Part shown: positions 1 to 64,000 of the stretch, one piece after another
Layout: each line of letters opens with the position of its first letter
Numbering within the stretch: the first letter of the stretch is position 1
NCBI GenBank assembly: GCA_963764725.1
Contig: CAVXTM010000002.1
Location: 32,001-96,000 of the forward strand
Reading direction: 5' to 3'
Length of the DNA stretch: 64,000 nucleotides
Source: an uncultured Gammaproteobacteria bacterium
GTDB taxonomy: Bacteria; Pseudomonadota; Gammaproteobacteria; JACCXJ01
The notes under the pieces: model-generated
Seen by the model: only the letters and a program-made list of their open reading frames with translations
The model's database searches: none
Told to the model about the DNA's origin: nothing
Translations under genes and position numbers: made by a program

Positions 1-120
1 CCGCGGTTGTAGTCGCCCTGAAGACAAAGTGTTTTTGTAGCGTTGTACATGAGTGATCTCCCGGAACGGCCTACAGTCTAAGAGCCGGTCAAAAAACCGA
101 GAACAGCTCGGTTTTTTTAC

Positions 121-579
121 GTGCGATGGGCGGTCGACTATCATGCACGTATGCGTAAACCGGGAATTCGTTGGCACAGCCCCCCGCTGGGTGCGCTCGA
201 AATCCGCGCGCTTAAGGCCGTATGGGCGTTGGTGGAGGCCGATGCGAAGGCGGTGCAGTCGGCGCTGCAAGACGAGCATGCCGTGAGTCTCAGCACGGTA
301 CAAAGCACGCTGCAGCGCCTGTGTCGCAAGCAGTTGTTACGACGTAGTAAGATCGGTCATGCCTACTGCTACACCGCGGGCGTCAAACGCGGCGCATTGA
401 TCGGTGACAGCATCGGCGAAGTCATCGCGTGCCTGGGGCGCGGCGAGTTGCAACCGCTGGTGTCGACTTTTATCGAGCTCGCGGATGACGCGGATCGCGA
501 AACGCTGGATCGCCTACAACAGTGGGTGGACGCCCAGCCGCGTCGTGGCGAGGGCTCTACCGAGGAGTCGGAATCATGA
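121..579 (+). CDS. BlaI/MecI/CopY family transcriptional repressor (true start may be ATG 151)
   Basis: Winged-helix motifs LGALEIRALKAVW, SLSTVQSTLQRLCRKQLL and GHAYCY; lies directly upstream of an M56 peptidase. Confidence 0.85.
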   Translation: MRWAVDYHARMRKPGIRWHSPPLGALEIRALKAVWALVEADAKAVQSALQDEHAVSLSTVQSTLQRLCRKQLLRRSKIGHAYCYTAGVKRGALIGDSIGEVIACLGRGELQPLVSTFIELADDADRETLDRLQQWVDAQPRRGEGSTEESES

Positions 580-686
580 ACGAAACCTTGGCTATTCTCC
601 CTCTGGCGCTCGTCGCGTTTGCGCTACTTGCCTTGTTCTTGGGCGTGTTCGCCGGCACGGTGTATATCGCCGGGTACGTCCCATGA
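576..686 (+). CDS. 36-aa hydrophobic ORF (MNETLAILPLALVAFALLALFLGVFAGTVYIAGYVP); either a small membrane peptide or the frameshifted N-terminus of the M56 peptidase
   Basis: ATG 576 overlaps the repressor stop (ATGA); its TGA 684-686 overlaps ATG 683 of the peptidase frame. Confidence 0.5.
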   Translation: MNETLAILPLALVAFALLALFLGVFAGTVYIAGYVP

Positions 687-1537
687 TCTTGCGTTACATA
701 CCGCATCAGCGTGCCCATATGCTGCTATGGATAGGGTCGTGGCCTATGGCTGTGGCGTTGGTCAGCACACTGCTGACTTTCCTTCCGGCGCTTGGTGCCG
801 GATTCGTTGACCACCACTGCCATCCCTTGGAAGGATGTATGGCCCATGTCCCGGCTTTGGCCGCGAGCGATCCCGGCCGGCTCGCCGGTCTCATCGTACT
901 GTGCGCATTGATCATCGGCCTGTTTGCCGTGCTGGTATGGTGTGCTCGGCTCCGGCGTGTGGGCGCGCGGCTGGCAGCCGGTGCCAAAACCGTGGCGGGG
1001 GCGGGCTATCGGGTAATCGATGAAATGTCTCCCATAGCCTGTTCGCTCGGCTGGTTGCGCCCGCAGGTGATTTTCTCGCGTGGGCTCCTGGGCATGACCG
1101 ATACCCGTGAACGTGCCGTGATACTGGCGCACGAATTGGCGCACGGGCGCCGTTTCGACAACCTGCGACAACTGTGGATGCTGGGCGCGACCTGGGCGTA
1201 CGGGCCGCGAGTGCGACGCCTCCTGGTGGCGGATTTGCGCGCCGCGTCGGAGCAGGCGTGTGACGCCGAGGCGGCGCGTACTGTGCGAGACCCTCGGTTG
1301 GTGGCAGCGACATTGATTCGGCTGGCACGCGCCACACCTTGCCGCCATAACCTCGCCGAATGTGGCATCGACGGTGCCGATATCGAGGCCCGTGTGCACG
1401 CGCTGTTAGTTCCGGCACACGCCGCCTTCCCCACGTTACCCTGGGCGGTGTTAGGGCTGGCCGCCAGTTCTATCTTTCTGGCGGCGAGTATTGCTCCGTT
1501 ACATCATGTCTTGGAGTGGTTGGCCAGATTCGTGTAG
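683..1537 (+). CDS. M56 (BlaR1-like) membrane zinc metallopeptidase
   Basis: HELAH zinc motif, RRFDNL, EQACD..AA, TM helices; paired with the BlaI-type repressor. Confidence 0.85.
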   Translation: MILRYIPHQRAHMLLWIGSWPMAVALVSTLLTFLPALGAGFVDHHCHPLEGCMAHVPALAASDPGRLAGLIVLCALIIGLFAVLVWCARLRRVGARLAAGAKTVAGAGYRVIDEMSPIACSLGWLRPQVIFSRGLLGMTDTRERAVILAHELAHGRRFDNLRQLWMLGATWAYGPRVRRLLVADLRAASEQACDAEAARTVRDPRLVAATLIRLARATPCRHNLAECGIDGADIEARVHALLVPAHAAFPTLPWAVLGLAASSIFLAASIAPLHHVLEWLARFV

Positions 1538-1750
1538 CCTCCGGGTGGTGACGGGTTGGCGCTGCCGGTACACGGCGTCTATCGGCAACAGCCGTCTGGA
1601 GTTGGCGTCTCTGTGTCGCACCGACTGACCTTAACGACAATCGCGACGGCCGTGCGCCCAGTCCAAAGCTAGCTGCCGCGAGATGAGCTTGGCCTTCCCA
1701 ATTATTTCTGCGCGTAGCCGCGCTACAGCGGATGCCGTGAAACTCCCGCC

Positions 1751-1785
1751 GGCAACCATTGCTCCGGCCGGTAGCAATGTTGCCT
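1751..1785. terminator. Stem-loop between convergent genes
   Basis: GGCAAC-CATTGCT...AGCAATG-TTGCC inverted repeat just downstream of the 1808-2134 ORF; no clear U-tract. Confidence 0.4.
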
Positions 1786-1807
1786 TAGAACAGGAGTGTT
1801 ACGAATG

Positions 1808-2134
1808 TCAGGACTTGTGGGCGACTTTCGGAGGCGCAGTCTTGGAAATTGCCAGATAGTTTCCCTCTGCCTTGCTGATATTGCCACCGAGATCTCCATG
1901 AAATTCTAACTTTTCATCCCAGGTGTCGAAGCAGAAAACCTGCCCTTCGTTGTCCCAGGTACTGATCGAACACTCGCTATTTACTTGCTTGCCTTGTGCT
2001 AGGCTCATGGCATTTAAATTTCCTAACGGATATTTCACATCTTGCGGTTGCGGGTTGCACCCAGCCATCAGTGTCGCCAAGGCGACGCATGTCCCCAGTT
2101 TAATATATCTACTCATCCCACTCGCTCCTTCCAC
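1808..2134 (-). CDS. Putative lipoprotein with YHS-like small domain
   Basis: Lipobox LMAGC after a short hydrophobic stretch; ECSI.TW..EGQVFCF...K..F..D..GNISKA pattern recalls YHS-like proteins. Confidence 0.55.
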   Translation of the reverse strand: MEGASGMSRYIKLGTCVALATLMAGCNPQPQDVKYPLGNLNAMSLAQGKQVNSECSISTWDNEGQVFCFDTWDEKLEFHGDLGGNISKAEGNYLAISKTAPPKVAHKS

Positions 2135-2193
2135 GGTTGGTTTAGTTTGCTTTCAGCGGGAGATCTCTTGCTGTCAGCATCGAGCGCCGGGCT

Positions 2194-2430
2194 TTACGCC
2201 TTCAGGTCGGAAAGCGACGCACCATAATTGATGTGAAATACGTTGGTCCCAACCAGGAGCGCTGGGACCGATTTCACACCGGCGGATTCCGCCTCGGCAA
2301 TTCGCTCTCGGTGTTGGCCAAGATGGACGATCTCCACGTCGTACTTCTTTCTATCGATGGCTTCGGCTATCGTTTGCTCGGCAGCCACACAAACCGCACA
2401 TCCAGCATGGTAAAATACAGCTCTGTTCAT
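2194..2430 (-). CDS. Small thioredoxin/glutaredoxin-fold protein
   Basis: FYHAGCAVC (CxxC) and GVKSVPAL cis-Pro motif. Confidence 0.85.
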   Translation of the reverse strand: MNRAVFYHAGCAVCVAAEQTIAEAIDRKKYDVEIVHLGQHRERIAEAESAGVKSVPALLVGTNVFHINYGASLSDLKA

Positions 2431-2461
2431 ACCAGTCTCCTATAATGATTAGGTCAATAAG

Positions 2462-2529
2462 TAGTATTGACACGATACTATTAAACACCGGTCTTGACTA
2501 CTTGTCAATATAATATTGACTCGATACTA
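2462..2529. promoter_or_regulatory. Two near-identical 19-bp palindromic operators, likely MarR sites
   Basis: TAGTATTGACACGATACTA (2462-2480) and TAATATTGACTCGATACTA (2511-2529) in the AT-rich divergent intergenic region. Confidence 0.7.
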
Positions 2530-2540
2530 TATGCGTCGAG

Positions 2541-3101
2541 ATGAGCGCGCTATTGATTCACGAATACCTAGAGCGACTAGCCGGCCTTCTGCGCCACAAC
2601 GCACGGAGGTTGGGTCTCAACTACGCATTGCAGCCCGTGCATCTCGAGGTGATGCATTACCTAGCGATCTGCAATCGCTATTCGGACACGCCGCGAGCAG
2701 TTTCCGAGTATCTCGGTTTAACGAAAGGGACCGTATCTCAGAGCTTGAAGGTCCTCGAACATAAAGGTTTGATCACGAGAATCGCTGATGAGCGCGACAA
2801 GCGCGTGGTACATCTTGGCTTGAGCACTATGGGGAAGAGGTTTTTCGCGGACTACGTACCCGCGCCGGTGCTCAATGCCGCTTGCTCTCACCTCCCGAAG
2901 CAAACACAAGCACTCATCGCCGAGTCGATGAAAAACCTGCTCCTCGCTTGCCAGCGCGCCAATGAAATGAAATCTTTTGGCCCCTGCCATACCTGTATGC
3001 ATAATCGAAGGATCAAGGGGGAGTATTTTTGTGGGCTAACCCAAGAAGCATTGAGTCGCGACGATATCAAATTGATCTGCCGGGAACATACCTACGCCTA
3101 G
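2541..3101 (+). CDS. MarR family regulator with C-terminal Cys-rich motif
   Basis: wHTH (LGLTKGTVSQSLKVLEHKGLI..DERDKR); C-terminal CHTCMH...FCGL...LICREH. Confidence 0.9.
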   Translation: MSALLIHEYLERLAGLLRHNARRLGLNYALQPVHLEVMHYLAICNRYSDTPRAVSEYLGLTKGTVSQSLKVLEHKGLITRIADERDKRVVHLGLSTMGKRFFADYVPAPVLNAACSHLPKQTQALIAESMKNLLLACQRANEMKSFGPCHTCMHNRRIKGEYFCGLTQEALSRDDIKLICREHTYA

Positions 3102-3224
3102 CGGCAAAGCCATTGGCGTTCTGCACGAAGGGGATCGGGTACTGCGTCGTCATAACACCGTGGGCCGCTGTTGGGAACTGGCTGTGTTCTCGGGACGTTT
3201 TGCGGTCAAAAAAAACTTATCCCC

Positions 3225-5063
3225 TCACCCGACCGCGACGATCGATTCGCTCAAGCGCACCTCTTGAGCACGCTTCAATTCCTTCTCCTCTTCTTCCTGC
3301 TGCAGGGCCCACATGCGCGCATAGGCGCCGCCAAGGTCGATTAGCTCGCGGTGGCTGCCGCGCTCGATGATGCGGCCCTCCTCCATGACGAGAATTTGAT
3401 CCGCGTTGACGATGGTGGACAAGCGATGGGCGATCACCAAGGTCGTGTGGTTCTGCGCCACCTGCCTGAGCTCGGCCTGGATGGTTTTCTCGGTCTTGGA
3501 GTCGAGCGCAGAGGTGGCTTCGTCGAACACCAAGATGCAGGGATTCTTCAAGACGGTGCGCGCGATGGCGACGCGCTGTTTCTCGCCGCCCGAGAGCTTG
3601 AGGCCGCGCTCTCCGACGAGCGTTTCGTATTTGTCGGGCAGCGACTCGATGAAATCGTGGATATGCGCATGCTTGGCAGCTTGAATGATTTCAGCGCGCG
3701 ACGCGCGGGGTTCACCATAGGCGATGTTGTAGTAGATGGTGTCGTTAAAGAGCACCGTATCTTGCGGCACGATACCGATGGCGCGGCGTAGACTTTTCTG
3801 CGTGATCCGGCGAATGTCCTGGTCGTCGATCAGGATGCCCCCACCGCTCACGTCGTAGTAGCGGAACAGCAAGCGCGACAGCGTCGATTTACCCGCGCCG
3901 CTCGTTCCTACTACCGCGACCTTGTGGCCGGCCGGTACTTCGAAGCTCACAGCATGCAGGATCGGGCGCCGCGGGTCATAGGCGAAATCAACACGCTCGA
4001 AACGCACGGCGCCGGGCCCGACGACGAGATCTTTGGCGCCGGGATCGTCTTGAATCTCGGCGTTGATTCCTAGTAGCCTGAACATCTTCTCCATGTCGGC
4101 GAGCGACTGCCTGATCTCGCGATACACCATACCGAGGAAGTTGAGCGGGATGTAGAGCTGGATCATCAGGGTGTTGATCAGCACCAGATCGCCGAGCGTC
4201 ATCGTATGCTGCACGACGCCATCGGCGGCCCGCAACAGGAGCAAGGTCACGCCGGTCGCGATGACCGCGCTTTGGGCGATGTTGAGGCCAGCAAGCGACG
4301 TTTGGCTGCGCACCGAAGCCTGCTCCCAGCGTTGCAGGTTATCGTCGTAACGCCGCGCTTCGAATTCCTCATTGCCGAAATACTTGACCGTCTCGTAGTT
4401 GAGCAGGCTATCGATGGCTTTGGTGTTGGCCTTGGAGTCCATCTCGTTCATCGCGCGGCGGAACTTGGTGCGCCACTCCGTGATGCTGATGGTCAGCACG
4501 ATATAAATGACCAGAGTCCCGAGCGTAATCAGCGCGAACCAGATCTCATATTGGGTGACGAGGATGAGGCCCACGAGCGTCATTTCCAGCAAGGTGGGAA
4601 CGATGCTGAAGATGAGCAAGCGCATCAGGTTTTCGATCCCGCGCGCACCGCGCTCGATATCGCGGGCCACGCCCCCGGTTTGGCGTTCCAGGTGGAAGCG
4701 CAAGCTCAGCGCGTGCAAATGCCGAAATACCTCGACCGCTAGGCGCCGGATTGCGCGCTGCGTGACGCGCGCGAAGACGACGTCTCGGAGATCGGTAAAT
4801 AGCGTGGTCGAGAACCGCAGCAATCCATAGCCGATAAGCAGAAACGCCGGCACCATCAACAGCGCCTTGGGTTGGTTCAGCCCATCGACGATCTGTTTTA
4901 GGACCAGGGGAACCGATACATTGGCAAGCTTGGCGACGATAAGGCACGAGAGCGCCAAGACTAAGCGCCCGCGGTATTCCCACAGATAAGGTAGCAATAC
5001 GCGCAACGCCTTGAGGTCGGCGGGATCGTCAGTCAACGGAGGTCGGCGGGATTCAGAACGCAT
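3225..5063 (-). CDS. ABC transporter, ATM1/HMT1 (ABCB7-like) fused permease/ATPase
   Basis: LSLRFHLERQTGG, DSLLNYETVKYF, Walker A GTSGAGKST, LSGGEKQR, Walker B DEATSALD. Confidence 0.93.
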   Translation of the reverse strand: MRSESRRPPLTDDPADLKALRVLLPYLWEYRGRLVLALSCLIVAKLANVSVPLVLKQIVDGLNQPKALLMVPAFLLIGYGLLRFSTTLFTDLRDVVFARVTQRAIRRLAVEVFRHLHALSLRFHLERQTGGVARDIERGARGIENLMRLLIFSIVPTLLEMTLVGLILVTQYEIWFALITLGTLVIYIVLTISITEWRTKFRRAMNEMDSKANTKAIDSLLNYETVKYFGNEEFEARRYDDNLQRWEQASVRSQTSLAGLNIAQSAVIATGVTLLLLRAADGVVQHTMTLGDLVLINTLMIQLYIPLNFLGMVYREIRQSLADMEKMFRLLGINAEIQDDPGAKDLVVGPGAVRFERVDFAYDPRRPILHAVSFEVPAGHKVAVVGTSGAGKSTLSRLLFRYYDVSGGGILIDDQDIRRITQKSLRRAIGIVPQDTVLFNDTIYYNIAYGEPRASRAEIIQAAKHAHIHDFIESLPDKYETLVGERGLKLSGGEKQRVAIARTVLKNPCILVFDEATSALDSKTEKTIQAELRQVAQNHTTLVIAHRLSTIVNADQILVMEEGRIIERGSHRELIDLGGAYARMWALQQEEEEKELKRAQEVRLSESIVAVG

Positions 5064-5115
5064 TTGTATATAAGATCAGGTGCTGCCTGGAGCTGGCGGG
5101 GCATCCGGCTAACGG

Positions 5116-5451
5116 TCACCGGATCAAGCGCTCGATCAGCAATGAGGCGAGATCGCGCCTGCCGTCCAGTACACCGAGGACATAAACACGATCGACATCA
5201 AACCGGTAGATGATGCGCCAAGGCCGGACGATGATCTCTCGGTACGCAAACACGCTAAGTTGCTTCAACTCTGGAACAAAGCGCCCGCGTTCCGGCAAGA
5301 ACGCGAGGTTTTTCGCGGAATGTTCAAGCCGGTCGAGGACGGCAAGTGCGTTTTCGGCGCTGTCATGGGCAATGAAACGAGCGATCTCTTCAACGTCTAT
5401 GCGTGCCGTTTCCGTCCATAGAATCTCATAGCGAGGCTTTGCCGCGCTCAA
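5116..5451 (-). CDS. ParE/RelE family toxin
   Basis: ILWTETARID..I..FIA.DS, PERGR.VPEL, WRIIYR, VLDGRRDL. Confidence 0.88.
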   Translation of the reverse strand: MSAAKPRYEILWTETARIDVEEIARFIAHDSAENALAVLDRLEHSAKNLAFLPERGRFVPELKQLSVFAYREIIVRPWRIIYRFDVDRVYVLGVLDGRRDLASLLIERLIR

Positions 5452-5716
5452 GCTCTTTCCTCAGGCTATTGAAGAGGTCACGTTGACCGACCACTCGATT
5501 GCGGCGAATATCGGCCTCGCCTTGCACCAGGAGCTTGAGCATGAGCAATCCCTGCTCGAGCTTGCGGAAGGAGGCTATGTCGTGCACGACCGCCGTGGCC
5601 GTGCCGTTCTGGGTCAATACGATGGCCTCGCCGCTTTCCCTGATTCGGGCCAGCAGTTGGCTGGCCTCGCTCTTGAATTCGCTGAGACTGATGATGGATT
5701 CGCTCATAGCTATCAA
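5426..5716 (-). CDS. Phd/YefM family antitoxin
   Basis: ISLSEFKSEASQLL...IVLTQNG..AVV; overlaps the toxin start. Confidence 0.88.
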   Translation of the reverse strand: MIAMSESIISLSEFKSEASQLLARIRESGEAIVLTQNGTATAVVHDIASFRKLEQGLLMLKLLVQGEADIRRNRVVGQRDLFNSLRKELERGKASL

Positions 5717-5943
5717 ATGAAGTCCGAATTCAGTCAGATCCTAGACTTTTTGGCTACGGGGTTCAAGTCTCGACAGCTACCGGACGCGAGAGGCCTCCAG
5801 CCCGAGCACGATGCCGGCGCGACCGAGTCCGACCTCGGCGACGAGCTTCTGGAAGCCCCGGAAATCGGAGCAAGTATACGGTGGCCCTGCCGCCGAGGAG
5901 GACATCGGTGCTCAGGCCCACGATGACATCATTGCCGCCGGTG

Positions 5944-6795
5944 TCACGAGCCCCGCGGCAACGCGTAGAACGCGACCGCATTGTCGTGGAACAGAAGGCG
6001 TTGCTCGTCCTCCGGACGCCGCGCGACGATCAGCCGCAGCGCCTCGATCCAACGCGCAAGCCCGCCGTGCAGCGTGCAGACGGGCCAGTTGCCGCCGAAC
6101 AACACGCGTCGCGGCCCGAACGCCTCGATCACGTGGTCGACGATGGGCGCGACCTCAGCCGCGGCCGCAGCGAGTGGGCCCTCGGGCACGGGCAGCCCCG
6201 AGACCTTGCAGACGGTGTTTCCGGCCCGCGCGACCACTTCGATGTCGCGCCGCCACTGGTGAAGGTCGGCCGGACCGAGCCCGACGTTGCCGCAGTGGTC
6301 GAGGACGAAGCGCGTGTCCGGACAGGCCGCCGCGAGCGCGGCGCCGTCCGCCAGCTCCGCGCTGCGCATGCACAGGTCGAAGCAGAGCCCGTTCGCGCCG
6401 AGCCAGCGCACGTCCGCGACAAAGGCGGGCTCGAGGCACAGCTTCGGGCGTGCCGATGGCACCTGAAGCACTTGACGGACGCCTTTGGCGAAGGGATCGT
6501 CCTTGAAGCGCGCTACCAGCGCGCGGAACCCGGGCGTTCCCGGGTGCCCAGGGAGGACCGCGCCCGCGAGCGGTGTGTCGGTACGGCGGCACAGCTCGAG
6601 GACGTGGTGCGCCTCGGTTGCCTGCTGCTCCACCGCGGCATCGATCTCCATGTAGACACTTCGCTCGATGCCTGTCCCGAGCGTAGCTTTGGCGTAGTCG
6701 TCGAGCGGCAAATATGCTCGATCGGCGCGCGTCCAAGGCAGGTCGAAGCGCGTTAAGTCCCAGAGGTGCTGGTGGGTGTCTACGATCGGAATCAT
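5944..6795 (-). CDS. Amidohydrolase-2 family protein (sugar lactonase-like)
   Basis: IVDTHQHLWD, FVLDHCG, VCKVSG, VLFGGNWPVC, FHDNA..FY; ATG at 6795. Confidence 0.88.
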   Translation of the reverse strand: MIPIVDTHQHLWDLTRFDLPWTRADRAYLPLDDYAKATLGTGIERSVYMEIDAAVEQQATEAHHVLELCRRTDTPLAGAVLPGHPGTPGFRALVARFKDDPFAKGVRQVLQVPSARPKLCLEPAFVADVRWLGANGLCFDLCMRSAELADGAALAAACPDTRFVLDHCGNVGLGPADLHQWRRDIEVVARAGNTVCKVSGLPVPEGPLAAAAAEVAPIVDHVIEAFGPRRVLFGGNWPVCTLHGGLARWIEALRLIVARRPEDEQRLLFHDNAVAFYALPRGS

Positions 6796-6823
6796 GCGCG
6801 CCCTCTGTCCCTCCTCATCGTCT

Positions 6824-8479
6824 CTAAGCCGCCGGCCGTTGCGTGAGCTTATCGCTCGCTTCGCGCTCCGCCTCGAGGCGTTTGATGGATGCCGATAACT
6901 CCGGAAGCACATGTGCGAAGGTAAACATGTAATAGTGGTACCCCATCAAGATAAAGGGAAGTATAAAAGGCATTTGGTCGGGGCATTTGAGAATGACCTT
7001 CCAGGCGAAGGACTGGCTTGCGCGTTTGTAATGCGCCGGCAGCCGGTGAAGGATGCGATAGAAGGACCTGAGCTGGCGTAGAAAGGATCGCAGCGTCCGG
7101 CGTTTACCGGCGCCCTGCAGTAGGAAGGACACCCCCACATGCCCGAGCCACAGAGCCCTCGCTATACGTTCCCACGCGCGACCGGGATGAGGGAGGTGAC
7201 AGAGGGCCTCAAAGGCCCGTTTGAAATACTCTTCCGGCGCATAGATCGATTGCAGGATCTGGCAATGCCCTTCCAACAATCGGATCGCGGGAATCAGGGT
7301 GACGATATTGGTATAACCCGAGGCGATCGTCTGATCGTACCCTCGGCCATCTCCTGTCAGGAGACGGCCCGTCTGCTGCATGCGGGCGTAGAGCGGGGTC
7401 CCGGGTAGGGCCACCAGCGGCCCGATCATGGCGTTGGTAATTGCCGCCTGTCCGATAAACGCGATCTGGCGAGCGAAGATGTCCTCCCCATCGCTATCGA
7501 AACCGATGATGAACCCGCCGAAGACCAGTAGACCCGCGCTTTGGATCTTATGGACGCGCCCCTCGAGCGAGCCTTTCAGGTTCTGGAACTTACGGGTCTC
7601 CTTTAGACTTTCTGCCGAGGGAGACTCGATGCCGAGAAACACCCAGGTGAAGTTGGCCCTGACCATGAGATCCAAAAGCTCACCGTCTTCGGAGAGATTC
7701 ACCGAGGCCTCGGTCCCGTAGAAGAAGGGGTGCCCGTGGGCGGCGTTCCAGGCGGCCAGTTCCACCAGGAACCGCTTGACTTCCTTCTTGTTGCCGATGA
7801 AGTTGTCATCGACGATAAAGATCATCCCCCGGTATCCGGTCTCAAGGATCGCCCCCAGCTCCCGCAACACCTGAGCCGGTGTTTTGGTCCTTGGCTTGCG
7901 GCCGAACATGACGATGATGTCGCAGAACTCGCATTGAAACGGGCAACCTCGGGAGAATTGAATCGGGATGATTCCATACGCGTCGATGTTCAGGAGCTCG
8001 AAGCGGGGGACAGGGGTGCTGGAGACATCGGGCTTCTCCTCGCTGGTATACCTGTCTTTATAAATACCTCGTTCCAGATCCTCGAGGAAGGCCGGCCAGG
8101 TGATCTCGCCTTCGCTCAGCACCAGGACATCGCAATGCGGCGCGCATTCAGCCGCACAGGCCGTCGGATAGGGGCCTCCAAAGACGATCAACTTGTGTGC
8201 GGCCTTGCAGTGCTCGGCCACTTGAAAGAGCGACGGTTTCTGTGGAAGCATCGCCGAAAAACACACGATATCGGCCCAGCCGAGGTCCTCCTCCGTCAAG
8301 GCTTCGCAGTTCAAGTCCACCAGGCGGATCTCATAGTGGCTGGAGGTCAAGGCTGCGATGGTGATAAGCCCGAGCGGCGGCATCAGGGCTTGCTTGCCGA
8401 TGAGAGGAAGAAAGTACTGCATTCCCCAATAGGTCTTCGGAAATTCCGGGTAGACCATCAAAAGGTGCCGATAGCGCAT
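6824..8479 (-). CDS. Cobalamin-binding radical SAM protein (DUF4070-type); frame is open upstream to GTG 8584
   Basis: PPLGLITIAA B12-binding region; SRGCPFQCEFCDI (CxxxCxxC); FIVDDNFIGN. Confidence 0.92.
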   Translation of the reverse strand: MRYRHLLMVYPEFPKTYWGMQYFLPLIGKQALMPPLGLITIAALTSSHYEIRLVDLNCEALTEEDLGWADIVCFSAMLPQKPSLFQVAEHCKAAHKLIVFGGPYPTACAAECAPHCDVLVLSEGEITWPAFLEDLERGIYKDRYTSEEKPDVSSTPVPRFELLNIDAYGIIPIQFSRGCPFQCEFCDIIVMFGRKPRTKTPAQVLRELGAILETGYRGMIFIVDDNFIGNKKEVKRFLVELAAWNAAHGHPFFYGTEASVNLSEDGELLDLMVRANFTWVFLGIESPSAESLKETRKFQNLKGSLEGRVHKIQSAGLLVFGGFIIGFDSDGEDIFARQIAFIGQAAITNAMIGPLVALPGTPLYARMQQTGRLLTGDGRGYDQTIASGYTNIVTLIPAIRLLEGHCQILQSIYAPEEYFKRAFEALCHLPHPGRAWERIARALWLGHVGVSFLLQGAGKRRTLRSFLRQLRSFYRILHRLPAHYKRASQSFAWKVILKCPDQMPFILPFILMGYHYYMFTFAHVLPELSASIKRLEAEREASDKLTQRPAA

Positions 8480-8580
8480 GCTCAAAGCGTCGGGGAACGG
8501 GCGGCTCACCTTGGCCGCGGGCAACTGGAGATGATCGGCTGGAAGTACCGCAGCGCCGACGCCTCGTTCGACCAACCCGG

Positions 8581-9630
8581 TCACGTCCCGCCTCTGAGCT
8601 CATTCACCACGGCCCGTATCCCCTTTGCAACGTCGGTGAACGCCTCGTCGATATCCGTCCAGCTCTTGATGGGCTTGGCGTCCTTTGGTAGGGCCTGCAA
8701 TTTACCGAAAGGCGCGCCCGCCCAGTTAACATTGCGCAGAATGACCGGGATGACCCGCGCAGTTCTGGCCTCATGCCGCGCCATGCCGCGCTTGAGCTCG
8801 ATGTCCCAGCAGTAGTCGGAGGCGAGGAAATCGTCGCTGACAAGCAGCAGGATGATCTCGGCGGATTCGAGGTGCTCGTCGATAGCACCGGCCCATTCGT
8901 TGCCAGCGCCGATCTTGCGGTCGTGCCAGTCTTCGATCACGCCCTGCCGCTTCAGAATGCTGAGGTGCTTGACCAGCTTGTCCTTGTACTCTTCGTCTTT
9001 ATGGGAATAAGAGAAGAAGATGCGAATCTTCTTTTTCTGTTCGTTCGTAGGCTCCTCCTTGTCCCTGAGCGTGATGCCTAGCACTTCGGCCAGATCATGC
9101 GTGCCGTCGAGCGCGCGCGTTATGTAACTCCAGGGAACGAACCTTCCATCGATCTTATCGTGATTCGTCCAATCGGCCAACCGTTTGTCGAGGCCGAACC
9201 ACGGGACGTCGAGGTCCTCCGCGATGACCCGGATCGACTTCGACCGGAACAAGTAGCGGATCCCCTCCACAGCGGCGACGTGATTACCGTCCCCAAGGAT
9301 CCACTTGGGGATCTGGAGAATGGCGAGCTCTGTGTTCCCGCCACCCTGGATCGATGTGAAGCGCCGCACCATCGAACCGCCGTAGGGATCCTTGACTTCG
9401 GCATCCGTCACGCTAATCCCGCGCGAAGCAAGCCCCGACCGCATCCGATCGCTCAACTCCGCGGAAAGCCGCATGTCGACGAGAGCGGCCGCGGGGTCGG
9501 GGCGTGGAGCCGACGGCGTCAGACGATCGAACAGATTCGCAAATCCGCTCGACCGCGCCACGGCCTCGCCGCCGGACTGGATGCCTTTGAGCGAGATCTC
9601 GGTCGCCTGTGGATCCATCTCGCCGCTCAC
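8581..9630 (-). CDS. TIR-domain protein with unknown ~190-aa N-terminal domain
   Basis: C-terminal IFFSYSHKD...W.DRKI.AG.EW...I...LESAEIILLLVS.DFLASDYCW..E...VIPVILR (TIR_2); catalytic-position Glu present. Confidence 0.9.
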   Translation of the reverse strand: MSGEMDPQATEISLKGIQSGGEAVARSSGFANLFDRLTPSAPRPDPAAALVDMRLSAELSDRMRSGLASRGISVTDAEVKDPYGGSMVRRFTSIQGGGNTELAILQIPKWILGDGNHVAAVEGIRYLFRSKSIRVIAEDLDVPWFGLDKRLADWTNHDKIDGRFVPWSYITRALDGTHDLAEVLGITLRDKEEPTNEQKKKIRIFFSYSHKDEEYKDKLVKHLSILKRQGVIEDWHDRKIGAGNEWAGAIDEHLESAEIILLLVSDDFLASDYCWDIELKRGMARHEARTARVIPVILRNVNWAGAPFGKLQALPKDAKPIKSWTDIDEAFTDVAKGIRAVVNELRGGT

Positions 9631-10778
9631 ACGCTTGCGGGCGCCCGGTTGGAGTCGCCCCTGATCCTTGGCACGCTGAGGAGCTGCGCGGCACGCTCGG
9701 CGAGTGCGTCGGGATCAGAGTCGCCGAGCACCTCGTGGATGGCCGAGTCACTCGGCAGGTGGACCAGGCTGACGCCTTCGCGCTCACCGAATGTGCGCAG
9801 ACTGTCACCGATCGCTCCGCCGACCAGTACGAGGAACGGGCGTACGCCGAGTCCAAGTCCTCCGTTCTCAGCGGCTAACCGCTCCTGCAGGATGTTCGCA
9901 GCCGAGAGCAGGGTGCTTGCCATCGACCAATCCGAGGTTTTGGCGCCGGTCGCACCCCGCTTGACGACCACGGCGAGAACGCGCTCGCCACCGTAGGCGA
10001 GAAAATCGACTTCCTTCAAGAGTGGATCCACATCCGGATCTCCGGTCGTGGGGGAGGTGATAGCCTTGTAACCCGCGGCTTCGAGAAGTTTCCTGACGCT
10101 CTCCTCGGCACGACGGTCTGCGGCGCCAAGCGGCTTCTCTTTTCCGATCTCGGAAAGCGGCAAGCTCGTGTAGAACAGGACTGCGGTCAGAACCGCGGCG
10201 AACGCTGTCCCTCCCGGATCGAGAAGGAATACCGAGACCAGCACGACTCCAATCGCCAGCGCGGCCACCAGCCACAATTTCGCGGGATTCGCCAGCAGGG
10301 CTAGAAACGGCGTGCGGGTCCCCGGGACCGTCGGGTACAGCTTTGCCGCGAGAGCTTTCGCTACTTCGGCGGGGACGGAAAAAAAAGTGACGATCACCAG
10401 GGCCGCGGACGCTCGCCTCCCCCAGACGGACGGATTCCCGATCAGATCGGCGCCAACGATGAGGACGCTACCGCTAGCAATCCAGTAGAACAGTGCATAG
10501 ACGATGAAGCCAGTCAGGCTGATGGCGGTGGCCTGTCCTACCGCACTCCACAGGCCCAGGGCCCACTCTCCCAGAGTGGGCTGAAACGTCGATCTCGACT
10601 CGATTTTCCTGATGCCAACGAAGCCGCCGATCGCTGCCGCAGCCGCCACGAGCGGAAGCCATCTCCATTCGTCGATCAGCAGCAGAAAAGGAAGTAGGCC
10701 GAATACGAAGCCGAACGCCGTGGCAAGCACCAGCGCGGGCTTGTTCGGGGCGAACGTCTCGGGAACAGAGGGGATCAT
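9627..10778 (-). CDS. Multi-pass membrane protein with C-terminal PD-(D/E)XK-like domain
   Basis: About 6 hydrophobic helices, then AEESVRKLLEAAGY...EVDFLAY.GERVLAVVVK, resembling an Mrr-type restriction-endonuclease core; start uncertain (ATG 10778 or upstream). Confidence 0.6.
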   Translation of the reverse strand: MIPSVPETFAPNKPALVLATAFGFVFGLLPFLLLIDEWRWLPLVAAAAAIGGFVGIRKIESRSTFQPTLGEWALGLWSAVGQATAISLTGFIVYALFYWIASGSVLIVGADLIGNPSVWGRRASAALVIVTFFSVPAEVAKALAAKLYPTVPGTRTPFLALLANPAKLWLVAALAIGVVLVSVFLLDPGGTAFAAVLTAVLFYTSLPLSEIGKEKPLGAADRRAEESVRKLLEAAGYKAITSPTTGDPDVDPLLKEVDFLAYGGERVLAVVVKRGATGAKTSDWSMASTLLSAANILQERLAAENGGLGLGVRPFLVLVGGAIGDSLRTFGEREGVSLVHLPSDSAIHEVLGDSDPDALAERAAQLLSVPRIRGDSNRAPASV

Positions 10779-10971
10779 GCCTTGAACCTTGCGCCTTGTC
10801 AGAGGCGACCGGCGCATCATACGTCCATCGCGTGCCCGATCACAGCCTCCGACCGTCGGACCCGCCATGGGCTACCCCGAATTGCTCAAAATTGCGCGAT
10901 CATCCAGCTCGGTGCGGGAAGGATATCGGATCGCATGGGCGGCTCACCTTGTGCGTCAAACCATACACGCG

Positions 10972-11370
10972 TTACACCCGGTCCAAGCTCATGCGGCCCG
11001 GGCCGTTAAACACTACGTAGAGCATACCACCCATAATTGCCAGGTTTTTCTGGAACTGGATAAGCTGCATCTTCACTTGCTCGGGGTCTACCGCCCAGAA
11101 GTCGTGAAAGATCAGGGTGGCTGGGATCAGGAACAGGACAATAGCAAGCGCCGCCCAGCGAGCTTTGTAGCCGAGGGCGAGTAGCAGGCCACCGCCCAAC
11201 TCGATGAGGATAGCGATAATCAGCGACACCTCCACCATCGGTATGCCCTTGCCGGCCATGGAGGCCGCAGTGTCCGCAAATCCGGTGATCTTGCTTAAGC
11301 CCGAGCTAATGAAGATGAGGGCCAGTAGGACGCGGCCCACGAGGAGGCCAAGTGGCTGTACGGTGTTCAT
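10972..11370 (-). CDS. DoxX family membrane protein
   Basis: GRVLLALIFISSG..KI, ELGGGLLL.LG, FH.FW, KNLAIMGG.L....GPG..SLD. Confidence 0.92.
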   Translation of the reverse strand: MNTVQPLGLLVGRVLLALIFISSGLSKITGFADTAASMAGKGIPMVEVSLIIAILIELGGGLLLALGYKARWAALAIVLFLIPATLIFHDFWAVDPEQVKMQLIQFQKNLAIMGGMLYVVFNGPGRMSLDRV

Positions 11371-11585
11371 GCTCTATGCTCCTTACAAGTGGTTGGGATC
11401 GAGCGTGTCGATCGTGTTTCTCCAGGCGTGGGCTAGCCGCCTTGTACATCACGCGCGGCGCCTGCCGCAATCTAATGTCCGCCGAATTGTACCTCCCTTT
11501 GAGAGCAACCTCACCGATATCCGGCCCGCCACGTGTATTTTATTGACTGAGCGGCGGTACAATAACCCTAGCTACGGCAGGGGAC

Positions 11586-12413
11586 ATGGGGAAAGTAATC
11601 GCGATCACCAACCAGAAGGGAGGCGTGGGTAAGACCACGACCAGCGTCAATCTCGCCGCCTCGCTGGCCGCGACCAAGCGGCGTGTCCTGCTCGTGGACC
11701 TGGACCCGCAAGGGAACGCCACCATGGGAAGCGGGATCGATAAGCGCTCCCTGTCCACTTCCGCCTACGATGTCCTCACCGGTGAGGTTTCGATCGCGGG
11801 CTCCGCCATCCCGGCGGCCGCGGGGGGCTACGATCTGGTGCCCGCCAACAGCGACCTTACCGGGGCCGAGGTGCAATTACTCTCGTTGGACAGCCGCGAG
11901 TCCTGCCTGCGCGCGGCGCTGGCGCCGGTCGGGGAGAGCTATGACTATATTTTTATCGACTGTCCGCCGGCGCTCAACATGCTTACCGTGAACGCATTGG
12001 TGGCGGCGGACTCGGTCATCATTCCCATGCAATGCGAGTACTACGCGCTGGAAGGGTTGACCGCGCTTCTCGCCACCATTGCTACGATCAAGAACCGTTT
12101 GAATCCCGCGCTCGGCGTCGAGGGGCTGTTGCGCACCATGTTCGATCCCAGGAATACCCTCGCAAACGATGTCTCGGCGCAGTTGCTGAACCATTTCGGG
12201 ACCCAGGTCTATCGCACGACCATCCCGCGCAACGTGCGCTTGGCCGAAGCCCCGAGCTACGGGTTGCCGGCCTTGCAGTACGACAAGACCTCGAGCGGGG
12301 CGATCGCTTATCTCGCCTTGGCGGGGGAGATCCTGCGCCGCCACGCGCTCCCCGCGGCCCCGGGCTTGCCGGCGCAAACCGTAGCAGACGGAGCCATGCA
12401 CAATGAGCATTAA
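11586..12413 (+). CDS. parA: Chromosome partitioning ATPase ParA/Soj
   Basis: [45 protein letters not shown]. Confidence 0.97.
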
Positions 12414-13257
12414 GAAACGGGGACTGGGGAGAGGTCTGGAGGCCTTGCTGGGGGTGGACGCCGCGCCCGGCCTTGCCCCCGCTGGAGAAGTCCGCACCCT
12501 CCCGATCGAACTGATCCAAAAAGGCCGCTATCAACCCCGGCTCGACCTCCGTCCTGAAGCGCTCGAAGACCTGGCCCATTCGATCCGCGCCCAGGGGGTA
12601 GTACAGCCCATCGTAGTCCGGCCGCTCGGCGGCGGTCAGCGTTACGAGCTCATCGCCGGGGAACGGCGCTGGCGCGCCTCCCAGCTCGCGGGTCTGCACG
12701 AGATCCCGGCGATCGTGCGCGATGTCACCGACGGGGTCGCGCTCAGCATCGCGCTCATCGAAAATATACAGCGCGAGGATCTCAATCCCTTGGAAGAAGC
12801 GACGGCGTTTTCGCGCCTGGTGAACGAATTCAGCATGACCCACCAAGAGGTGGCGGATGCCGTCGGCCGATCGCGCGCCGCCGTGAGCAACATGTTGCGG
12901 CTTTTGGAGCTGCAAGAGGAGGTTAAGCGCAAGCTCGAGGCCGGGGATCTCGAGATGGGTCATGGCCGCGCCCTGTTAGCGCTGGAGGGGCGGGCACAGA
13001 TCGAAGCGGCGCAACGGGTCGTTGCCCAGCGTCTGTCCGTGCGGGAATCGGAGCGCTTGGTGCGCCGGCTCCAGGAGGCAAAGCCAGCGGACAAGCGGCC
13101 GCCGAAGGACCCCAATATCGCGGCCTTGGAGCAACAGATCTCGGAGCGCTTGGGCGCCAAGACCAGCGTACGCCATGATGGGCACGGCCGCGGCAGCGTG
13201 GTGATCTATTACACCTCGCTCGATGAGCTTGACGGGATCCTGAACCATATCAAATGA
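12403..13257 (+). CDS. parB: Chromosome partitioning protein ParB
   Basis: [31 protein letters not shown]. Confidence 0.97.
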
Positions 13258-13318
13258 GGTTACTGCGGAGAATAAGGTCCAAGCCGGCGCGAGCAGCGCA
13301 TCGGTGGACCAGGCCCCG

Positions 13319-13348
13319 TTGACGCTGTCCTTGTTTTTGCATTAGCAT
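13319..13348 (+). promoter_or_regulatory. Putative sigma70 promoter of the atp operon
   Basis: TTGACG-18 nt-TAGCAT upstream of atpI. Confidence 0.45.
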
Positions 13349-13375
13349 GCCGCGCTTGTCCTGATTGGGGGTCGC

Positions 13376-14505
<1,130 letters not shown>

Positions 14506-14537
14506 CATTTATTCCCCGCGGCGTTGCTGCGGGGACC

Positions 14538-14626
14538 TTAGCAATGGGGTTTCCAAAGGGGAGAGGCGCAGCTCTCCCCGTTGGTCAAGGGCGAGGTTCA
14601 TACCCCGCCCGCGAAGTATATTGATT
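14538..14626 (+). repeat. Dispersed ~90-bp two-hairpin element, copy 1
   Basis: TAGC..TGGGGTTTCCAAAGGGGAG...CTCCCC.TTGGTC...GCGAA...TTGA shared with 38358 and 39674. Confidence 0.85.
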
Positions 14627-14628
14627 AA

Positions 14629-14937
<309 letters not shown>

Positions 14938-14980
14938 AGCACGCGCCTAGGCGCAAAATCGAAAGTTAAGGAGCTCGACC

Positions 14981-15451
14981 GTGGATATCAACGCCACCTT
15001 GTTTGGCCAGGCGATTACCTTCGCGATCCTGGTCTGGTTCACCATGCGTTTCGTGTGGCCGCCCTTGATGGGGGCGATGGAGGAGCGCGCGAAGCGCATC
15101 GCCGACGGTCTCGCTGCCGCGGACAAAGGCCGGCACGATCTGGAGTTAGCCGAAACGCGCGCCAAGACCATCTTGCGCGAGGGCAAGCAGCAAGCCCAGG
15201 AAAACATCATCCACGCTCAGAAACGCGCCGATGAGATCATCGAAGAGGCGAAGGCGAACGCGCGCACCGAGGGCGAACGCATCGTCGCCGCCGCCCGGGC
15301 TCAAATCACGCAAGAGACCCAACAAGCCAAGGAGCAATTGCAAAGGGAAGTAGCCAGGCTCGCGCTGGTGGGCGCGGAGCAGGTCTTGATGCGCGAGGTC
15401 GATGCCAACGCGCATCGGGACGTTCTGGATAAGCTCGCGGCCCGCCTGTAA
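14981..15451 (+). CDS. atpF: F0 subunit b
   Basis: INATLFGQAI.F..LVWF.M.FVWPPL...ER...IADGL. Confidence 0.97.
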   Translation: MDINATLFGQAITFAILVWFTMRFVWPPLMGAMEERAKRIADGLAAADKGRHDLELAETRAKTILREGKQQAQENIIHAQKRADEIIEEAKANARTEGERIVAAARAQITQETQQAKEQLQREVARLALVGAEQVLMREVDANAHRDVLDKLAARL

Positions 15452-15455
15452 AGCG

Positions 15456-15989
15456 ATGCAAGAGACAGCAACCCTGGCGCGCCCCTATGCGCAAGCGGTG
15501 TTTGAACGCGCCCGGGAGGGCGGTCAATGGGACGAATGGTCCGGCGCCTTGGTGTTTCTACGGTTGTTGATGCAGGATCCGATGATGCACAAGATCGCCC
15601 TCGATCCGCGCATCGAGCGGCCCAAGATAGAGCGGCTGATCTTCGATCTCGCCGGGGATACCCTGACGCCCGAAGTTCGCAATCTCATCCGCGTGCTTCT
15701 CGACGCCGGGCGCTTGCAGATCCTGCCCGAGATCGCGCGGCTTTTCGAGGAGCTGCGCGCCGAGGCCCAGGGGAGCGTCGATGTCGAGGTCATATCCGCT
15801 TTCGATTTGAGTGCCGAGCAAGAGCAAGTGATCGCCGCGGCCGTGAAACGGCGCGTCGGCAAGGACCTCAAGGTGACAACGCGCATCGATCGGGGCTTGA
15901 TCGGGGGTGCGATCGTACGCGTCGGGGATCTCGTGATCGACGCTTCTTTGCGGGGACGCTTACAGCAATTGAGCACGCGGTTTAATTAA
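15456..15989 (+). CDS. atpH: F1 subunit delta
   Basis: TLARPYAQAVF, LIGGAIVRVGDLVIDAS. Confidence 0.96.
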   Translation: MQETATLARPYAQAVFERAREGGQWDEWSGALVFLRLLMQDPMMHKIALDPRIERPKIERLIFDLAGDTLTPEVRNLIRVLLDAGRLQILPEIARLFEELRAEAQGSVDVEVISAFDLSAEQEQVIAAAVKRRVGKDLKVTTRIDRGLIGGAIVRVGDLVIDASLRGRLQQLSTRFN

Positions 15990-16048
15990 TCAAGACTATT
16001 TCGCCTGCACGGCCTGCGCCCGCAGAGGGAATAAAGTGAGACTTTAAA

Positions 16049-17590
16049 ATGCCAATCAGCGCAATCGAGATCAGCGATCTCATAAAAAAGAAGATCCAGG
16101 AATATGATCTCCCGACCGAGGCTCGCACCGAAGGCACGGTGGTGAGCCTCACGGACGGCATTGCCCGCATTCACGGACTGAGCGATGTGATGCAGGGCGA
16201 GATGATCGAGTTTCCCGGAAGCGTGTACGGCCTCGCGCTCAATCTCGAGCGGGATTCCGTGGGCGCCGTCATTATGGGCGGCTATGAGCACCTCACGGAG
16301 GGTGATGTCGTACGCTGCACCAAGCGCATCTTGGAAGTCCCGGTCGGGCCGGCTTTGCTCGGTCGCGTCGTCGATTCCCTCGGGAGCCCGATCGACGGCA
16401 AAGGACCGATCGCGGCGCAGGAATCCTCACCGATCGAGAAGATTGCGCCCGGCGTCATCACCCGGCAATCGGTCAGCCAACCGGTGCAGACGGGACTGAA
16501 ATCTATCGACTCGATGGTGCCCATCGGCCGCGGCCAGCGCGAGCTCATCATCGGCGACCGCCAGACCGGCAAGACAGCGCTTGCCATCGATACCATCATC
16601 AATCAGCGCGGCACCGGGGTGAAGTGCATTTACGTGGCGATCGGTCAAAAGGCCTCGTCCATCATTACCGTCGTGCGTAAACTCCAAGAGCACGGGGCAC
16701 TGGAACATACTATCGTGGTCGCGGCGAGCGCCTCGGAGTCGGCGGCGATGCAATACATCGCCCCCTACTCGGGTTGCGCCATGGGAGAGTACTTCCGCGA
16801 TCGCGGTGAAGACGCCTTGATCATTTACGATGATCTCACCAAGCAAGCGTGGGCGTATCGGCAAGTCTCCCTGTTGTTGCGGCGGCCGCCCGGTCGTGAG
16901 GCCTATCCCGGGGATATCTTCTACCTTCATTCGCGCCTGCTGGAACGGGCCTCGCGCCTGAACGCCGCCGAGGTCGAGAAGCGTACCGGCGGCCGGGTGA
17001 AGGGCAGGACCGGTTCGCTCACGGCCTTGCCGATCATCGAGACCCAAGCCGGCGACGTGTCCGCCTTCGTGCCGACCAACGTGATCTCGATCACCGATGG
17101 GCAAATCTATTTGGAGACCGACCTCTTCAACGCGGGCATACGCCCGGCCATCAACGCGGGGCTTTCCGTGTCGCGCGTCGGCGGTGCGGCGCAAACCAAA
17201 ATCGTTAAGAAACTAGGTGGCGGTATTCGCCTGGCGCTGGCCCAGTTTCGCGAGCTCGCGGCCTTCGCTCAATTCGCCTCCGATCTCGACGAGGCGACCC
17301 GCAAACAGATCGAGCGCGGGCGGCGCGTGACGGAATTGATGAAGCAAAAACAGTATTCGCCGCTCACGGTCGCGGAGATGGCGGCGAGCCTCTATGCCGC
17401 CGATCGGGGCTATCTCGATGACGTCCCGCTCGAACAAGTGGGACCCTTCGAGGCGGCTTTGCATAGTTTCGTGAATAGCGAGCGCGCGGATTTAATGCAA
17501 CGCATAAACGAGACCGGCGATTTCAACGATGATATCGAGGCGGGCTTGAAAGCCGCCTTGGATGATTTCAAAGCGAACCATGCGTGGTGA
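16049..17590 (+). CDS. atpA: F1 subunit alpha
   Basis: [31 protein letters not shown]. Confidence 0.99.
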
Positions 17591-17609
17591 GCGCGCTTAG
17601 GGCATAGCG

Positions 17610-18470
17610 ATGGCGGCCGGAAAAGAAATCCGCACTAAGATCAAGAGCGTTCAAAGCACGCAGAAGATCACCCGCGCCATGGAAATGGTCGCGGCCAGTA
17701 AGATGCGTAAAGCGCAAGAGCGGATGCGCACCGCCCGCCCCTATGCGGACAAGATCCGCAAGGTGGTCGCGCACCTCGCGCACGCGCATAGCGAATATCA
17801 CCATCCCTACATGATCGCGCGCGAACCGCGGCGCGTGGGCATGATCGTGGTGTCCACCGATCGAGGTCTCTGCGGCGGGCTCAACGCGAATATGTTTCGC
17901 GCCACCTTATTGCAGACGAAGGAATGGGACGCCCAAGGGATTGGTCTCGAGGTGTGTACGATCGGCGCCAAGGCAGCCGGTTTTTTCGCCCGGGTGGGCG
18001 GCGCCATAGCCGCGCAGGCGAGCCATCTGGGTGATGCCCCGCGCCTCGAAAGACTGATCGGTACCGTGAAGGTCATGCTCGACGGGTATAACGAGGAGCG
18101 TATCGATCGGCTGTACTTGGTCTATAACCGCTTCGTGAATTCGATGACGCAGCATCCACAGATCGAAACGCTGCTGCCGCTTCAGGCCGATCCGGGCGTG
18201 GAACTTAAACACCACTGGGATTACCTGTATGAGCCCGAAGCCAAGGAAGTATTGGACCACCTGCTGCAGCGTTACGTGGAGTCCCTGGTGTATCAAGGCG
18301 TGGTCGAGAACATCGCCTGCGAACAGGCCGCCCGGATGGTGGCGATGAAGAGCGCTTCGGATAACGCCGGTAAGCTCATCGACGAATTGCGGCTGGTGTA
18401 TAACAAGGCCCGACAGGCATCCATTACCCAAGAGCTGGCGGAGATCGTGGGCGGCGCCGCGGCGGTTTGA
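17610..18470 (+). CDS. atpG: F1 subunit gamma
   Basis: [37 protein letters not shown]. Confidence 0.99.
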
Positions 18471-18545
18471 TAGTCAATTTGATTTCGCCACGGGGTATAG
18501 ATTTTTATCGCCTAAATGTCGAGAAGACTACTACGGAAAACGAAA

Positions 18546-20075
<1,530 letters not shown>

Positions 20076-20087
20076 CCGACTGCGCCC

Positions 20088-20516
20088 ATGGCGATGACCA
20101 TCCATGTCGATATCGTGAGCGCCGAGGCCGAGATTTACTCCGGGCAGGCGGAGATGGTGTTCGCGCCGGCGCTGATGGGGGAGGTGGGGATCGCGCCAGG
20201 GCATACGCCTATGTTGACGCGCCTCAAGCCAGGCGAAGTGAGGCTCAAGCTTTCCGACGGCAGTGAAGAAGCCTTTTACGTTTCGGGCGGGGTGCTCGAG
20301 GTGCAGCCGCGCATGGTGACGGTGCTTTCCGATACCGCCGTGCGCGCCCACGATATCGACGAAGCAGCGGCGCTGGAAGCGAAGGAGCACGCCGAGCAGA
20401 TGCTCACTGATAGGAGCGCCCAGATCGACTACGCCAAAGCCTTGGCCGAGTACGCCGAGGCCGCCGCCCAGCTTCAGGCGATCCAACGCTTGCGGCAACG
20501 CGGCGGGCGCGGCTAG
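20088..20516 (+). CDS. atpC: F1 subunit epsilon
   Basis: [31 protein letters not shown]. Confidence 0.98.
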
Positions 20517-20624
20517 CCGCCCCTCCGGCCCGGCGGTCCCGGAGGATCACGGGCTTGCTCGCCCCGAAAACAGGGGGCCAGATCCTTCAATAGAGTTATT
20601 GGACTCTAGCGTCGTCGCGAGCCG

Positions 20625-21012
20625 CTACCACACCACAGGTACGCGATAGCGTTTAAAGATGGGGTCGGAGGTCACCACTGTGAAGCCTTCAAGCCGTGCC
20701 TGCGCGATCAGCATGCGGTCGAAGGGATCCTTGTGCGGTCCGGGTAAGCGACCCGCCGCGAGCGCATGGGGCAGGGAGATCGCCACCGGCTTGAAACCTT
20801 CGCGGCGGAGGTGCTCATCCAGTCCGTTCGACAAACGCTGCGGCCACGGATAACTTGCCGAGACGATATTTGGTGGCGATCTCGAAGCCGCTCGCGCTGC
20901 TGACGAAGGCCTCGTTTTCCGGGTCCGCGACCACTTCGTGGGCATCTGCGGAGAGCATGGGGAGACTTCCCAGCCACCAGATCAGCACGTGGGTGTCCAG
21001 TAAGAGGTTCAC
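20625..21012 (-). pseudogene. VapC/PIN toxin with a +1 frameshift near 20823 (pseudogene or sequencing error)
   Basis: LLLDTHVLIWW...SSAS.FEIATK in one frame; LDEHL...HKDPFDRMLIAQA...VVTSD in another; removing one base restores VERLDE. Confidence 0.8.
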
Positions 21013-21266
21013 TTTTGGCGCAACGGATCATGCTTGTATCCATCTTCCATCACCTCCAGAACGTCATCTGGCAATGGGTCGAAGAAGGCGTCGGACCACT
21101 GGATAAGCCCTTTCAGGCGTCCGGGTTCGCGCTTCGGCTTCTCGATCGGGACCAACTTGGCGATGGGCTTTCCGGACTTGGCTATGATGATCTCCTCGCC
21201 CGCGGCAGCGGCCTCCAGTAGGCGCGAGAGGTTGGTCTTGGCTTCGTGCACGTTGACAATGGTCAT
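21009..21266 (-). CDS. Phd/YefM (prevent-host-death) antitoxin
   Basis: VNVHEAKTNLSRLL..A.AGEEIIIAK.GKPIAKLVP...F.DPLP. Confidence 0.92.
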   Translation of the reverse strand: MTIVNVHEAKTNLSRLLEAAAAGEEIIIAKSGKPIAKLVPIEKPKREPGRLKGLIQWSDAFFDPLPDDVLEVMEDGYKHDPLRQK

Positions 21267-21341
21267 GGTAGGTATCCATGCTGACTTAGCTAAGCAAGTT
21301 AGCTTAGTCTCGTGGGTGAGTCAAGCGATGAGGTACCGCGC

Positions 21342-21425
21342 ATGAGGATGGTTCTGAGTGTTGGTCCACCGCTACGCTGGGCTCGCGATGGCGTTCTTTT
21401 TGGTGGTGACTGGGCTTAGCGGCAA
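21342..21425 (+). pseudogene. Remnant of the N-terminus of a PepSY-associated TM-helix protein
   Basis: F*VLVHRYAGLAMAFFLVVTGLSG; TGA where W is expected, then similarity ends. Confidence 0.6.
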
Positions 21426-21510
21426 GAAGATCGGCAATCGACGCTGGTGGCGTGACACCACGGCGGTTGATGCATATACTTACAACCATATCATATGCAT
21501 CGGAGCCCGC

Positions 21511-21714
21511 ATGAGAACCACCCTCAACATCGATGACGAGCTTCTTCTCGAAGCCCAAAAAATAACGCGCATCAAGGAAAAAACGGCAGTCGTGCATGCT
21601 GGCCTCAAGGCGCTCATCGAGCGCGAAGCCGCCCGCCGCCTGGCCGAAGGCGGCGGCAGCGATCCGACCGCCACCGCCGGCCCGCGACGCCGCAGCGCAC
21701 CGCCCCCTGAATGA
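21511..21714 (+). CDS. VapB family antitoxin
   Basis: MRTTLNIDDELL.EA...T.IKEKTAVV..GLKALIEREAARRLA..GGS. Confidence 0.9.
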   Translation: MRTTLNIDDELLLEAQKITRIKEKTAVVHAGLKALIEREAARRLAEGGGSDPTATAGPRRRSAPPPE

Positions 21715-22079
21715 TCCTGGCCGACAGCTCGGTCTGGATCGACCATCTGCGCAAGAGCGATCCGCAACTGGCGGACTTGCTCTTGCGCGAGCAGATCGTC
21801 ATACACACCATGGTCTTAGCCGAACTGGCCTGCGGCAGCCTGGAGGACCGCGAACGCGTATTGCTGCTCTGGCGCCGGCTGCCCCGGCTGGGCGCGGTGA
21901 GCGACGCGACCGCCATGCAGTTTCTGGAACGCCATAGGCTGATGAGCCGTGGCATCGGCTACGTGGACGTGCACCTGCTGGCGGCCGTTACGGAGCGGCA
22001 GGGCGCGCGTCTTTGGACTAAAGACAGGCGGCTTGCCGACATAGCACAGGAATTGGGATTGGGCTTCCCGCCTCCGTGA
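21711..22079 (+). CDS. VapC PIN-domain toxin
   Basis: ILADSSVWIDHLR, ELACG, GIGYVDVHLLAA, LWTKDRRL; ATGA-coupled to vapB. Confidence 0.92.
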   Translation: MILADSSVWIDHLRKSDPQLADLLLREQIVIHTMVLAELACGSLEDRERVLLLWRRLPRLGAVSDATAMQFLERHRLMSRGIGYVDVHLLAAVTERQGARLWTKDRRLADIAQELGLGFPPP

Positions 22080-22230
22080 TCGCGCGGTTCACCGTGCCGC
22101 AATGCACAGCGAAATGTCGTGCGATGCCGACGAACGAATACTGCCCGGACGGGTGCGTGGCTATCATGGCGCCACGCGGGTCAGAGTAAGCGTTGGCATA
22201 CGCCGGGAGCTGTTTGACGGGGGCGTCAAC
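22075..22230 (-). pseudogene. Degraded C-terminal HTH of a REP-associated tyrosine transposase (RAYT)-like protein
   Basis: LPAYA..Y.DPRGAM.A...SGQYS...IARHFAVHCGTV.RAI resembles the RAYT C-terminal tail; no Y1 domain upstream. Confidence 0.45.
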
Positions 22231-22325
22231 GCAGAATCTGGCTCGTTCTGCTGCGCAACAGCAGCCTGAGCCAACCGCCGACACCGGGCACCCACAATCC
22301 GAAACCTAATACGGAGGAGCAGAAC

Positions 22326-22559
22326 ATGAAAACATGGCGCGATTACATCACCAGTGACCCGAACGTGTGCCACGGGCAGATCTGTGCCAAGGGCACCCGG
22401 GTCATGGTCACCAATATCCTCGACAGCCTTGCGGAGGGTAGCGGTACGGAGGAAATCCTGAGGAGCTACCCATCTCTAAAGCCGGAGCATATTGAGGCCT
22501 TGGCCTACGCCGCCGATCTTGCGCGTGAGGAAAGCCTGCTGCCGGTATCGGGTCTGTGA
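22326..22559 (+). CDS. DUF433 family antitoxin-like protein
   Basis: ITSDPNVCHG..CAKGTRV.V..ILDSLAEG....EIL.SYP.L..EHI.ALAYAA. Confidence 0.9.
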   Translation: MKTWRDYITSDPNVCHGQICAKGTRVMVTNILDSLAEGSGTEEILRSYPSLKPEHIEALAYAADLAREESLLPVSGL

Positions 22560-22819
22560 AATTCAAGATTGACGAGAACCTGCCGGCGAAAATCGCGGAT
22601 GACCTGCGGGCGCTCGGTCATGAAGCAATGACGGTGGTCGATCAGGGCATGACGGGATTCGACGATGCGCGATTGATGGTGCGCGTGCAGGACGAGTCCC
22701 GTGACTGCTGGGGCTTCATGTCCAGGGGCGCCTGGCCGTGGTCAGCGACACGGCAATCCGGATCCGTTGAGAAGCGCCATGAGCGTGCATGTGACTCAGC
22801 ACCTCGGGACGGTCATTGA
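22556..22819 (+). pseudogene. DUF5615 (PIN-like) toxin, truncated or internally deleted
   Basis: KFKIDENLP......LRALGH.A.TV.DQG..G.DD, then the expected LxTxDxDF continuation is absent. Confidence 0.7.
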
Positions 22820-22919
22820 GACTCTTGCTTGCGCGTTGGCAGGCGCGGCCCGGTACAACCTCAACGATGTGGTTCAACCGGCAGTCGCGCTATGGACCGA
22901 CCACGATGCGCAATGTTAG
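22779..22919 (+). pseudogene. N-terminal fragment of a BREX PglZ (type B-like) protein
   Basis: TVIETLACALAGAARYN.NDVVQPAVALWTDHDAQ matches my recollection of PglZ-B N-termini (A..FN....V.PA..LW.D.D.QW); stops after 46 aa. Confidence 0.6.
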
Positions 22920-22945
22920 AACATCCCCGGGCATAGCACGCCTTG

Positions 22946-24799
22946 TCACCAAGTCATGAGGATCTCGCAGGTTTCGCGATCGCGCTCCACGCTGATTTTC
23001 AGCCCGCTGGATTTCGCTAGCCGGATCATTTTGTCGTTGTGGGCAAACACTTGAGCGCGGAGCCCGCGAAAGCCGAGCCCGCGTGCCTTGGCTATCAGCA
23101 GGGTTTGGAGCTCGCGGCCGAGACCCCCTCCCTGCCATTCGGGGTCGACCAGATAGCCCACCTCGGCCAGTCGCGTTGTCGCCTCACCGAACAAGCATGC
23201 GCTTGCGACGAGGCGCTCGGCCTCCCGCTCCCCGACGACGGCGACGAACACGGCATCGAGCCCCTGGCTGCCCGTGCAGAGCCGCACCGCCTCCTCAACG
23301 GATAGCGAGCGCAGGTAGCGGAAGAAGCGAAGATAGATATCCTCGCTGGAACAGCGGTGGAAGAGTCGTTGCAGCGAGGGCACGTCCGAGAGCCTCGCGG
23401 GACGTAGCGTCACCGGGGCGCCACCCTTCGATCGAGCCCGATGCTCGTGTTCGACCTCATACGCATCGCGGTTTACTCTCCGGTAGCTGGCCGCAACCAG
23501 CCCTTGCGCCCGGGCCTGGTCGAGCAGCCAGGGCCGGTGATCGGGGTGGGCGACCTCGATCAGGGCGAGCGCACGCTCCTCGATTGATTTCCCATGGAGA
23601 TAGGCGATGCCGAACTCGGTAACCACGAAGTGCACGTCCGAGCGCGGGATCGCCACCGCTTCACCGGCGCCGAGGGCCGGGCGCACGCTCGATGTGCCCG
23701 ACGTATCGGTCGCGTAGAGACAGAGGATCGGTTTTCCTGCAGGCGCCCGCGCGGCGGCCCGCATGAATTCCGGTTGGCTCCCGAGCCCGCCGAAGAGTGT
23801 CTCCCCGATCCGGTCGCAGCAGGCCTGGCCGGTCAGATCGATCGCCAACGCCTGCGTGATCGACACCATGCGCGGCCGCGCGCGAAGGCGCGTCTCGTCC
23901 GTCACGACCTCGATGGGCCAGAAGGTATATCGCGGGTTTCGATTCAGGCGCCGAAAGAGCTGCGCCGTTCCGGTGCAGAAGCTCGCCATCACGTCGGGAT
24001 CCGCGCCAGGCGAGGGCGCGCCGCTTGGGTCGGCGCGCACGGCTCCGGCCTCGACTAGAGCCGAGAGCTCTTCGGACAAGAGGTCGGTGAGGATCCGCAG
24101 ATCGCGCCGCTCGGTCAGGAATCGCAGCGCGCCGTTGGGAACGCGGCCGGGCCCGACCTGTAGGGTGGCCCCATCCTCGACGAGCCGCGAGACGTAACGG
24201 CCGATGCGTCCCGAGCGTGCATCGTCGCGCTGGTGCCGGAATTCGGGCAGGACGCGATCGGAAACGACGACGGCGGAGAACGCATCAGCGGGCCACAAGG
24301 TGTCGCCTGCCGTGATGGGCATTACCGGCACTTGCTCGGCGATCGCGAGCGGCACGCGCCGCAGCACCGCCGGGGTCATGCCGACGGCGGTGCCGAGGCT
24401 GACTCGTCCTTGCGGATCCGGCAAGCTGGTCGCCACCATCGCCGCATCGAACGCGAGGCGTCTGCTTGCGACGAGTGCACACGCTTCCGGAAGCGACAGT
24501 GGCACGTAGCTCACTGAATCCCCGACTGCCTCGCGCGCGAGCGGCTCGCCGAGGTAGAGCGGACGATGCTTGATCTGCGGGGCCCGCTTGATGAGCTCGG
24601 CCGCGCTGATTCCGTCGAGCAAAAAGTAGAACAGCTCGATGTCTGGGGTACCCCGGCGAGCCAGTGCAGCGAGCAACGCCACGGGCGTCCCACCCTTGGC
24701 GGCGACGTACACGCGCGATCCGGGCGCGATGCGCTCAACAGCCGCCTCGGCGCTAATCGGAGTCACGGCGTGATGAGGCTCGCGCGCGGGGCGCGGCAT
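22946..24799 (-). CDS. Acetyl-CoA hydrolase/transferase family + GNAT acetyltransferase fusion
   Basis: LVEDGATLQVG.G..P, IDLTGQ, GG.G.Q..F.R.A, VHFVVTEFG.A.L.GK...ERA.ALI..AHP; C-terminal GNAT (WQGGGLG..L, N..M..L). Confidence 0.9.
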   Translation of the reverse strand: MPRPAREPHHAVTPISAEAAVERIAPGSRVYVAAKGGTPVALLAALARRGTPDIELFYFLLDGISAAELIKRAPQIKHRPLYLGEPLAREAVGDSVSYVPLSLPEACALVASRRLAFDAAMVATSLPDPQGRVSLGTAVGMTPAVLRRVPLAIAEQVPVMPITAGDTLWPADAFSAVVVSDRVLPEFRHQRDDARSGRIGRYVSRLVEDGATLQVGPGRVPNGALRFLTERRDLRILTDLLSEELSALVEAGAVRADPSGAPSPGADPDVMASFCTGTAQLFRRLNRNPRYTFWPIEVVTDETRLRARPRMVSITQALAIDLTGQACCDRIGETLFGGLGSQPEFMRAAARAPAGKPILCLYATDTSGTSSVRPALGAGEAVAIPRSDVHFVVTEFGIAYLHGKSIEERALALIEVAHPDHRPWLLDQARAQGLVAASYRRVNRDAYEVEHEHRARSKGGAPVTLRPARLSDVPSLQRLFHRCSSEDIYLRFFRYLRSLSVEEAVRLCTGSQGLDAVFVAVVGEREAERLVASACLFGEATTRLAEVGYLVDPEWQGGGLGRELQTLLIAKARGLGFRGLRAQVFAHNDKMIRLAKSSGLKISVERDRETCEILMTW

Positions 24800-24877
24800 G
24801 TCGTCATGCTCCCGTCACCAGCCACACCGAGAACAGGGCGTTGGGATGGAAGCATAGGCGCATCCGTGCCGAGCTCC

Positions 24878-25675
24878 CTAGGGGCTAGAGCCCGCCATGC
24901 GCTCCTCTGGTCTGACCTGCAGCAACAGATCAGGCCCGACCGACATCGCCCCGTTGAAGGGACCGCTGTGGGAGGCGATCAGCATCACGGAGACAGACAC
25001 CGCTGTCGCGAAGATCGCCATCGCAATAGCTGCAGTCACTCGGTTTTCACTGTGGACCATGGCGATCGCAAGCAAGGTGACGACGGCTTGCAGAAATAAG
25101 CATGTCCACTTGATCCCGTTGACCGATGATCGGCTGACGATAATGCGCTGCCGGCGCGCATCGAGGGCGTTTTGCAACGCGGCGACGATCCCTTGTTGCG
25201 CCACCACCTGGCCATCCCCTCGGGGGGTCAGAGCGAGGGTTAACTGCAACGCCTCGGCTAGGGGGGCCGGGATCGTCGTCAGCGTAGCGTGGTGCTGGGC
25301 CATGGTCGGCCATTCCCGCACGGCGACGTCTTCGATGTAGCGACGCAGCAGGGCGCGCATGCGCGTTTCGGGCTCTGCCGGGAAGCTCGCAACCAGGAGA
25401 ACCACGGCGCGCAGTGCGCTGGCCTCGTGGCTGACTGCGGCCTGGGCCCGGTCATAATCGCTCCAGACCTGGGCGGCGAGAAACCCCGCGAGCAGGCCGA
25501 AGATGATGCCGAGCGGAGGCAGCATGCCGGGCGATACGGCTTTGAACGCGCGCCCCAGGTCGCCCCTCGCGAGGGCTATTACGACCCAGTAGATGCCTCC
25601 GGCGACTAGGTAGGTAGCCGCAAAAACCACGAGCGCCGTTCCTGTTATCGGAAGGTTCTCCAGCCAGTCGCTCAT
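24878..25675 (-). CDS. DUF4239 / bestrophin-like membrane protein
   Basis: LG.IFGLL.GF....VW, EASAL, EWPTM, ARRQRI, PF.G...V.P. Confidence 0.8.
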   Translation of the reverse strand: MSDWLENLPITGTALVVFAATYLVAGGIYWVVIALARGDLGRAFKAVSPGMLPPLGIIFGLLAGFLAAQVWSDYDRAQAAVSHEASALRAVVLLVASFPAEPETRMRALLRRYIEDVAVREWPTMAQHHATLTTIPAPLAEALQLTLALTPRGDGQVVAQQGIVAALQNALDARRQRIIVSRSSVNGIKWTCLFLQAVVTLLAIAMVHSENRVTAAIAMAIFATAVSVSVMLIASHSGPFNGAMSVGPDLLLQVRPEERMAGSSP

Positions 25676-26130
25676 GTCCTTCTCCATCTCCACCATCGCC
25701 GGCAGACTTTTCGCAATAACCGAAGCTCGCTCAAGCAGAAACATGCTACTCCGGGCTTAACCGGGAAGTAGAATCCCTACGCATGGGATCTGCCGAACTG
25801 CACAGAATAGCCCAAACCGGTGGAAAACACAGCAATAAGGTGCCCGGTGAAATTACCGGGCTGTCGGGTGACTGGGTTCGCCAAGTACCGGGGCATTATG
25901 GTGCCTTAAGTGAGTGCAGGCCAAGGGGGATAGTCGACTCACGGAGATGGAGCGGATTGGAGGGGGTAGCGGTCAGCGATCAGGCCGTCTAAGTGGTTAC
26001 TGTCGATGCGTTGATATGATATGCTACGGCCCTAGCTGCCTATATAGATGGATTCGGTTGGCGAAAGCAGATCTTCGTATGGTGGTTAGTGTAGTCGTTC
26101 AGCGAAAAACTACTCCAAGGGAGAAATATC

Positions 26131-26661
26131 ATGGCTACGAACTATAGCGAAGACGAAGTAAATCTGCTTGCCGCTTTTCCCCAGATGATCGGTGCAGCGA
26201 TGGCATTTTCGGGCAGTAGCGGGCTATTCGGGACAGGCAAGGAAATGTTTGTAAGTGCCCAATCGGTCTTAGCGGGAGTCAAGGACTATCCGAATAATGG
26301 CCTCATTCAGGCCGTGTTGCCGAACCTGCAAGGGGATCGGAGTGATGCCATGGAAAAGATGAAGAAATTTAGAGACTGGGCGATGGCGCGGATGAAGGAA
26401 AAGGGGATAAATTCATACGAGAAAATGCGCCAGCAAGCCTTGGAAGACAGCCGCGCGGTGGTAAATCTGCTCTCAACAAAGTCATCGAGCCAGGAAGCAA
26501 CGGAATACAAGCAGTGGGCCATGTCGGTTGCAGAGAAGGTTGCTATGGCAACCACCGAAGGGAGCTTTCTTGGTTTTGGCGGCGAGAGGCTGAGCGCCAA
26601 CGAAAAGCAGCTTTTGGGCGAGATTCAGAGCGCCCTCGGAGTTCAGAGCACATTGGCCTAA
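26131..26661 (+). CDS. Conserved hypothetical protein
   Basis: Clear SD (AGGGAG); motif EYKQW.M.VAEKVA.A..EG.FLGFGGER.S..E. Confidence 0.75.
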   Translation: MATNYSEDEVNLLAAFPQMIGAAMAFSGSSGLFGTGKEMFVSAQSVLAGVKDYPNNGLIQAVLPNLQGDRSDAMEKMKKFRDWAMARMKEKGINSYEKMRQQALEDSRAVVNLLSTKSSSQEATEYKQWAMSVAEKVAMATTEGSFLGFGGERLSANEKQLLGEIQSALGVQSTLA

Positions 26662-27140
26662 AACAGGCGGCTGTCGAGCGGCCGCAAGTCTGCCCCTCTT
26701 GCTAGCCCTAACAGTCCTTGCCCGTATCTAAGCCGATTCTGCTCCGGAGTCGTTAACTATGGACAAGATGACCAGACTAAATATGATACGCGCTATTATT
26801 GGTCTGCTGCTGCTGGCGGCATTTCTGTGGCTGGCTTTTAGGCCAGTAGCCGGATTCGGGTAAAGGTTGCAGCGCTCAAGACCCAAAGGGGCGACCAGCG
26901 CGTAGCCTGGGTTGAGCGCAGCGGGTGAGGCGGGATCCGCGTAATGCGCGTCGCGGACGTATCTGGGTTGAGGCTTTTTTTTGAAAGACGGGCCTCTGGC
27001 CTTAAAGAGAAAAAGGCCAGGCAGCTAGAAAACGGCCGCTACTTAACGGTCAAGTCTCCCATCTTGCGCTCCATCCCTTTGATCACACGAATGCAAGATG
27101 GGAGACCCGACTATTCTGTGTTCACTGAGGAGACTGCGCC

Positions 27141-27377
27141 ATGGATCCCAAACAAAGCCAGTTACCACTTTGGGTAAATCCCTGCGTGATCGGCGGCGCC
27201 GTATCTTTATTGGCGGCGTACTTGGGGTTTTGGGACTATATACAACCGACCGAGAGCGGCGATCTTTGCATAGATACCGAAGAGGGGGCAGCCGATCTAG
27301 AAATCGCGGGCCTTGCACTCATTGGCGGACTCGTGACTTTGTATGGTCACTTTCGACACTCGGTGATCCCCAAGTGA
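27141..27377 (+). CDS. Small hypothetical membrane protein (2 TM)
   Basis: Possible SD (GAGGAG) upstream; two hydrophobic segments. Confidence 0.35.
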   Translation: MDPKQSQLPLWVNPCVIGGAVSLLAAYLGFWDYIQPTESGDLCIDTEEGAADLEIAGLALIGGLVTLYGHFRHSVIPK

Positions 27378-27546
27378 TCCCAACGCCGTTTCCCCACTCT
27401 AGCGGCACCCGGCTCCGGGCGCGGCTAGCCTGCTCTGCGGCGTAAACGCGCAATAGCCCCGGCGGGTACGGACTTGCTCGCCCGTCCGCTTCAAATTATC
27501 CTGGCGCAACGTGCTGCCACGAATCCGTAGTTTGTGCCCATAGCCT

Positions 27547-28926
27547 ATGAACCTCAGTATCGTCGTCTTGGCAGCCGGCCAAGGGAAACGGATGTATTCC
27601 GATGTCCCTAAGGTATTGCACGCCCTCGCCGGTAAGCCGCTCCTCGAACATGTCTGGCGCGCGGCGGCACGGCTGAGCGCCGAGCGGATTTACGTCGTCT
27701 ACGGTCACGGCGGCGAGAGCGTGTGCGAAGCACTGCGGCATCTCGATGTCACCTGGATCGAACAGACCCGGCAACTCGGCACCGGTCATGCGGTCGCGCA
27801 GGCCCTGCCATCCATCGATTCCCGCAACGGCGTTCTGATCCTCTATGGGGATGTGCCCTTGATTACCTCGGCGACCTTGCAACGCCTGAAGGATGCCCTC
27901 GCGGGGGGGGGGATCGGGTTACTCACCGTGGATCTGAATGATCCCGCCGGATACGGCCGCATCGTGCGTGATTGTAGCGGAGCGGTGGTGCGGATCGTCG
28001 AGCACAAGGATGCGACTCCCGAGGAACGGGCGATCCGCGAGGTCAATACGGGCATGATGGCGATCCCCGCGGCGCATTTGCTCCGATGGATAGAGCGGCT
28101 CGATGACCGCAACGCCCAGCGCGAGCACTACTTGACCGATATCATCGGCATGGCGGTGGGAGAGGGGATCCCGATTAAAACCGTGGCGGCGGGCTCGGTC
28201 TATGAGGTCATGGGAATCAACGATCGCGAGCAGCTGGCCGACCTCGAGCGCCATTACCAACGTCTTCAAGCACAGCACCTGATGCGCTCTGGAGTTACCT
28301 TGCGGGATCCCGCCCGCTTCGATCTGCGCGGGGAGATCGAATTCGGGAGGGACGTCGTGATCGATGTCAACGTCATCCTCGAAGGACGCATTAAATTAGG
28401 CGATCGGGTTCATATTGGGCCCAACTCCTACCTGCGCGACGCCGATCTCGGGGACGACGTGGTCGTGTTGCCTAACTGTGTGCTTGAAGAGTGTGCGATC
28501 GGTAAGGGCGCGCGCATTGGACCGTTCTCCAGGATCCGGCCCGAGACCCGTCTGGCCGACCATGTCCACGTGGGTAACTTCGTCGAGATCAAGAAATCGA
28601 CAGTCGCAGCCGGTTCCAAGGTCAATCATCTCAGTTACGTTGGGGATACCGAGGTCGGCCGTGACGTCAACGTCGGCGCAGGGACCATCACCTGTAACTA
28701 CGACGGAGCCAACAAACACAAGACCGTCATCGGCGATGGTGTGTTTATCGGCTCAGACACGCTGCTCGTCGCGCCGGTTCGCGTGGGTGATGGCGCCACG
28801 ATCGGCGCGGGAACGACGCTCACCCAAGACGCGCCGCCCGGCGCCTTAACATTGGGCCGGGTGCGCCAGATAACCGTTGAGGGCTGGACCCGCCCTCAGA
28901 AGAGAAAGACCGGTGAACGAAAGTAG
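27547..28926 (+). CDS. glmU: Bifunctional UDP-GlcNAc pyrophosphorylase / GlcN-1-P acetyltransferase
   Basis: LAAGQGKRM, QLGTGHAV, hexapeptide repeats, NYDGANKH. Confidence 0.98.
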   Translation: MNLSIVVLAAGQGKRMYSDVPKVLHALAGKPLLEHVWRAAARLSAERIYVVYGHGGESVCEALRHLDVTWIEQTRQLGTGHAVAQALPSIDSRNGVLILYGDVPLITSATLQRLKDALAGGGIGLLTVDLNDPAGYGRIVRDCSGAVVRIVEHKDATPEERAIREVNTGMMAIPAAHLLRWIERLDDRNAQREHYLTDIIGMAVGEGIPIKTVAAGSVYEVMGINDREQLADLERHYQRLQAQHLMRSGVTLRDPARFDLRGEIEFGRDVVIDVNVILEGRIKLGDRVHIGPNSYLRDADLGDDVVVLPNCVLEECAIGKGARIGPFSRIRPETRLADHVHVGNFVEIKKSTVAAGSKVNHLSYVGDTEVGRDVNVGAGTITCNYDGANKHKTVIGDGVFIGSDTLLVAPVRVGDGATIGAGTTLTQDAPPGALTLGRVRQITVEGWTRPQKRKTGERK

Positions 28927-29749
28927 CCGACGCTTGCGGATCGCTTACTATCAATTCCGGCCCCTCTTTGGTCAGACTGAGAACAACCTGCAAAAGGTTT
29001 TAAGTGCGCTCGGTCAAACCGCGGCGGATCTGATCGTATTACCGGAACTGCCGTTCACCGGCTATTACTTCAAGGACCGTGCAGAAGCCTTGGCGCGGGC
29101 CGAAGATCCGGCACGCTCGGCGACTGTCGAGGCGCTAATAGCACTGTGCCGGCGCCGTGATTTCCATCTGGTCACCGGATTTTGCGAGCGCCGGAATGAC
29201 AAGGTCTACAACAGCGCCCTGTTGCTAGGTCCCGCGGGAGTGGCGCACGTATACCGGAAGCTGCATCTCTTTAATGAGGAAAAGCGTTATTTCGATGCCG
29301 GCGATCTTCCGCTTGCGGTGCATGAGGTGTGCGGCGTTAAGCTTGGGCTCATGGTTTGTTTCGACTGGGCTTTTCCCGAGGTCGCGCGCGTCCTCGCCAT
29401 CCAGGGGGCGGACATCCTCTGCCATCCCGCCAACCTGGTGTTGGCCTATTGCCAGCAAGCGATGGCTATCCGCTGCCTCGAGAACCGGGTATTCGCGGTT
29501 ACGGCGAACCGTTTTGGTAACGACCACAGGCCGCACGGCCGGCTGCGGTTCACCGGCAAGAGTCAGATCGTGGCTCCGAGCGGCCGGGTCCTACACCGCG
29601 CCCGCGCCCAGCGCGAGGAGCTTGGTATCGTCGAGATCGATCTCTGCGAGGCGCGCGATAAAAGCATCACGCCTCTGAATGACGTCATCGCCGATCGGCG
29701 GCCTGATTACTACGAGCTCTTGAGCAAGGAAGGGCACGCTCATTCGTGA
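28913..29749 (+). CDS. Carbon-nitrogen hydrolase (nitrilase superfamily)
   Basis: E-K-C triad motifs VLPEL, YRKLHL and VCFDW.FPE. Confidence 0.92.
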   Translation: MNESSRRLRIAYYQFRPLFGQTENNLQKVLSALGQTAADLIVLPELPFTGYYFKDRAEALARAEDPARSATVEALIALCRRRDFHLVTGFCERRNDKVYNSALLLGPAGVAHVYRKLHLFNEEKRYFDAGDLPLAVHEVCGVKLGLMVCFDWAFPEVARVLAIQGADILCHPANLVLAYCQQAMAIRCLENRVFAVTANRFGNDHRPHGRLRFTGKSQIVAPSGRVLHRARAQREELGIVEIDLCEARDKSITPLNDVIADRRPDYYELLSKEGHAHS

Positions 29750-30099
29750 AATCTAAACCTACCGCTAGACTGCTCTGAGTGGCAGCTACGGCCGCGTTTT
29801 AACGGCCACTCCCCGACGACACGAGCCACGGGGCTCACCACGAAGGCGATCTTCGACTGCGCGGTGGCCCTTCGCGCTCAAACCTGGCTTAACGCACCCG
29901 CTTCGCGCGGCCGGCCACGTCCTAAAACAGCGTCGATGCGGACCTTATCGGGGTTAGCGATGCGAGTAACGGTCTGGGCACGGCGCCCGTTCGGCAGCCA
30001 ACCCTTGAGACACGCTGTACCCCTCCTTGCCCCGGTGGTAACATGGTCAGCTCTCGGCACCATCAAGCACATGAGAACCAACTAGAGGAGGGCTTCCGC

Positions 30100-30525
30100 A
30101 TGAACTGGAAAGAACAGCTCGACAAGGCGATCGACACGCTGAAACAGGTGGCCGAAAGCGATACGGTAAAGGGCCTCACGGCCAAGGCGAAGGAGACCGC
30201 CAGCAAGCTCGCCCAGCGAGCGAGGAGCGGGGCCCTGGGTGCCGCGGAGGCCTTCATCGAGGCCAATTCCGATCCGTCGGCACTTAAGGTCCGCTATCTC
30301 AACGCGGACATCAGCGTGCTATCGCCGTCCGATGGCATCGAGGTGAGCCGCCCGAGCCCGGGCAGCGTGGTCATCTCCGACGGCGCCGGCAATGGGATCG
30401 TCATCAACGCGGCGGCAGACAAGGCCTCCGTCTCCGAGCGGATCGGGACCGTTGCGCAACTCGGGTCCAACAGTTACGACCTCGGCGTCGAAGACGGCGT
30501 CAACGTCGTCGTATTGAAGGACTGA
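30100..30525 (+). CDS. Hypothetical protein
   Basis: Strong SD (GAGGAGG) and host-like codon usage. Confidence 0.7.
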   Translation: MNWKEQLDKAIDTLKQVAESDTVKGLTAKAKETASKLAQRARSGALGAAEAFIEANSDPSALKVRYLNADISVLSPSDGIEVSRPSPGSVVISDGAGNGIVINAAADKASVSERIGTVAQLGSNSYDLGVEDGVNVVVLKD

Positions 30526-30704
30526 AACCCAGCTCGCCGACGGGGCGTCAGGTGGTGAGCACCGCTCAATATGGGGGAAGCCCAAGACCAGGCCCCGTCA
30601 AGCGCGAGCACCAGCACCCCGGGCACGTCACGGCCGACAGGGATTCGCGCACACGCCAGCAGCAGCGCAAGAAGGAGCGGTGCCTCACCCTGGCTCCGGC
30701 TCGT

Positions 30705-30790
30705 TGGTGACGACGCGGTTGCGCCCCGCTCCCCTTCGCCTTGTCAATAGGTTCTGGTCGGCAGCCTTGATGAGCGCGGCGTTCGAGCCG
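30705..30790 (-). pseudogene. Frameshifted remnant of a GGDEF domain C-terminus
   Basis: ALIKAADQNL...KAKGSG-RNRVV across two small indels. Confidence 0.55.
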
Positions 30791-30897
30791 CGGCCAGCGG
30801 AATCGCCAGCCCGGTGCATACATTCAATGGAGCGCCGCCGCGCTAGCCGGAGCCAACTCGAGGTGTCACCGGTGTTGACCGGCGGGTTATTCGCGGG

Positions 30898-33036
30898 TTA
30901 TTTCACCCGCATTCCCGGTTGCGCCCCCTCGTCGGGATTTAGGAGGAAAATGTCTTTTCCGCCCGCGCCGGCCGCGAGCACCATGCCCTCGGAAACCCCG
31001 AAACGCATCTTGCGCGGCGCGAGATTGGCAACGACCACGGTGAGCCGACCGACCAATTGCTCGGGGGCGTAGGCCGACTTGATTCCGGCGAATACCGTGC
31101 GTTGCGAGCCGCCGAGATCGACCGTGAGTTTGAGAAGCTTGTCGGCGCCCTCGACGGGCTCGGCGCTGACGATGCGGGCGATGCGCAGATCGATCTTGCC
31201 GAAGTCTTCGATGCTACTGGGACTTGGATCGGTTTCTTGTCCCGCAGTCTGCTGCTGATGCTCACCATGCCGCGTTTGCGAATGGCTTTGAGGACCCGGT
31301 TGTAGGCTTGCCTTGTTTGCGTCGATGAGCGTTGCTACCTGATTCGTATCCGCTCTGGTCATGAGATGCTCGTACTGGCCGATTTGGTGTCCGGCCGGCA
31401 AAAAATGTTCTAGATCCGCAAAACTCAGCTCTTCCGATAAGCCCATGAATTTCTCGGCCTGGGTGGCCAAGCGCGGGAGAATAGGTTTTAAGTACAGTGT
31501 GAGTAGGCGAAAAGTTTCGATCGCTACAGAGCAGACGCGATGAAGATATTGCGGATCCGTTGCATGCTTAGGCGAGTTGAAGTTTTTCGAGAGTTCCCAC
31601 GGTTCCTGTTTAGTCCACCACTCGTTAAATTCATCCGCGAGTCGCATGACGATCCGCGTGACAGCGCCGAGCTTGCGTTCCTCGTAGAACGTATTGATGG
31701 TGCTTGAATATTTAACGGTGTTTTCTATAACCTCGTCCCGGTATGGTCTCGATGTCCGAACGATCTTGCTGTCATCTAGCTCGTCGCTTCGCACCACGCC
31801 TAGGGCCGTCTCCGCAATACGGCCACCGAAATGCTTACGCAATAATCCTGCTGCTCTACTGGGTATGTTTACAAATTTACCAACTAGATCGCTGTTTACC
31901 CTCGCGACAAAATCATCGAGATTGAGATCAATATCCTCCATCGTATCGTTGAGCTTCGTCGCGTAGTAGTAGCGTAGCCATTCAGGGTTCAGACCCGAGT
32001 TAATGTAACTCTGCGCAGTGATAAAGGTGCCGCGCGACTTGGACATCTTCTCTCCGTTCACGGTGAGGAAGCCGTGCGCGAAGATCCGGGAGGGCGTGCG
32101 ATAGCCGGAATAATGCAGTAGCGCGGGCCAGAACAAGGCATGGAAATACAGGATGTCTTTCCCGATGAAGTGATAGAGCTCGGCTTTCGACGCCGCTCCC
32201 CAGTACGCCTCGAAGTCGAGTCCCGCGCGCTCGCAGAGGTTCTTGAAACTCGCCATGTAACCGATCGGTGCATCCAGCCAGACATAGAAATATTTCTCCG
32301 GTGCCTCCGGGATCTCGAAACCGAAGTACGGGGCGTCGCGCGAAATATCCCAGTTTTTTAGACCGGCGGTGAACCACTCATCAAGTTTGTTGGCGGCTTC
32401 GGGCTGCAGGTGACCGGCGCGCGTCCATTCCCTGAGAAAGTCCTCGCACTCGCTCAAGCGAAAGAAATAATGATCCGATTGCTTGTGGATCGGGGCCGCG
32501 CCGGAGAGGGCGGAATAGGGATTGATAAGCTCGGTCGGTTGATAGGTGGCGCCACAGATCTCACAGGCGTCTCCGTACTGGTCCTGGGCATGACAGCGCG
32601 GGCATTCGCCCTTGATAAACCGATCTGGCAGGAACATGTTCTTGACCGGATCGTAGAGCTGCTCGATGGTGCGCGCTTCGATCAGCCCGCGGGCTTTTAG
32701 CGTCAAATAGATGCCCTCGGCCAACGCGCGGTTCTCTTGCGAGTTGGTTGAATAGTAATTGTCGAAGGCGATGTGAAACTCCGTGAAATCGCGCAGGTGT
32801 TCCCCGTGCATCCGCGCGATGAGTTGCTCGGGGGCGATCTGCTCTGCCTCGGCGCGCAGCATGATGGGCGTGCCGTGGGTGTCGTCGGCGCACACGTAGT
32901 AGCAGCGGTGACCGCGCATCCGCTGGAACCGCGCCCAGATGTCGGTTTGGATGTATTCGACCAGGTGCCCGAGGTGAATGGGGCCGTTGGCATAGGGGAG
33001 GGCGCTGGTGACCAGGATGTCTCTCGGTCCGTTCAC
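30898..33036 (-). CDS. metG: Methionyl-tRNA synthetase
   Basis: [12 protein letters not shown], Zn knuckle, KMSKS, C-terminal tRNA-binding OB domain. Confidence 0.99.
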
Positions 33037-33159
33037 GGCGGTAATACTCCTTCAATAGGGATTCGCTACGTTAGCATCAAGCCAACGCCGTGTCATCGCG
33101 CCTCGTGGCTACAGGATTTGGTGTAGAATGGCCGTACGCATTCCTGGCCTAAATCTACG

Positions 33160-34251
33160 ATGACAACCGTCACGAAAGAACACATCGAAGCTGCGTTAAA
33201 GCGTTATCAAGACCCTTATCTCGGCTGCGATCTCGTTAGCGCCAAAGCGGTCAAGGATATACGCATCGACGGCGATTGCGTAAAGATCGCGGTCGAGCTC
33301 GGTTATCCGATCAAAGGCTGGACGGAGTCCTTGATCGGGGCGCTCAAGGAAGTGCTGGGCAATGTCGAGGGCGTTCGCGAGGCAAGTGTCGAGGTCACTC
33401 AGAAGATCATTTCGCATTCGGTGCAAAAGGGCGTCTCTCCCTTACCCGAGGTCAAGAATATCATCGCCGTCGCGTCGGGCAAGGGTGGGGTGGGTAAATC
33501 AACCGTCGCGGTCAACTTGGCGCTCGCCTTCCAGTCCCAAGGTGCGCAGGCCGCGATCCTTGATGCCGATATCTACGGTCCGAGCCAGCCCCGGATGTTG
33601 GGCTGCCGGGGGAAACCCGAGACCATCGACGGTAAATCCTTTGAGCCTTTGGTCAGCTATCATGTGCAAGCCATCTCGATCGGCAATCTCATCGACGAAG
33701 AGACGCCGATGATCTGGCGCGGCCCGATGGTGACCTCGGCCCTGGAGCAGTTGCTCACCGGTACCCAGTGGCGCAACGTCGATTACCTGGTCGTGGATCT
33801 CCCGCCCGGCACGGGCGACATTCAATTGACCTTGTGCCAGAAAATCCCGGTCAGCGGCGCAGTGATCGTCACCACACCTCAAGACATCGCGCTGCTGGAT
33901 GCGCGCAAAGCGCTCAAGATGTTCGAGAAAGTCGAGGTCCCGGTGCTCGGCATCGTCGAAAACATGAGTACGCACGTCTGTAGTCACTGCGGGTACGAGG
34001 AGCCCATCTTCGGGCAAGGCGGCGGCGCCGCTATGGCCGCGCAATACCAAGTCGACCTCCTCGGATCCTTGCCGCTCGAGATCGGGATCCGCGAGGGGGT
34101 GGACAATGGCCGGCCGACGGTGGCCATGGACCCCGGCTCGCGGTCGGCGCGGATCTTCCACGATCTCGCGCGCAAGATAGCGGCGAAGCTCTCGCTGCGA
34201 GCCAAGGACTACTCGGCGCGCTTCCCGAAGATCGTGATCCAGAATACCTAA
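33160..34251 (+). CDS. apbC: Fe-S cluster carrier ApbC/Mrp
   Basis: [27 protein letters not shown]...C..C. Confidence 0.97.
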
Positions 34252-34256
34252 AAAAG

Positions 34257-34823
34257 ATGTCCATAAAATCCGACCGCTGGATCCGGCGCATGGCCGCAGA
34301 GCATGGCATGATCGCACCGTTCGAGCCCGGCCAGGTCCGCGCCAACGGTGACGGCAGGCTTATTTCCTACGGCACCTCGAGCTACGGCTATGATATCCGC
34401 TGCGCCGACGAGTTTAAGATCTTCACCAACATCAATACAACCATCGTCGATCCCAAGAATTTCGATCCGCAGAGCTTTGTTGATGTGACGGCGAGCGTAT
34501 GCATCATCCCGCCGAACTCCTTCGCGCTCGCGCGCACCGTCGAGTACTTCCGCATCCCGCGCAATGTGCTCACCATCTGTCTCGGGAAGTCGACCTATGC
34601 CCGCTGCGGAATCATCGTCAACGTCACGCCCTTGGAGCCCGAATGGGAAGGACATGTCACCTTGGAGTTTTCGAACACCACGCCCTTGCCCGCGAAGATC
34701 TATGCGAATGAGGGCGTCGCGCAGGTGATCTTTATTGAATCGGATGATCCCTGCGAGACCTCTTATCGAGACCGCGGGGGAAAGTACCAGGGGCAGCGGG
34801 GTGTGACCTTGCCGAAGACGTAG
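34257..34823 (+). CDS. dcd: dCTP deaminase
   Basis: [27 protein letters not shown]. Confidence 0.98.
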
Positions 34824-35091
34824 TTGCGTGTGAAATTAAAGTTCCATCAGGTCGGCGAACCCTTACCTTGGCAAAGGGCGCGCGCGTGTGGTGTCTCAAT
34901 GAGAAGGCCGAGCCTAAAATGTTCAACGCGCGGGTGGTTGGCCGAATCCTCCAGCACGAGTTCGATCAATTCAGAGCCGCGCACGTTGCTGACGGCCATT
35001 AATTTCGCGCTATTAGAGAGCGGTGCCGATTAAGCAAATCCGCACAGCCCTTGCGTCGCCTTAGCGCTCGAACGTGAGCGATCTGGATGAA

Positions 35092-35337
35092 TCACGCCGC
35101 GGCTTGTTCTCTCAACCGGGCGTATAAAGCGTCAGGTGCGAGGTCCGCACCGTTCGGCCAGCAGATAACGCCAAAATCATCGATTTTGAGCTGGCTAAAC
35201 AGCGTCTCATCCCGTAATGGCTCGAACATGGGCCCGAATAACCGTTCCTTAATGGAGACAATACCTCGAACGCCGTCGTCAAATTCAATGTCAATACGAT
35301 AATCGCTTAATGCCCTCGCTCGAAGGACTCTTTCCAC
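35092..35337 (-). CDS. DUF2442 family protein
   Basis: Y.I.IEFDDG, GPMFEPLRD..LF, ICWPNGADLAPD.LY. Confidence 0.9.
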   Translation of the reverse strand: MERVLRARALSDYRIDIEFDDGVRGIVSIKERLFGPMFEPLRDETLFSQLKIDDFGVICWPNGADLAPDALYARLREQAAA

Positions 35338-35342
35338 GACCT

Positions 35343-35603
35343 TTACTCCAGTGGTTCAATAGAAATAAGGGGATCGTGAGCTTCTGCACGCTGCCAGTTT
35401 TCCAGAAGCGTTTCACGATGCAGCTGCGCCCATTCTAGCACCATCGCCAAGGCTCGCCGAGGCAAGCGACCGGCCAGCACTTCCAGCGTTTCTATGCCAA
35501 TCACAACCGCGTCTTTGCCGTAGTATGCGTGGAAATGAGGTCTCCCATGCTCGTCATAGTACATGCGGATCATGATGCCAAAAAATACCGAAATGGTGGG
35601 CAT
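35343..35603 (-). CDS. DUF4160 family protein (TA partner of DUF2442)
   Basis: MPTIS.FFGI.I.MYY.EH..PHFHA.Y, LVLEWA..H...L..NW. Confidence 0.9.
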   Translation of the reverse strand: MPTISVFFGIMIRMYYDEHGRPHFHAYYGKDAVVIGIETLEVLAGRLPRRALAMVLEWAQLHRETLLENWQRAEAHDPLISIEPLE

Positions 35604-35678
35604 ATCAATCCGGCCAGTTTACGCTTACAGTTTTGCACCTGCCACTTCTCCCCAAGTGCAGTGGGGTGCAACAGATTT

Positions 35679-36292
35679 TCAAAGATTCGGAGGCACGAAA
35701 TCGATACCGATGACTTTTAGGCCACATATATTCGAATCGTTTCGGCAGATATGAGCAGCTATGATCTCCAAATATTGAACAAGTCCATTGAAATCAAGGT
35801 TCGTAGCATCGCTCGTCCAGTGTTGTTTTCGTCCCATGTAGCCGAGCACTAGTATGCCGTGCCTGGAGTTGGGTGACCGCAGGTACAAACCGACCAACTG
35901 CTAATGAGCTTGGCCTCGTCAATCGAGTCCAGAAAGAATGTCGCCTCGTCTCGACTGCGATGCCAACGTTGGAATGGCGAAACATCGCCAGCTTCAAGTG
36001 CGTCGTCTAATGGCCCGCTGACGAGTTGGTCGAGCCGGATAAAGAAAGCATGGTGCTTTTGCTGCTGAAGGATATGCGCACGTTCACGCAGCTCTATGGT
36101 TTTGCCGGTGCCGGGTTCTCCGAGTACCACCACGCAACGGCTTTGAAGCAACTTCGGCCAATCACAGCCGCCGCCATCGATATCGAGGCGAGCAAGATAA
36201 CTCTTGTAGGCCCCACCTTCGGGGTCTTCCGTATCTTCGAAGTCGAGGAACCGCCGATCCAAATCCGTAAATTGCCAATCGCGATAGCTCAT
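35679..36292 (-). pseudogene. Internally deleted STAND/NACHT-type ATPase (extreme N- and C-termini only)
   Basis: Walker A VLGEPGTGKT and Walker B FFLDSIDEAKL, joined near 35900 in another frame to LVGLYLR...SRHGILVL...IGIDF*. Confidence 0.7.
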
Positions 36293-36546
36293 GAAAGGAA
36301 TGTTAAACGATAATCGGCCCTTGGCACTGCGCGGGAATTCTAACCGGCGCAAGACGCACCGTAGGATGCCAGCCGCGAAAGGGTGAACGCCAGTTGACCC
36401 CAGCGGTTCCGACCCTAATGGGCCGCGACAACCAAGAGCACAGATGGGTAAATTTCTCCTTGTGCAACGACGAGCGTTGCATTGACCGCGGGAACTTAGT
36501 GGTAATATAGCTCATTAGCTGCCTTATCCATCAAGAGGTTGCCGCC

Positions 36547-37929
36547 CTGAGACGCGAGAAAGTCGTCACGCTTCTTTCCGCCGACGCCCCGCGCGAGCGG
36601 GTGCTCGTCAAGGGCTGGGTCCGGACCCGCCGGGATGCGAAAGGACTCTCATTCCTTGAGCTTAACGATGGGTCGTGTCTCAGAAACATCCAGGTCATCG
36701 TGGACGCCGGAATCGGCAAATATTCCGAAGCAAAAGACCTCGGCACCGGCGCGGCGATTGCGGTCGAAGGCAAGCTGGTCGCCTCTCCGGGGAGTGGGCA
36801 GCAGTGGGAGATCCAAGCCGATAGGATCACGGTCATCGGGACCTGTCCCGAGGATTACCCTCTGCAAAAGAAACGGCATTCCGACGAATTCTTGCGCACC
36901 ATCGCCCACCTGCGCCCGCGCACCAATAAATACGGCGCGCTGTTCCGCATGCGGTCGCGGCTTGCGCATGCTATTCACCAATTTTTCCAAGACCGCGGTT
37001 TCTGCTATATCCATACCCCGATCCTGACCGCTTCGGACTGCGAAGGGGCCGGAGCGATGTTCGGCGTTACCACGCTGGACTTGAGTAACGTTCCGAAGCG
37101 AGACGGACAGGTCGATTTCAGCGAGGATTTCTTCGGAAAGGAGGCGAAGCTGACGGTCTCCGGCCAACTCTCGGGCGAGATGCTCGCGCTCGGGCTTGGC
37201 GAGATCTACACCTTTGGTCCCACCTTCCGCGCCGAGAATTCCAACACCGCCCGCCACATGGCCGAATTTTGGATGATCGAACCGGAGATGGCTTTCGATG
37301 ATCTCGACGCGGACATGGACCTCGCGGAGGAGTTCATCCGCTATCTCGTCACCGACGCGCTGGATCGCTGCCGCGAGGATCTGCAGCTCTTCGCGCGTTT
37401 CGTCGATCCAGCCTTAATGGCAACAGTTGAGAATATCGCCTCGAACGCATTCGAGCGCTTGCCTTACAGCGATGCCATCGAGATCCTGCGGCGCTCGGGC
37501 CAATCCTTCGAGTTCGAGCCGGCATGGGGCGCCGATTTGCAAACCGAGCACGAGCGTTACCTGACCGAGCGTTATTTCAAGAAACCGGTCATCGTCCATG
37601 ACTATCCCAAGGACATCAAGGCGTTCTACATGCGGCTCAATGACGATGGACGCACAGTCGCCGCGATGGATGTTCTGGTGCCGAGGATCGGAGAAATCAT
37701 CGGCGGCAGCCAGCGCGAAGAGCGCTACGATGTACTCCGGTCGCGCATCAACGAGATGGGCTTCGACGAGGGTCACTATTGGTGGTATCTGGACTCTCGG
37801 CGCTTCGGCAGCGTGCCTCACAGCGGTTTCGGGCTGGGGTTCGAGCGCTTCTTGATGCTGGTGACGGGGGTGACCAACATCCGCGACGTGATCCCGTTCC
37901 CGCGCACGCCCAAGCACCTTGAGTTTTGA
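36547..37929 (+). CDS. asnS: Asparaginyl-tRNA synthetase (probable CTG start at 36547)
   Basis: GWVRTRR, YPLQKK, HLRPRTN, FRAENS.T.RH.AEFWMIEPE, GEIIGGSQREER, GFGLGFER. Confidence 0.97.
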   Translation: MRREKVVTLLSADAPRERVLVKGWVRTRRDAKGLSFLELNDGSCLRNIQVIVDAGIGKYSEAKDLGTGAAIAVEGKLVASPGSGQQWEIQADRITVIGTCPEDYPLQKKRHSDEFLRTIAHLRPRTNKYGALFRMRSRLAHAIHQFFQDRGFCYIHTPILTASDCEGAGAMFGVTTLDLSNVPKRDGQVDFSEDFFGKEAKLTVSGQLSGEMLALGLGEIYTFGPTFRAENSNTARHMAEFWMIEPEMAFDDLDADMDLAEEFIRYLVTDALDRCREDLQLFARFVDPALMATVENIASNAFERLPYSDAIEILRRSGQSFEFEPAWGADLQTEHERYLTERYFKKPVIVHDYPKDIKAFYMRLNDDGRTVAAMDVLVPRIGEIIGGSQREERYDVLRSRINEMGFDEGHYWWYLDSRRFGSVPHSGFGLGFERFLMLVTGVTNIRDVIPFPRTPKHLEF

Positions 37930-38109
37930 TCTTGGCGGTTCGTACTACAGGCTGCGGGTTGCACAAGCTCGTTTCGATTCGGATCTCCAGGCGGGCCCGG
38001 CAAGAGGTCGCAGCAGTCCGCGCGCGTTGTCTTCACGCCCAGAAAACCAGGGACCTTCACGTTTTTTTGCGATAAAAAGCTTCTGTTTCTCCACCGCCCC
38101 CGGCCGTTT

Positions 38110-38195
38110 CCGCCCCCGACCGCAATTTGAGACAGGCTACCTTGGGCCGCACCAGGGAACGGTAGACCCGGTAGATCCGGAGCAAAACGCCGTCG
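38110..38195 (-). pseudogene. Short remnant resembling a bifunctional APH-kinase/AAA protein
   Basis: LLRIYRVYRSLVRPKVACLKL resembles the L.FY..YRA.VRAKV..L motif; no flanking similarity. Confidence 0.35.
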
Positions 38196-38199
38196 TCGG

Positions 38200-38228
38200 T
38201 TGACACCGGGAGGTTGATCTCCTAGGCT
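38200..38228 (+). promoter_or_regulatory. Sigma70 promoter for the metZ leader
   Basis: TTGACA (38200-38205), 17-nt spacer, TAGGCT (38223-38228), just 5' of the riboswitch. Confidence 0.75.
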
Positions 38229-38232
38229 AACC

Positions 38233-38286
38233 GTGGCGCCGATTTGATGTCAGCTTGCAGGCGCTTTATAAATTTGGCTAAAGCGA
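38233..38286 (+). ncRNA. SAM-II (SAM-alpha type) riboswitch aptamer
   Basis: GCGCC-GATTTG...TTGCA-GGCGC...ATAAAT...GCTAAA fits the SAM-II pseudoknot consensus; upstream of a methionine biosynthesis gene. Confidence 0.88.
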
Positions 38287-38289
38287 TCC

Positions 38290-38324
38290 AACCTGCTTTA
38301 GCGCAAGCTATCGCGGGTTTTTTG
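38290..38324 (+). terminator. Intrinsic terminator forming the riboswitch expression platform
   Basis: AACCTGC..TAGC-GCAA-GCTA..GCGGGTT followed by TTTTTT. Confidence 0.8.
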
Positions 38325-38357
38325 TTGTGTAATACCCTGCCCATCGCAGCAGGCGCT

Positions 38358-38447
38358 TTAGCGTTGGGGTTTCCAAAGAGGAGTAGTGCAACTCTCCCTT
38401 TTGGTCGCCTGCGGGGTACATGCCCGGCAGGCGAACACTATTTGACT
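38358..38447 (+). repeat. Dispersed ~90-bp two-hairpin element, copy 2
   Basis: Same family as 14538 and 39674; ends just before the metZ SD. Confidence 0.85.
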
Positions 38448-38458
38448 TTGAGGAAGGC

Positions 38459-39646
38459 ATGACCTCGGATTGCGAAAATTGGGGGTTTGACACGCGGGCC
38501 GTCAGGGGCGGACAAGTCCGCACCTCCGAAGGGGAGCAAAGCGAGCCCATCATCGCCAGCTCCAGCTTTGTGTTCGATAACGCCGCCCAAGCCGCGGCCC
38601 GTTTCGCCGGGCAGGAATGCGGCAATATCTATTCGCGGTTTACGAATCCGACCGTCCGGGTATTCGAAAAACGCTTGGCGGCCCTCGAAGGCGGAGCACG
38701 CTGCGTCGCCACTTCGTCGGGGATGAGTGCGATCCTCGCGACCTGTATGGCGCTGCTCAAGATGGGCGATCACATCGTCTCCTCGCACAGCATCTTCGGC
38801 ACCACGGTCGGCTTGTTCAATAACATCCTGGCCAAGTTCGGGATCATGACGAGCTTCGTGCCGCTCACGGACTACGCGGCTTGGCGCGGAGCCCTTCGAT
38901 CCGAGACCCGATTCCTGTTCTTGGAGACGCCCTCGAACCCGCTGACCGAGATTGCCGATCTCGCCCATCTGGCCGCGCTCGCGCACGAGAAGGGGTTACT
39001 CTTGATTGTCGATAACGCTTTCTGCACCCCGGCCTTACAGCGGCCCTTCGAGCTTGGGGCGGATCTCGTGATTCATTCGGCGACCAAGTACATCGACGGC
39101 CAGGGCCGTTGCATCGGCGGCGCGGTCATCGGTCCGGAAGCCTTGGTGGGGGAGGGCATCTTCAATTTCCTCCGCACCGCCGGCCCCACGATGAGTCCGT
39201 TCAATGCCTGGGTGTTTCTGAAAGGCTTGGAGACCTTGAGCATTCGCATGCGCGCCCATAGCGATAATGCGCTGCGGTTGGCTGAAGCCTTGGAGCGGCA
39301 TCCCGCGGTCGAGCGCGTCTATTATCCGGGCTTGCCATCCCATCCGCAGCATGATCTCGCGCGCCGCCAGCAGAGCGGGTTCGGCGGAATCGTCTCATTT
39401 GTGGTGCGCGGCGGCCGCAAGGCGGCCTGGCGCCTGATCGACACGACCCGCGTGTTTTCCATTACGGCCAACCTCGGCGATACCAAGAGCACGATCACCC
39501 ACCCGGCGACCACCACCCACAGCCGCTTGACGCCCGAGGAGCGCATCCAGGCGGGGATCGGCGAAGGCTTAATCCGCATCTCGGCGGGGATCGAGGATAG
39601 TGCAGATTTGATCCGCGATCTGGACCGCGGACTGGCACAAGTTTAA
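38459..39646 (+). CDS. metZ: O-succinylhomoserine sulfhydrylase
   Basis: YSRFTNPTV, SGMSAI, HSATKYIDGQGR, ITANLGDTKSTITHPATTTH. Confidence 0.95.
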   Translation: MTSDCENWGFDTRAVRGGQVRTSEGEQSEPIIASSSFVFDNAAQAAARFAGQECGNIYSRFTNPTVRVFEKRLAALEGGARCVATSSGMSAILATCMALLKMGDHIVSSHSIFGTTVGLFNNILAKFGIMTSFVPLTDYAAWRGALRSETRFLFLETPSNPLTEIADLAHLAALAHEKGLLLIVDNAFCTPALQRPFELGADLVIHSATKYIDGQGRCIGGAVIGPEALVGEGIFNFLRTAGPTMSPFNAWVFLKGLETLSIRMRAHSDNALRLAEALERHPAVERVYYPGLPSHPQHDLARRQQSGFGGIVSFVVRGGRKAAWRLIDTTRVFSITANLGDTKSTITHPATTTHSRLTPEERIQAGIGEGLIRISAGIEDSADLIRDLDRGLAQV

Positions 39647-39673
39647 TTCTAAACACCCCGCCGACAGGCACTG

Positions 39674-39761
39674 TAGCCATTGGGGTTTCCAAAGGGGAGT
39701 AGTGCAACTCTCCCCTTTGGTCAAGGGCGGGTTTATACCCCGCCGGCGAAGCAAAATTGAT
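39674..39761 (+). repeat. Dispersed ~90-bp two-hairpin element, copy 3
   Basis: Perfect CCAAAGGGGAG...CTCCCCTTTGG stem plus GGCGGG...CCCGCC stem. Confidence 0.85.
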
Positions 39762-39974
39762 GCGTCTCACGCCGGTTTCTGAATCTTAGAAATCGGTGCG
39801 TGCAACACGGCGGCGGGCGCATGGCGGAGCGGCGCGCGCGGGTTGCGCATGTGAGTTTGCGCATGTTAGATTGGCGCCGAGATCGATCCCTAATAACCGC
39901 CCGTCTCTTCAAGCCGGCGGCGGTTAAAAAGCAATTTAAAATTCTTGCCCATTCTTAGCGGAGGACCCCCCACG

Positions 39975-41171
39975 ATGGCCGGACGTAATTTCCTGTTTAT
40001 CCCTGGACCGACCAATGTCCCGGAGCGGATCATGAACGCAATGCACATCTCGCAAGAGGACATGCGGGCCTTGGACTTCCCGAATTTCACGCTCCCGCTC
40101 TTCCGGGATCTCAAGAAGATCTTCAAGACCAAGAACGCTCAGGTGTTTATTTTTCCGGCCTCGGGTACCGGCGGGTGGGAGGCGGCGATCACCAATACGC
40201 TATCCCCCGGCGACAAGGTGCTGGCTTCGGGGTTCGGTCATTTCAGTAATCTCTTCATCGATCTCTGCCAGCGGCAAAGGATGGATGTGCAGGCGCTCGA
40301 GGTCGATTGGGGCGAGGGCGTGCCGGTCGAGAAGTACGCCGACATTCTCAAGAAGGACAAGAACTACAAGATCAAGGCCGTGCTCGCCACCCATAACGAG
40401 ACCGCCACAGGTGTCACCAGCGATGTGGCCGCGGTGCGCAAGGCGTTGGACGATGCGAAACACCCAGCCCTGCTCATCGTCGATGGGGTCAGCTCGATCG
40501 CGAGCATCGATTTCCGCATGGACGAATGGGGCGTGGATGTGGCGGTCTCCGGATCGCAGAAGGGCTTCATGTTGCCGACCGGCCTCGCCATCCTCTGTTT
40601 CAGCGAGAAAGCCTTGAAGGCCCGGTTGAGCGCCAAGTGCCCGCGCTGTTTCTTCGACATCGAGGACATGATCAAGGTCAACGTCAACGGCTTCTTCCCC
40701 TACACACCGGCGACGATCATGTTGCGCGGCCTGCGGGCGTCGGTGGACATGCTGCTCGAAGAGGGCTTGAATAAGGTGTTCGCGCGCCATCATCGCATGG
40801 CCGAGGCGGTGCGCCGCGCGGTCGCGGCATGGGGTCTCAAACTGGTGGCTAAGGAACCCAAGTGGCATTCCGATACCGTGAGCGCCATCTACGTGCCCGT
40901 GGGGTTCGACGGCAACGAAGTGGTCCGGCATGCCTACCGGCGATTCAACCTGGCGCTGAGCGTGAGTCTCGCCAAGATTGCGGGTAAGGCGTTCCGCATC
41001 GGTCACTTGGGCGATCTCAACGAGCTCATGGTCCTCACGCCGATCACCGGTGCCGAGATGGCCATGAAGGACCTCGGGATCCCGATCCAGCTCGGCAGCG
41101 GGGTCGCGGCGGCTCAGGAGTATCTGCGCAAGACCGCCAAGGACATCAAGAGCCTGAAGCCGGTGAAGTAG
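39975..41171 (+). CDS. sgaA: Serine-glyoxylate aminotransferase
   Basis: GRNFLFIPGPTNVP, HNETATGV, DGVSSI, GSQKGFMLP, GFFPYTP; clustered with mcl, mtk and ppc. Confidence 0.93.
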   Translation: MAGRNFLFIPGPTNVPERIMNAMHISQEDMRALDFPNFTLPLFRDLKKIFKTKNAQVFIFPASGTGGWEAAITNTLSPGDKVLASGFGHFSNLFIDLCQRQRMDVQALEVDWGEGVPVEKYADILKKDKNYKIKAVLATHNETATGVTSDVAAVRKALDDAKHPALLIVDGVSSIASIDFRMDEWGVDVAVSGSQKGFMLPTGLAILCFSEKALKARLSAKCPRCFFDIEDMIKVNVNGFFPYTPATIMLRGLRASVDMLLEEGLNKVFARHHRMAEAVRRAVAAWGLKLVAKEPKWHSDTVSAIYVPVGFDGNEVVRHAYRRFNLALSVSLAKIAGKAFRIGHLGDLNELMVLTPITGAEMAMKDLGIPIQLGSGVAAAQEYLRKTAKDIKSLKPVK

Positions 41172-41223
41172 TAACCGGTTTCTGATTCCCGGTAATATTA
41201 GGACACGAGGGCAGGGGGATAGT

Positions 41224-42192
41224 ATGAGTCACACGCGATATGAACCCGCGCGCCAGCGCGTGCAGCGCAGCGAGCTTGCGGTACCGGGCTCGAACCCGGC
41301 CATGATCGAGAAGGCGGCCCAGAGCGAGGCGGACTTTGTCTTTCTCGATGTCGAGGATGCGGTGGCGCCCGATGACAAGGAGCGGGCGCGAAAGAATATC
41401 ATTGCCGCGCTCAACGATATCGATTGGAGCGGTAAGACCGTTTCGGTACGCATCAACGGTATCGACACCCATTACATGTACCGTGATGTCGTTGATATCG
41501 TCGAGCAGGCGGGACACAAGCTCGATACGATCCTTATCCCCAAGGCCGGGGTGCCCGCGGACATCTACATGGTGGACGCGATGGTCACGCAGATCGAGAT
41601 CGCCAAAGGCATCAAGCACCGCATCGGGCTCGAGGCGCTGATCGAGACGGCGCTCGGCATGGCCAATGTCGAGGCCATCGCGGCGTGCTGCCGGCGGCTC
41701 GAGGCCTTGCACTTCGGGGTGGCGGATTACGCGGCCAGTTGCCGCGCGCGTACCGTCAACATCGGGGGACTGAATCCCGACTATCCAGGCGATCAATGGC
41801 ACGCGGCGTTGTCGCGCATGGTGGTCGCCTGCCGAGCTTATGGGCTGCGGGCAATCGATGGCCCCTTCGGCGATTTCAACGATCCCGAAGGGTACAGGCT
41901 CGGCGCGCGGCGCGCGGCGGCGCTCGGCTATGAAGGCAAGTGGGCGATTCATCCGAGTCAGATCGCGCTTGCCAATGAGGTCATGTCGCCGCCTGAGAAA
42001 GAGGTCACGCGGGCCAAGCGCATCTTGGTAGCCTTGAAGGAAGCGGCGAAGGCCGGCAAGGGCGCCGCGCAGCTCGACGGCAGGATGATCGACGCCGCCT
42101 CGGCGCGCATGGCGGAGAACATCGTCAATATCGACAAGGCTATCCAAGCCCGCCAGCGGGCCAGACCCACGGCCAAGTCGAAGAAAAAGTAG
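41224..42192 (+). CDS. mcl: Malyl-CoA lyase (CitE/HpcH family)
   Basis: [55 protein letters not shown]. Confidence 0.92.
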
Positions 42193-42202
42193 CGAGGTTC
42201 CG

Positions 42203-43381
42203 ATGGACATTCATGAGTATCAGGCGAAAGAGATCCTGAAAGACTTTGGGATCGCGATCCCAGCCGGAGGGCTGGCCTACAGTCCCGAGCAGGCGGTCTA
42301 CCGCGCGAAAGAAATCGGTGGTGAGAAATGGGTGGTTAAAGCCCAGATCCACTCCGGGGCGCGCGGCAAAGCGGGCGGCATCAAGGTCTGCTCCAGTGAC
42401 CATGAGATTTGGGAGACCGCGGACGATCTGCTCGGCAAGCGCCTGGTCACTCACCAGACCGGTCCGCGCGGGAAAGTGGTCCATCGCTTGTACATCGAGG
42501 CGGCGACCAGCATAGAACGCGAGATTTATCTCGGCTTCGTGCTCGACCGCCAGTCGGAGCGCGTGATGGTCGTGGCGTCCGGCGAAGGCGGCATGGAGAT
42601 CGAAGAGATCGCGGTCAAGAGACCGCAATCGATCCTGCGCCAATCAGTGGAGCCCGCGGTCGGCATGCAGGACTTTCAGTGCCGGGAGATCGCGTTCGGG
42701 CTGGGGCTGCCCGCGGCGATGGTTAGCCAGGCGGTGACGACCATTCAAGGCTGTTACCGTGCGTTTCGGGACCTCGATGCCACGATGGCGGAGATCAATC
42801 CTCTCGTGGTGACGAAGGATGGGCGCCTGCTCGCGCTCGATGCCAAGATGGCCTTCGACGACAATGCGCTGTTCCGGCACGCGAGTGTCTCCGAGCTACG
42901 CGACAAATCGCAAGAAGATCCTCGCGAGATGGCGGCTGGGGATCGCGGCTTGAGCTATGTTGGGCTCGATGGAAACATCGGCTGCATCATCAACGGGGCG
43001 GGGCTCGCGATGGCGACCATGGACATGATCAAGCATGCCGGGGGCGAGCCCGCGAATTTCCTGGACATCGGCGGCGGCGCGTCCCCGGAGCGCACCGCGA
43101 AGGCCTTCAATCTGGTGCTTTCCGACGACAAGGTGCAGGCGATCCTGGTGAATATATTCGCCGGCATCAATCGCTGTGACTGGGTGGCCGAAGGGGTTGT
43201 CCAGGCGGTCAAGAAGACCGAATTGAAGATCCCGCTTGTGGTGCGCCTATCGGGCACCAATGTTGAGGAAGGCCGCAAGATATTGAAAGCCAGCGGTCTC
43301 CCGATCATCATGGCCGAGACCTTAGCGGATGCGGCCGACAAAGCTGTCGCCGCCTGGAAGCAAGCAATCGGGAAGGCGTAA
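42203..43381 (+). CDS. mtkA: Malate thiokinase large (beta) subunit
   Basis: [44 protein letters not shown]; context distinguishes it from SucC. Confidence 0.9.
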
Positions 43382-43395
43382 CGCGGGAGAGTGAC

Positions 43396-44277
43396 ATGAG
43401 CATTTTGATCAACGAAAAAACACCGGTCATCGTCCAGGGATTCACGGGCCAGATCGGGACCTTCCACGCCAAGGAAATGATGGAATACGGCACTAACGTG
43501 GTCGGGGGGGTCACGCCCGGAAAGGGGGGCGGCACGCACCTCGGCAGGCCGGTCTTCAACACGGTCAAGGAAGCGGTGGACGCTACCGGTGCGCAGGCGA
43601 GCATCATCTTCGTTCCGGCGCCCTTCGCCGCCGATTCGATCATGGAAGCGGCCGATGCGGGGATCCGTTATTGCGTCGCGATCACCGATGGGATCCCGGC
43701 CCAGGACATGATCCGGGTGAAACGTTACATGCGTCGCTACCGGGCCGAAAACCGGATGCGACTCACGGGTCCGAATTGCGCCGGGACCATTAGCCCGGGC
43801 AAGGCCATGATGGGGATCATGCCAGGGCACATCTATATGAAAGGCATCGTGGGTATCGTCGGGCGCTCGGGAACGCTCGGTTACGAGGCCGCCTCGCAGA
43901 TGAAGGCCTCGGGGATCGGTGTCACTACCAGCGTCGGCATCGGCGGCGATCCCATCAACGGCAGCTCCTTCAAGGACATCTTGGAACTGTTCCAGGAAGA
44001 CCCCGAGACCAAGGCTATCATGATGATCGGCGAGATCGGGGGCCCGCAAGAAGCCGAAGCCGCTCATTTCGTGAAGGAGAATATGAAGAAACCCGTGGTC
44101 GGCTATATCGCCGGGCTGACCGCGCCCAAAGGCCGCCGCATGGGGCACGCGGGGGCCATCATCTCGGCCTTTGGCGAGAGCGCCGCGGAAAAGGTCGAGA
44201 TCCTCCAGGAATGCGGCGTGACCGTCGCCCCGAGCCCGGCCGAACTCGGGACGACGATGGCGCAGGTGCTCAAGTAG
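43396..44277 (+). CDS. mtkB: Malate thiokinase small (alpha) subunit
   Basis: [21 protein letters not shown] phospho-His motif, VKRYMRRY. Confidence 0.9.
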
Positions 44278-44352
44278 GTAAGCTAGATGCTCACTGAGCC
44301 AATGTTGGGTGTGGCACGTGTGAACTGAAATGCCAATGAGTAATCTAGGTAT

Positions 44353-44805
44353 ATGGAAGTAGTTGCTGCAATTGTAGGCGTCGTCGTGGGCTTCCTTCTG
44401 AGCGAACTGAAGGAGTGGCACGCTCGCAAGAAAAGGCATGCAGCTTTATGGCAAGCGCTAAACGCCGAGATCGAATTCTGTAAAGAACGAGCCAACACAT
44501 ATTTGCAGGACAACGTAATGGCACCTTTATATAGGCTTCCCCTTTTGTCCTACCAAAACTGCCTTCCAGTGCTGCTGTCTGATGGCGCACTTAAAGAAGG
44601 TGAAACCCGCAATTTAATGGAGTTCTTCACCGAAGTAGAGACACTAAATCGCGGTCTAGATAATGTAGCGGCGATGCGCGAAAAGGGGGATGATAAAATA
44701 CTAAAAGAGGAATACAGCCGCAATCGCCTGAAAGCTGAGCGGCTTGCCGAATCTGGAACTCTTTATTCCAAGGCTATTGCGATAACTCGGGCGTGGAAAT
44801 GCTGA
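44353..44805 (+). CDS. Hypothetical protein with N-terminal TM helix, probable gene cassette
   Basis: Visibly AT-richer than its neighbours; followed by an attC-like site. Confidence 0.75.
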   Translation: MEVVAAIVGVVVGFLLSELKEWHARKKRHAALWQALNAEIEFCKERANTYLQDNVMAPLYRLPLLSYQNCLPVLLSDGALKEGETRNLMEFFTEVETLNRGLDNVAAMREKGDDKILKEEYSRNRLKAERLAESGTLYSKAIAITRAWKC

Positions 44806-44811
44806 TGTTGT

Positions 44812-44872
44812 TGCCCATTCGCTCCACTCGGACGCGGCAAAAAGCGCCGCACCGGTGAGCTCATCGTTATAC
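44812..44872 (+). mobile_element. Degenerate attC-like integron cassette recombination site
   Basis: ...TTCGCTCCACTCGGACGCGGC-AAAAAGC-GCCGCACCGGTGAGCTCATCGTTATAC: imperfect hairpin with extrahelical bases ending in GTT; the R'' AAC box is eroded. Confidence 0.6.
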
Positions 44873-44895
44873 AGAATGTCTTCGACAAATCTGCA

Positions 44896-45062
44896 AGTCC
44901 CTTCTCCCTCCGGGAGAAGGTTAGGATGAGGGGAATAAAATCAAATACATGCGTCGATTATTCTGATCCCCTCACCCCAACCCTCTCCCTGTGGGAGAGG
45001 GAGACAGTGTGCCTCTCCCGGAGGGACAGGGAACTCGGAGAGGTACCTCGAATTTCAAATAT
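44896..45062. repeat. REP-like paired palindromic element, second copy
   Basis: CCCTTCTCCC..GGGAGAAGGTTAGGATGAGGG...CCCCTCACCCCAACCCTCTCCC..GGGAGAGGG...ATTTCAAATAT. Confidence 0.8.
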
Positions 45063-45080
45063 GCTTGGCTAGGCTTAGAC

Positions 45081-46052
45081 ATGAGCAAACCAAAAGTCAT
45101 TGTGACGCGCCGCTGGCCAGCGGAGGTCGAGGCACGGCTCCAGCAGCTTTACGACGTCCAATTGAATACCGACGATAGGCCCATGACGGTTGCCGAGCTT
45201 CAAGACGCGCTGCGCGTCGCGGACGCGCTCCTGCCGACGGTGTCGGACAAGATCACAGCCGCCGTGCTAAGCGCCGAGCCGCAAAAAACGAAGATTCTCG
45301 GTAACTTCGGCGTCGGTTTTAACCATATCGATATCGCGGCCGCCAAGGGGCGGGGTCTGGTGGTGACGAACACGCCGGAGGTGCTGACCGATTGCACCGC
45401 CGATCTCGCGATGACCTTGCTCTGCATGGTCGCGCGCCGTGCCGGAGAGGGCGAGCGCCACGTGCGGACGAAAGCCTGGACCGGCTGGCGGCCGACACAC
45501 ATGATCGCGACTAAAATCACCGGGAAGACACTCGGCTTGGTCGGGTTCGGCCGCATTGCGCAGGCGGTCGCCGCGCGCGCGCATCACGGTTTCGGGATGA
45601 AGATCCTTTTCCATGATCCCTACCCGCCGCCCAAGGAGGCTTCGGATGCGGTAAAGGCGACTCAATGCGATACGGTCGAGGAGGTCCTCGCACAGGCGGA
45701 TTTCGTCTCGCTTCATTGTCCGGGTGGACAGGAGACACGTCACCTCATCAATGCCGAGCGCTTGAAACGGATGAAACCCACGGCGTTCTTGATCAATACC
45801 GCGCGCGGTGATGTGGTCGACGAACAGGCGTTGGCCGCGGGGCTTAAGAGCGGGACCATCGCCGGGGCCGGTCTCGATGTATACGAAAGCGAACCGCGCG
45901 TCACCGAAGAATTACTCACCATGGAAAACGTCGTCCTGCTGCCGCACCTCGGGAGTGCGACCCGTGAGACCCGGGTCGCGATGGGAATGCGGGTGCTGGA
46001 AAACGTCGAGGCGTTCTTTGCCGGGAAACCACCGCGTGACCGCGTGGTGTGA
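45081..46052 (+). CDS. D-glycerate dehydrogenase / hydroxypyruvate reductase (GyaR/GhrB type)
   Basis: NFGVGFNHID, NTP.VLT..TAD, G.GRI.QAVA, INTARG.VVD, GLDVYE.EP, PHLGSAT. Confidence 0.9.
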   Translation: MSKPKVIVTRRWPAEVEARLQQLYDVQLNTDDRPMTVAELQDALRVADALLPTVSDKITAAVLSAEPQKTKILGNFGVGFNHIDIAAAKGRGLVVTNTPEVLTDCTADLAMTLLCMVARRAGEGERHVRTKAWTGWRPTHMIATKITGKTLGLVGFGRIAQAVAARAHHGFGMKILFHDPYPPPKEASDAVKATQCDTVEEVLAQADFVSLHCPGGQETRHLINAERLKRMKPTAFLINTARGDVVDEQALAAGLKSGTIAGAGLDVYESEPRVTEELLTMENVVLLPHLGSATRETRVAMGMRVLENVEAFFAGKPPRDRVV

Positions 46053-48796
46053 GCGAGAAACAGCGCCCGGCGCGTAAGGCCAATACGACCGGCGAGGGGA
46101 CAGGGGCCGCCTACGCCCAAGACCTCCTCGATCTTCTTTTCAACCTGCTGTGCGAGGTCGTGCGTACGCACCACCCGGAGGTGGAAGCCGTGTTGCGAGG
46201 GCGCGCGGCGCTACTGCATAGCGCGCCCGAGCTTCTGCTGCGAACGCTACAGGCATGGGGGATCTGGTTCCAACTCGTCACGCTCGTGGAACAGAACGCC
46301 ACGATGCGCCGCTTGCGTCAGACCGAGGCCGAGCGCGGGGCGGAGCATGTTCCGGGTACCTTCGCGTTTGTCCTCGCCGAAGCACAACGCGCCGGGATCG
46401 CGCCGGGTGTCATTCAGAGGGTCTTGGAGCGGGCGCGTATTCAGCCCGTGCTCACCGCCCATCCCACGGAGGCGAAAAGGGTCACCGTGCTCGAGATCCA
46501 TCGGCGGATTTATCTCTTGCTGGTGGAGTTGGAAACGCCGCGCTGGACCCCTCGGGAGCGCGAGAATCGGATCGAAAAACTGCGCAACGAAATCGAGCTT
46601 CTCTGGTTGACCGGCGAGCTGCGGCTCGAAAAGCCGACGGTGGATCAGGAAGTCGCGTGGGGCTTGCACTTCTTCAATGAGGTATTGTTCGAGCGCGTGC
46701 CGGAGCTGATGGAGAAACTCGATCGCGCGCTCGATCAACACTACCGAGGCGCGGGTTTGACGCTCCCAGCGTTTCTTAAATTCGGATCGTGGATCGGGGG
46801 TGACCGCGACGGCAATCCCTTCGTCACCAACGAAGTGACGCGCGATACCTTGCTCAGAAACCGCCGGGCGACTCTCCACCGCTACCGGAGCCGTTTGAGT
46901 CACCTGGCGCGGGTCCTGAGCATCGCCGCTCATGCAGTCAAGGTTCCGCCCTATTTCGAAGCCGCCTTGACGACGATGTTGGCGCAGTTTGAAGACCAAA
47001 CCGTCATTACGCGGCGTAATCCGGGCGAGGTATTCCGGCAATTCGCCGCCTGCATGCTGCGTAAGCTAGAAGGCACGCATGCGGCGCCCAGCGCCGGGAA
47101 CACTGATCCTTGTTACGGCAGCGCGGACGAGCTCATCGACGATATCAACACAGTGGAACGCGCGCTCGTGGATGCTCATTGCGAGAGCTTGGCGAAGAGC
47201 CTCGTGCGTCCGCTCAGGCGGGAGGTCGAGGTGTTTCGGTTCCGGACGGTGCGTTTGGATCTGCGCGAGAACTCAACGGTGACCACAAAGACCCTGTCAG
47301 CGCTGTGGCAAGCTCGGCACGGCGGCGCCGAGTCGCCCGAGATCGGGTCGGCGCCCTGGAATCAGTGGCTTCACGATGAGCTGGCCCGGCCGCTCGACCA
47401 TCCGGTCCAGTTCCAAGGGCTCGATGAACAAGCCGTAGCGACCCTCGGCATGTTGCGGATGGTGCCGTTGATGCGGCGGCAAGTGGATCGCGAGGCTTTC
47501 GGTCATATGATCTTAAGCATGACGCGCTCGGTGGCGGATATCCTGGGCGTGTATCTGCTTGCGAAATACGCAGGATTGTTTGCCGATCCCGAGGGCGTGG
47601 AGCACTGCACGCTGCCCATCGTGCCCTTGTTCGAGACCATCGAGGATCTCAAGCGCGCGCCAGGGATCATGAAAGAGTTGCTGGCGGCGCCGGTGGTACG
47701 GCGCTCGGTCCGGGCTCAGGGCGGGGTGCAAGAGGTGATGATCGGGTATTCCGATTCCAATAAGGACGGCGGTTTTTTCACCTCCAACTGGGAGCTGAGC
47801 CGGGCCCAATCGCGGCTGACCCGTGTCGGCGCCGAGGCGGGGATCGCGATCTCGTTCTTTCATGGCCGTGGTGGTTCGGTGAGCCGGGGGGGTGTCCCGA
47901 CCGGACATGCCATCGCGGCGCAACCGCCCGGCTCCATCGACGGACGCATGCGGATGACCGAACAGGGTGAGGTGGTTTCCTTCAAGTACGCGAACCGCGG
48001 CACGGCCTTATATCAAATGGAGTTGCTCGCATCGAGCGTCCTGGAACATACGCTGAAATCCGAGCACGAGCGGGAACTGCAACCCGATGCCGAGGCCGAT
48101 GAAGCCATGGAGGCGCTGTCCGGGGCCGCCTACGCCGCCTACCGGCGCCTGGCCGAGCATCCGGGTCTCGTGGACTACTACCAGGCCGCAAGCCCGGTCG
48201 ATGAGTTAGTGCTCCTGAACATCGGCTCGCGTCCCGCGCGGCGCTTCGGCGCCAAGACCTTGAATGATCTGCGCGCCATTCCGTGGGTATTCGCGTGGAC
48301 GCAGAATCGCCATATGATCCCCGGATGGTACGGGGTCGGAAGCGGCATCAAGAATTTTCTCGAGGTGCGAGGCGCCGAAGGCAAAACGCTTCTCAAACGC
48401 ATGTTCCATCACTCACGTTTGTTCCGGCTCATCATCGACGAGGTTGAAAAGACTCTCCCGCAAGTGAGCTTGACCATCGCCCGTGAATACGCCGAGCTGG
48501 TCCCGAGCGCAGAGGTGCGCGAGGAGATCTATGCCATGGTCAAGGAGGAATACGAGCGTACTGTCGCGATGGTGCATCGCGTGAGCGGCGCGCGGGATCT
48601 CTGCGTCCGCTTTCCCCGCTTTCGCCGGCGGCTCGCGCGAAGGCTCACGATCATCGACCAGGTCGGCCACGAACAAGTGCGGTTGATTCAGCGGTTCCGC
48701 GGCGCCAAGAAATCCGAGAGAGAGCGCCGCCGGGAGCTTGTGCCCTTGTTGCTTTCGATCAACTGCATCGCCTCGGGCCTCGGCTGGACGGGTTAG
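46049..48796 (+). CDS. ppc: Phosphoenolpyruvate carboxylase
   Basis: VLTAHPTE, WIGGDRDGNP, VMIGYSDSNKDGG, FHGRGGSVSRGG, LRAIPWVFAWTQNR. Confidence 0.97.
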   Translation: MSEKQRPARKANTTGEGTGAAYAQDLLDLLFNLLCEVVRTHHPEVEAVLRGRAALLHSAPELLLRTLQAWGIWFQLVTLVEQNATMRRLRQTEAERGAEHVPGTFAFVLAEAQRAGIAPGVIQRVLERARIQPVLTAHPTEAKRVTVLEIHRRIYLLLVELETPRWTPRERENRIEKLRNEIELLWLTGELRLEKPTVDQEVAWGLHFFNEVLFERVPELMEKLDRALDQHYRGAGLTLPAFLKFGSWIGGDRDGNPFVTNEVTRDTLLRNRRATLHRYRSRLSHLARVLSIAAHAVKVPPYFEAALTTMLAQFEDQTVITRRNPGEVFRQFAACMLRKLEGTHAAPSAGNTDPCYGSADELIDDINTVERALVDAHCESLAKSLVRPLRREVEVFRFRTVRLDLRENSTVTTKTLSALWQARHGGAESPEIGSAPWNQWLHDELARPLDHPVQFQGLDEQAVATLGMLRMVPLMRRQVDREAFGHMILSMTRSVADILGVYLLAKYAGLFADPEGVEHCTLPIVPLFETIEDLKRAPGIMKELLAAPVVRRSVRAQGGVQEVMIGYSDSNKDGGFFTSNWELSRAQSRLTRVGAEAGIAISFFHGRGGSVSRGGVPTGHAIAAQPPGSIDGRMRMTEQGEVVSFKYANRGTALYQMELLASSVLEHTLKSEHERELQPDAEADEAMEALSGAAYAAYRRLAEHPGLVDYYQAASPVDELVLLNIGSRPARRFGAKTLNDLRAIPWVFAWTQNRHMIPGWYGVGSGIKNFLEVRGAEGKTLLKRMFHHSRLFRLIIDEVEKTLPQVSLTIAREYAELVPSAEVREEIYAMVKEEYERTVAMVHRVSGARDLCVRFPRFRRRLARRLTIIDQVGHEQVRLIQRFRGAKKSERERRRELVPLLLSINCIASGLGWTG

Positions 48797-48891
48797 CTGA
48801 ATGTGAAAACGCAGGGTACGCATGCGGCCTGGTGTAAGATATTGGCTAGTAACGACCGCGCGGGGGCCGCGGTGAAATCTCCGTCAACTGA

Positions 48892-51189
48892 GTGCTTGGA
48901 AGGGGGCGTGGCAGTGTGAAGGCGGATCAAGCGGATCGAGTGAAGCAGACGGCCCTCGAGTGGCTATCCGTTTTGGCGGGTACGGATCTATTTTCTGATC
49001 TATCGCCATCGGACCTGGAGCTGGTCGCCGGGGAGATGGAGCTTATCTCCTTGTCTCAGGGTCAGTTTCTCATTCGCCAGGAGGATCCCGGCGATAGCCT
49101 TTACGTGATTCTCGAAGGTCAATTCCTGGTTACCCGGAGAAACGATCGGGGCGAGGAGGTTCCTCTCAATCGTGTCGGCACGGGCGCCTCTGTCGGCGAG
49201 ATCGCGCTGGTGACCGGCGAGCGGCGGAGCGCATCGGTTCGTGCCGACTGCGATTCGATCGTTGCTAGGCTCGGCAAGGACGCCCTCGAGCACGTATGCC
49301 GGAGGGCTCCGCAAGTAGCGGCCAGGCTGGCGCGGATCATCGTCGAGCGCTTGCAAAGGGCGGAGCTGCGAAGCTTGCTTTTCTTCGGCGATCAGTTCAA
49401 GGGCATGAGCCAAGCCGTGCTCAAGGATCTGGAAGCGGAGATGGAATTGATGCTTTGTCCGAGCGGCACCTGCCTCATACGCGAGGGAGACGATTGCGAT
49501 GGCAGCTACATCGTCGTGAGCGGCCGCTTGCGTGTTACCCACCAACATGCGGGCGGCGAGCCGCGCGTTGCCACCGAGCTCGGGCGTGGCCAGACGGTCG
49601 GCGAGATAGGGATGCTGACGGGAGGCAAGCGCACGGCGACCGTATGCGCTATTCGTGACACCCTGATGGCCAAGCTATCGGTCGAAGCCTTCGAGGGTCT
49701 ACTACGGAAACATCCTCACGCATTGGTCAAACACTTCGCCGGCGCCGTGATCAACCGGCTTTGGACGCAAACCTTAGGGAAAGCGCGGGACAAGAACAGC
49801 GTGGTCACTATCGCGCTCATCCCGGTCGGCAAGAATGTTCCACTCACGGATTTCAGTCGCTTGTTGGCCGAAGCTCTGTCGGGGCACGGGCCGACCTTGC
49901 TCTTGAACAGCGGCTTGCTCGGTGAGTATCTAAGCTCGAAGGAAATCGCCCATACGCCGCTGGATGATCCGGATAATCTTAGCATAGCCAGCTGGCTAAA
50001 CCATCAGGAGTCCGCGTACCGTTATATTCTCTATCAGACCGATAGCGCACCCTCTGAATGGACCAAGCGCTGCTTGCGTCAAGCCGATCGCGTGCTGCTC
50101 GTGGCCGATGCCGCCTCCTCAGCGCGCAAGGGGGAAATCGAAGAGACTCTCTTGAGCGATCCCCGCTACCGGCCATTACCCAAGAGTCTCGTGATCTTGC
50201 ACCAGGGAAACGTTGCCTGTGAGCGGACCGAGGCCTGGCTGCGCGAAAGAGAGGCGCGTTACCACTACCATGTCTGCCCGTCCGACGCGCACGATATGGC
50301 GCGCTTGGGGCGGCTTGCGAGCGGCAATGGCGTGGGCCTGGTATTGAGCGGCGGCGGAGCGCGTGGGTTCGCTCACATCGGTGCTATCCGCGCGCTTAGG
50401 GAAGCAGGGATCCCCGTCGACAAGGTGGGCGGCAGCAGCATCGGTTCCATCGTGGCCGGCATGACGGCATTGCGCTGGGACCACCGGACGATGATCGATC
50501 AGGCGTGCGCGTTCAATTACCGCATGGACTACACCTATCCCGCGGTGGCCTTGACCACCGGAAACAACATCACCCGCCAGCTAAAGAAGGAGTTCGGCGA
50601 GCAGAAGATCGAGGATCTTTGGATCAGTTTCTTTTGCGTGAGCACCGATTTGAACGCCTCCCGGCAAGCAGTCCACGATCGAGGCCTGCTGTGGAAATAC
50701 GTGCGCGCAAGCATGTCGGTCCCCGGCCTGTTCCCGCCGGTCATCGAAGGGAACCGTTTTCTCGTCGACGGGGCAGTTTTCAACAACATGCCTGTCGATG
50801 TGATGCGCAGCCAGGACGATATCGGCCCCCTGATCGCTTTCGATGTCGGCGCTCCGGTGCGGCTCGAAACAGAAACCCGAATCGAGGGAAGCTTTTCGGG
50901 TTGGCAGGCGTTGACGCGCATGCTCAACCCGGCCGCGCGATCCCTCGGCCTGCCGAGCCTGACCAAAACGCTGATGGCGTCGTGGTTGATCAAGAGCGAT
51001 GAAGCGAAGGAGACCATGCAGAACCTGGCGGACTTCTACCTGCGGTTTCCCGTGCAAGAGTTCGGGTTGCTCGATTTTAGTCGAGTCAAGGAGCTCGCGG
51101 AATGGGGATATGCTTACACGTCCGAGAAACTGGCCGAATGGGACAGGGACTCGGCGGGTCTTCCAAGACTGCATAGCAAAGATGAATGA
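48892..51189 (+). CDS. Two cNMP-binding domains plus patatin-like phospholipase (NTE family)
   Basis: VGEIAL...RRSASV and VGEIGML...RTATV; GGGARG, GSSIG (GxSxG), DGA; start uncertain. Confidence 0.92.
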   Translation: MLGRGRGSVKADQADRVKQTALEWLSVLAGTDLFSDLSPSDLELVAGEMELISLSQGQFLIRQEDPGDSLYVILEGQFLVTRRNDRGEEVPLNRVGTGASVGEIALVTGERRSASVRADCDSIVARLGKDALEHVCRRAPQVAARLARIIVERLQRAELRSLLFFGDQFKGMSQAVLKDLEAEMELMLCPSGTCLIREGDDCDGSYIVVSGRLRVTHQHAGGEPRVATELGRGQTVGEIGMLTGGKRTATVCAIRDTLMAKLSVEAFEGLLRKHPHALVKHFAGAVINRLWTQTLGKARDKNSVVTIALIPVGKNVPLTDFSRLLAEALSGHGPTLLLNSGLLGEYLSSKEIAHTPLDDPDNLSIASWLNHQESAYRYILYQTDSAPSEWTKRCLRQADRVLLVADAASSARKGEIEETLLSDPRYRPLPKSLVILHQGNVACERTEAWLREREARYHYHVCPSDAHDMARLGRLASGNGVGLVLSGGGARGFAHIGAIRALREAGIPVDKVGGSSIGSIVAGMTALRWDHRTMIDQACAFNYRMDYTYPAVALTTGNNITRQLKKEFGEQKIEDLWISFFCVSTDLNASRQAVHDRGLLWKYVRASMSVPGLFPPVIEGNRFLVDGAVFNNMPVDVMRSQDDIGPLIAFDVGAPVRLETETRIEGSFSGWQALTRMLNPAARSLGLPSLTKTLMASWLIKSDEAKETMQNLADFYLRFPVQEFGLLDFSRVKELAEWGYAYTSEKLAEWDRDSAGLPRLHSKDE

Positions 51190-51249
51190 CGGGCTATTCG
51201 CACCGCCACCTAAGTGGGTATCCATATAGTCCTGTCTACAGTCCCGCAC

Positions 51250-53217
51250 CTACCTCGAACCAAGCATCGTGTCATTCCGGATCTTCGTGGTCAGGACGAC
51301 CAACAGATTTGCAAGCAGATTGGGAGACTTCCCGAGAAGGTCCAGGAATACGCGGCGTTCGATCACGAACAATCGGCACGCTTCGGTGGTCGTGGCAGTG
51401 GCTAATCGTGGCCCGCCATCGATAAGCGCAAGCTCGCCCACAGCGTCGCCCGCCTGCCGGATGCCGATCTCGGCGGCATGGCCGGTCCCGTCTTTAACGC
51501 GCAAAGAAACCTTGCCTTCCAAGATGCAGTAGAGCGCGTCCCCCGGATCGCCCTCGCGGAATAGCTCGGCCCCGGCGGGCACCGGGCGCTCCTCCCCGAT
51601 CTCGGCGAGCCTCTCAAACGCTTGTTCGTTGAGGTCGCGGAACAGCGGAACGCTGTGATGCAGCCTGGCGGTTAACCGGGGATGGTAGCTTCGATGCCGG
51701 CCGGTGGGCGCCACGCCCCCCAGCAGAGGCCTGCGTTCGAGCAGCGTCAGGAGATCAGGTGCTTCGGCGCGCATGGCTCGACGAAAGATCCCATGCATCC
51801 AGATCAAGCAGGTGGCCGAAATCACAGTGAGCACTAACCAACAGCTCGCCCAGACACCCGTCCAATCGAGCAGATAGGCAAACGCCATGGGTAGGACGAA
51901 GCCACCCAGGGCGCCGATCAGCCCCACCATGCCGCCGACCGTCCCGACGGCGCTGGGAAATTGCTCCGGAATCATTCGGTAGTCACTGCCCTCGCCGACG
52001 CCCGTCGCGAGACCGAAAATGCATACCAGCAGGGTGAAGATCCAGAGGTTCGCCGGATAGTAGATATTCGTCACGCCGCGCGCCAAGAGTGTATTTTTCT
52101 GCACCGATTCGCCGATCTGGACGACCGACTCCTGCCAGGTCATCTTTTGCACCCATAACATGCTACCGTCGTCGCTATCAGCGAGACTCCGCGCGGGCGG
52201 GGGGAGTAGCGCGTAGGTTTTCTCGCCCACCACTATGCGGTCCTTCGCGACCGAGGTAATCGTTCCGGCTTCGGTAGCGGTGACACCCGGGCCGGGCAGG
52301 CGGCTATCCATTTTGGGGATAGCGAGGAACAGGCAGACAATGGCACAGGTCCAAAACACCCAATTCATGACCGTCCGGGCTCCGCAACGGTCCGACAGCC
52401 AGCCGCCCGCGACGGAAATGATCCCCGAGGGCAGGCTGAATGCGGCTGCGAGCAGGCCGGCTTGGGCGAGGGATAGCTCGTAAACATTGACGGCGTAGGG
52501 AACGAGCCACTGCGCGAGCGCGACGAAGGACCCGGCAACCAAAAAGAAATAGAATCCAATGCGCCAGACCACGATGTCCCGAAGGGGCGCAAATAGCTCC
52601 GGTAACGAGCGCGCGCTAACGTTCGGGGAAACACGGGGCGGAGCGGCGAGATAAAAGAACGCCGCTGATAGGAGCAATAAGCCCGCGTAGATGCGTGGGA
52701 GCAAACGCCAACCATCGAGGTCCGATCCGTGGCTGGTGACCCACTGCAGGAGTTGCGGGGCGAGTACCGTTGTCGCGGCGGCGCCAGCGCTTCCGATGCC
52801 GAAGATCCCGAGCGCGGTGCCCTGCGAGCCCTTTGGAAACCACGCCGATACGTAAGCGAAACCGGCCGCGAAGCTGCCGCCCGCGAAACCGAATGCGAGG
52901 CTCAGCAGAAAAAACTCGGCGAACGAGTCCGCGAGGGAGAGGAAGTACAAGGGCACGGAAACGCCAGCCATGAGGAGCGCGAAAACGCCGCGGCCGCCGT
53001 AACGATCCGCCAGCATACCGAGGGGCACGCGGCTCAAGGCGCCCGTGAGGATAGGCGCGGCAAACAGCCAGCCGATCTCGGTCTTACTGAAGCGAAAAAT
53101 CCCCGCGCTCACGAGATGGGTCACGAGCACCGAGTTGATTACCCAGGCCGCGAAACAAACCCCAAACGCGATCGTGCTGGCGCTCAGCGCGGTCAGGGCG
53201 GCGCGGCGATCAGTCAT
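51250..53217 (-). CDS. NarK/NNP-like MFS transporter fused to a C-terminal cNMP-binding domain
   Basis: PILTGALSRVPLG...DRYGGR, GGSFA.G..YVS.WFP..QG.ALG, VG..GALGGF; C-terminal FREGD.GD..Y...GELALIDG.PR.A. Confidence 0.88.
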   Translation of the reverse strand: MTDRRAALTALSASTIAFGVCFAAWVINSVLVTHLVSAGIFRFSKTEIGWLFAAPILTGALSRVPLGMLADRYGGRGVFALLMAGVSVPLYFLSLADSFAEFFLLSLAFGFAGGSFAAGFAYVSAWFPKGSQGTALGIFGIGSAGAAATTVLAPQLLQWVTSHGSDLDGWRLLPRIYAGLLLLSAAFFYLAAPPRVSPNVSARSLPELFAPLRDIVVWRIGFYFFLVAGSFVALAQWLVPYAVNVYELSLAQAGLLAAAFSLPSGIISVAGGWLSDRCGARTVMNWVFWTCAIVCLFLAIPKMDSRLPGPGVTATEAGTITSVAKDRIVVGEKTYALLPPPARSLADSDDGSMLWVQKMTWQESVVQIGESVQKNTLLARGVTNIYYPANLWIFTLLVCIFGLATGVGEGSDYRMIPEQFPSAVGTVGGMVGLIGALGGFVLPMAFAYLLDWTGVWASCWLVLTVISATCLIWMHGIFRRAMRAEAPDLLTLLERRPLLGGVAPTGRHRSYHPRLTARLHHSVPLFRDLNEQAFERLAEIGEERPVPAGAELFREGDPGDALYCILEGKVSLRVKDGTGHAAEIGIRQAGDAVGELALIDGGPRLATATTTEACRLFVIERRVFLDLLGKSPNLLANLLVVLTTKIRNDTMLGSR

Positions 53218-53517
53218 TACCGCGCCGACGAATGTCCTCTGCCCATGAGTGCATCGTAAGCAATGATTCTTCGGGGCTCAACCCCAGGCGTGTCCGCGCC
53301 GGGCAGCGCCCGCATGCGACATTGATCTCAGCGGGTTGTTCTAGCGGGGCGCTACGCCGCATGGGTGGATTCGGCCGGCAGTCATGCAGCGGCTCGCCCA
53401 CAAGGGGCTTCCACCCGAGCTGACACACCCTGTCTCGGCGAGTCAATGCGATAACCTGCGGGGCCTCTTTTCTGGTATAGTGAAACGCTATCTTTCAACG
53501 AACCACAATGGGGGATA

Positions 53518-54153
53518 ATGATGGCCACAAGTCAAAAATCAGGACCGAACCCCGATCTTCAGGGGACTAAAGTAGCGGCCGCAAGCCTCGCAGGCGGAGC
53601 CCTGCCCGGCGTCGATGCCGTTGGCGTCGATAAGATCCGGGACCTCTTGTTTGGCAACCAGATGCAGGATTACGACCGCCGTTTTGTCACCTTGGAAGAA
53701 CGGTTCCTGCAGAAGTTTAGGGAGATTGAGTCGGAGATCACCCGCGGCTTGAGCACCCTGGAGACTTCGATGAAGAAGCAACTCGAATCCACAGCGACGC
53801 AACTGCGCGAAGAAAAGGACCTGCGAACGGATGCCGATAGGGACCTTGAGCGGAGTCTCAGAGACCATACCCAAGCGTTGGACAAGCGCCTTGGACAGCT
53901 TTCCGATCACCTGGCGCGCGTCGAACGCGAGGTCACGGAAAGGCTGAGCAAGGAATCGCAAGATCTCCGGGACGAGCTAAAGACCAAGAGCGAGGAGTTG
54001 CGCCTTACGGCCGCCAAGATGTTTGCCGAGCTCGGCAACGTTAAGACCGATCGCAACCTACTCGCCGGCCTATTCATCGAAGTGGCGAAATGTCTGAATC
54101 AGGATTTTGGCCCCAAGCTCCTTGCCAAGGGCGGGGACGGTGAGCATTCCTGA
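53518..54153 (+). CDS. Coiled-coil protein, first gene of the GTPase/OmpA operon
   Basis: VDKIRDLLFGNQM.DY..RF..LE, long heptad region, KTDR..LA.LF.EVA. Confidence 0.8.
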   Translation: MMATSQKSGPNPDLQGTKVAAASLAGGALPGVDAVGVDKIRDLLFGNQMQDYDRRFVTLEERFLQKFREIESEITRGLSTLETSMKKQLESTATQLREEKDLRTDADRDLERSLRDHTQALDKRLGQLSDHLARVEREVTERLSKESQDLRDELKTKSEELRLTAAKMFAELGNVKTDRNLLAGLFIEVAKCLNQDFGPKLLAKGGDGEHS

Positions 54154-56005
54154 GCCTCTATCCGCGTGGCTTGGTCCAGAGTCCGAGAAGCTAAAGGCCC
54201 AACGCGAGTTACTTGCCGGCCTTTGCCTCGAGGCGGCGAAATGCCTCAATCAGGATCTCGCCGCGCACTTGCCCGGCGAAGGCGCGCTGGATCCGCGCCT
54301 TAACGAGCTGCGCCGGATCCTCCTGGAGCGCGAACTAGCTACCCTCGCGCGGCTCGAACAATGTTTGGAGAACCCCGAAGAGCTCGCCGCTGCAGTCAGT
54401 CACATCCTTCCTTCGGCGATTCTTAAAGCCGCTGCCCGCGACGGACGACTGAGCGAGGTGCTCGCGCCGACCTTCGAGGGGGCTGCCCAGTCATCCATTA
54501 GAAAGGACCCGCGCACGTTGGTAAGTATCCTCCATCCCCTGATGGGACCGGCCATCCGCAAATCCATCGCCGAAGCCATCGGGAGCACTGTGCAGTCGCT
54601 GAACGAGATGTTGAAGCACAGCCTTTCCTGGAAAGGCCTGAAATGGCGTCTGGAGGCGTATCGATCAGGGACCTCCTTTGCCGAGATCGTGCTGAAGCAT
54701 ACCTTGATTTATCGGGTCGAGCATATCTTTCTGATTCATAAGCACACAGGACTGCTCTTGCAACATGTGGCCGCCGACAGTGCGGTGACCCAGGATCCCG
54801 AGATCGTCTCCTCGATGTTGACGGCGATCCAGGATTTCGTGCGCGACTCGTTCTCGGGGACCGCAAACGCCGACCTCGATGCGTTACGGCTCGGGGAGCT
54901 CGTAGTCTGGTGCGAGCAAGGCCCTTACGCGTTTCTGGTCGCAGTCATCCGCGGCAATCCCCCGGAGGCGCTCCATGATGTCCTGGGCGATGCCTTGAGC
55001 ACTGTCCATGCAGAGCAGGGGCAGGCCCTGGCAGGCTTCGATGGAGATACCGCCGTTTTCCGGGCGCTGCAAGAGCAGCTCGCCGACTGCCTTAAGGTCC
55101 AGGCGAAACCCCCCGCCCAAGGGACGTCCCCCGCTCTTTGGGTCCTGTTCCTCCTTCCCGTTGCGTTGGCCTTGTTCGGCGGCTACTGGCTCTACCAGCG
55201 TTACCAGGACGACCGCCAGTGGGCCGCTTACGTCGAGCGGTTGCAGGCCGAGCCCGGCATCATTGTCACCGGTTTCGAGCGGCGCAACGGCACCTGGTAC
55301 CTGACCGGGCTTCGCGATCCCCTGGCCGCTGACCCGGAGGCACTGATGGTCGAAGCGAAGCTGATCCCAGCGAGAGTCTCGGCGCGCTGGGAGCCCTACC
55401 AGGCGCTGCACCCAGCGTTCGTCTTGAAGCGAATAGGGGCTATCCTGGCGCCCCCGTCCAGCGTGGCGCTCGCGCTCGAAGGCGATACCATACGCGCTCA
55501 TGGCTCCGCACCCCACGCGTGGATCGAGCAGGCGCGCCGCCTCGGACGGACACTGCCTCCCGGCTCGCCCGCGCTCGACCTGGGTTCGGTGAAAGACCTC
55601 AACCACCTAGAGCAGCTAGAGTTCGACAGACTGCGTAAGGCCATCGCATCGACGCTGATTCACTTCGCCCGAGATGATCCTCTTCCTGCTCCGGATCAAG
55701 AAGCCGCGATCGATGCTGTGGCTTCTGAGCTTCGCGAGTTAAGGTTACTTGCACAGCTCTTGGGGCTCACGGCGCGCGTCACGATTGTTGGCCATGCGGA
55801 CGCCACCGGCAAGAGCCGGGCGAACCTCGCGCTTAGCATGGGACGCGCCGAGGCCGTGCGCTCGCTGCTAGGCGCCAAGGGTGTCGACACCGATTTCGTA
55901 TTCATACGCGCCGCGGGTCCTCTAGAACCCTTACAGGCGGAAGCCTCGGATACCGATCGCGCTCGCAACCGACGCGTGTCCTTCACCGTGAGCCTCGTAG
56001 AATAA
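54140..56005 (+). CDS. Membrane-anchored OmpA/MotB-domain protein with large cytoplasmic N-terminal region
   Basis: YRVEHIFLIH..TGLLL and MLTAIQDFV.DSF region, one TM helix, C-terminal GHADATG....N..LS..RA...RNRRV. Confidence 0.88.
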   Translation: MSIPEPLSAWLGPESEKLKAQRELLAGLCLEAAKCLNQDLAAHLPGEGALDPRLNELRRILLERELATLARLEQCLENPEELAAAVSHILPSAILKAAARDGRLSEVLAPTFEGAAQSSIRKDPRTLVSILHPLMGPAIRKSIAEAIGSTVQSLNEMLKHSLSWKGLKWRLEAYRSGTSFAEIVLKHTLIYRVEHIFLIHKHTGLLLQHVAADSAVTQDPEIVSSMLTAIQDFVRDSFSGTANADLDALRLGELVVWCEQGPYAFLVAVIRGNPPEALHDVLGDALSTVHAEQGQALAGFDGDTAVFRALQEQLADCLKVQAKPPAQGTSPALWVLFLLPVALALFGGYWLYQRYQDDRQWAAYVERLQAEPGIIVTGFERRNGTWYLTGLRDPLAADPEALMVEAKLIPARVSARWEPYQALHPAFVLKRIGAILAPPSSVALALEGDTIRAHGSAPHAWIEQARRLGRTLPPGSPALDLGSVKDLNHLEQLEFDRLRKAIASTLIHFARDDPLPAPDQEAAIDAVASELRELRLLAQLLGLTARVTIVGHADATGKSRANLALSMGRAEAVRSLLGAKGVDTDFVFIRAAGPLEPLQAEASDTDRARNRRVSFTVSLVE

Positions 56006-56026
56006 GCCAGGGAGCAGGCGCGCGCG

Positions 56027-56521
56027 ATGCTGCAAAAGAAGATCTGCATGCTGGGTTTTTTCGGCGTCGGTAAGACCAGCCTGGTGCAGCGTTATGTCTG
56101 CAGCGTATTCTCGGATACTTATCTTACAACGGTGGGGGTCAAGATCGACAAAAAGACCGTAACCGTGAGGGAGCAAACCCTCAATCTGTTGTTGTGGGAT
56201 ATCGCCGGGGCGGATGACGTTTCCGCGCTGCGTACCATCTATCTACGCGGCGCGGCCGGCTATCTGCTGGTGGCCGATGGCACGCGTCCCGAGACACTGA
56301 AGGCCGCGCAGTCGCTGCAAGGACAGGTGGTGTCGGAACTAGGACCGGTGCCGTTCGTGGTGCTGCTGAATAAGCACGATCTTGCCGGAGAGTGGCGGAT
56401 CTCCGAGCACGATGTTGTTGAGCTGACCGGCGCCGGTTGGACGGTCTATACCACGAGTGCTCGGACCGGCGAAGGTGTAGAGGCTGCCTTTCAAACACTC
56501 GCCGAGTGTATCCTTGGGTAA
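56027..56521 (+). CDS. Ras/Rab-like small GTPase
   Basis: G1 GFFGVGKTS, G2 YLTTVG, G3 WDIAG, G4 NKHD, G5 TSARTG. Confidence 0.93.
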   Translation: MLQKKICMLGFFGVGKTSLVQRYVCSVFSDTYLTTVGVKIDKKTVTVREQTLNLLLWDIAGADDVSALRTIYLRGAAGYLLVADGTRPETLKAAQSLQGQVVSELGPVPFVVLLNKHDLAGEWRISEHDVVELTGAGWTVYTTSARTGEGVEAAFQTLAECILG

Positions 56522-57752
56522 AGCGATATTCGATCTGCCGGCCAGCGTCGCAAGCTCTTTGTGCTCGCTGGTCACGACGGAACGCGCCCCGGCCTATCTG
56601 ATTGTCGATGGGTCTCTGACCTTGAGAGGAGCCGGTGGCAGTCTCCAAAACTATGGACTGGAGGCGCTAGCGCTTGGCTGCCCGGCCACCGAACAAGCGG
56701 TGTTTCTCGAAGGACTTCTGCCGTTTGGTGACGCGCCGCTCGTCATGAAGGCGGTGGAGATGCCTTCTGGACGGGCCGCCGACCTTCATCTCCATCCTGC
56801 AGAGGAGGGTGGGTGGATCCTGCTCCTAGATTGCACTGCGGAGCGCGCGGAAACACAGCGCTTGCAGCAGAGAGCTTACGATATGACGCTATTGCGCCAG
56901 CGAGAAGCCCGGCTCAAAGAGGAGCTTGCGGCGGCCTTCGCGGCGCTGGAACGCAGCAATGAGGAACTGAAGCGACTGAGGGTAAAGCTCGAAGAGGAAA
57001 ACTTGCGCTTAAGCGCCGAACTTGAAGTGGCTCGCCGCCTCCAGGCAATGTTACTCCCTACCCCGGAGGAGCTCCGCCACGTTCAGTATGTAGATGTCGC
57101 TTGCTTCATGCAGCCTGCAGCCGAGGTCGGGGGCGATTACTACGATGTGCTGCAGTATGGCGGGCACACGTTCATCGCTATTGGAGACGTCACCGGCCAC
57201 GGATTGCATAGCGGGGTGGTGATGTTAATGGCGCAGGTTGGAGTGCGCGCGCTCATCGCCACTAAAGACAGCGATCCGGTCCGATTCTTTCAGGTATTGA
57301 ATCGAACGCTTCATGATAACATCGCCCGCATGCGAGGGGACAAGAGCCTGAGCCTTGCAGTCCTCGATTTCAAGGACGGAGAGTTTCGTGTTAGCGGCCA
57401 ACACGAGCAAATCATCGTCGTCAGGCGGGGAGGTCAGGTCGAGCTCGTGGACACGCTCGACCTCGGTTTCCCGATCGGCTTGTATGACGACATCGCTTCC
57501 TTTGTTCACGAGAAGAAGGTGCGGCTTGGCGCGGGTGACGGTGTGGTTCTGTACACCGACGGTTTCACCGAGGCGGAGAACCCCGCCGGAGAGCAATACA
57601 GCTTAGAAAGGTTGTGCGAGGCCGTGAGGCTCAATTGGGCGAAGCCGGTTGAAGCCATCAAGGACGCTATAGTCGCCGACGTGCGAGCGTTTATCGACGT
57701 GCAAACTGTCTACGACGACTTGACGTTAGTCGTGGCCAAACAGAAGCGGTAG
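56514..57752 (+). CDS. PP2C (RsbU/SpoIIE-type) phosphatase with PAS-like N-terminus and coiled coil
   Basis: A..LQ.MLLP, VGGDYYD, IGDVTGHG, LYTDG.TEA, DDLTLVV. Confidence 0.92.
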   Translation: MGKAIFDLPASVASSLCSLVTTERAPAYLIVDGSLTLRGAGGSLQNYGLEALALGCPATEQAVFLEGLLPFGDAPLVMKAVEMPSGRAADLHLHPAEEGGWILLLDCTAERAETQRLQQRAYDMTLLRQREARLKEELAAAFAALERSNEELKRLRVKLEEENLRLSAELEVARRLQAMLLPTPEELRHVQYVDVACFMQPAAEVGGDYYDVLQYGGHTFIAIGDVTGHGLHSGVVMLMAQVGVRALIATKDSDPVRFFQVLNRTLHDNIARMRGDKSLSLAVLDFKDGEFRVSGQHEQIIVVRRGGQVELVDTLDLGFPIGLYDDIASFVHEKKVRLGAGDGVVLYTDGFTEAENPAGEQYSLERLCEAVRLNWAKPVEAIKDAIVADVRAFIDVQTVYDDLTLVVAKQKR

Positions 57753-57770
57753 GTGTCTGTTCGGCGTACA

Positions 57771-58343
57771 ATGGCCGAGTTTTTTGGCAACTTTACGGAA
57801 AGGGACGTGCGCGACGCGGAATGTCTTGAGCTCCGTTTTTCCGCTACCTCGATTCCTTTGCGGCAGCGGTGGCGAAACAATCGCCTATCGGCGGATTTTC
57901 TTAGTGATTGCTTGAAATCCTTTTTTCCTGGTGAGGATACTGGAAGCGTAGGTAGGCGCGAAGCAGCGAAGAGCGCCGTGAGTTACATCGCCAACGAGTT
58001 ATTGGAGAACGCGATGAAGTTCACGCATGCACCGTCGGAGTACCCGGTTACCATCGGTATGCATCTCGATCGGAACCAGCTGCGATTCTATGTTACGAAC
58101 AGTGTAGATGCCGAAGCGGAGCAAGGCTTGAGAGCGATGATTCGAAGGCTGCTGACAGAAGAGACCAAGGAGTTGTTTATCAAACAACTGGAGAGCAGCG
58201 GGGAAGGACGAGGCTCGGGGTCCGGTTTGGGTTATCTGACGATGATTAATGATTATGGCGCCGAGCTCGCATGGAAGCTCGAACCCCATGAAGGTGATTC
58301 GCGGGTAATGAAGGTCACGACCCTCGTGAAGCTACCCCTATGA
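57771..58343 (+). CDS. Anti-sigma-factor-like HATPase protein (slr1658-like)
   Basis: L.QRWRNN.LSADFL, NELLENAMKF, SGLG.LTMINDY. Confidence 0.8.
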   Translation: MAEFFGNFTERDVRDAECLELRFSATSIPLRQRWRNNRLSADFLSDCLKSFFPGEDTGSVGRREAAKSAVSYIANELLENAMKFTHAPSEYPVTIGMHLDRNQLRFYVTNSVDAEAEQGLRAMIRRLLTEETKELFIKQLESSGEGRGSGSGLGYLTMINDYGAELAWKLEPHEGDSRVMKVTTLVKLPL

Positions 58344-58361
58344 AGCGCGTGTAGCGTTGCT

Positions 58362-58703
58362 ATGGAAATAATTCAACAAGACTACCAGATCAGATATGAC
58401 CCGCACGCGAGCACGGTCATATGCTCGGGGTCGTTTCGCTTAACCGGCGACGAATACGCGTCCATTATCGAGATCCTGAATGCAGCGGCGGATGCAAAGC
58501 CCTGCGAGCTCACGCTAGACGTGACCGGACTTCAGTTCCTCAACAGCTCAGGGATACATACCCTGTCTAAGTTCGTACTGCGTGTGCGCGGGCACAATAC
58601 GACTCGGGTCACGGTTAGAGGCACTAGCAAATGTCCCTGGCAGCAAAAATCATTGGCCAACCTGGAGCGGCTTCTACCCGGCCTACGACTGGAGCTGGAA
58701 TGA
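58362..58703 (+). CDS. STAS-like anti-anti-sigma protein (slr1659-like)
   Basis: LD...LQFLNSSGI..LSKFV, PWQ.KSL.NL.RL.P. Confidence 0.85.
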   Translation: MEIIQQDYQIRYDPHASTVICSGSFRLTGDEYASIIEILNAAADAKPCELTLDVTGLQFLNSSGIHTLSKFVLRVRGHNTTRVTVRGTSKCPWQQKSLANLERLLPGLRLELE

Positions 58704-60112
58704 TTCCGGAACCTCAAAGAGACCCCGCATTGTTGGCTGACGATCAAGTGGCGGAGGTGCAGTGTCTTCGGCGGCGAATTGAAGAGCTTGAGCAAGACAA
58801 GCGGGATCTGGAAATGGTGCTGGAGATGACTACAGAGCATTCGGATAACGTTGAGGAAGAGCTGCATACCAAGGCCGAGGAGGCGCTGCGGGAAAGCGAA
58901 AGGAGGTTACGGGTCATCGTGGAAGCGACTCCGATCCCCGTCGTGATCAGCCGGGAAGCGGATGACCAAATCGTATACGCAAACGCCATGGCAGGCCCTC
59001 TGCTAAGCCTGCCGACCCGAACCCTGGTGGGCCGGACTATAACGGAGTTTTACCATGATCCCAGCGCTCAACAGGAGTTGTTGGAGGTGTTGGCGGTTGA
59101 GGGGCACGTCGATCATCGGGAGGTCCGATTCCAAGGTGCGGATGGCAGGGTGTTTTGGGTGGACGTCTCGATGCGCCTATTGGATTTTAACGGTGAAGCG
59201 AGCCTGCTGAGTGCTTGGCACGACATTACCCATCTCAAGGAGCTCAATTTGGCCGCTAGCTGTTTCGTACCGAGCGAATACCTAGCATTTCTCGAGAAGG
59301 ATAGTCTAGTCGATGTTCACTTGGGTGATCACGTCAGCGGGGAGATGACAGTGATGTTTTCGGACCTACGCTCTTTCACCTCGCTCTCGGAGGATATGAC
59401 GTCGCAGGAAAACTTCGACTTCGTCAATGCTTATCTCGGGCGGGTGAGCCCTGTCATTCGGCAACACCGCGGGTTCATCGTTAAATATCTTGGCGACGGC
59501 ATCATGGCCATTTTCCCGAGAAGCGCCGATGATGGCGTTCAGGCCGGGATCGAGAAACTGAATCAGGTCAACGAATACAATGCCTATCGAAAAACCAAAC
59601 GCCGCTTTCCAATACAGATCGGCATAGGAGTCAACACAGGACATATGATGGTCGGCATGGTGGGAGAGCGGCATCGGATGCAAGGCGATGCGTTTTCCGA
59701 CCATGTAAATCTGACCTCCCGACTGGAAGCCCTGACCAGACACTACAGCATCTCGTACATCATTACTGCGGCTACCAAGGAACGATTGGCAGACCCGGGG
59801 CGTTACGATATCCGCTTTCTGGACAAGGTTCAGCTAAAAGGCAAATACAAGCCCTTGGATCTGTACGAGGTTTACAGCGCGGATCTGCCCGAGTTCCGAT
59901 CACTGAAGCAAGAGACCCAGGAGGAATACGAACAGGCCTTAGCACATTTCTATGCACGGAAGTTCGCCGAAGCGCAATCCATGCTGTTTCGGGTGTTGCA
60001 GAAAAACCCAAGGGATAAAGTTGCCTGGCACCATCTGATAAAGACTACCGAGTGTCTTGATAACGGATTTCCTGAGAACTGGACCGGGGTCACAGTGATG
60101 GCGAGCAAATAG
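58700..60112 (+). CDS. PAS-domain class III adenylate cyclase with TPR-like tail
   Basis: VMFSDLRSFT, VKYLGDG, DAFSD.VNL.SRLE; Lys/Asp pair suggests ATP specificity; ATGA-coupled. Confidence 0.92.
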   Translation: MIPEPQRDPALLADDQVAEVQCLRRRIEELEQDKRDLEMVLEMTTEHSDNVEEELHTKAEEALRESERRLRVIVEATPIPVVISREADDQIVYANAMAGPLLSLPTRTLVGRTITEFYHDPSAQQELLEVLAVEGHVDHREVRFQGADGRVFWVDVSMRLLDFNGEASLLSAWHDITHLKELNLAASCFVPSEYLAFLEKDSLVDVHLGDHVSGEMTVMFSDLRSFTSLSEDMTSQENFDFVNAYLGRVSPVIRQHRGFIVKYLGDGIMAIFPRSADDGVQAGIEKLNQVNEYNAYRKTKRRFPIQIGIGVNTGHMMVGMVGERHRMQGDAFSDHVNLTSRLEALTRHYSISYIITAATKERLADPGRYDIRFLDKVQLKGKYKPLDLYEVYSADLPEFRSLKQETQEEYEQALAHFYARKFAEAQSMLFRVLQKNPRDKVAWHHLIKTTECLDNGFPENWTGVTVMASK

Positions 60113-60369
60113 GCTGGCGTCGTTTCTTAACGATTATTTCGATACGCTCGCACAACCGCCTCTACCGAGCTATCCCGGCGACGGTCCGGCGCGTTTCTTC
60201 CTCTGCGAGCGCTATCAAAGCGGAGTAGCCGAACCCGAAGGTCCGCGCATCATCCGCATGGACGCCAAGTAAGGGACGTGGATTTTCAATGCCGTCGCGG
60301 CTCTTCCTACTGGACCGCCGGGGCACAACGCTAGTATGCGCCACACACATCGCGTCGTAGGATCCCCGA

Positions 60370-61942
60370 ATGCTCAATGGTAACGGCAAATCCCTCGAAT
60401 CCTGGATCTGGGACGCCGCCTGTTCCATCCGCGGCGCGAAGGACGCGCCGAAGTACAAGGATTTCATCCTCCCGCTGATCTTCGCCAAGCGCCTGTGCGA
60501 CGTGTTCGATGACGAGCTGAACCGCATCGCCCAGGGGGTAGGGGCGGGTCTAGTACCCGCCCAAGCGCGCGCTAAGGCCTTCAAGCTAGTCAAGCACGAC
60601 AAGAAACTCGTGCGCTTCTACCTGCCGCTGGAGCCGAAGACTCCGGATGACGCGGTCTGGTCGGTTATCCGCACGCTCTCGGACAAGATCGGCGAGCAGC
60701 TCACCACCCACCTGCGCGCCATCGCCGACGCCAACCCGTTGCTCAAGGGCATCATCGACCGCGTGGACTTCAACGCCACCACCCACGGCCAGCGCGACCT
60801 CGACGACGACCGCCTCTCGAACCTGATCGAGTCAATCAGCGCCAAACGGCTCGGCCTCAATGACGTAGAGTCAGACATCATCGGCCGCAGCTACGAATAC
60901 CTCATCCGCAAGTTCGCGGAAGGCTCAGGCCAGAGCGCGGGCGAGTTCTATACCCCCGCCGAGGTAGCCCTCGTTATGGCCCGCATCATGGATCCCGAGT
61001 CGGGCATGGACGTGTACGACCCCTGCTGCGGCTCCGCCGGCCTGCTCATCAAGTGCCGCCTCGTATTCGACGAGAAGATGAAGCTACGCGCAAGACGAAC
61101 CCGCGCCCGCTCCGTGCTACGGCCAGGAAAACGAGCCCGGCACCTGGGCCATGGCCAACATGAACATGATCATCCATGACATGGAAGGCGAGATTCAGAT
61201 TGGCGACACCTTCCGCAAGCCAAAATTCCGCAAGGGCAACCGCCTCCAGACCTTCGACCGCGTGGTGGCCAATCCCATGTGGAACCAGACCGAGTTCAAG
61301 GAGAAGGACTACGACGCCGACGAGCTCGACCGCTTCCCCAAGGGCGCGGGTTACCCCGGAAGCAAGGCCGACTGGGGCTGGATACAGCACATCCTCGCGA
61401 GCCTGAAGCCCAACGGCCGCGCCGCCGTGGTCCTCGACACCGGCGCCGCCTCGCGCGGCTCCGGCAACGCCAACACCAACAAGGAAAAAGACGTGCGCCG
61501 CTGGTGCGTGGAGCAGGACCTGATCGAGGGCGTGCTCTACCTGCCGGAAAACCTCTTCTACAACACCACCGCGCCGGGCATCGTCATCGTGCTCAACAAG
61601 GCCAAGCCGAAGGAGCGCCAGGGTAAGCTGTTCCTGCTCAACGCCAGCCGCGAGTTCGTGAAGGGCGACCCGAAGAACTACATTCCGGAAGACGCCATCG
61701 CCCGCATCGCCGACACCTTCAACGGGTGGAAGGAAGTGGACAAGTATTCGCGAATCGTCACCCGCGAGGAGATCGCCAAGAACGACTACAACATCTCTCC
61801 GAGCCGCTACATCCACACGGGCGCAAGGCGAGGAATACCGGCCGATTCGGGAGATTGTGGAGGAGTTGGAGGCACTGGAAGAGGAGGCGAAGGAAAGCGA
61901 CGCGGCGCTAAAACGGATTCTGGCGGCTATCGGGAGCTATAG
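60370..61942 (+). pseudogene. hsdM: Type I R-M methyltransferase HsdM with frameshifts near 61100 and 61820 (real or sequencing error)
   Basis: IWDAACSIRG, G..YEYLI.KFA, GEFYTP, YDPCCGSAG, YGQE, ANPMW, LPENLFYNT. Confidence 0.88.
60538..60562 (+). repeat. GTAG-type REP hairpin inside hsdM
   Basis: GTAG-GGGCGGGT-CTAGT-ACCCGCCC, perfect 8-bp stem. Confidence 0.7.
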
Positions 61943-61945
61943 CCA

Positions 61946-62179
61946 GTGAAATGGACGGCTTATTTTCTCTATACTCGGATGCGCCCTGATCGGAGCGGAA
62001 TTCGGGACGAATGGATCGAACGCGCCATCCGCCAACCCCTACGCGGGGTAATCCAGACCGATGGCCGCATACGGCGCTGGGTTCGTATCCCCGAAATGGG
62101 CAATCGCGCGCGCGTGATCCTGATGGAAGATGGCAAGACCGTGCATAATGCCTTCTTTGACCGGGATTTCGAGGAATGA
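61946..62179 (+). CDS. Small BrnT/DUF4258-like putative toxin
   Basis: EWIERAI..P.....Q.DGRIR.W......RV.L.EDG.TVHNAFFDR.F. Confidence 0.65.
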   Translation: MKWTAYFLYTRMRPDRSGIRDEWIERAIRQPLRGVIQTDGRIRRWVRIPEMGNRARVILMEDGKTVHNAFFDRDFEE

Positions 62180-62182
62180 CTC

Positions 62183-62401
62183 ATGAATGTCAAATACTTC
62201 GCTGATACCGATACCGCGCTGCTGGAATTCTCTGATCATCCGCCCGTGGAAACTCGGGAGATCAACGAAAACCTCTACATTGATGTGGATGCGCAGGGGC
62301 GGGTCGTCAGCGTCACCATCGAGCATGCCCACCAATCGGTACAGATGCCGGATTTCTCCTATCAGGTCATCGCCGGTCCTGAGCAAGATGTGCGCGCTTA
62401 A
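62183..62401 (+). CDS. DUF2283 family protein (putative antitoxin)
   Basis: VKYF.DTDT..LEFS......T.EI.EN..IDVD..G.VV..TIEHA. Confidence 0.85.
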   Translation: MNVKYFADTDTALLEFSDHPPVETREINENLYIDVDAQGRVVSVTIEHAHQSVQMPDFSYQVIAGPEQDVRA

Positions 62402-62414
62402 GCCAAAACATCAG

Positions 62415-62538
62415 CACGGGTGAGGGCGAGGAATACCGGCCGATAGCGAAGATTGTGGAGGAGTTGAAGGCATTGGAAGGTGAAGCCGCGACGACTGATG
62501 CGGCTCTGAAAAGCATCCTCAAGGCGTTGCATGTCTGA
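62415..62538 (+). repeat. Diverged duplicate of the hsdM 3' end
   Basis: Encodes TGEGEEYRPIAKIVEELKALEGEA..TDAALK.IL; matches 61816-61935 (GEEYRPIREIVEELEALEEEA..SDAALK.IL); its stop overlaps the hsdS ATG. Confidence 0.85.
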
Positions 62539-63857
62539 AATGGACGCACTCGCGACAACCGAACTCGGCTCACTCCCAACGGATTGGCGAGTCCAGCGAT
62601 TCGATTCACTGTTTGCCGTCCAGCAAGGTAAGCAGGTCTCAAAGAGGAACCGTCTCGGAGAAAACCAGCGCCCATTTCTGCGCACAAAGAATGTCTTCTG
62701 GGGTCGCCTCGACTTGGCGGACCTCGACGAGATGCACTTCACCGAGGCGGAAGAAAGCATCGACTGAGCCTTGAAACCCGGCGACTTGCTCGTCTGTGAG
62801 GGCGGCGACATCGGGCGTACCGCTATCTGGCGGGGACGAGCTGCCCGCTGTTACTAACCAGAACCACCTTCACCGCGCTCGCCTGCGGGATGATGTCGCG
62901 GACTCCCTTTTCGCGCTCTATTGGCTATCGGTATGCCTGGTCGAGGTTGGCAGCGATTATTTTGGGCGCGGCAACGTCACAACGATTCCGAATCTCTCAC
63001 AGTCAAAGCTTTGTGAGCTTCCGAGTTTGCGCGTTCCACCTCTCCCCGACCAGCGCAAGATCGCGGCAGTGTTGGGGCTGGTGCAGCGAGCGATCGAGCA
63101 GCAGGAGCGGCTGCTTCAGCTCACCGCCGAACTGAAAAAGACGCTCCTCCACCAACTCTTCACCCAAGGCCTGCGCGGCGAACCCCAAAAACAAACCGAA
63201 ATCGGCCCCGTGCCGGAGAGTTGGGAAGTGGTGGAACTCATCAGCGCCGTCGAACAGATCGACTATGGGTTTTCAGCACCTATTCCGAAAACCCCGCCAG
63301 AGAACGGCATCAAGATCGTGAGCACAGCCGACATCACTAAAGATGGTCGCTTGCTCTACGGCAAAATTCGCGGAATCGAAGCACCGGAGAAAACTGTGAA
63401 GAGACTAGCCCTGCGCACGGGCGATGTGCTGTTCAACTGGCGTAACTCGGCGGAGCTGATCGGGAAGACCGCAGTGTTTCAGGAACAGGACGAGGCTCAT
63501 GTGTTTGCCTCGTTCATTCTTCGCATCCGATGCGGCGAAAAGAAGTCCCACAACTTCTATCTCGCACACCTCATGAATCACTTCCGGGAGAAGGAGGTTT
63601 TCATCAAGCTCGCACGTCGCGCGGTGAATCAGGCGAATTACAACCGGAATGAAATTTCCGTCCTAAACATTCCGCTCCCGTCTTACCAAGAGCAGCGAGA
63701 TATTGCGGATATCATCGCGGTGGTGGATGCAAAGATTGATCTTCAACGTCGCAGACACGCGGCGCTCACCGCTTTGTTCCGCACCCTGCTGCACCAGTTG
63801 ATGACGGCGCAGATTCGCGTCCACGATCTCGACCTACCGGAATTAGAGACCGAGTGA
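62531..63857 (+). pseudogene. hsdS: Type I R-M specificity subunit HsdS, with at least one frameshift and further indels in TRD1
   Basis: TELG.LP.DW, PPL.DQ.KIA..L, KQTEIGPVPESW, PLP...EQ..IA, LL.QLMT.QIRV. Confidence 0.88.
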
Positions 63858-63870
63858 CAAGGGACTCTCT

Positions 63871-64000
63871 TTGAGAATCGCACGAATAAACATCGAAAAC
63901 TTTCGAGGCATTTCCAACGGGGAGCTGCTTTTCAACGGCCACACCGTGCTTGTTGGGGACAACAACACTGGTAAATCCACCGTGTTGGAAGGGATTGACC
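63871..64000 (+). CDS. OLD-family / ABC-ATPase nuclease N-terminus (partial, runs off the window)
   Basis: RI.IENFRGI......F...TVLVGDNNTGKSTVLE.ID (Walker A). Confidence 0.8.
   Translation, partial: MRIARINIENFRGISNGELLFNGHTVLVGDNNTGKSTVLEGID

Follow-up and report, generated by a model that had tools for sequence, protein, structure and literature searches.

The bacterial systems closest to the locus described here are built around TIR or TIR-like domains. Twenty-nine putative TIR-system (Thoeris) types have been proposed in a recent preprint (Yirmiya et al. 2025, 10.64898/2025.12.03.692087), in which type II Thoeris is a two-gene operon encoding a TIR protein with its catalytic Glu and a TM-Macro effector, that is, a partner with membrane helices and a cytosolic domain. 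Swarozyc, Vulcan, Vesta, Evangelion, Avs-NIR, and the CRISPR-associated TIR Cat1 combine a TIR-superfamily NADase output with accessory domains that control oligomerisation. DUF4062 is presented, in the main texts of two preprints, as a TIR-like NADase, an executioner, and a “modular effector domain” (10.64898/2026.05.01.722283; 10.64898/2026.09.04.749371). Restriction-endonuclease (REase) and TIR domains are listed as interchangeable effector domains in two further papers on conflict systems that combine a constant component with variable effectors (Kaur, Burroughs, Iyer, and Aravind, eLife 2020, PMC7159879, and eLife 2021, PMC8195603).

The locus analyzed here lies in a 64,000-nucleotide stretch of DNA from an uncultured gammaproteobacterium (the window) and consists of two genes, A and B (Table 1). 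It is reminiscent of type II Thoeris, as that main text describes it, in being a two-gene operon with a Glu-retaining TIR protein and a partner composed of membrane helices and a cytosolic domain, but the cytosolic domain of A has a PD-(D/E)xK fold in place of Macro. B also carries an additional conserved N-terminal domain (N-domain) that tracks the partner, and its TIR is exchangeable with DUF4062. Protein A matched none of the named Thoeris effector kinds (SIR2-SLOG, TM-Macro, caspase-like, DUF2270, DUF6650, SLATT, and CMP hydrolase) upon comparison with Pfam and the 2023 PADLOC-DB, a release without types V–XI. The presumed NADase output and accessory domains of the pair resemble those of Swarozyc and its counterparts, and a relative of the pair (locus L016) carries DUF4062, as do the DUF4062/NIR systems; in contrast to the latter, the window protein has a canonical TIR_2 domain, and no counterpart of the N-domain was detected in them. 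The words “transmembrane” and “endonuclease” are absent from the main text of two of the three DUF4062 preprints, and the main text on Evangelion contains neither “transmembrane” nor “membrane” and uses “endonuclease” for a phage homing-endonuclease remnant only. The pair resembles the systems with a constant component and variable effectors in that highly shuffled TIR domains, 60 to 73% identical to that of B, are found joined to CHAT, caspase, FGE-sulfatase, NB-ARC, and EAD domains, and in the presence of TPR-S and pYEATS in fusions of the A module. Unlike the conflict systems of PMC7159879 and PMC8195603, it contains neither an NTPase nor a vWA-MoxR or EAD component, and the REase domain that serves there as effector is degenerate and membrane-tethered in A. 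Neither of the two papers uses the terms pYEATS, TPR-S, or patatin, and a literature search returned no paper containing all three.

A search of main texts found no paper in which a membrane protein with an REase fold is the partner of a TIR or DUF4062 protein. The initial annotation had recognized no named system in this architecture, and PADLOC contains no model for A; judged by the libraries and main texts searched, the pair is most likely an undescribed system. The A family, the N-domain, their pairing, the C-terminal swapping, the patatin fusions, and the repeat-bounded cassette are new here.

Anatomy of the gene pair and its cassette

Table 1. Coordinates of the gene pair, its domains, and the flanking repeats within the window.
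Feature	Coordinates	Strand	Remarks
Gene A	9627..10778	-	383 aa; N-terminal multi-pass membrane domain and C-terminal PD-(D/E)xK-fold domain; from ORF and translation
Membrane domain of A, residues 1-205	10164..10778	-	about 6 hydrophobic helices; from hydropathy, AF2 helices (low pLDDT), and conservation
Cytosolic PD-(D/E)xK-fold domain of A, residues 215-372	9663..10136	-	D258, V271 for E/D, K273
Gene B	8581..9630	-	349 aa; N-domain and TIR
N-domain of B, residues 1-195	9046..9630	-	fits no known family; the part of B kept beside A in the different lineages
TIR domain of B, residues about 200-345	8596..9033	-	Glu278 at 8797-8799
GTGA overlap, B start on A stop	9627..9630	-	from sequence
Left 15-bp direct repeat GGGCGGCTCACCTTG	8499..8513	+	bounds cassette
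Right 15-bp direct repeat	10937..10951	+	bounds cassette; breakpoint for other insertions in relatives

The four bases shared by the two genes read tcac on the plus strand and GTGA on the coding strand, with GTG (9630–9628) opening gene B and TGA (9629–9627) closing gene A, in agreement with the stop/start overlap noted in the initial annotation. Gene A starts with the ATG at 10778, a position backed by the reading frame of locus L012, which begins at the equivalent ATG, and the homologue P0003 is also 383 residues long. Both genes are uninterrupted in the window copy and are under purifying selection, with dN/dS values against two close relatives of 0.26 to 0.28 for gene A and 0.15 to 0.22 for gene B, and of 0.07 to 0.4 for each part of the two proteins (two comparisons).

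The pair occupies a 2.4-kb cassette bounded by the only two exact copies of GGGCGGCTCACCTTG in the 4.2-Mb genome. A and B are present in three of nine genomes of the genus, and the cassette is precisely missing, with its flanks joined, from G001, G006, G008, and a second G003 contig. An empty-site joint (8498 to 10937) was recovered from run X2, and one soil run yielded contigs of the filled form as well as of the empty one. The cassette behaves as an accessory, mobile, and probably self-contained unit; its GC content (0.58–0.66) is no different from that of the flanks, and a scan for promoters and terminators gave nothing above shuffled expectation. DoxX, parAB, atp genes, and a B12 radical-SAM gene neighbor the pair in the window. 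Neighbors in the window, L016, and L017 look housekeeping or metabolic by ORF inspection, aided by Pfam on three window neighbors, and no defence genes were seen beside the pair in these three contexts. Other insertions at the cassette site in relatives are likewise not defence genes, G001 carrying metabolic cargo there. A RelE/ParE-like and Phd/YefM-like gene pair, identified by eye, lies 3 kb away.

Domains of proteins A and B

Hydropathy indicates five to six hydrophobic segments within residues 14 to 205 of A, in keeping with the six or so transmembrane helices first annotated, and AF2 places helices over these segments with low confidence. Eight residues of this domain (G27, P30, P67, E71, L74, L147, P149, and G153) are near-invariant among 80 sequences. 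Such strong conservation would be expected of a working part more than of a mere anchor, and the domain could itself be the killing device.

The C-terminal domain of A has an alpha-beta-beta-beta-alpha-beta core and was assigned by fold matching to the PD-(D/E)xK fold, as the initial annotation had anticipated. It shares this fold with Mrr/Hjc/YraN-type nucleases and with the nuclease domains of Can2, Card1, and NucS, and its best fold matches include the nucleotide-controlled nucleases Can2, Card1, Cdn1, and NucC. Among 117 full-length homologues, 106 have D at position 258; at position 271, 51 have E, 16 have D, and 13 have Q; and at position 273, 72 have K and 18 have R, within a family consensus of GY...D-L-L-A...A-V-E-V-K. 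The window protein retains D258 and K273 but has V271 (codon 9966–9968) where the family consensus is E/D, leaving the catalytic triad D...(D/E)-x-K incomplete. Since V271 breaks the triad, the domain is a member of the fold that is probably not an active nuclease, and the suggestion of a catalytically altered nuclease fold, made initially from the same Val, agrees with both the fold match and the family alignment. The middle acid (position 271) is present in 67 of the 117 family members, which keep the full D...(E/D)xK pattern, so that for a large part of the family A may be a genuine nuclease effector. It is gone from the window clade and from the remaining 50 of 117, in contrast to Mrr/Hjc/YraN-type nucleases, which also lack the six-helix membrane domain and the 17-residue loop before Asp258. 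This loop, P-R-T-G-x4-D-P (P-x-T-G-x4-D-P), is conserved family-wide. A compensating acid at position 256 was ruled out by a cross-table, 39 of the 117 homologues having no acid at either position.

Database searches with A yielded little. Pfam returned only Mrr_cat (E 0.15) and Tmemb_14 (E 0.063), neither passing threshold, and individual family members matched Hjc (5/80) or AHJR-like (4/80). Atlas matches were to unnamed clusters (0.85) and Mrr_cat clusters (0.77), and the A-family profile picked up a YraN-like ORF (E 2.6e-6). None of the models in the 2023 PADLOC-DB matched A, PHROGs gave no match for A or B, and NCBIfam gave none above cut-off.

In B, residues 204 to 304 match TIR_2 (PF13676; E 7.3e-14, 52.7 bits versus a gathering cut-off of 28), and the CWDIE motif reported initially is retained, with its Glu278 invariant in four full-length homologues. 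The closest solved relative of this TIR by sequence is the NADase Cat1; Glu278 aligns with the Glu of the Cat1 CWD-EL motif, which we take to be the catalytic residue. Among profiles, the PADLOC ThsB model PDLC00420 matches the TIR most strongly (E 8.2e-61). DUF4062 had no Pfam match in the window proteins (P0001 and P0002).

The N-domain remains unassignable, as it was in the initial annotation. A word search found only four homologues, Pfam at E ≤ 10 returned nothing or DUF3232 at E 0.092, and Atlas gave no usable match; Foldseek and VIA-align with the whole-B model produced matches to the TIR only. The best PDB sequence match, ribosomal uS4 (E 0.11), was not significant. The predicted order of secondary-structure elements is alpha-beta-beta-beta-alpha-beta. 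Comparison with the nuclease-fold profile of A by hhalign gave a probability of 2%, with no profile similarity. From its predicted element order, the N-domain may itself be a cryptic nuclease-fold domain that would pair with the domain of A as a heterodimer.

Co-folding of whole A with residues 40 to 195 of B scored 0.49 (runs of 0.49, 0.00, and 0.53), and the best control scored 0.00. Of 80 solved complexes, 58 reach the mark applied, as do 2 of 110 mismatched pairs; with scores of 0.60 or below, however, only 7 of the 80 reach it, along with both passing mismatches. The runs shared at least 2% of their contacts, and the pLDDT of the partner was no lower than 71. The predicted models lend weak support to a complex of A and B.

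Conserved pairing and exchange of the C-terminal domain

The A family comprises 309 cluster representatives and is rare and confined to metagenomes. In 11 of 11 loci (G000, G003, G005, and L011–L018) where gene A, whether intact or frameshifted, is followed by 200 nt or more of sequence, the next gene is of the B type and opens with the N-domain. The pairing was seen in three independent lineages within this family, namely the window clade (at least 90% identity), L016 (36%), and L017/L018 (35%), and a four-base start/stop overlap is found in all three, as ATGA in L016 and L017. The two-gene module proposed from the window is upheld by this co-occurrence, which includes two lineages about 35% identical. 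Homology of the N-domains was detected by hhalign with probabilities of 99.3% (P0281) and 97.5% (P0282).

The C-terminal part of B is exchanged between lineages. In the L016 partner, P0281, the N-domain is followed by DUF4062 (Pfam E 1.1e-18) in place of TIR, and in the L017 partner by a stretch that has no assignment and is truncated where the contig ends. Because DUF4062 is reported as an NADase in the preprint main texts cited above, the exchange of TIR for DUF4062 would be one between two NAD+-destroying families. Judged by domain composition, the effector varies while its partner stays constant, and the replacement of the TIR by DUF4062 with the N-domain kept suggests that the TIR serves as an exchangeable executioner and not as a signal generator of the Thoeris type.

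Some other members of the family carry a patatin phospholipase as a direct fusion to the A module. TPR-S stands upstream of patatin in P0140, and P0280 carries pYEATS and TPR-S. The patatin fusions are scattered among partnered forms in a midpoint-rooted FastTree phylogeny of 122 sequences. ExK is kept in all three patatin fusions. Five A proteins have an N-domain gene as partner, two of them (P0006 and P0127) by inference only; all five, from about three independent lineages, are without the middle acid (V, G, A, Q, and K in its place). This loss in paired forms fits a binding role for the nuclease fold. An N-domain HMM found no match in the long fused A forms. The extra N-terminal parts of these long forms resemble further membrane segments.

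Gene A is frameshifted, with B intact, in three of the eight window-clade loci that have an A gene (G005, L014, and L015), and these may be decaying copies or assembly errors. A natural deletion in P0007 joins residues 1 to 70 of A to the TIR, and in L019, an unrelated locus, 200 bp of A survive as a relic. Profile scans found no relative among contigs of the species genomes (A family and N-domain) or among viral contigs (two profiles, one of them the N-domain), and a phylum sample of 401 genomes yielded only G000 and one YraN-like ORF. A weak match in G032 was spurious, lying inside a cytochrome oxidase subunit II ORF.

Candidate modes of action

We assign a probability of roughly 0.45 to the reading that A and B form a two-gene mobile conflict cassette, most likely an anti-phage abortive-infection system. 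In the course of events that we infer for such a defence role, from trigger and direction of signaling to the A–B complex and NAD+ depletion, protein A would reside in the inner membrane with its degenerate REase-fold domain facing the cytoplasm and would act as sensor or scaffold, candidate triggers being incoming DNA, a nucleotide, or membrane disturbance. B would dock on A via the N-domain, with the TIR NADase as output; the trigger would gather the TIR domains, NAD+ would be cleaved, and the infected cell would be stopped. More tentatively, A may exemplify an undescribed family of inner-membrane immune sensors, in which the six-helix domain and the nuclease-dead fold would recruit interchangeable executioners via adaptor or fusion: a canonical TIR or DUF4062/NIR through the adaptor, and patatin by direct fusion. 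Infection would then be sensed at the membrane, for example as incoming DNA or envelope damage.

A Thoeris-like division of labor is somewhat unlikely, though several features are consistent with it. B would be the sensor, of the ThsB type, with a TIR that answers infection by producing an ADP-ribose-derived signal, and A the effector, its nuclease-fold domain or P-R-T-G...D-P loop binding the signal and its membrane domain breaching the membrane; in catalytically intact relatives the nuclease would cut DNA. The match of the TIR to the ThsB model leans toward a signaling TIR, a TIR gene next to one for a multi-pass membrane protein that has a cytosolic domain reproduces the type II layout of the Thoeris preprint (10.64898/2025.12.03.692087, main text), and strong conservation of the membrane domain, nucleotide-controlled nucleases among the fold matches, and a family-wide loop adjoining the active-site Asp would all suit a signal-gated effector. 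However, a matched signal and receptor would hardly survive the swap of TIR_2 for DUF4062, reported to be a hydrolytic NADase executioner, on the same A lineage, and the co-varying N-domain, the four-base overlap, and the weak co-folding pass suggest a complex that a diffusible signal does not need. The patatin fusions, moreover, supply the A module with its own effector, and Pfam finds no SLOG, Macro, DUF2270, DUF6650, or SLATT domain in A.

Less probable still is a conflict or addiction module not directed at phage, or a membrane-associated NAD- or nucleotide-processing pair with a physiological role. Retention of Glu in TIR/DUF4062, fusions to patatin, TPR-S, and pYEATS, and a patchy distribution are the usual marks of immunity and argue against such a role, which could take the form of plasmid or strain competition or of a toxin–antitoxin-like unit, with A keeping the constitutively toxic NADase B in check. 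In the latter form, the A frameshifts with B intact would be lethal, if real. The compact, translationally coupled unit on a mobile cassette, the three contexts devoid of defence neighbors, the metabolic cargo at the G001 insertion site, and the nearby RelE/ParE-like and Phd/YefM-like genes are nonetheless consistent with a non-phage module. It is highly improbable that the locus is a decaying or nonfunctional remnant whose association reflects shared ancestry within one lineage: the rarity of the family, the frameshifted A genes, the P0007 deletion fusion, and the L019 relic would fit decay, but dN/dS stays low in every part, pairing and overlap persist at 35% identity, and the window copies are intact with the catalytic Glu and family motifs kept.

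The repeat-bounded presence and absence of the cassette in soil populations marks the place of a small hotspot of integration. Bacterial, plant, and animal immunity share TIR and TIR-like NADases as a central theme, and the question they pose is how each is switched on. Under the reading of A and B as an abortive-infection cassette, a protein embedded in the membrane and bearing a degenerate nuclease fold would serve as the switch, together with a new adaptor domain; in the texts and libraries searched, neither is described with TIR or DUF4062. The exchange of TIR, DUF4062, and patatin that nature has made on a single constant module would offer a clean comparative system for the question of sensing.

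Conserved pairing of genes A and B

Gene A encodes a membrane protein with a C-terminal nuclease-like domain, and gene B encodes a protein in which the first ~195 residues (the N-domain) precede a TIR domain. The plus strand reads tcac at 9627-9630, which is GTGA on the coding strand, so that the B start codon and the A stop codon overlap, as described in the initial annotation. The ATG at 10778 taken as the start of A is also that of its homologues (P0003 likewise has 383 aa, and the frame in metagenome locus L012 opens there). At the more distant loci L016 and L017, the B start overlaps the A stop by ATGA; a 4-base start/stop overlap is common to all three lineages (window clade, L016, and L017). 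Both genes are under purifying selection in two comparisons, with dN/dS of 0.26-0.28 for A and, within B, 0.20-0.40 for the N-domain and 0.07-0.08 for the TIR domain.

Features in and around the A+B cassette (window coordinates)
Feature	Position	Strand	Remarks
Gene A	9627-10778	minus	383 aa; longer frame opens at 10868
Gene B	8581-9630	minus	349 aa; GTG start
15-bp direct repeat	8499-8513 and 10937-10951		perfect; bounds the cassette
B12-binding radical-SAM protein with DUF4070	6824-8584	minus	
Two small overlapping ORFs	5116-5716	minus	96 and 111 aa; by eye, Phd/YefM-type antitoxin and RelE/ParE-type toxin

Co-occurrence of the two genes, proposed earlier as a check on the pair, was observed. 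Within the genus, A is present in three of nine genomes (G000, G003, and G005) and the N-domain in the same three, directly adjoining A; the six genomes without A are 89-98% complete. A metagenome scan yielded 12 loci, compared by tblastn. In L011-L015 (A 91-93% identical), the N-domain gene lies directly downstream, running to the contig limit, and in L016 (A 36%) and L017/L018 (A 35%), the next gene starts with an N-domain homologue (for L016 and L017, respectively, tblastn E 2e-25 and 1e-12; hhalign probability 99.3% and 97.5%). With L021 and L022 uninformative on the partner, as they break off within A, a B-type partner adjoins A at 11/11 loci having an A gene and downstream sequence. P0127, 41% identical to A, and P0011, with 63% identity to B, each come from a single recorded contig of 3795 bases, probably the same one. 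When full-length A (alignment of 80 rows) was co-folded with residues 40-195 of B (5 rows), the score was 0.49 (runs 0.49, 0.00, and 0.53), as compared to 0.00 for the best of three controls, giving a verdict of “weak support”; contacts agree between runs to at least 2%, and the partner has a pLDDT of ≥71. Of 80 solved complexes, 58 reached the mark used, as did 2 of 110 mismatched pairs; only 7 of those 80 complexes, and both of the passing mismatches, did so at scores of 0.60 or below, such that the model pushes slightly, and no further, towards an A-B complex.

Several copies depart from this arrangement. In P0007 (222 aa, metagenome), an in-frame deletion removes the nuclease-fold domain and the N-domain and fuses A residues 1-70 (two membrane helices) to the B TIR; this may be a real variant or an assembly chimera. 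A is frameshifted at three different places in L003 (genome G005), L014, and L015, i.e., three of eight window-clade loci with A, while B remains in one frame. These frameshifts and the divergent N terminus of P0004, a 341-aa copy of A, reflect either decay of A or assembly errors. All that is left of A in L019 (9961-10162 of a 140-kb metagenome contig) and L020 is a 200-bp relic (residues ~56-110, 93-96% identical), which is flanked by a DegT-like aminotransferase gene and a large membrane-protein gene and has no B gene in its vicinity.

Domain composition and family variation

Library searches with A returned only subthreshold Pfam matches (Mrr_cat, E 0.15, residues 223-275; Tmemb_14, E 0.063) and no match in PADLOC or NCBIfam. 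Its AF2 model, built from a four-sequence alignment, is poor overall (mean pLDDT 48.8) and usable at residues 219-367 (block means 50-84), where the order of elements is helix, three strands, helix, strand, helix, strand. Foldseek matches to the model were weak and all nucleases, the best being MspJI (E 4.9e-3) and the next EndoMS, AF1548, Hjc, and Cdn1. Together, element order and nuclease-only matches indicate that the C-terminal domain is a PD-(D/E)xK fold, in agreement with the initial annotation. Five to six hydrophobic segments are detected by hydropathy in the membrane half, which is well conserved (G27, P30, P67, E71, L74, L147, P149, and G153 in ≥90% of 80 sequences).

Word-based search found only five relatives of A. 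When 1.84 billion cluster representatives were searched exhaustively with a profile, 309 matched at E≤1e-3 (216 at ≤1e-10; 57 at ≤1e-30), most of them 360-420 aa long and matched over their full length. Conservation was assessed in 117 members of 340-430 aa, drawn from 152 proteins (P0001, which is A itself, P0003, P0006, and 149 of 150 listed profile matches; P0004 left out). Asp occupies the D258 column in 106/117; the counts at position 271 are 51 Glu, 16 Asp, and 13 Gln, and those at position 273 are 72 Lys and 18 Arg. By these counts the family consensus is the canonical D...(E/D)xK, from which window A departs by the Val already pointed out at the middle catalytic position. The intact triad is retained by a majority (67/117). 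No compensating acid was found two residues ahead of D258, with 39/117 members lacking an acid at either position. G236, Y237, P243, T245, D251, and P252 are near-invariant, and conserved residues build a loop, P-R-T-G-x4-D-P, directly ahead of D258. Per-member Pfam scans gave Hjc in 5/80 and AHJR-like in 4/80, and the family profile matched a YraN-like ORF of an unrelated genome (E 2.6e-6).

Three long family members carry a patatin phospholipase ahead of the A module: P0241 (patatin), P0140 (TPR-S and patatin), and P0280 (pYEATS, TPR-S, and patatin). In a quick FastTree of 122 sequences, midpoint-rooted and read without regard to branch supports, these fusions are scattered, two of them nearest to partnered forms, and N-domain-partnered forms span 33/122 leaves. 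The middle acid is missing in all five A proteins paired, or by inference paired, with an N-domain gene (V, G, A, Q, and K), and ExK is kept in 3/3 patatin fusions, a comparison of small numbers and partly related lineages.

The TIR_2 domain of B (Pfam E 7.3e-14, residues 204-304) matches the PADLOC ThsB model PDLC00420 very strongly (E 8.2e-61), over the TIR only. Thousands of proteins share 60-73% identity with it, and their fusion partners are highly diverse, including CHAT, caspase, FGE-sulfatase, NB-ARC, beta-helix, and EAD domains (5891/7999 scored candidates at E≤1e-3). Among solved sequences, the CRISPR-associated TIR NADase Cat1 is closest (E 2.3e-8), and the Glu of its CWD-EL aligns with Glu278 of B. 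The N-domain had four relatives by word search (P0008, P0009, P0010, and P0011) and no known family by library or profile searches. Its predicted elements (pLDDT ~40-84) are helix 57-68; strands 73-80, 88-95, and 101-106; helices 109-127; strand 132-137; helix 148-155; and strand 162-166. Its best-conserved stretch, B residues 86-133 (window ~9232-9375; LLQIPxWIxxDGNxV), gave a nonsignificant match to the S4-type region of ribosomal protein uS4 (E 0.11), a lead only. At L016 the N-domain is followed by DUF4062 (Pfam E 1.1e-18) in place of TIR_2; the corresponding stretch at L017, cut by the contig end, has no Pfam match.

Insertion site of the cassette

In DNA comparison with five genus genomes, the radical-SAM flank meets the DoxX flank directly: ~8514-10936, exactly A+B, is absent from G001, G008, and a second contig of G003 (G001, G005, and G008 are genomes flagged unpublished). 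G006 also lacks the pair, with ~130 unmatched bases between slightly shifted flanks, and G004 is split across contigs at the site. As G003 additionally has the filled form, its assembly is a mix of two alleles. The bounding 15-mer has no further exact copy in the window (0.00 expected by chance) or the 4.2-Mb genome. A 1037-base contig from a soil run joins 8498 to 10937, the 15 letters fitting both sides, and other contigs of that run map to the cassette; a second run has a 2025-base contig that spans 8846-10863 across the gene junction. Cassette GC content equals that of the flanks, and no recombinase was seen within it.

The site marked by the repeat, immediately downstream of the DoxX gene, is a small insertion hotspot. 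In G001 (L033, 1040-8996), which has no A+B pair, a 7.7-kb metabolic insert has its breakpoint here; this insert is bounded by a 296-bp duplication starting with the same 15-mer, and its ORFs resemble, by eye, a PAP2-type enzyme, a multihaem cytochrome, a porin-like protein, and a cytochrome b561-like protein. An extra 1.5-kb insert at this point in L012 (7988-9502) encodes a 405-aa protein. The GTG at 8584 of the radical-SAM gene, if used, would also overlap the B stop by GTGA; the true start is likely ATG 8479, with a 15-bp repeat copy between the two. This gene is outside the cassette, because it is found in genomes lacking it, and is largely deleted in G001 and L012. G008 and G001 lack the two small ORFs together with an amidohydrolase gene (5944-6912) whose GC reaches 0.72.

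Candidate mechanism and relation to known systems

A would act as a membrane-embedded sensor whose nuclease fold has turned into a binding domain, and B as a TIR NADase docked on A and activated by clustering. DUF4062 has been reported as a TIR-like NADase hydrolyzing NAD+ (2026 preprints including 10.64898/2026.05.01.722283 and 10.64898/2026.09.04.749371), serving as executioner or “modular effector domain” in Swarozyc, Vulcan, Vesta, Evangelion, and Avs. A constant N-domain tracking A, the 4-base overlap in three lineages, the swap of one NAD+-destroying domain for another, and the lipase fusions are the signature of a constant sensor/scaffold with an exchangeable executioner, and on these four features A as sensor with B as docked executioner is favored. 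The main rival is a Thoeris-like circuit, with B as the producer of a signal and A as a membrane or nuclease effector. Its support is real: the TIR of B matches the ThsB profile, the layout of the pair resembles type II Thoeris, the membrane domain of A is conserved, the fold of A resembles nucleotide-controlled nucleases, and 67/117 of its family have an intact triad. None of the three lineages showed a defence-island setting, so a non-immune role is also possible.

Yirmiya et al. (Dec 2025; 10.64898/2025.12.03.692087) annotate 29 putative types of Thoeris, among them DNases and “a variety” of membrane proteins; their main text mentions no endonuclease, nuclease, Mrr, restriction, or DUF4062, the effector list being in a figure and supplementary table. 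Kaur et al. (2020, PMC7159879; 2021, PMC8195603) place REase and TIR among interchangeable effectors, in passages that contain no description of the membrane module seen here. “Transmembrane” and “endonuclease” are absent from the main texts of two of the three DUF4062 preprints, and in the Evangelion preprint “endonuclease” appears only for a phage homing-endonuclease remnant. No published description of the A+B architecture was found in the literature searched, and the pair is filed as a candidate conflict system of two genes, based on TIR/NADase, in which both the partner family and the adaptor domain are new.

Follow-up and report, generated by a model that had tools for sequence, protein, structure and literature searches.

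The window, by which we mean the whole 64,000-nt stretch that was analysed, contains at positions 53518-60112 seven co-oriented open reading frames on the + strand (ORF listing), here named g1 to g7. The features discussed below, including two neighbouring genes, are the following.

48892..51189, + strand, neighbouring phospholipase gene: two cNMP-binding domains, NTE P-loop and patatin-like phospholipase (Pfam)
51250..53217, - strand, neighbouring transporter gene, divergent from g1: MFS with a C-terminal cNMP-binding domain (Pfam)
53518..54153, + strand, g1: member of the Rup cassette, a cytoplasmic protein of 211 aa and coiled-coil type
54140..56005, + strand, g2: 621-aa inner-membrane protein
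54707..55114, + strand, modelled longin-like domain of g2 (residues 190-325 from the GTG start; includes YRVEHIFLIH and TGLLL)
55133..55195, + strand, single transmembrane helix of g2, read from sequence: ALWVLFLLPVALALFGGYWLY
55217..55603, + strand, periplasmic domain of g2, in single copy here
55733..55972, + strand, OmpA-like peptidoglycan-binding domain of g2 (PF00691, 4.2e-12, 46.7 bits vs a cut-off of 27.2)
56027..56521, + strand, g3: 164-aa Rup-type Ras/Rab-like GTPase (Pfam Ras, 1.4e-28)
56514..56879, + strand, g4 residues 1-122: Rup-facing domain, PAS-like in the model, and start of the signalling helix
56880..57752, + strand, g4 residues 123-412: coiled-coil linker and PP2C (SpoIIE, 4.4e-35) of the slr1658-associated lineage
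57771..58343, + strand, g5: slr1658 family, GHKL-type putative Ser kinase (alternative start GTG 57753)
58362..58703, + strand, g6: slr1659-family STAS-like protein (NF047705, 131 bits vs a cut-off of 100)
58700..60112, + strand, g7: 470 aa, with an N-terminal helical stalk, PAS, class III adenylate-type cyclase and, C-terminally, a short tail

Distances between the genes were computed from the starts best backed by homologues. The ORF list starts g2 at TTG 54107 and its homologues begin at GTG 54140, which gives a 14-nt overlap with g1 (stop at 54153). The ORF of g7 may open at 58631, and we place its start at 58700 because in the relative L177 a stop directly precedes the Met aligned to this position. 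A gap of 21 nt separates g2 from g3, g3 and g4 overlap by 8 nt, g4 is followed by g5 after 0 nt (GTG 57753) or 18 nt (ATG 57771), g5 and g6 are 18 nt apart, and g6 and g7 share an ATGA overlap at 58700. The GC change at the g4/g5 boundary is small (0.57-0.63 vs 0.53-0.54). The ORFs and the Pfam and NCBIfam matches confirm the initial annotation, which had described seven genes with these kinds of domains. In our analysis the seven genes are two known modules joined via a gene fusion.

The first module consists of g1 to g3 and approximately the first 122 residues of g4, which by their sequence are a Group 1 Rup cassette, described in 2014 by comparative genomics (Wuichet & Sogaard-Andersen 2014, PMC4316618) and named Rup1 in bioRxiv 10.1101/2024.02.28.582541. 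The available text of the 2014 paper gives the same four genes, for a coiled-coil protein, a protein with an unknown domain, a transmembrane segment and OmpA, a Rup GTPase that lacks the catalytic Gln, and an output protein with an N-terminal invariant Gln. Among 80 loci around g2 homologues, g1 lies directly upstream in all 80, g3 is found in 77 and the g4 N-domain in 73, in agreement with the four-gene neighbourhood in that text. The "GTPase trio" of the initial annotation is thus present, but it is in fact part of a four-gene cassette whose fourth gene encodes the output protein. No experimental work on Rup systems or on slr1658/slr1659 was found in literature searches.

The GTPase g3 is a single-copy gene in its own genome, and its identity to 38 homologues from several phyla is 56-65%; the closest solved relative is Rab23 (3e-22). 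It has the G1 motif GFFGVGKTS, the switch-I TT, G3 DIAG, G4 NKHD and G5 SAR. After DIAG it carries Ala, and Gln occupies this position in 0 of 39 aligned family members, in which Glu is nearly invariant. The absence of a catalytic Gln noted in the initial annotation is upheld; for the proposal of a polar switch there is no evidence. In a Pfam search g1 matched no family above cut-off, with coiled-coil-type matches below threshold only. The N-terminus of g2 echoes a motif from the C-terminus of g1, KTDRxxLAxLFxExAxxLN.

Homologues of g2 number more than 3782 at E<=1e-5, and 45 of the 401 genomes in a sample of the phylum contain one. The order within g2 is a cytoplasmic helical region, the longin-like domain, one transmembrane helix, a periplasmic domain of about 130 aa and the OmpA-like domain; W345 is invariant in eight homologues. 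Longer homologues have two or three tandem copies of the periplasmic domain: three proteins of about 750 aa carry an extra copy, an 885-aa Mesorhizobium homologue gives three BLAST matches to it, and those of about 1020 aa probably hold more copies. The longin-like domain has no family match at the sequence level (Pfam search). In the AF2 model this block has pLDDT 61-84, the mean of the entire model being poor (57.8), and every Foldseek match of residues 190-325 at E<=1e-3 is a longin or roadblock domain, so the guess that the YRVEHIFLIH..TGLLL segment could be of longin/roadblock type holds in the model. The top structural matches are longin domains, including Mon1-Ccz1 and TRAPP GEF subunits, ahead of MglB (VIA-align: Sec22 longin domain, Z 13.8, rmsd 2.6, 124 aligned; MglB, Z 9.0). 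The cytoplasmic part of g2 thus models as a longin-like fold, a new result. If the model is right, the locus resembles MglA/MglB and Rabs with longin-type GEFs (Mon1-Ccz1, TRAPP) in that the gene of a small Ras-superfamily GTPase neighbours one for a protein of longin/roadblock fold, and the nearest solved relatives of g3 are Rabs; it differs from these in that the modelled domain sits in a peptidoglycan-anchored membrane protein.

The GTPase-facing domain of g4 models as PAS-like, which is also new (pLDDT 93.8; PAS matches with Z 10.5, rmsd 2.0, 82 aligned). The available text of PMC4316618 assigns no fold to the g2 domain or to the N-domain of the outputs. In aligned proteins Q118 is invariant in 36/36 and Q119 in 39/39 (codons 56865-56870). 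The predicted complex of g3 and g4 reached an ipSAE of 0.87 in three of three runs (best of three controls, 0.02), with 100% contact agreement and a partner pLDDT of 91. In a calibration 58 of the 80 solved complexes attained the ipSAE mark, as did two of 110 mismatched pairs, although the g3-g4 complex was run with custom alignments, GTP and Mg, and the calibration without these. The predicted interface comprises GTPase residues 12-13, 32-40, 63 and 71-76 and g4 residues 59-68, 76-82 and 111-129, the nearest pair being T34 with Q119. In this prediction, likewise a new result, the PAS-like domain grips the switch regions of the GTPase by means of its invariant glutamine.

Longin and roadblock platforms can be GAPs as well as GEFs. 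The roles could accordingly be swapped, g2 having the GAP role that MglB plays towards MglA and the g4 N-domain being an effector only or an exchange factor; an MglB-type roadblock, 3t12_C, is among the g2 structural matches. We think this very unlikely, since it is g4, not g2, that bears the invariant Gln, which the model places against switch I and the P-loop, and the best matches of g2 are longin domains, those of GEF subunits among them, rather than MglB.

The second module, the remainder of g4 with g5, g6 and g7, is, to judge from homology, a PP2C / slr1658 / slr1659 / PAS-cyclase module common in cyanobacteria (NF052618, NF047703, NF047705). The cyanobacterial clusters have the same order, and their proteins are 37-58% identical to g5, g6, g7 and the PP2C part; metagenome relatives reach 52-70%. 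Literature searches found no functional study of these cyanobacterial genes. The PP2C inputs in such clusters are HAMP, Amt-PAS, REC, HisKA-REC and GAF, whereas a Rup-facing domain occurs only in the lineage of the window. As computed, the modules meet within g4: homology to L174 (70% identity) begins exactly at residue 123, and in a PP2C tree the window and L001 cluster with eight slr1658-linked PP2Cs (support 100/99), while 22 other Rup-linked PP2Cs stand apart. On this evidence g4 is a Rup-facing N-domain joined at about residue 122 to an slr1658-lineage PP2C. According to the available text of PMC4316618, typical Group 1 outputs are GGDEF/EAL proteins and histidine kinases, whereas the window has a PP2C from another module; Table S2 of that paper may include outputs of PP2C or cyclase type. 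In our sample of 39 outputs behind the constant N-domain, 23 are SpoIIE, 12 cyclase, two hybrid kinases and one a sigma-54 activator.

The modules might nevertheless be adjacent but independent, with Rup driving the PP2C on a substrate elsewhere and slr1658, slr1659 and the cyclase answering only the cyclase's own PAS. Behind the PP2C, 21 other Rup loci with PP2C output mostly have a gene that is unrelated or lies on the opposite strand, so the substrates of Rup PP2Cs would normally be unlinked. The halves are linked in one of 80 genome loci, in two of the 39 metagenome loci inspected (L172-L210, from 80 fetched) and in one of four genomes holding both modules, being unlinked in the other three. 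They are thus rarely linked, which is part of what the initial annotation had named as counting against its reading, yet the link is a physical fusion within g4, and this weighs more than co-occurrence would. The fusion is carried by only four near-identical records, and the comparative support for coupling therefore amounts to one evolutionary event. We consider independence unlikely, as the PP2C lineage of the window adjoins slr1658 and slr1659 in 8/8 proteobacterial loci and is present in 17 of 20 cyanobacterial loci (slr1659 in all 20), g4 to g7 overlap or lie 0-18 nt apart, and a Pfam search of the seven proteins found no second PP2C in the cluster.

The closest working analogue of g4 to g7, which the initial annotation did not name, is SiaABCD of Pseudomonas aeruginosa, in which SiaA and SiaB set the phosphorylation of SiaC (PMC7647112) and SiaC binds the SiaD stalk (PMC8457831). 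As far as the available texts go, it shares the order PP2C, small kinase, STAS-like phosphoprotein with a Ser/Thr motif (NSS) at the equivalent place, and nucleotide cyclase with an N-terminal stalk. It differs in its output, a GGDEF enzyme rather than a class III adenylate-type cyclase with PAS, and in its PP2C input, a membrane/HAMP sensor rather than a predicted GTPase-binding PAS-like domain. The kinship of SiaB and slr1658 is distant (hhalign probability 80.5%), that of SiaC and slr1659 is unsupported (6.9%), and g4, g5 and g6 fall far under the SiaA and SiaB cut-offs.

The slr1658 assignment of g5 is above cut-off (NF052618, 227.4 bits vs 200; NF047703, 208 vs 100), and g6 is slightly under the Pfam STAS cut-off (20.5 vs 22.6). 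Conceivably, g5 could be a pseudokinase or a binder of the anti-factor kind, acting by sequestration without a phosphorylation cycle, or the target of g6 could be something other than the cyclase. The protein scores below HATPase_c (20.2 vs 26.4 bits) and SiaB (22 vs 85), and a canonical DxGxG box is not seen in it, so it may be a non-catalytic binder; a sequence search found no solved relative. In 9/20 cyanobacterial loci slr1659 is not followed by a g7-type gene, showing that the cyclase is not an obligate partner. This alternative seems improbable to us, because the N-box NELxEN..K (N75, E76, E79, N80, K83) and the S151/G154 motif of g5 are invariant in 17/17, as are F59, L60, N61, S62, G64 and I65 of the g6 motif FLNSSGI (S63 in 16/17; Ser62 codon 58545-58547), and nearly every locus with the pair also has a PP2C, which would be pointless unless there were phosphate to remove. 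A full-length g7 orthologue follows slr1659 in seven of the 20 loci and a g7-type N-terminus in four more; the stalk motif K.DLE..LE.TTEHSD (58748-58873) is found again N-terminally in whichever protein comes after slr1659. In g7 itself Pfam finds PAS and a class III cyclase (6.9e-19); in the cyclase, Lys and Asp stand at the positions of Glu and Gly in the aligned 2w01 chain. A Pfam search of the seven proteins gave no sigma-factor domain, and the family matches and cyclase alignment support the earlier proposal that the partner-switch-like trio ends in an adenylate-type cyclase instead.

Proteins with cNMP-binding domains are encoded beside the operon in both lineages, a new result: in L001 and L173 a 61%-identical homologue of the phospholipase is encoded downstream of this operon, and L172 shows the same arrangement of the MFS transporter. 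Both neighbours are candidate cAMP receptors.

We think it fairly probable that the fusion of two pre-existing modules has produced a two-tier signalling cascade, whose biochemical activities and direction of regulation we infer as follows. Seated in the inner membrane and held to peptidoglycan by its periplasmic OmpA domain, g2 would, with g1, offer a cytoplasmic longin-like platform to the Rab-like g3, which it may load or hold, as GEF or scaffold, upon an envelope cue. GTP-bound g3 would bind g4 via switch I and II, at its PAS-like N-domain and the signalling helix, and as Gln119 reaches the nucleotide pocket in the model, g4 would serve not only as effector but also as GAP in trans. The PP2C domain would then dephosphorylate g6 at the FLNSSGI Ser, and the GHKL-type g5 would re-phosphorylate it. 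Unphosphorylated g6 may dock on g7, at its conserved N-terminal stalk, and so turn on the synthesis of cAMP, which would be read by the cNMP-binding phospholipase and transporter next door. One chimeric phosphatase gene joins a Rab-like GTPase cassette to a phosphorylation switch whose target is most likely a cAMP-making enzyme.

Seven ORFs in one orientation lie at 53518-60112 in the ORF listing of the window, and the domain names that the initial annotation had given to this operon were all borne out by Pfam and NCBIfam. In gene order they are as follows.

53518-60112, + strand, operon of g1 to g7
g1, coiled-coil-type protein; no family above cut-off in Pfam/NCBIfam, the coiled-coil character coming from sub-threshold Pfam matches and a helical, charged sequence
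g2, predicted longin-like domain, TM helix and OmpA domain; OmpA match (Pfam, 4.2e-12)
g3, Rup GTPase; Ras match (Pfam, 1.4e-28)
g4, predicted PAS-like adaptor and PP2C; SpoIIE/PP2C match (Pfam, 4.4e-35)
g5, slr1658 family; NF052618 (227.4 against a cut-off of 200) and NF047703 (208.4 against 100)
g6, slr1659 superfamily, STAS-like; NF047705 (131 against a cut-off of 100)
g7, PAS and class III cyclase; PF00211 (Pfam, 6.9e-19), with matches to the Guanylate_cyc and PAS families only

With start codons that are backed by homologues, the genes overlap by 14 nt (g1/g2), 8 nt (g3/g4) and 4 nt (g6/g7) and are otherwise separated by 21 nt (g2/g3), 0-18 nt (g4/g5) and 18 nt (g5/g6). A scan of the operon for consensus promoters and terminators found nothing above chance when compared with shuffles. 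Contigs from RNA libraries, 90-99% alike, span portions of all seven genes, and those of run X18 bridge the g1/g2, g2/g3, g4/g5 and g6/g7 junctions; they are a weak hint of operon expression, as contigs cannot show a transcript and the libraries may hold DNA. Metagenome runs from caves, sediments and soils contain near-identical DNA, and one DNA contig of run X1 has a 26-nt insertion relative to the window in the g5-g6 spacer (window 58357). The initial annotation had read the operon as an anchored GTPase switch coupled through partner switching to cAMP; the observation is confirmed and the interpretation is partly supported.

Judged by sequence, g1-g3 and the N-terminal domain of g4 match the Group 1 Rup gene neighbourhood. 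As Wuichet and Sogaard-Andersen (PMC4316618) describe it, this neighbourhood encodes a coiled-coil protein, a protein with an unknown domain, TM and OmpA, a Rup GTPase that lacks the catalytic Gln, and an output protein; they propose that an invariant Gln in the N-terminal region of the output protein works in trans. All four proteins are encoded in the window. According to the same paper no Rup system had been characterised, and in the literature we found no bench work on Rup systems later than PMC4316618 and none on Rup with OmpA or longin. Rup1 GTPases are described, in the accessible part of a preprint, as the bacterial group clustering with eukaryotic Rab/Ras/Rho/Ran (bioRxiv 10.1101/2024.02.28.582541). 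The g2 family, with its conserved domain, single TM helix and OmpA domain at the C-terminus, is very large, numbering over 3782 homologues at E<=1e-5. Among 80 genome loci with a g2 homologue, drawn from Pseudomonadota, Acidobacteriota, Cyanobacteriota, Actinomycetota and others, a g1 homologue is immediately upstream of g2 in 80/80 and a g3 homologue immediately downstream in 77/80, two of the three misses being contig ends and the third an Acidobacteriota contig, L062. A match to the g4 N-terminal domain follows the GTPase in 73/80; three of the seven loci without one (L041, L074 and L076) have divergent kinase-type fourth genes that are still alignable, and the others are contig ends (L068, L071 and L077) and L062. 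In L062 (2459-4595) a g4-like gene comes directly after the g2 homologue, and the intervening GTPase gene is missing. The idea that g2 homologues of greater length (885-1021 aa) are g1-g2 fusions was ruled out, the additional length being tandem copies of the periplasmic domain. A motif of the g1 C-terminal helix, KTDRxxLAxLFxExAxxLN, recurs at the N-terminus of g2 in its proteobacterial and acidobacterial forms (window 54020-54230) and is missing from cyanobacterial and Blastocatellia-type g2 proteins. In two genomes of the same class, g2-domain matches (G373:C1:3486362-3487312 and G019:C3:2599298-2600224) are each broken by one in-frame TAA, and these copies may be pseudogenes.

The g3 protein is a single-domain Ras-superfamily GTPase with all G1-G5 motifs, in which DIAG is followed by Ala. 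That the GTPase keeps its G motifs and has Ala instead of the catalytic Gln had been noted at the outset and is upheld by an alignment of 39 relatives: none of the 39 aligned family members has Gln after DxxG in G3, where the residue is almost always Glu. In the aligned fourth-gene proteins Q119 of g4, in the region formed by the N-terminal domain and the start of the signalling helix (residues 1-122), is invariant (39/39), as is Q118 (36/36). The N-domain is constant in front of varying outputs, which among these 39 proteins, a sample biased to relatives of the window's g2, are SpoIIE (23), cyclase (12), hybrid kinase (two) and sigma-54 activator (one). In two betaproteobacterial Rup loci (L002 13665-15778 and L034 13666-15833) the PP2C output gene is directly followed by an RsbW-like HATPase_c_2 protein of 140 aa, and also by a 565-583-aa transporter of the Xan_ur_permease family; this arrangement may be another route from the Rup cassette into a partner switch. 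On a low-GC metagenome contig (L180 1444-6936) a Rup GTPase lies between two Rup-adaptor-domain proteins, one a HisKA-HATPase-REC hybrid and the other of 178 aa without an output domain, and a triad-type PP2C is found 2 kb away on the opposite strand.

The AF2 model of the cytoplasmic region of g2 used 33 sequences and is of poor quality as a whole (mean pLDDT 57.8); residues 190-325 have block pLDDT values of 61-84 and show the order beta-beta-alpha-beta-beta-beta-alpha-alpha. In Foldseek at E<=1e-3 this segment matches only longin or roadblock proteins (AP sigma subunits, TRAPP, Mon1-Ccz1 and MglB). In VIA-align against 48,161 chains it matches the Sec22 longin domain (3egd_C) with Z 13.8 and rmsd 2.6 over 124 aligned residues, and all 50 matches listed contain longin or roadblock, MglB having Z 9.0. 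No Pfam match to longin/roadblock is found in g2 at the sequence level. The cytoplasmic domain of g2 is, in the predicted model, a longin-like fold, and the longin/roadblock resemblance that had been guessed for this segment holds in the model by both searches. The N-domain of g4, modelled with AF2 from 36 sequences at pLDDT 93.8, matches the PAS domain of ThkA (Z 10.5, rmsd 2.0, 82 aligned), and all 50 matches listed are PAS domains. This domain is PAS-like as modelled, and a long helix with QQRAYD follows it.

For the complex of g3 with g4(1-150), each of three prediction runs gave an ipSAE of 0.87, the highest of three controls being 0.02; the runs have 100% contact agreement and the partner pLDDT is 91. 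The prediction used custom alignments and carried GTP and Mg, in which it differs from the calibration, where 58/80 solved complexes and 2/110 mismatched pairs attained this mark. The predicted interface involves the P-loop (12-13), switch I (32-40) and switch II (63, 71-76) of g3 and residues 59-68, 76-82 and 111-129 of g4, and its tightest pair is T34 of g3 with Q119 of g4. The prediction supports binding of g3 to the N-domain of g4.

The second half of the operon belongs to a different module, the triad of PP2C, slr1658 and slr1659. The slr1658-family gene is single copy in the window's genome and is above cut-off in 9/401 genomes sampled from its phylum and in 27/151 cyanobacterial genomes. 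PP2C, slr1658 and slr1659 occur together in 8/8 other proteobacterial loci, with PP2Cs 46-49% identical to g4 residues ~145-411 and a GGDEF-EAL or cyclase gene nearby. The PP2Cs of L113 and L117, the two loci scanned, carry dCache-HAMP, and that of L112 shows SpoIIE alone. Upstream of the dCache-HAMP-PP2C, L113 (11210-14836) and its equivalents in L114-L116 have another slr1658-like gene, a weak match of ~175 aa, together with genes for a methyltransferase of 392 aa and a GGDEF-EAL protein of 580-590 aa. In cyanobacteria slr1659 adjoins slr1658 in 20/20 loci, a triad-type PP2C (44-58% identical) is present in 17/20, in 14 of them within 300 nt upstream of slr1658, and a full-length g7 orthologue (37-39%) comes after slr1659 in 7/20. 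The input domains of triad PP2Cs vary (HAMP, Amt-PAS, REC, HisKA-REC, GAF). Whichever protein comes after slr1659, be it a PAS-cyclase, a different type of cyclase, a PAS-only or a GAF protein, opens with an N-terminal motif of ~40 residues, K.DLE..LE.TTEHSD, which is often duplicated. In the slr1658 proteins the GHKL N-box is invariant, and in the FLNSSGI motif of slr1659 every residue (F59, L60, N61, S62, G64, I65) is invariant except S63, which is nearly invariant. The nearest solved relatives of the g7 cyclase are bacterial class III cyclases, and in an alignment with 2w01 the Lys of ivKylGDG and the Asp of gDafsdhVN occupy the positions that set the preference between ATP and GTP, here specifying ATP. 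A sequence search of solved structures returned none for g5 and one chance-level match for g6 (ribosomal protein L4, E 0.71). In the literature we found no functional work on slr1658/slr1659 or DUF6272 and no partner switch acting on a class III cyclase; the mentions of adenylate cyclase in the available portion of PMC9127174 are two-hybrid methods.

Sigma-factor partner switches of the RsbU/V/W or SpoIIE/AA/AB type pair an anti-sigma kinase with the sigma factor that it sequesters. The window differs from these in that g5 falls below the HATPase_c cut-off of Pfam and in the lack of a sigma factor, the latter as originally reported: there was no sigma-factor family match in the seven operon proteins or the seven neighbours scanned. 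By analogy, the g4-g7 module probably works like the SiaABCD system of Pseudomonas aeruginosa, outside the SiaABCD families. The g4 protein scores 25.5 bits against the SiaA-type PP2C model NF038263 (cut-off 700), the PP2C fold itself being present, and g5 scores 22 bits against the SiaB-family kinase NF038262 (cut-off 85). In profile-profile comparison with hhalign, slr1658 aligns with SiaB over 102 columns (probability 80.5%, E 1.3e-5), which fits distant homology at the level of profiles; for slr1659 and SiaC, whose profile holds three sequences only, the probability is 6.9% (E 5e-3) and the NSS motifs align. The output also differs, SiaABCD ending in a GGDEF diguanylate cyclase whereas g7 lacks GGDEF and is a class III cyclase. 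SiaC binds the stalk of SiaD, according to the accessible part of PMC8457831, and by the same analogy the K.DLE..LE.TTEHSD stalk motif is likely to be the docking site of slr1659.

The two modules meet inside g4. A maximum-likelihood tree was built from the C-terminal 235 residues of 32 PP2Cs; in it those of the window and of L001 group with eight slr1658-linked PP2Cs (support 100/99), and a long branch separates them from 22 other Rup-linked PP2Cs. On a metagenome contig, L174, the PP2C is 70% identical to g4 over everything from residue 123 onwards and shows nil identity ahead of that point, the break coming directly after the QQRAY motif; L174 also has slr1658 (63%), slr1659 (66%) and cyclase (52%). 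From the tree and the break at residue 123 we therefore regard g4, on these sequence comparisons, as a chimera in which a Rup adaptor is joined to a triad PP2C. L174 (997-2637) is the closest relative of the window's triad/cyclase half and has a different N-domain of ~110 aa on its PP2C, preceded by a 124-aa ORF that by eye resembles a truncated globin. When metagenomes were scanned with g4, 80 loci were obtained; among the best 39 of these 80, only L172 (96%) and L173 (94%) match full-length g4 and have all seven genes, and the other 37 match the PP2C part only. The seven-gene fusion is thus found in four near-identical records, the window, L001, L172 and L173. The g2 domain occurs in 45/401 genomes of the phylum, four of which also have slr1658 above cut-off, and the two are linked only in the window's genome, lying on different contigs in G064, G260 and G389. 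The two halves, which the initial annotation had joined in one pathway, are by this count rarely linked (one of the four phylum genomes holding both). Recurrence of g5-g7 in other Rup loci was sought and found in only 1/80, most Rup loci with a PP2C output ending at the PP2C. Recent arrival of g5-g7 from cyanobacteria was also considered: from g4 to g5 GC falls from 0.57-0.63 to 0.53-0.54 and GC3 from 0.68-0.73 to 0.60-0.64. This drop is small, and closer relatives (63-70%) lie in non-cyanobacterial-looking metagenome contigs such as L174, so this origin was rejected and no donor is claimed. The case for a coupling of g1-g3 to g5-g7 depends on one fusion event within a narrow lineage.

The surroundings of the operon encode cNMP-binding proteins. 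Pfam finds two cNMP-binding domains, an NTE P-loop and a patatin domain in a protein encoded upstream of g1, and a cNMP-binding domain in an MFS transporter encoded divergently from g1. Nucleotide identity between L001 and the window is limited to 53433-60116 (94.5%), and just downstream of the operon L001 encodes a cNMP-patatin protein, 61% identical to that of the window, and a cNMP-PP2C; the flanks of L172 mirror the window and those of L173 mirror L001. These recurrent cNMP receptor neighbours are consistent with a cAMP output. Beyond the operon, hsdM of a type I restriction-modification system (window 60370-61942) is split into overlapping ORFs (60370-61179 and 61151-61942), and in L172 the parts are ~190 nt apart. 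Because the two ORFs jointly cover one N6_Mtase profile, a frameshift or rearrangement of hsdM is likely; hsdS follows at 62796-63857.

We propose that an envelope cue would reach the longin platform of g2 and g1, acting as GEF or scaffold, upon which g3 would become GTP-bound. GTP-bound g3 would bind the PAS-like adaptor of g4, predicted to be both effector and, via Q119, GAP in trans. By analogy, the PP2C of g4 would dephosphorylate g6, opposed by the putative kinase g5, and g6 may then dock on the stalk of g7, as the analogy and the motif conservation suggest, so that cAMP would be made and read by the neighbouring cNMP-domain proteins. The activating or inhibiting sign of each step is a guess. 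More broadly, and at somewhat less than even odds in our estimation, the Rup cassette may be a bacterial counterpart of the eukaryotic Rab and longin-GEF pair: a cell-wall-tethered membrane longin platform would load a Rab-like GTPase, which would dock on a PAS-like adaptor that gives the missing Gln in trans and can be attached to any output enzyme. The window's lineage would show this plug-in with the adaptor recombined at residue 122/123 onto a SiaABCD-like switch phosphatase, leading from an envelope cue to cAMP.

Both parent modules were already known, the Rup cassette only computationally and the triad only as family models and through the SiaABCD analogue. What this analysis adds is the fusion in g4, the longin-like and PAS-like folds as predicted, a predicted interface at the switch regions and the stalk motif. 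The locus would give the opaque Rup cassette a readable output, cAMP, and offers a precise, testable interface, predicted between switch I of the GTPase and Q119 of the PAS-like adaptor. By its modelled fold, g2 would connect a longin platform with a Rab-like GTPase of bacteria. The principle of SiaABCD, activation of a nucleotide cyclase through its stalk by a phospho-switch protein, would be extended from c-di-GMP to cAMP, and docking probably takes place at the conserved stalk motif. What is learnt in general about the two parent modules would hold even if the wiring were no more than an accident of one lineage.
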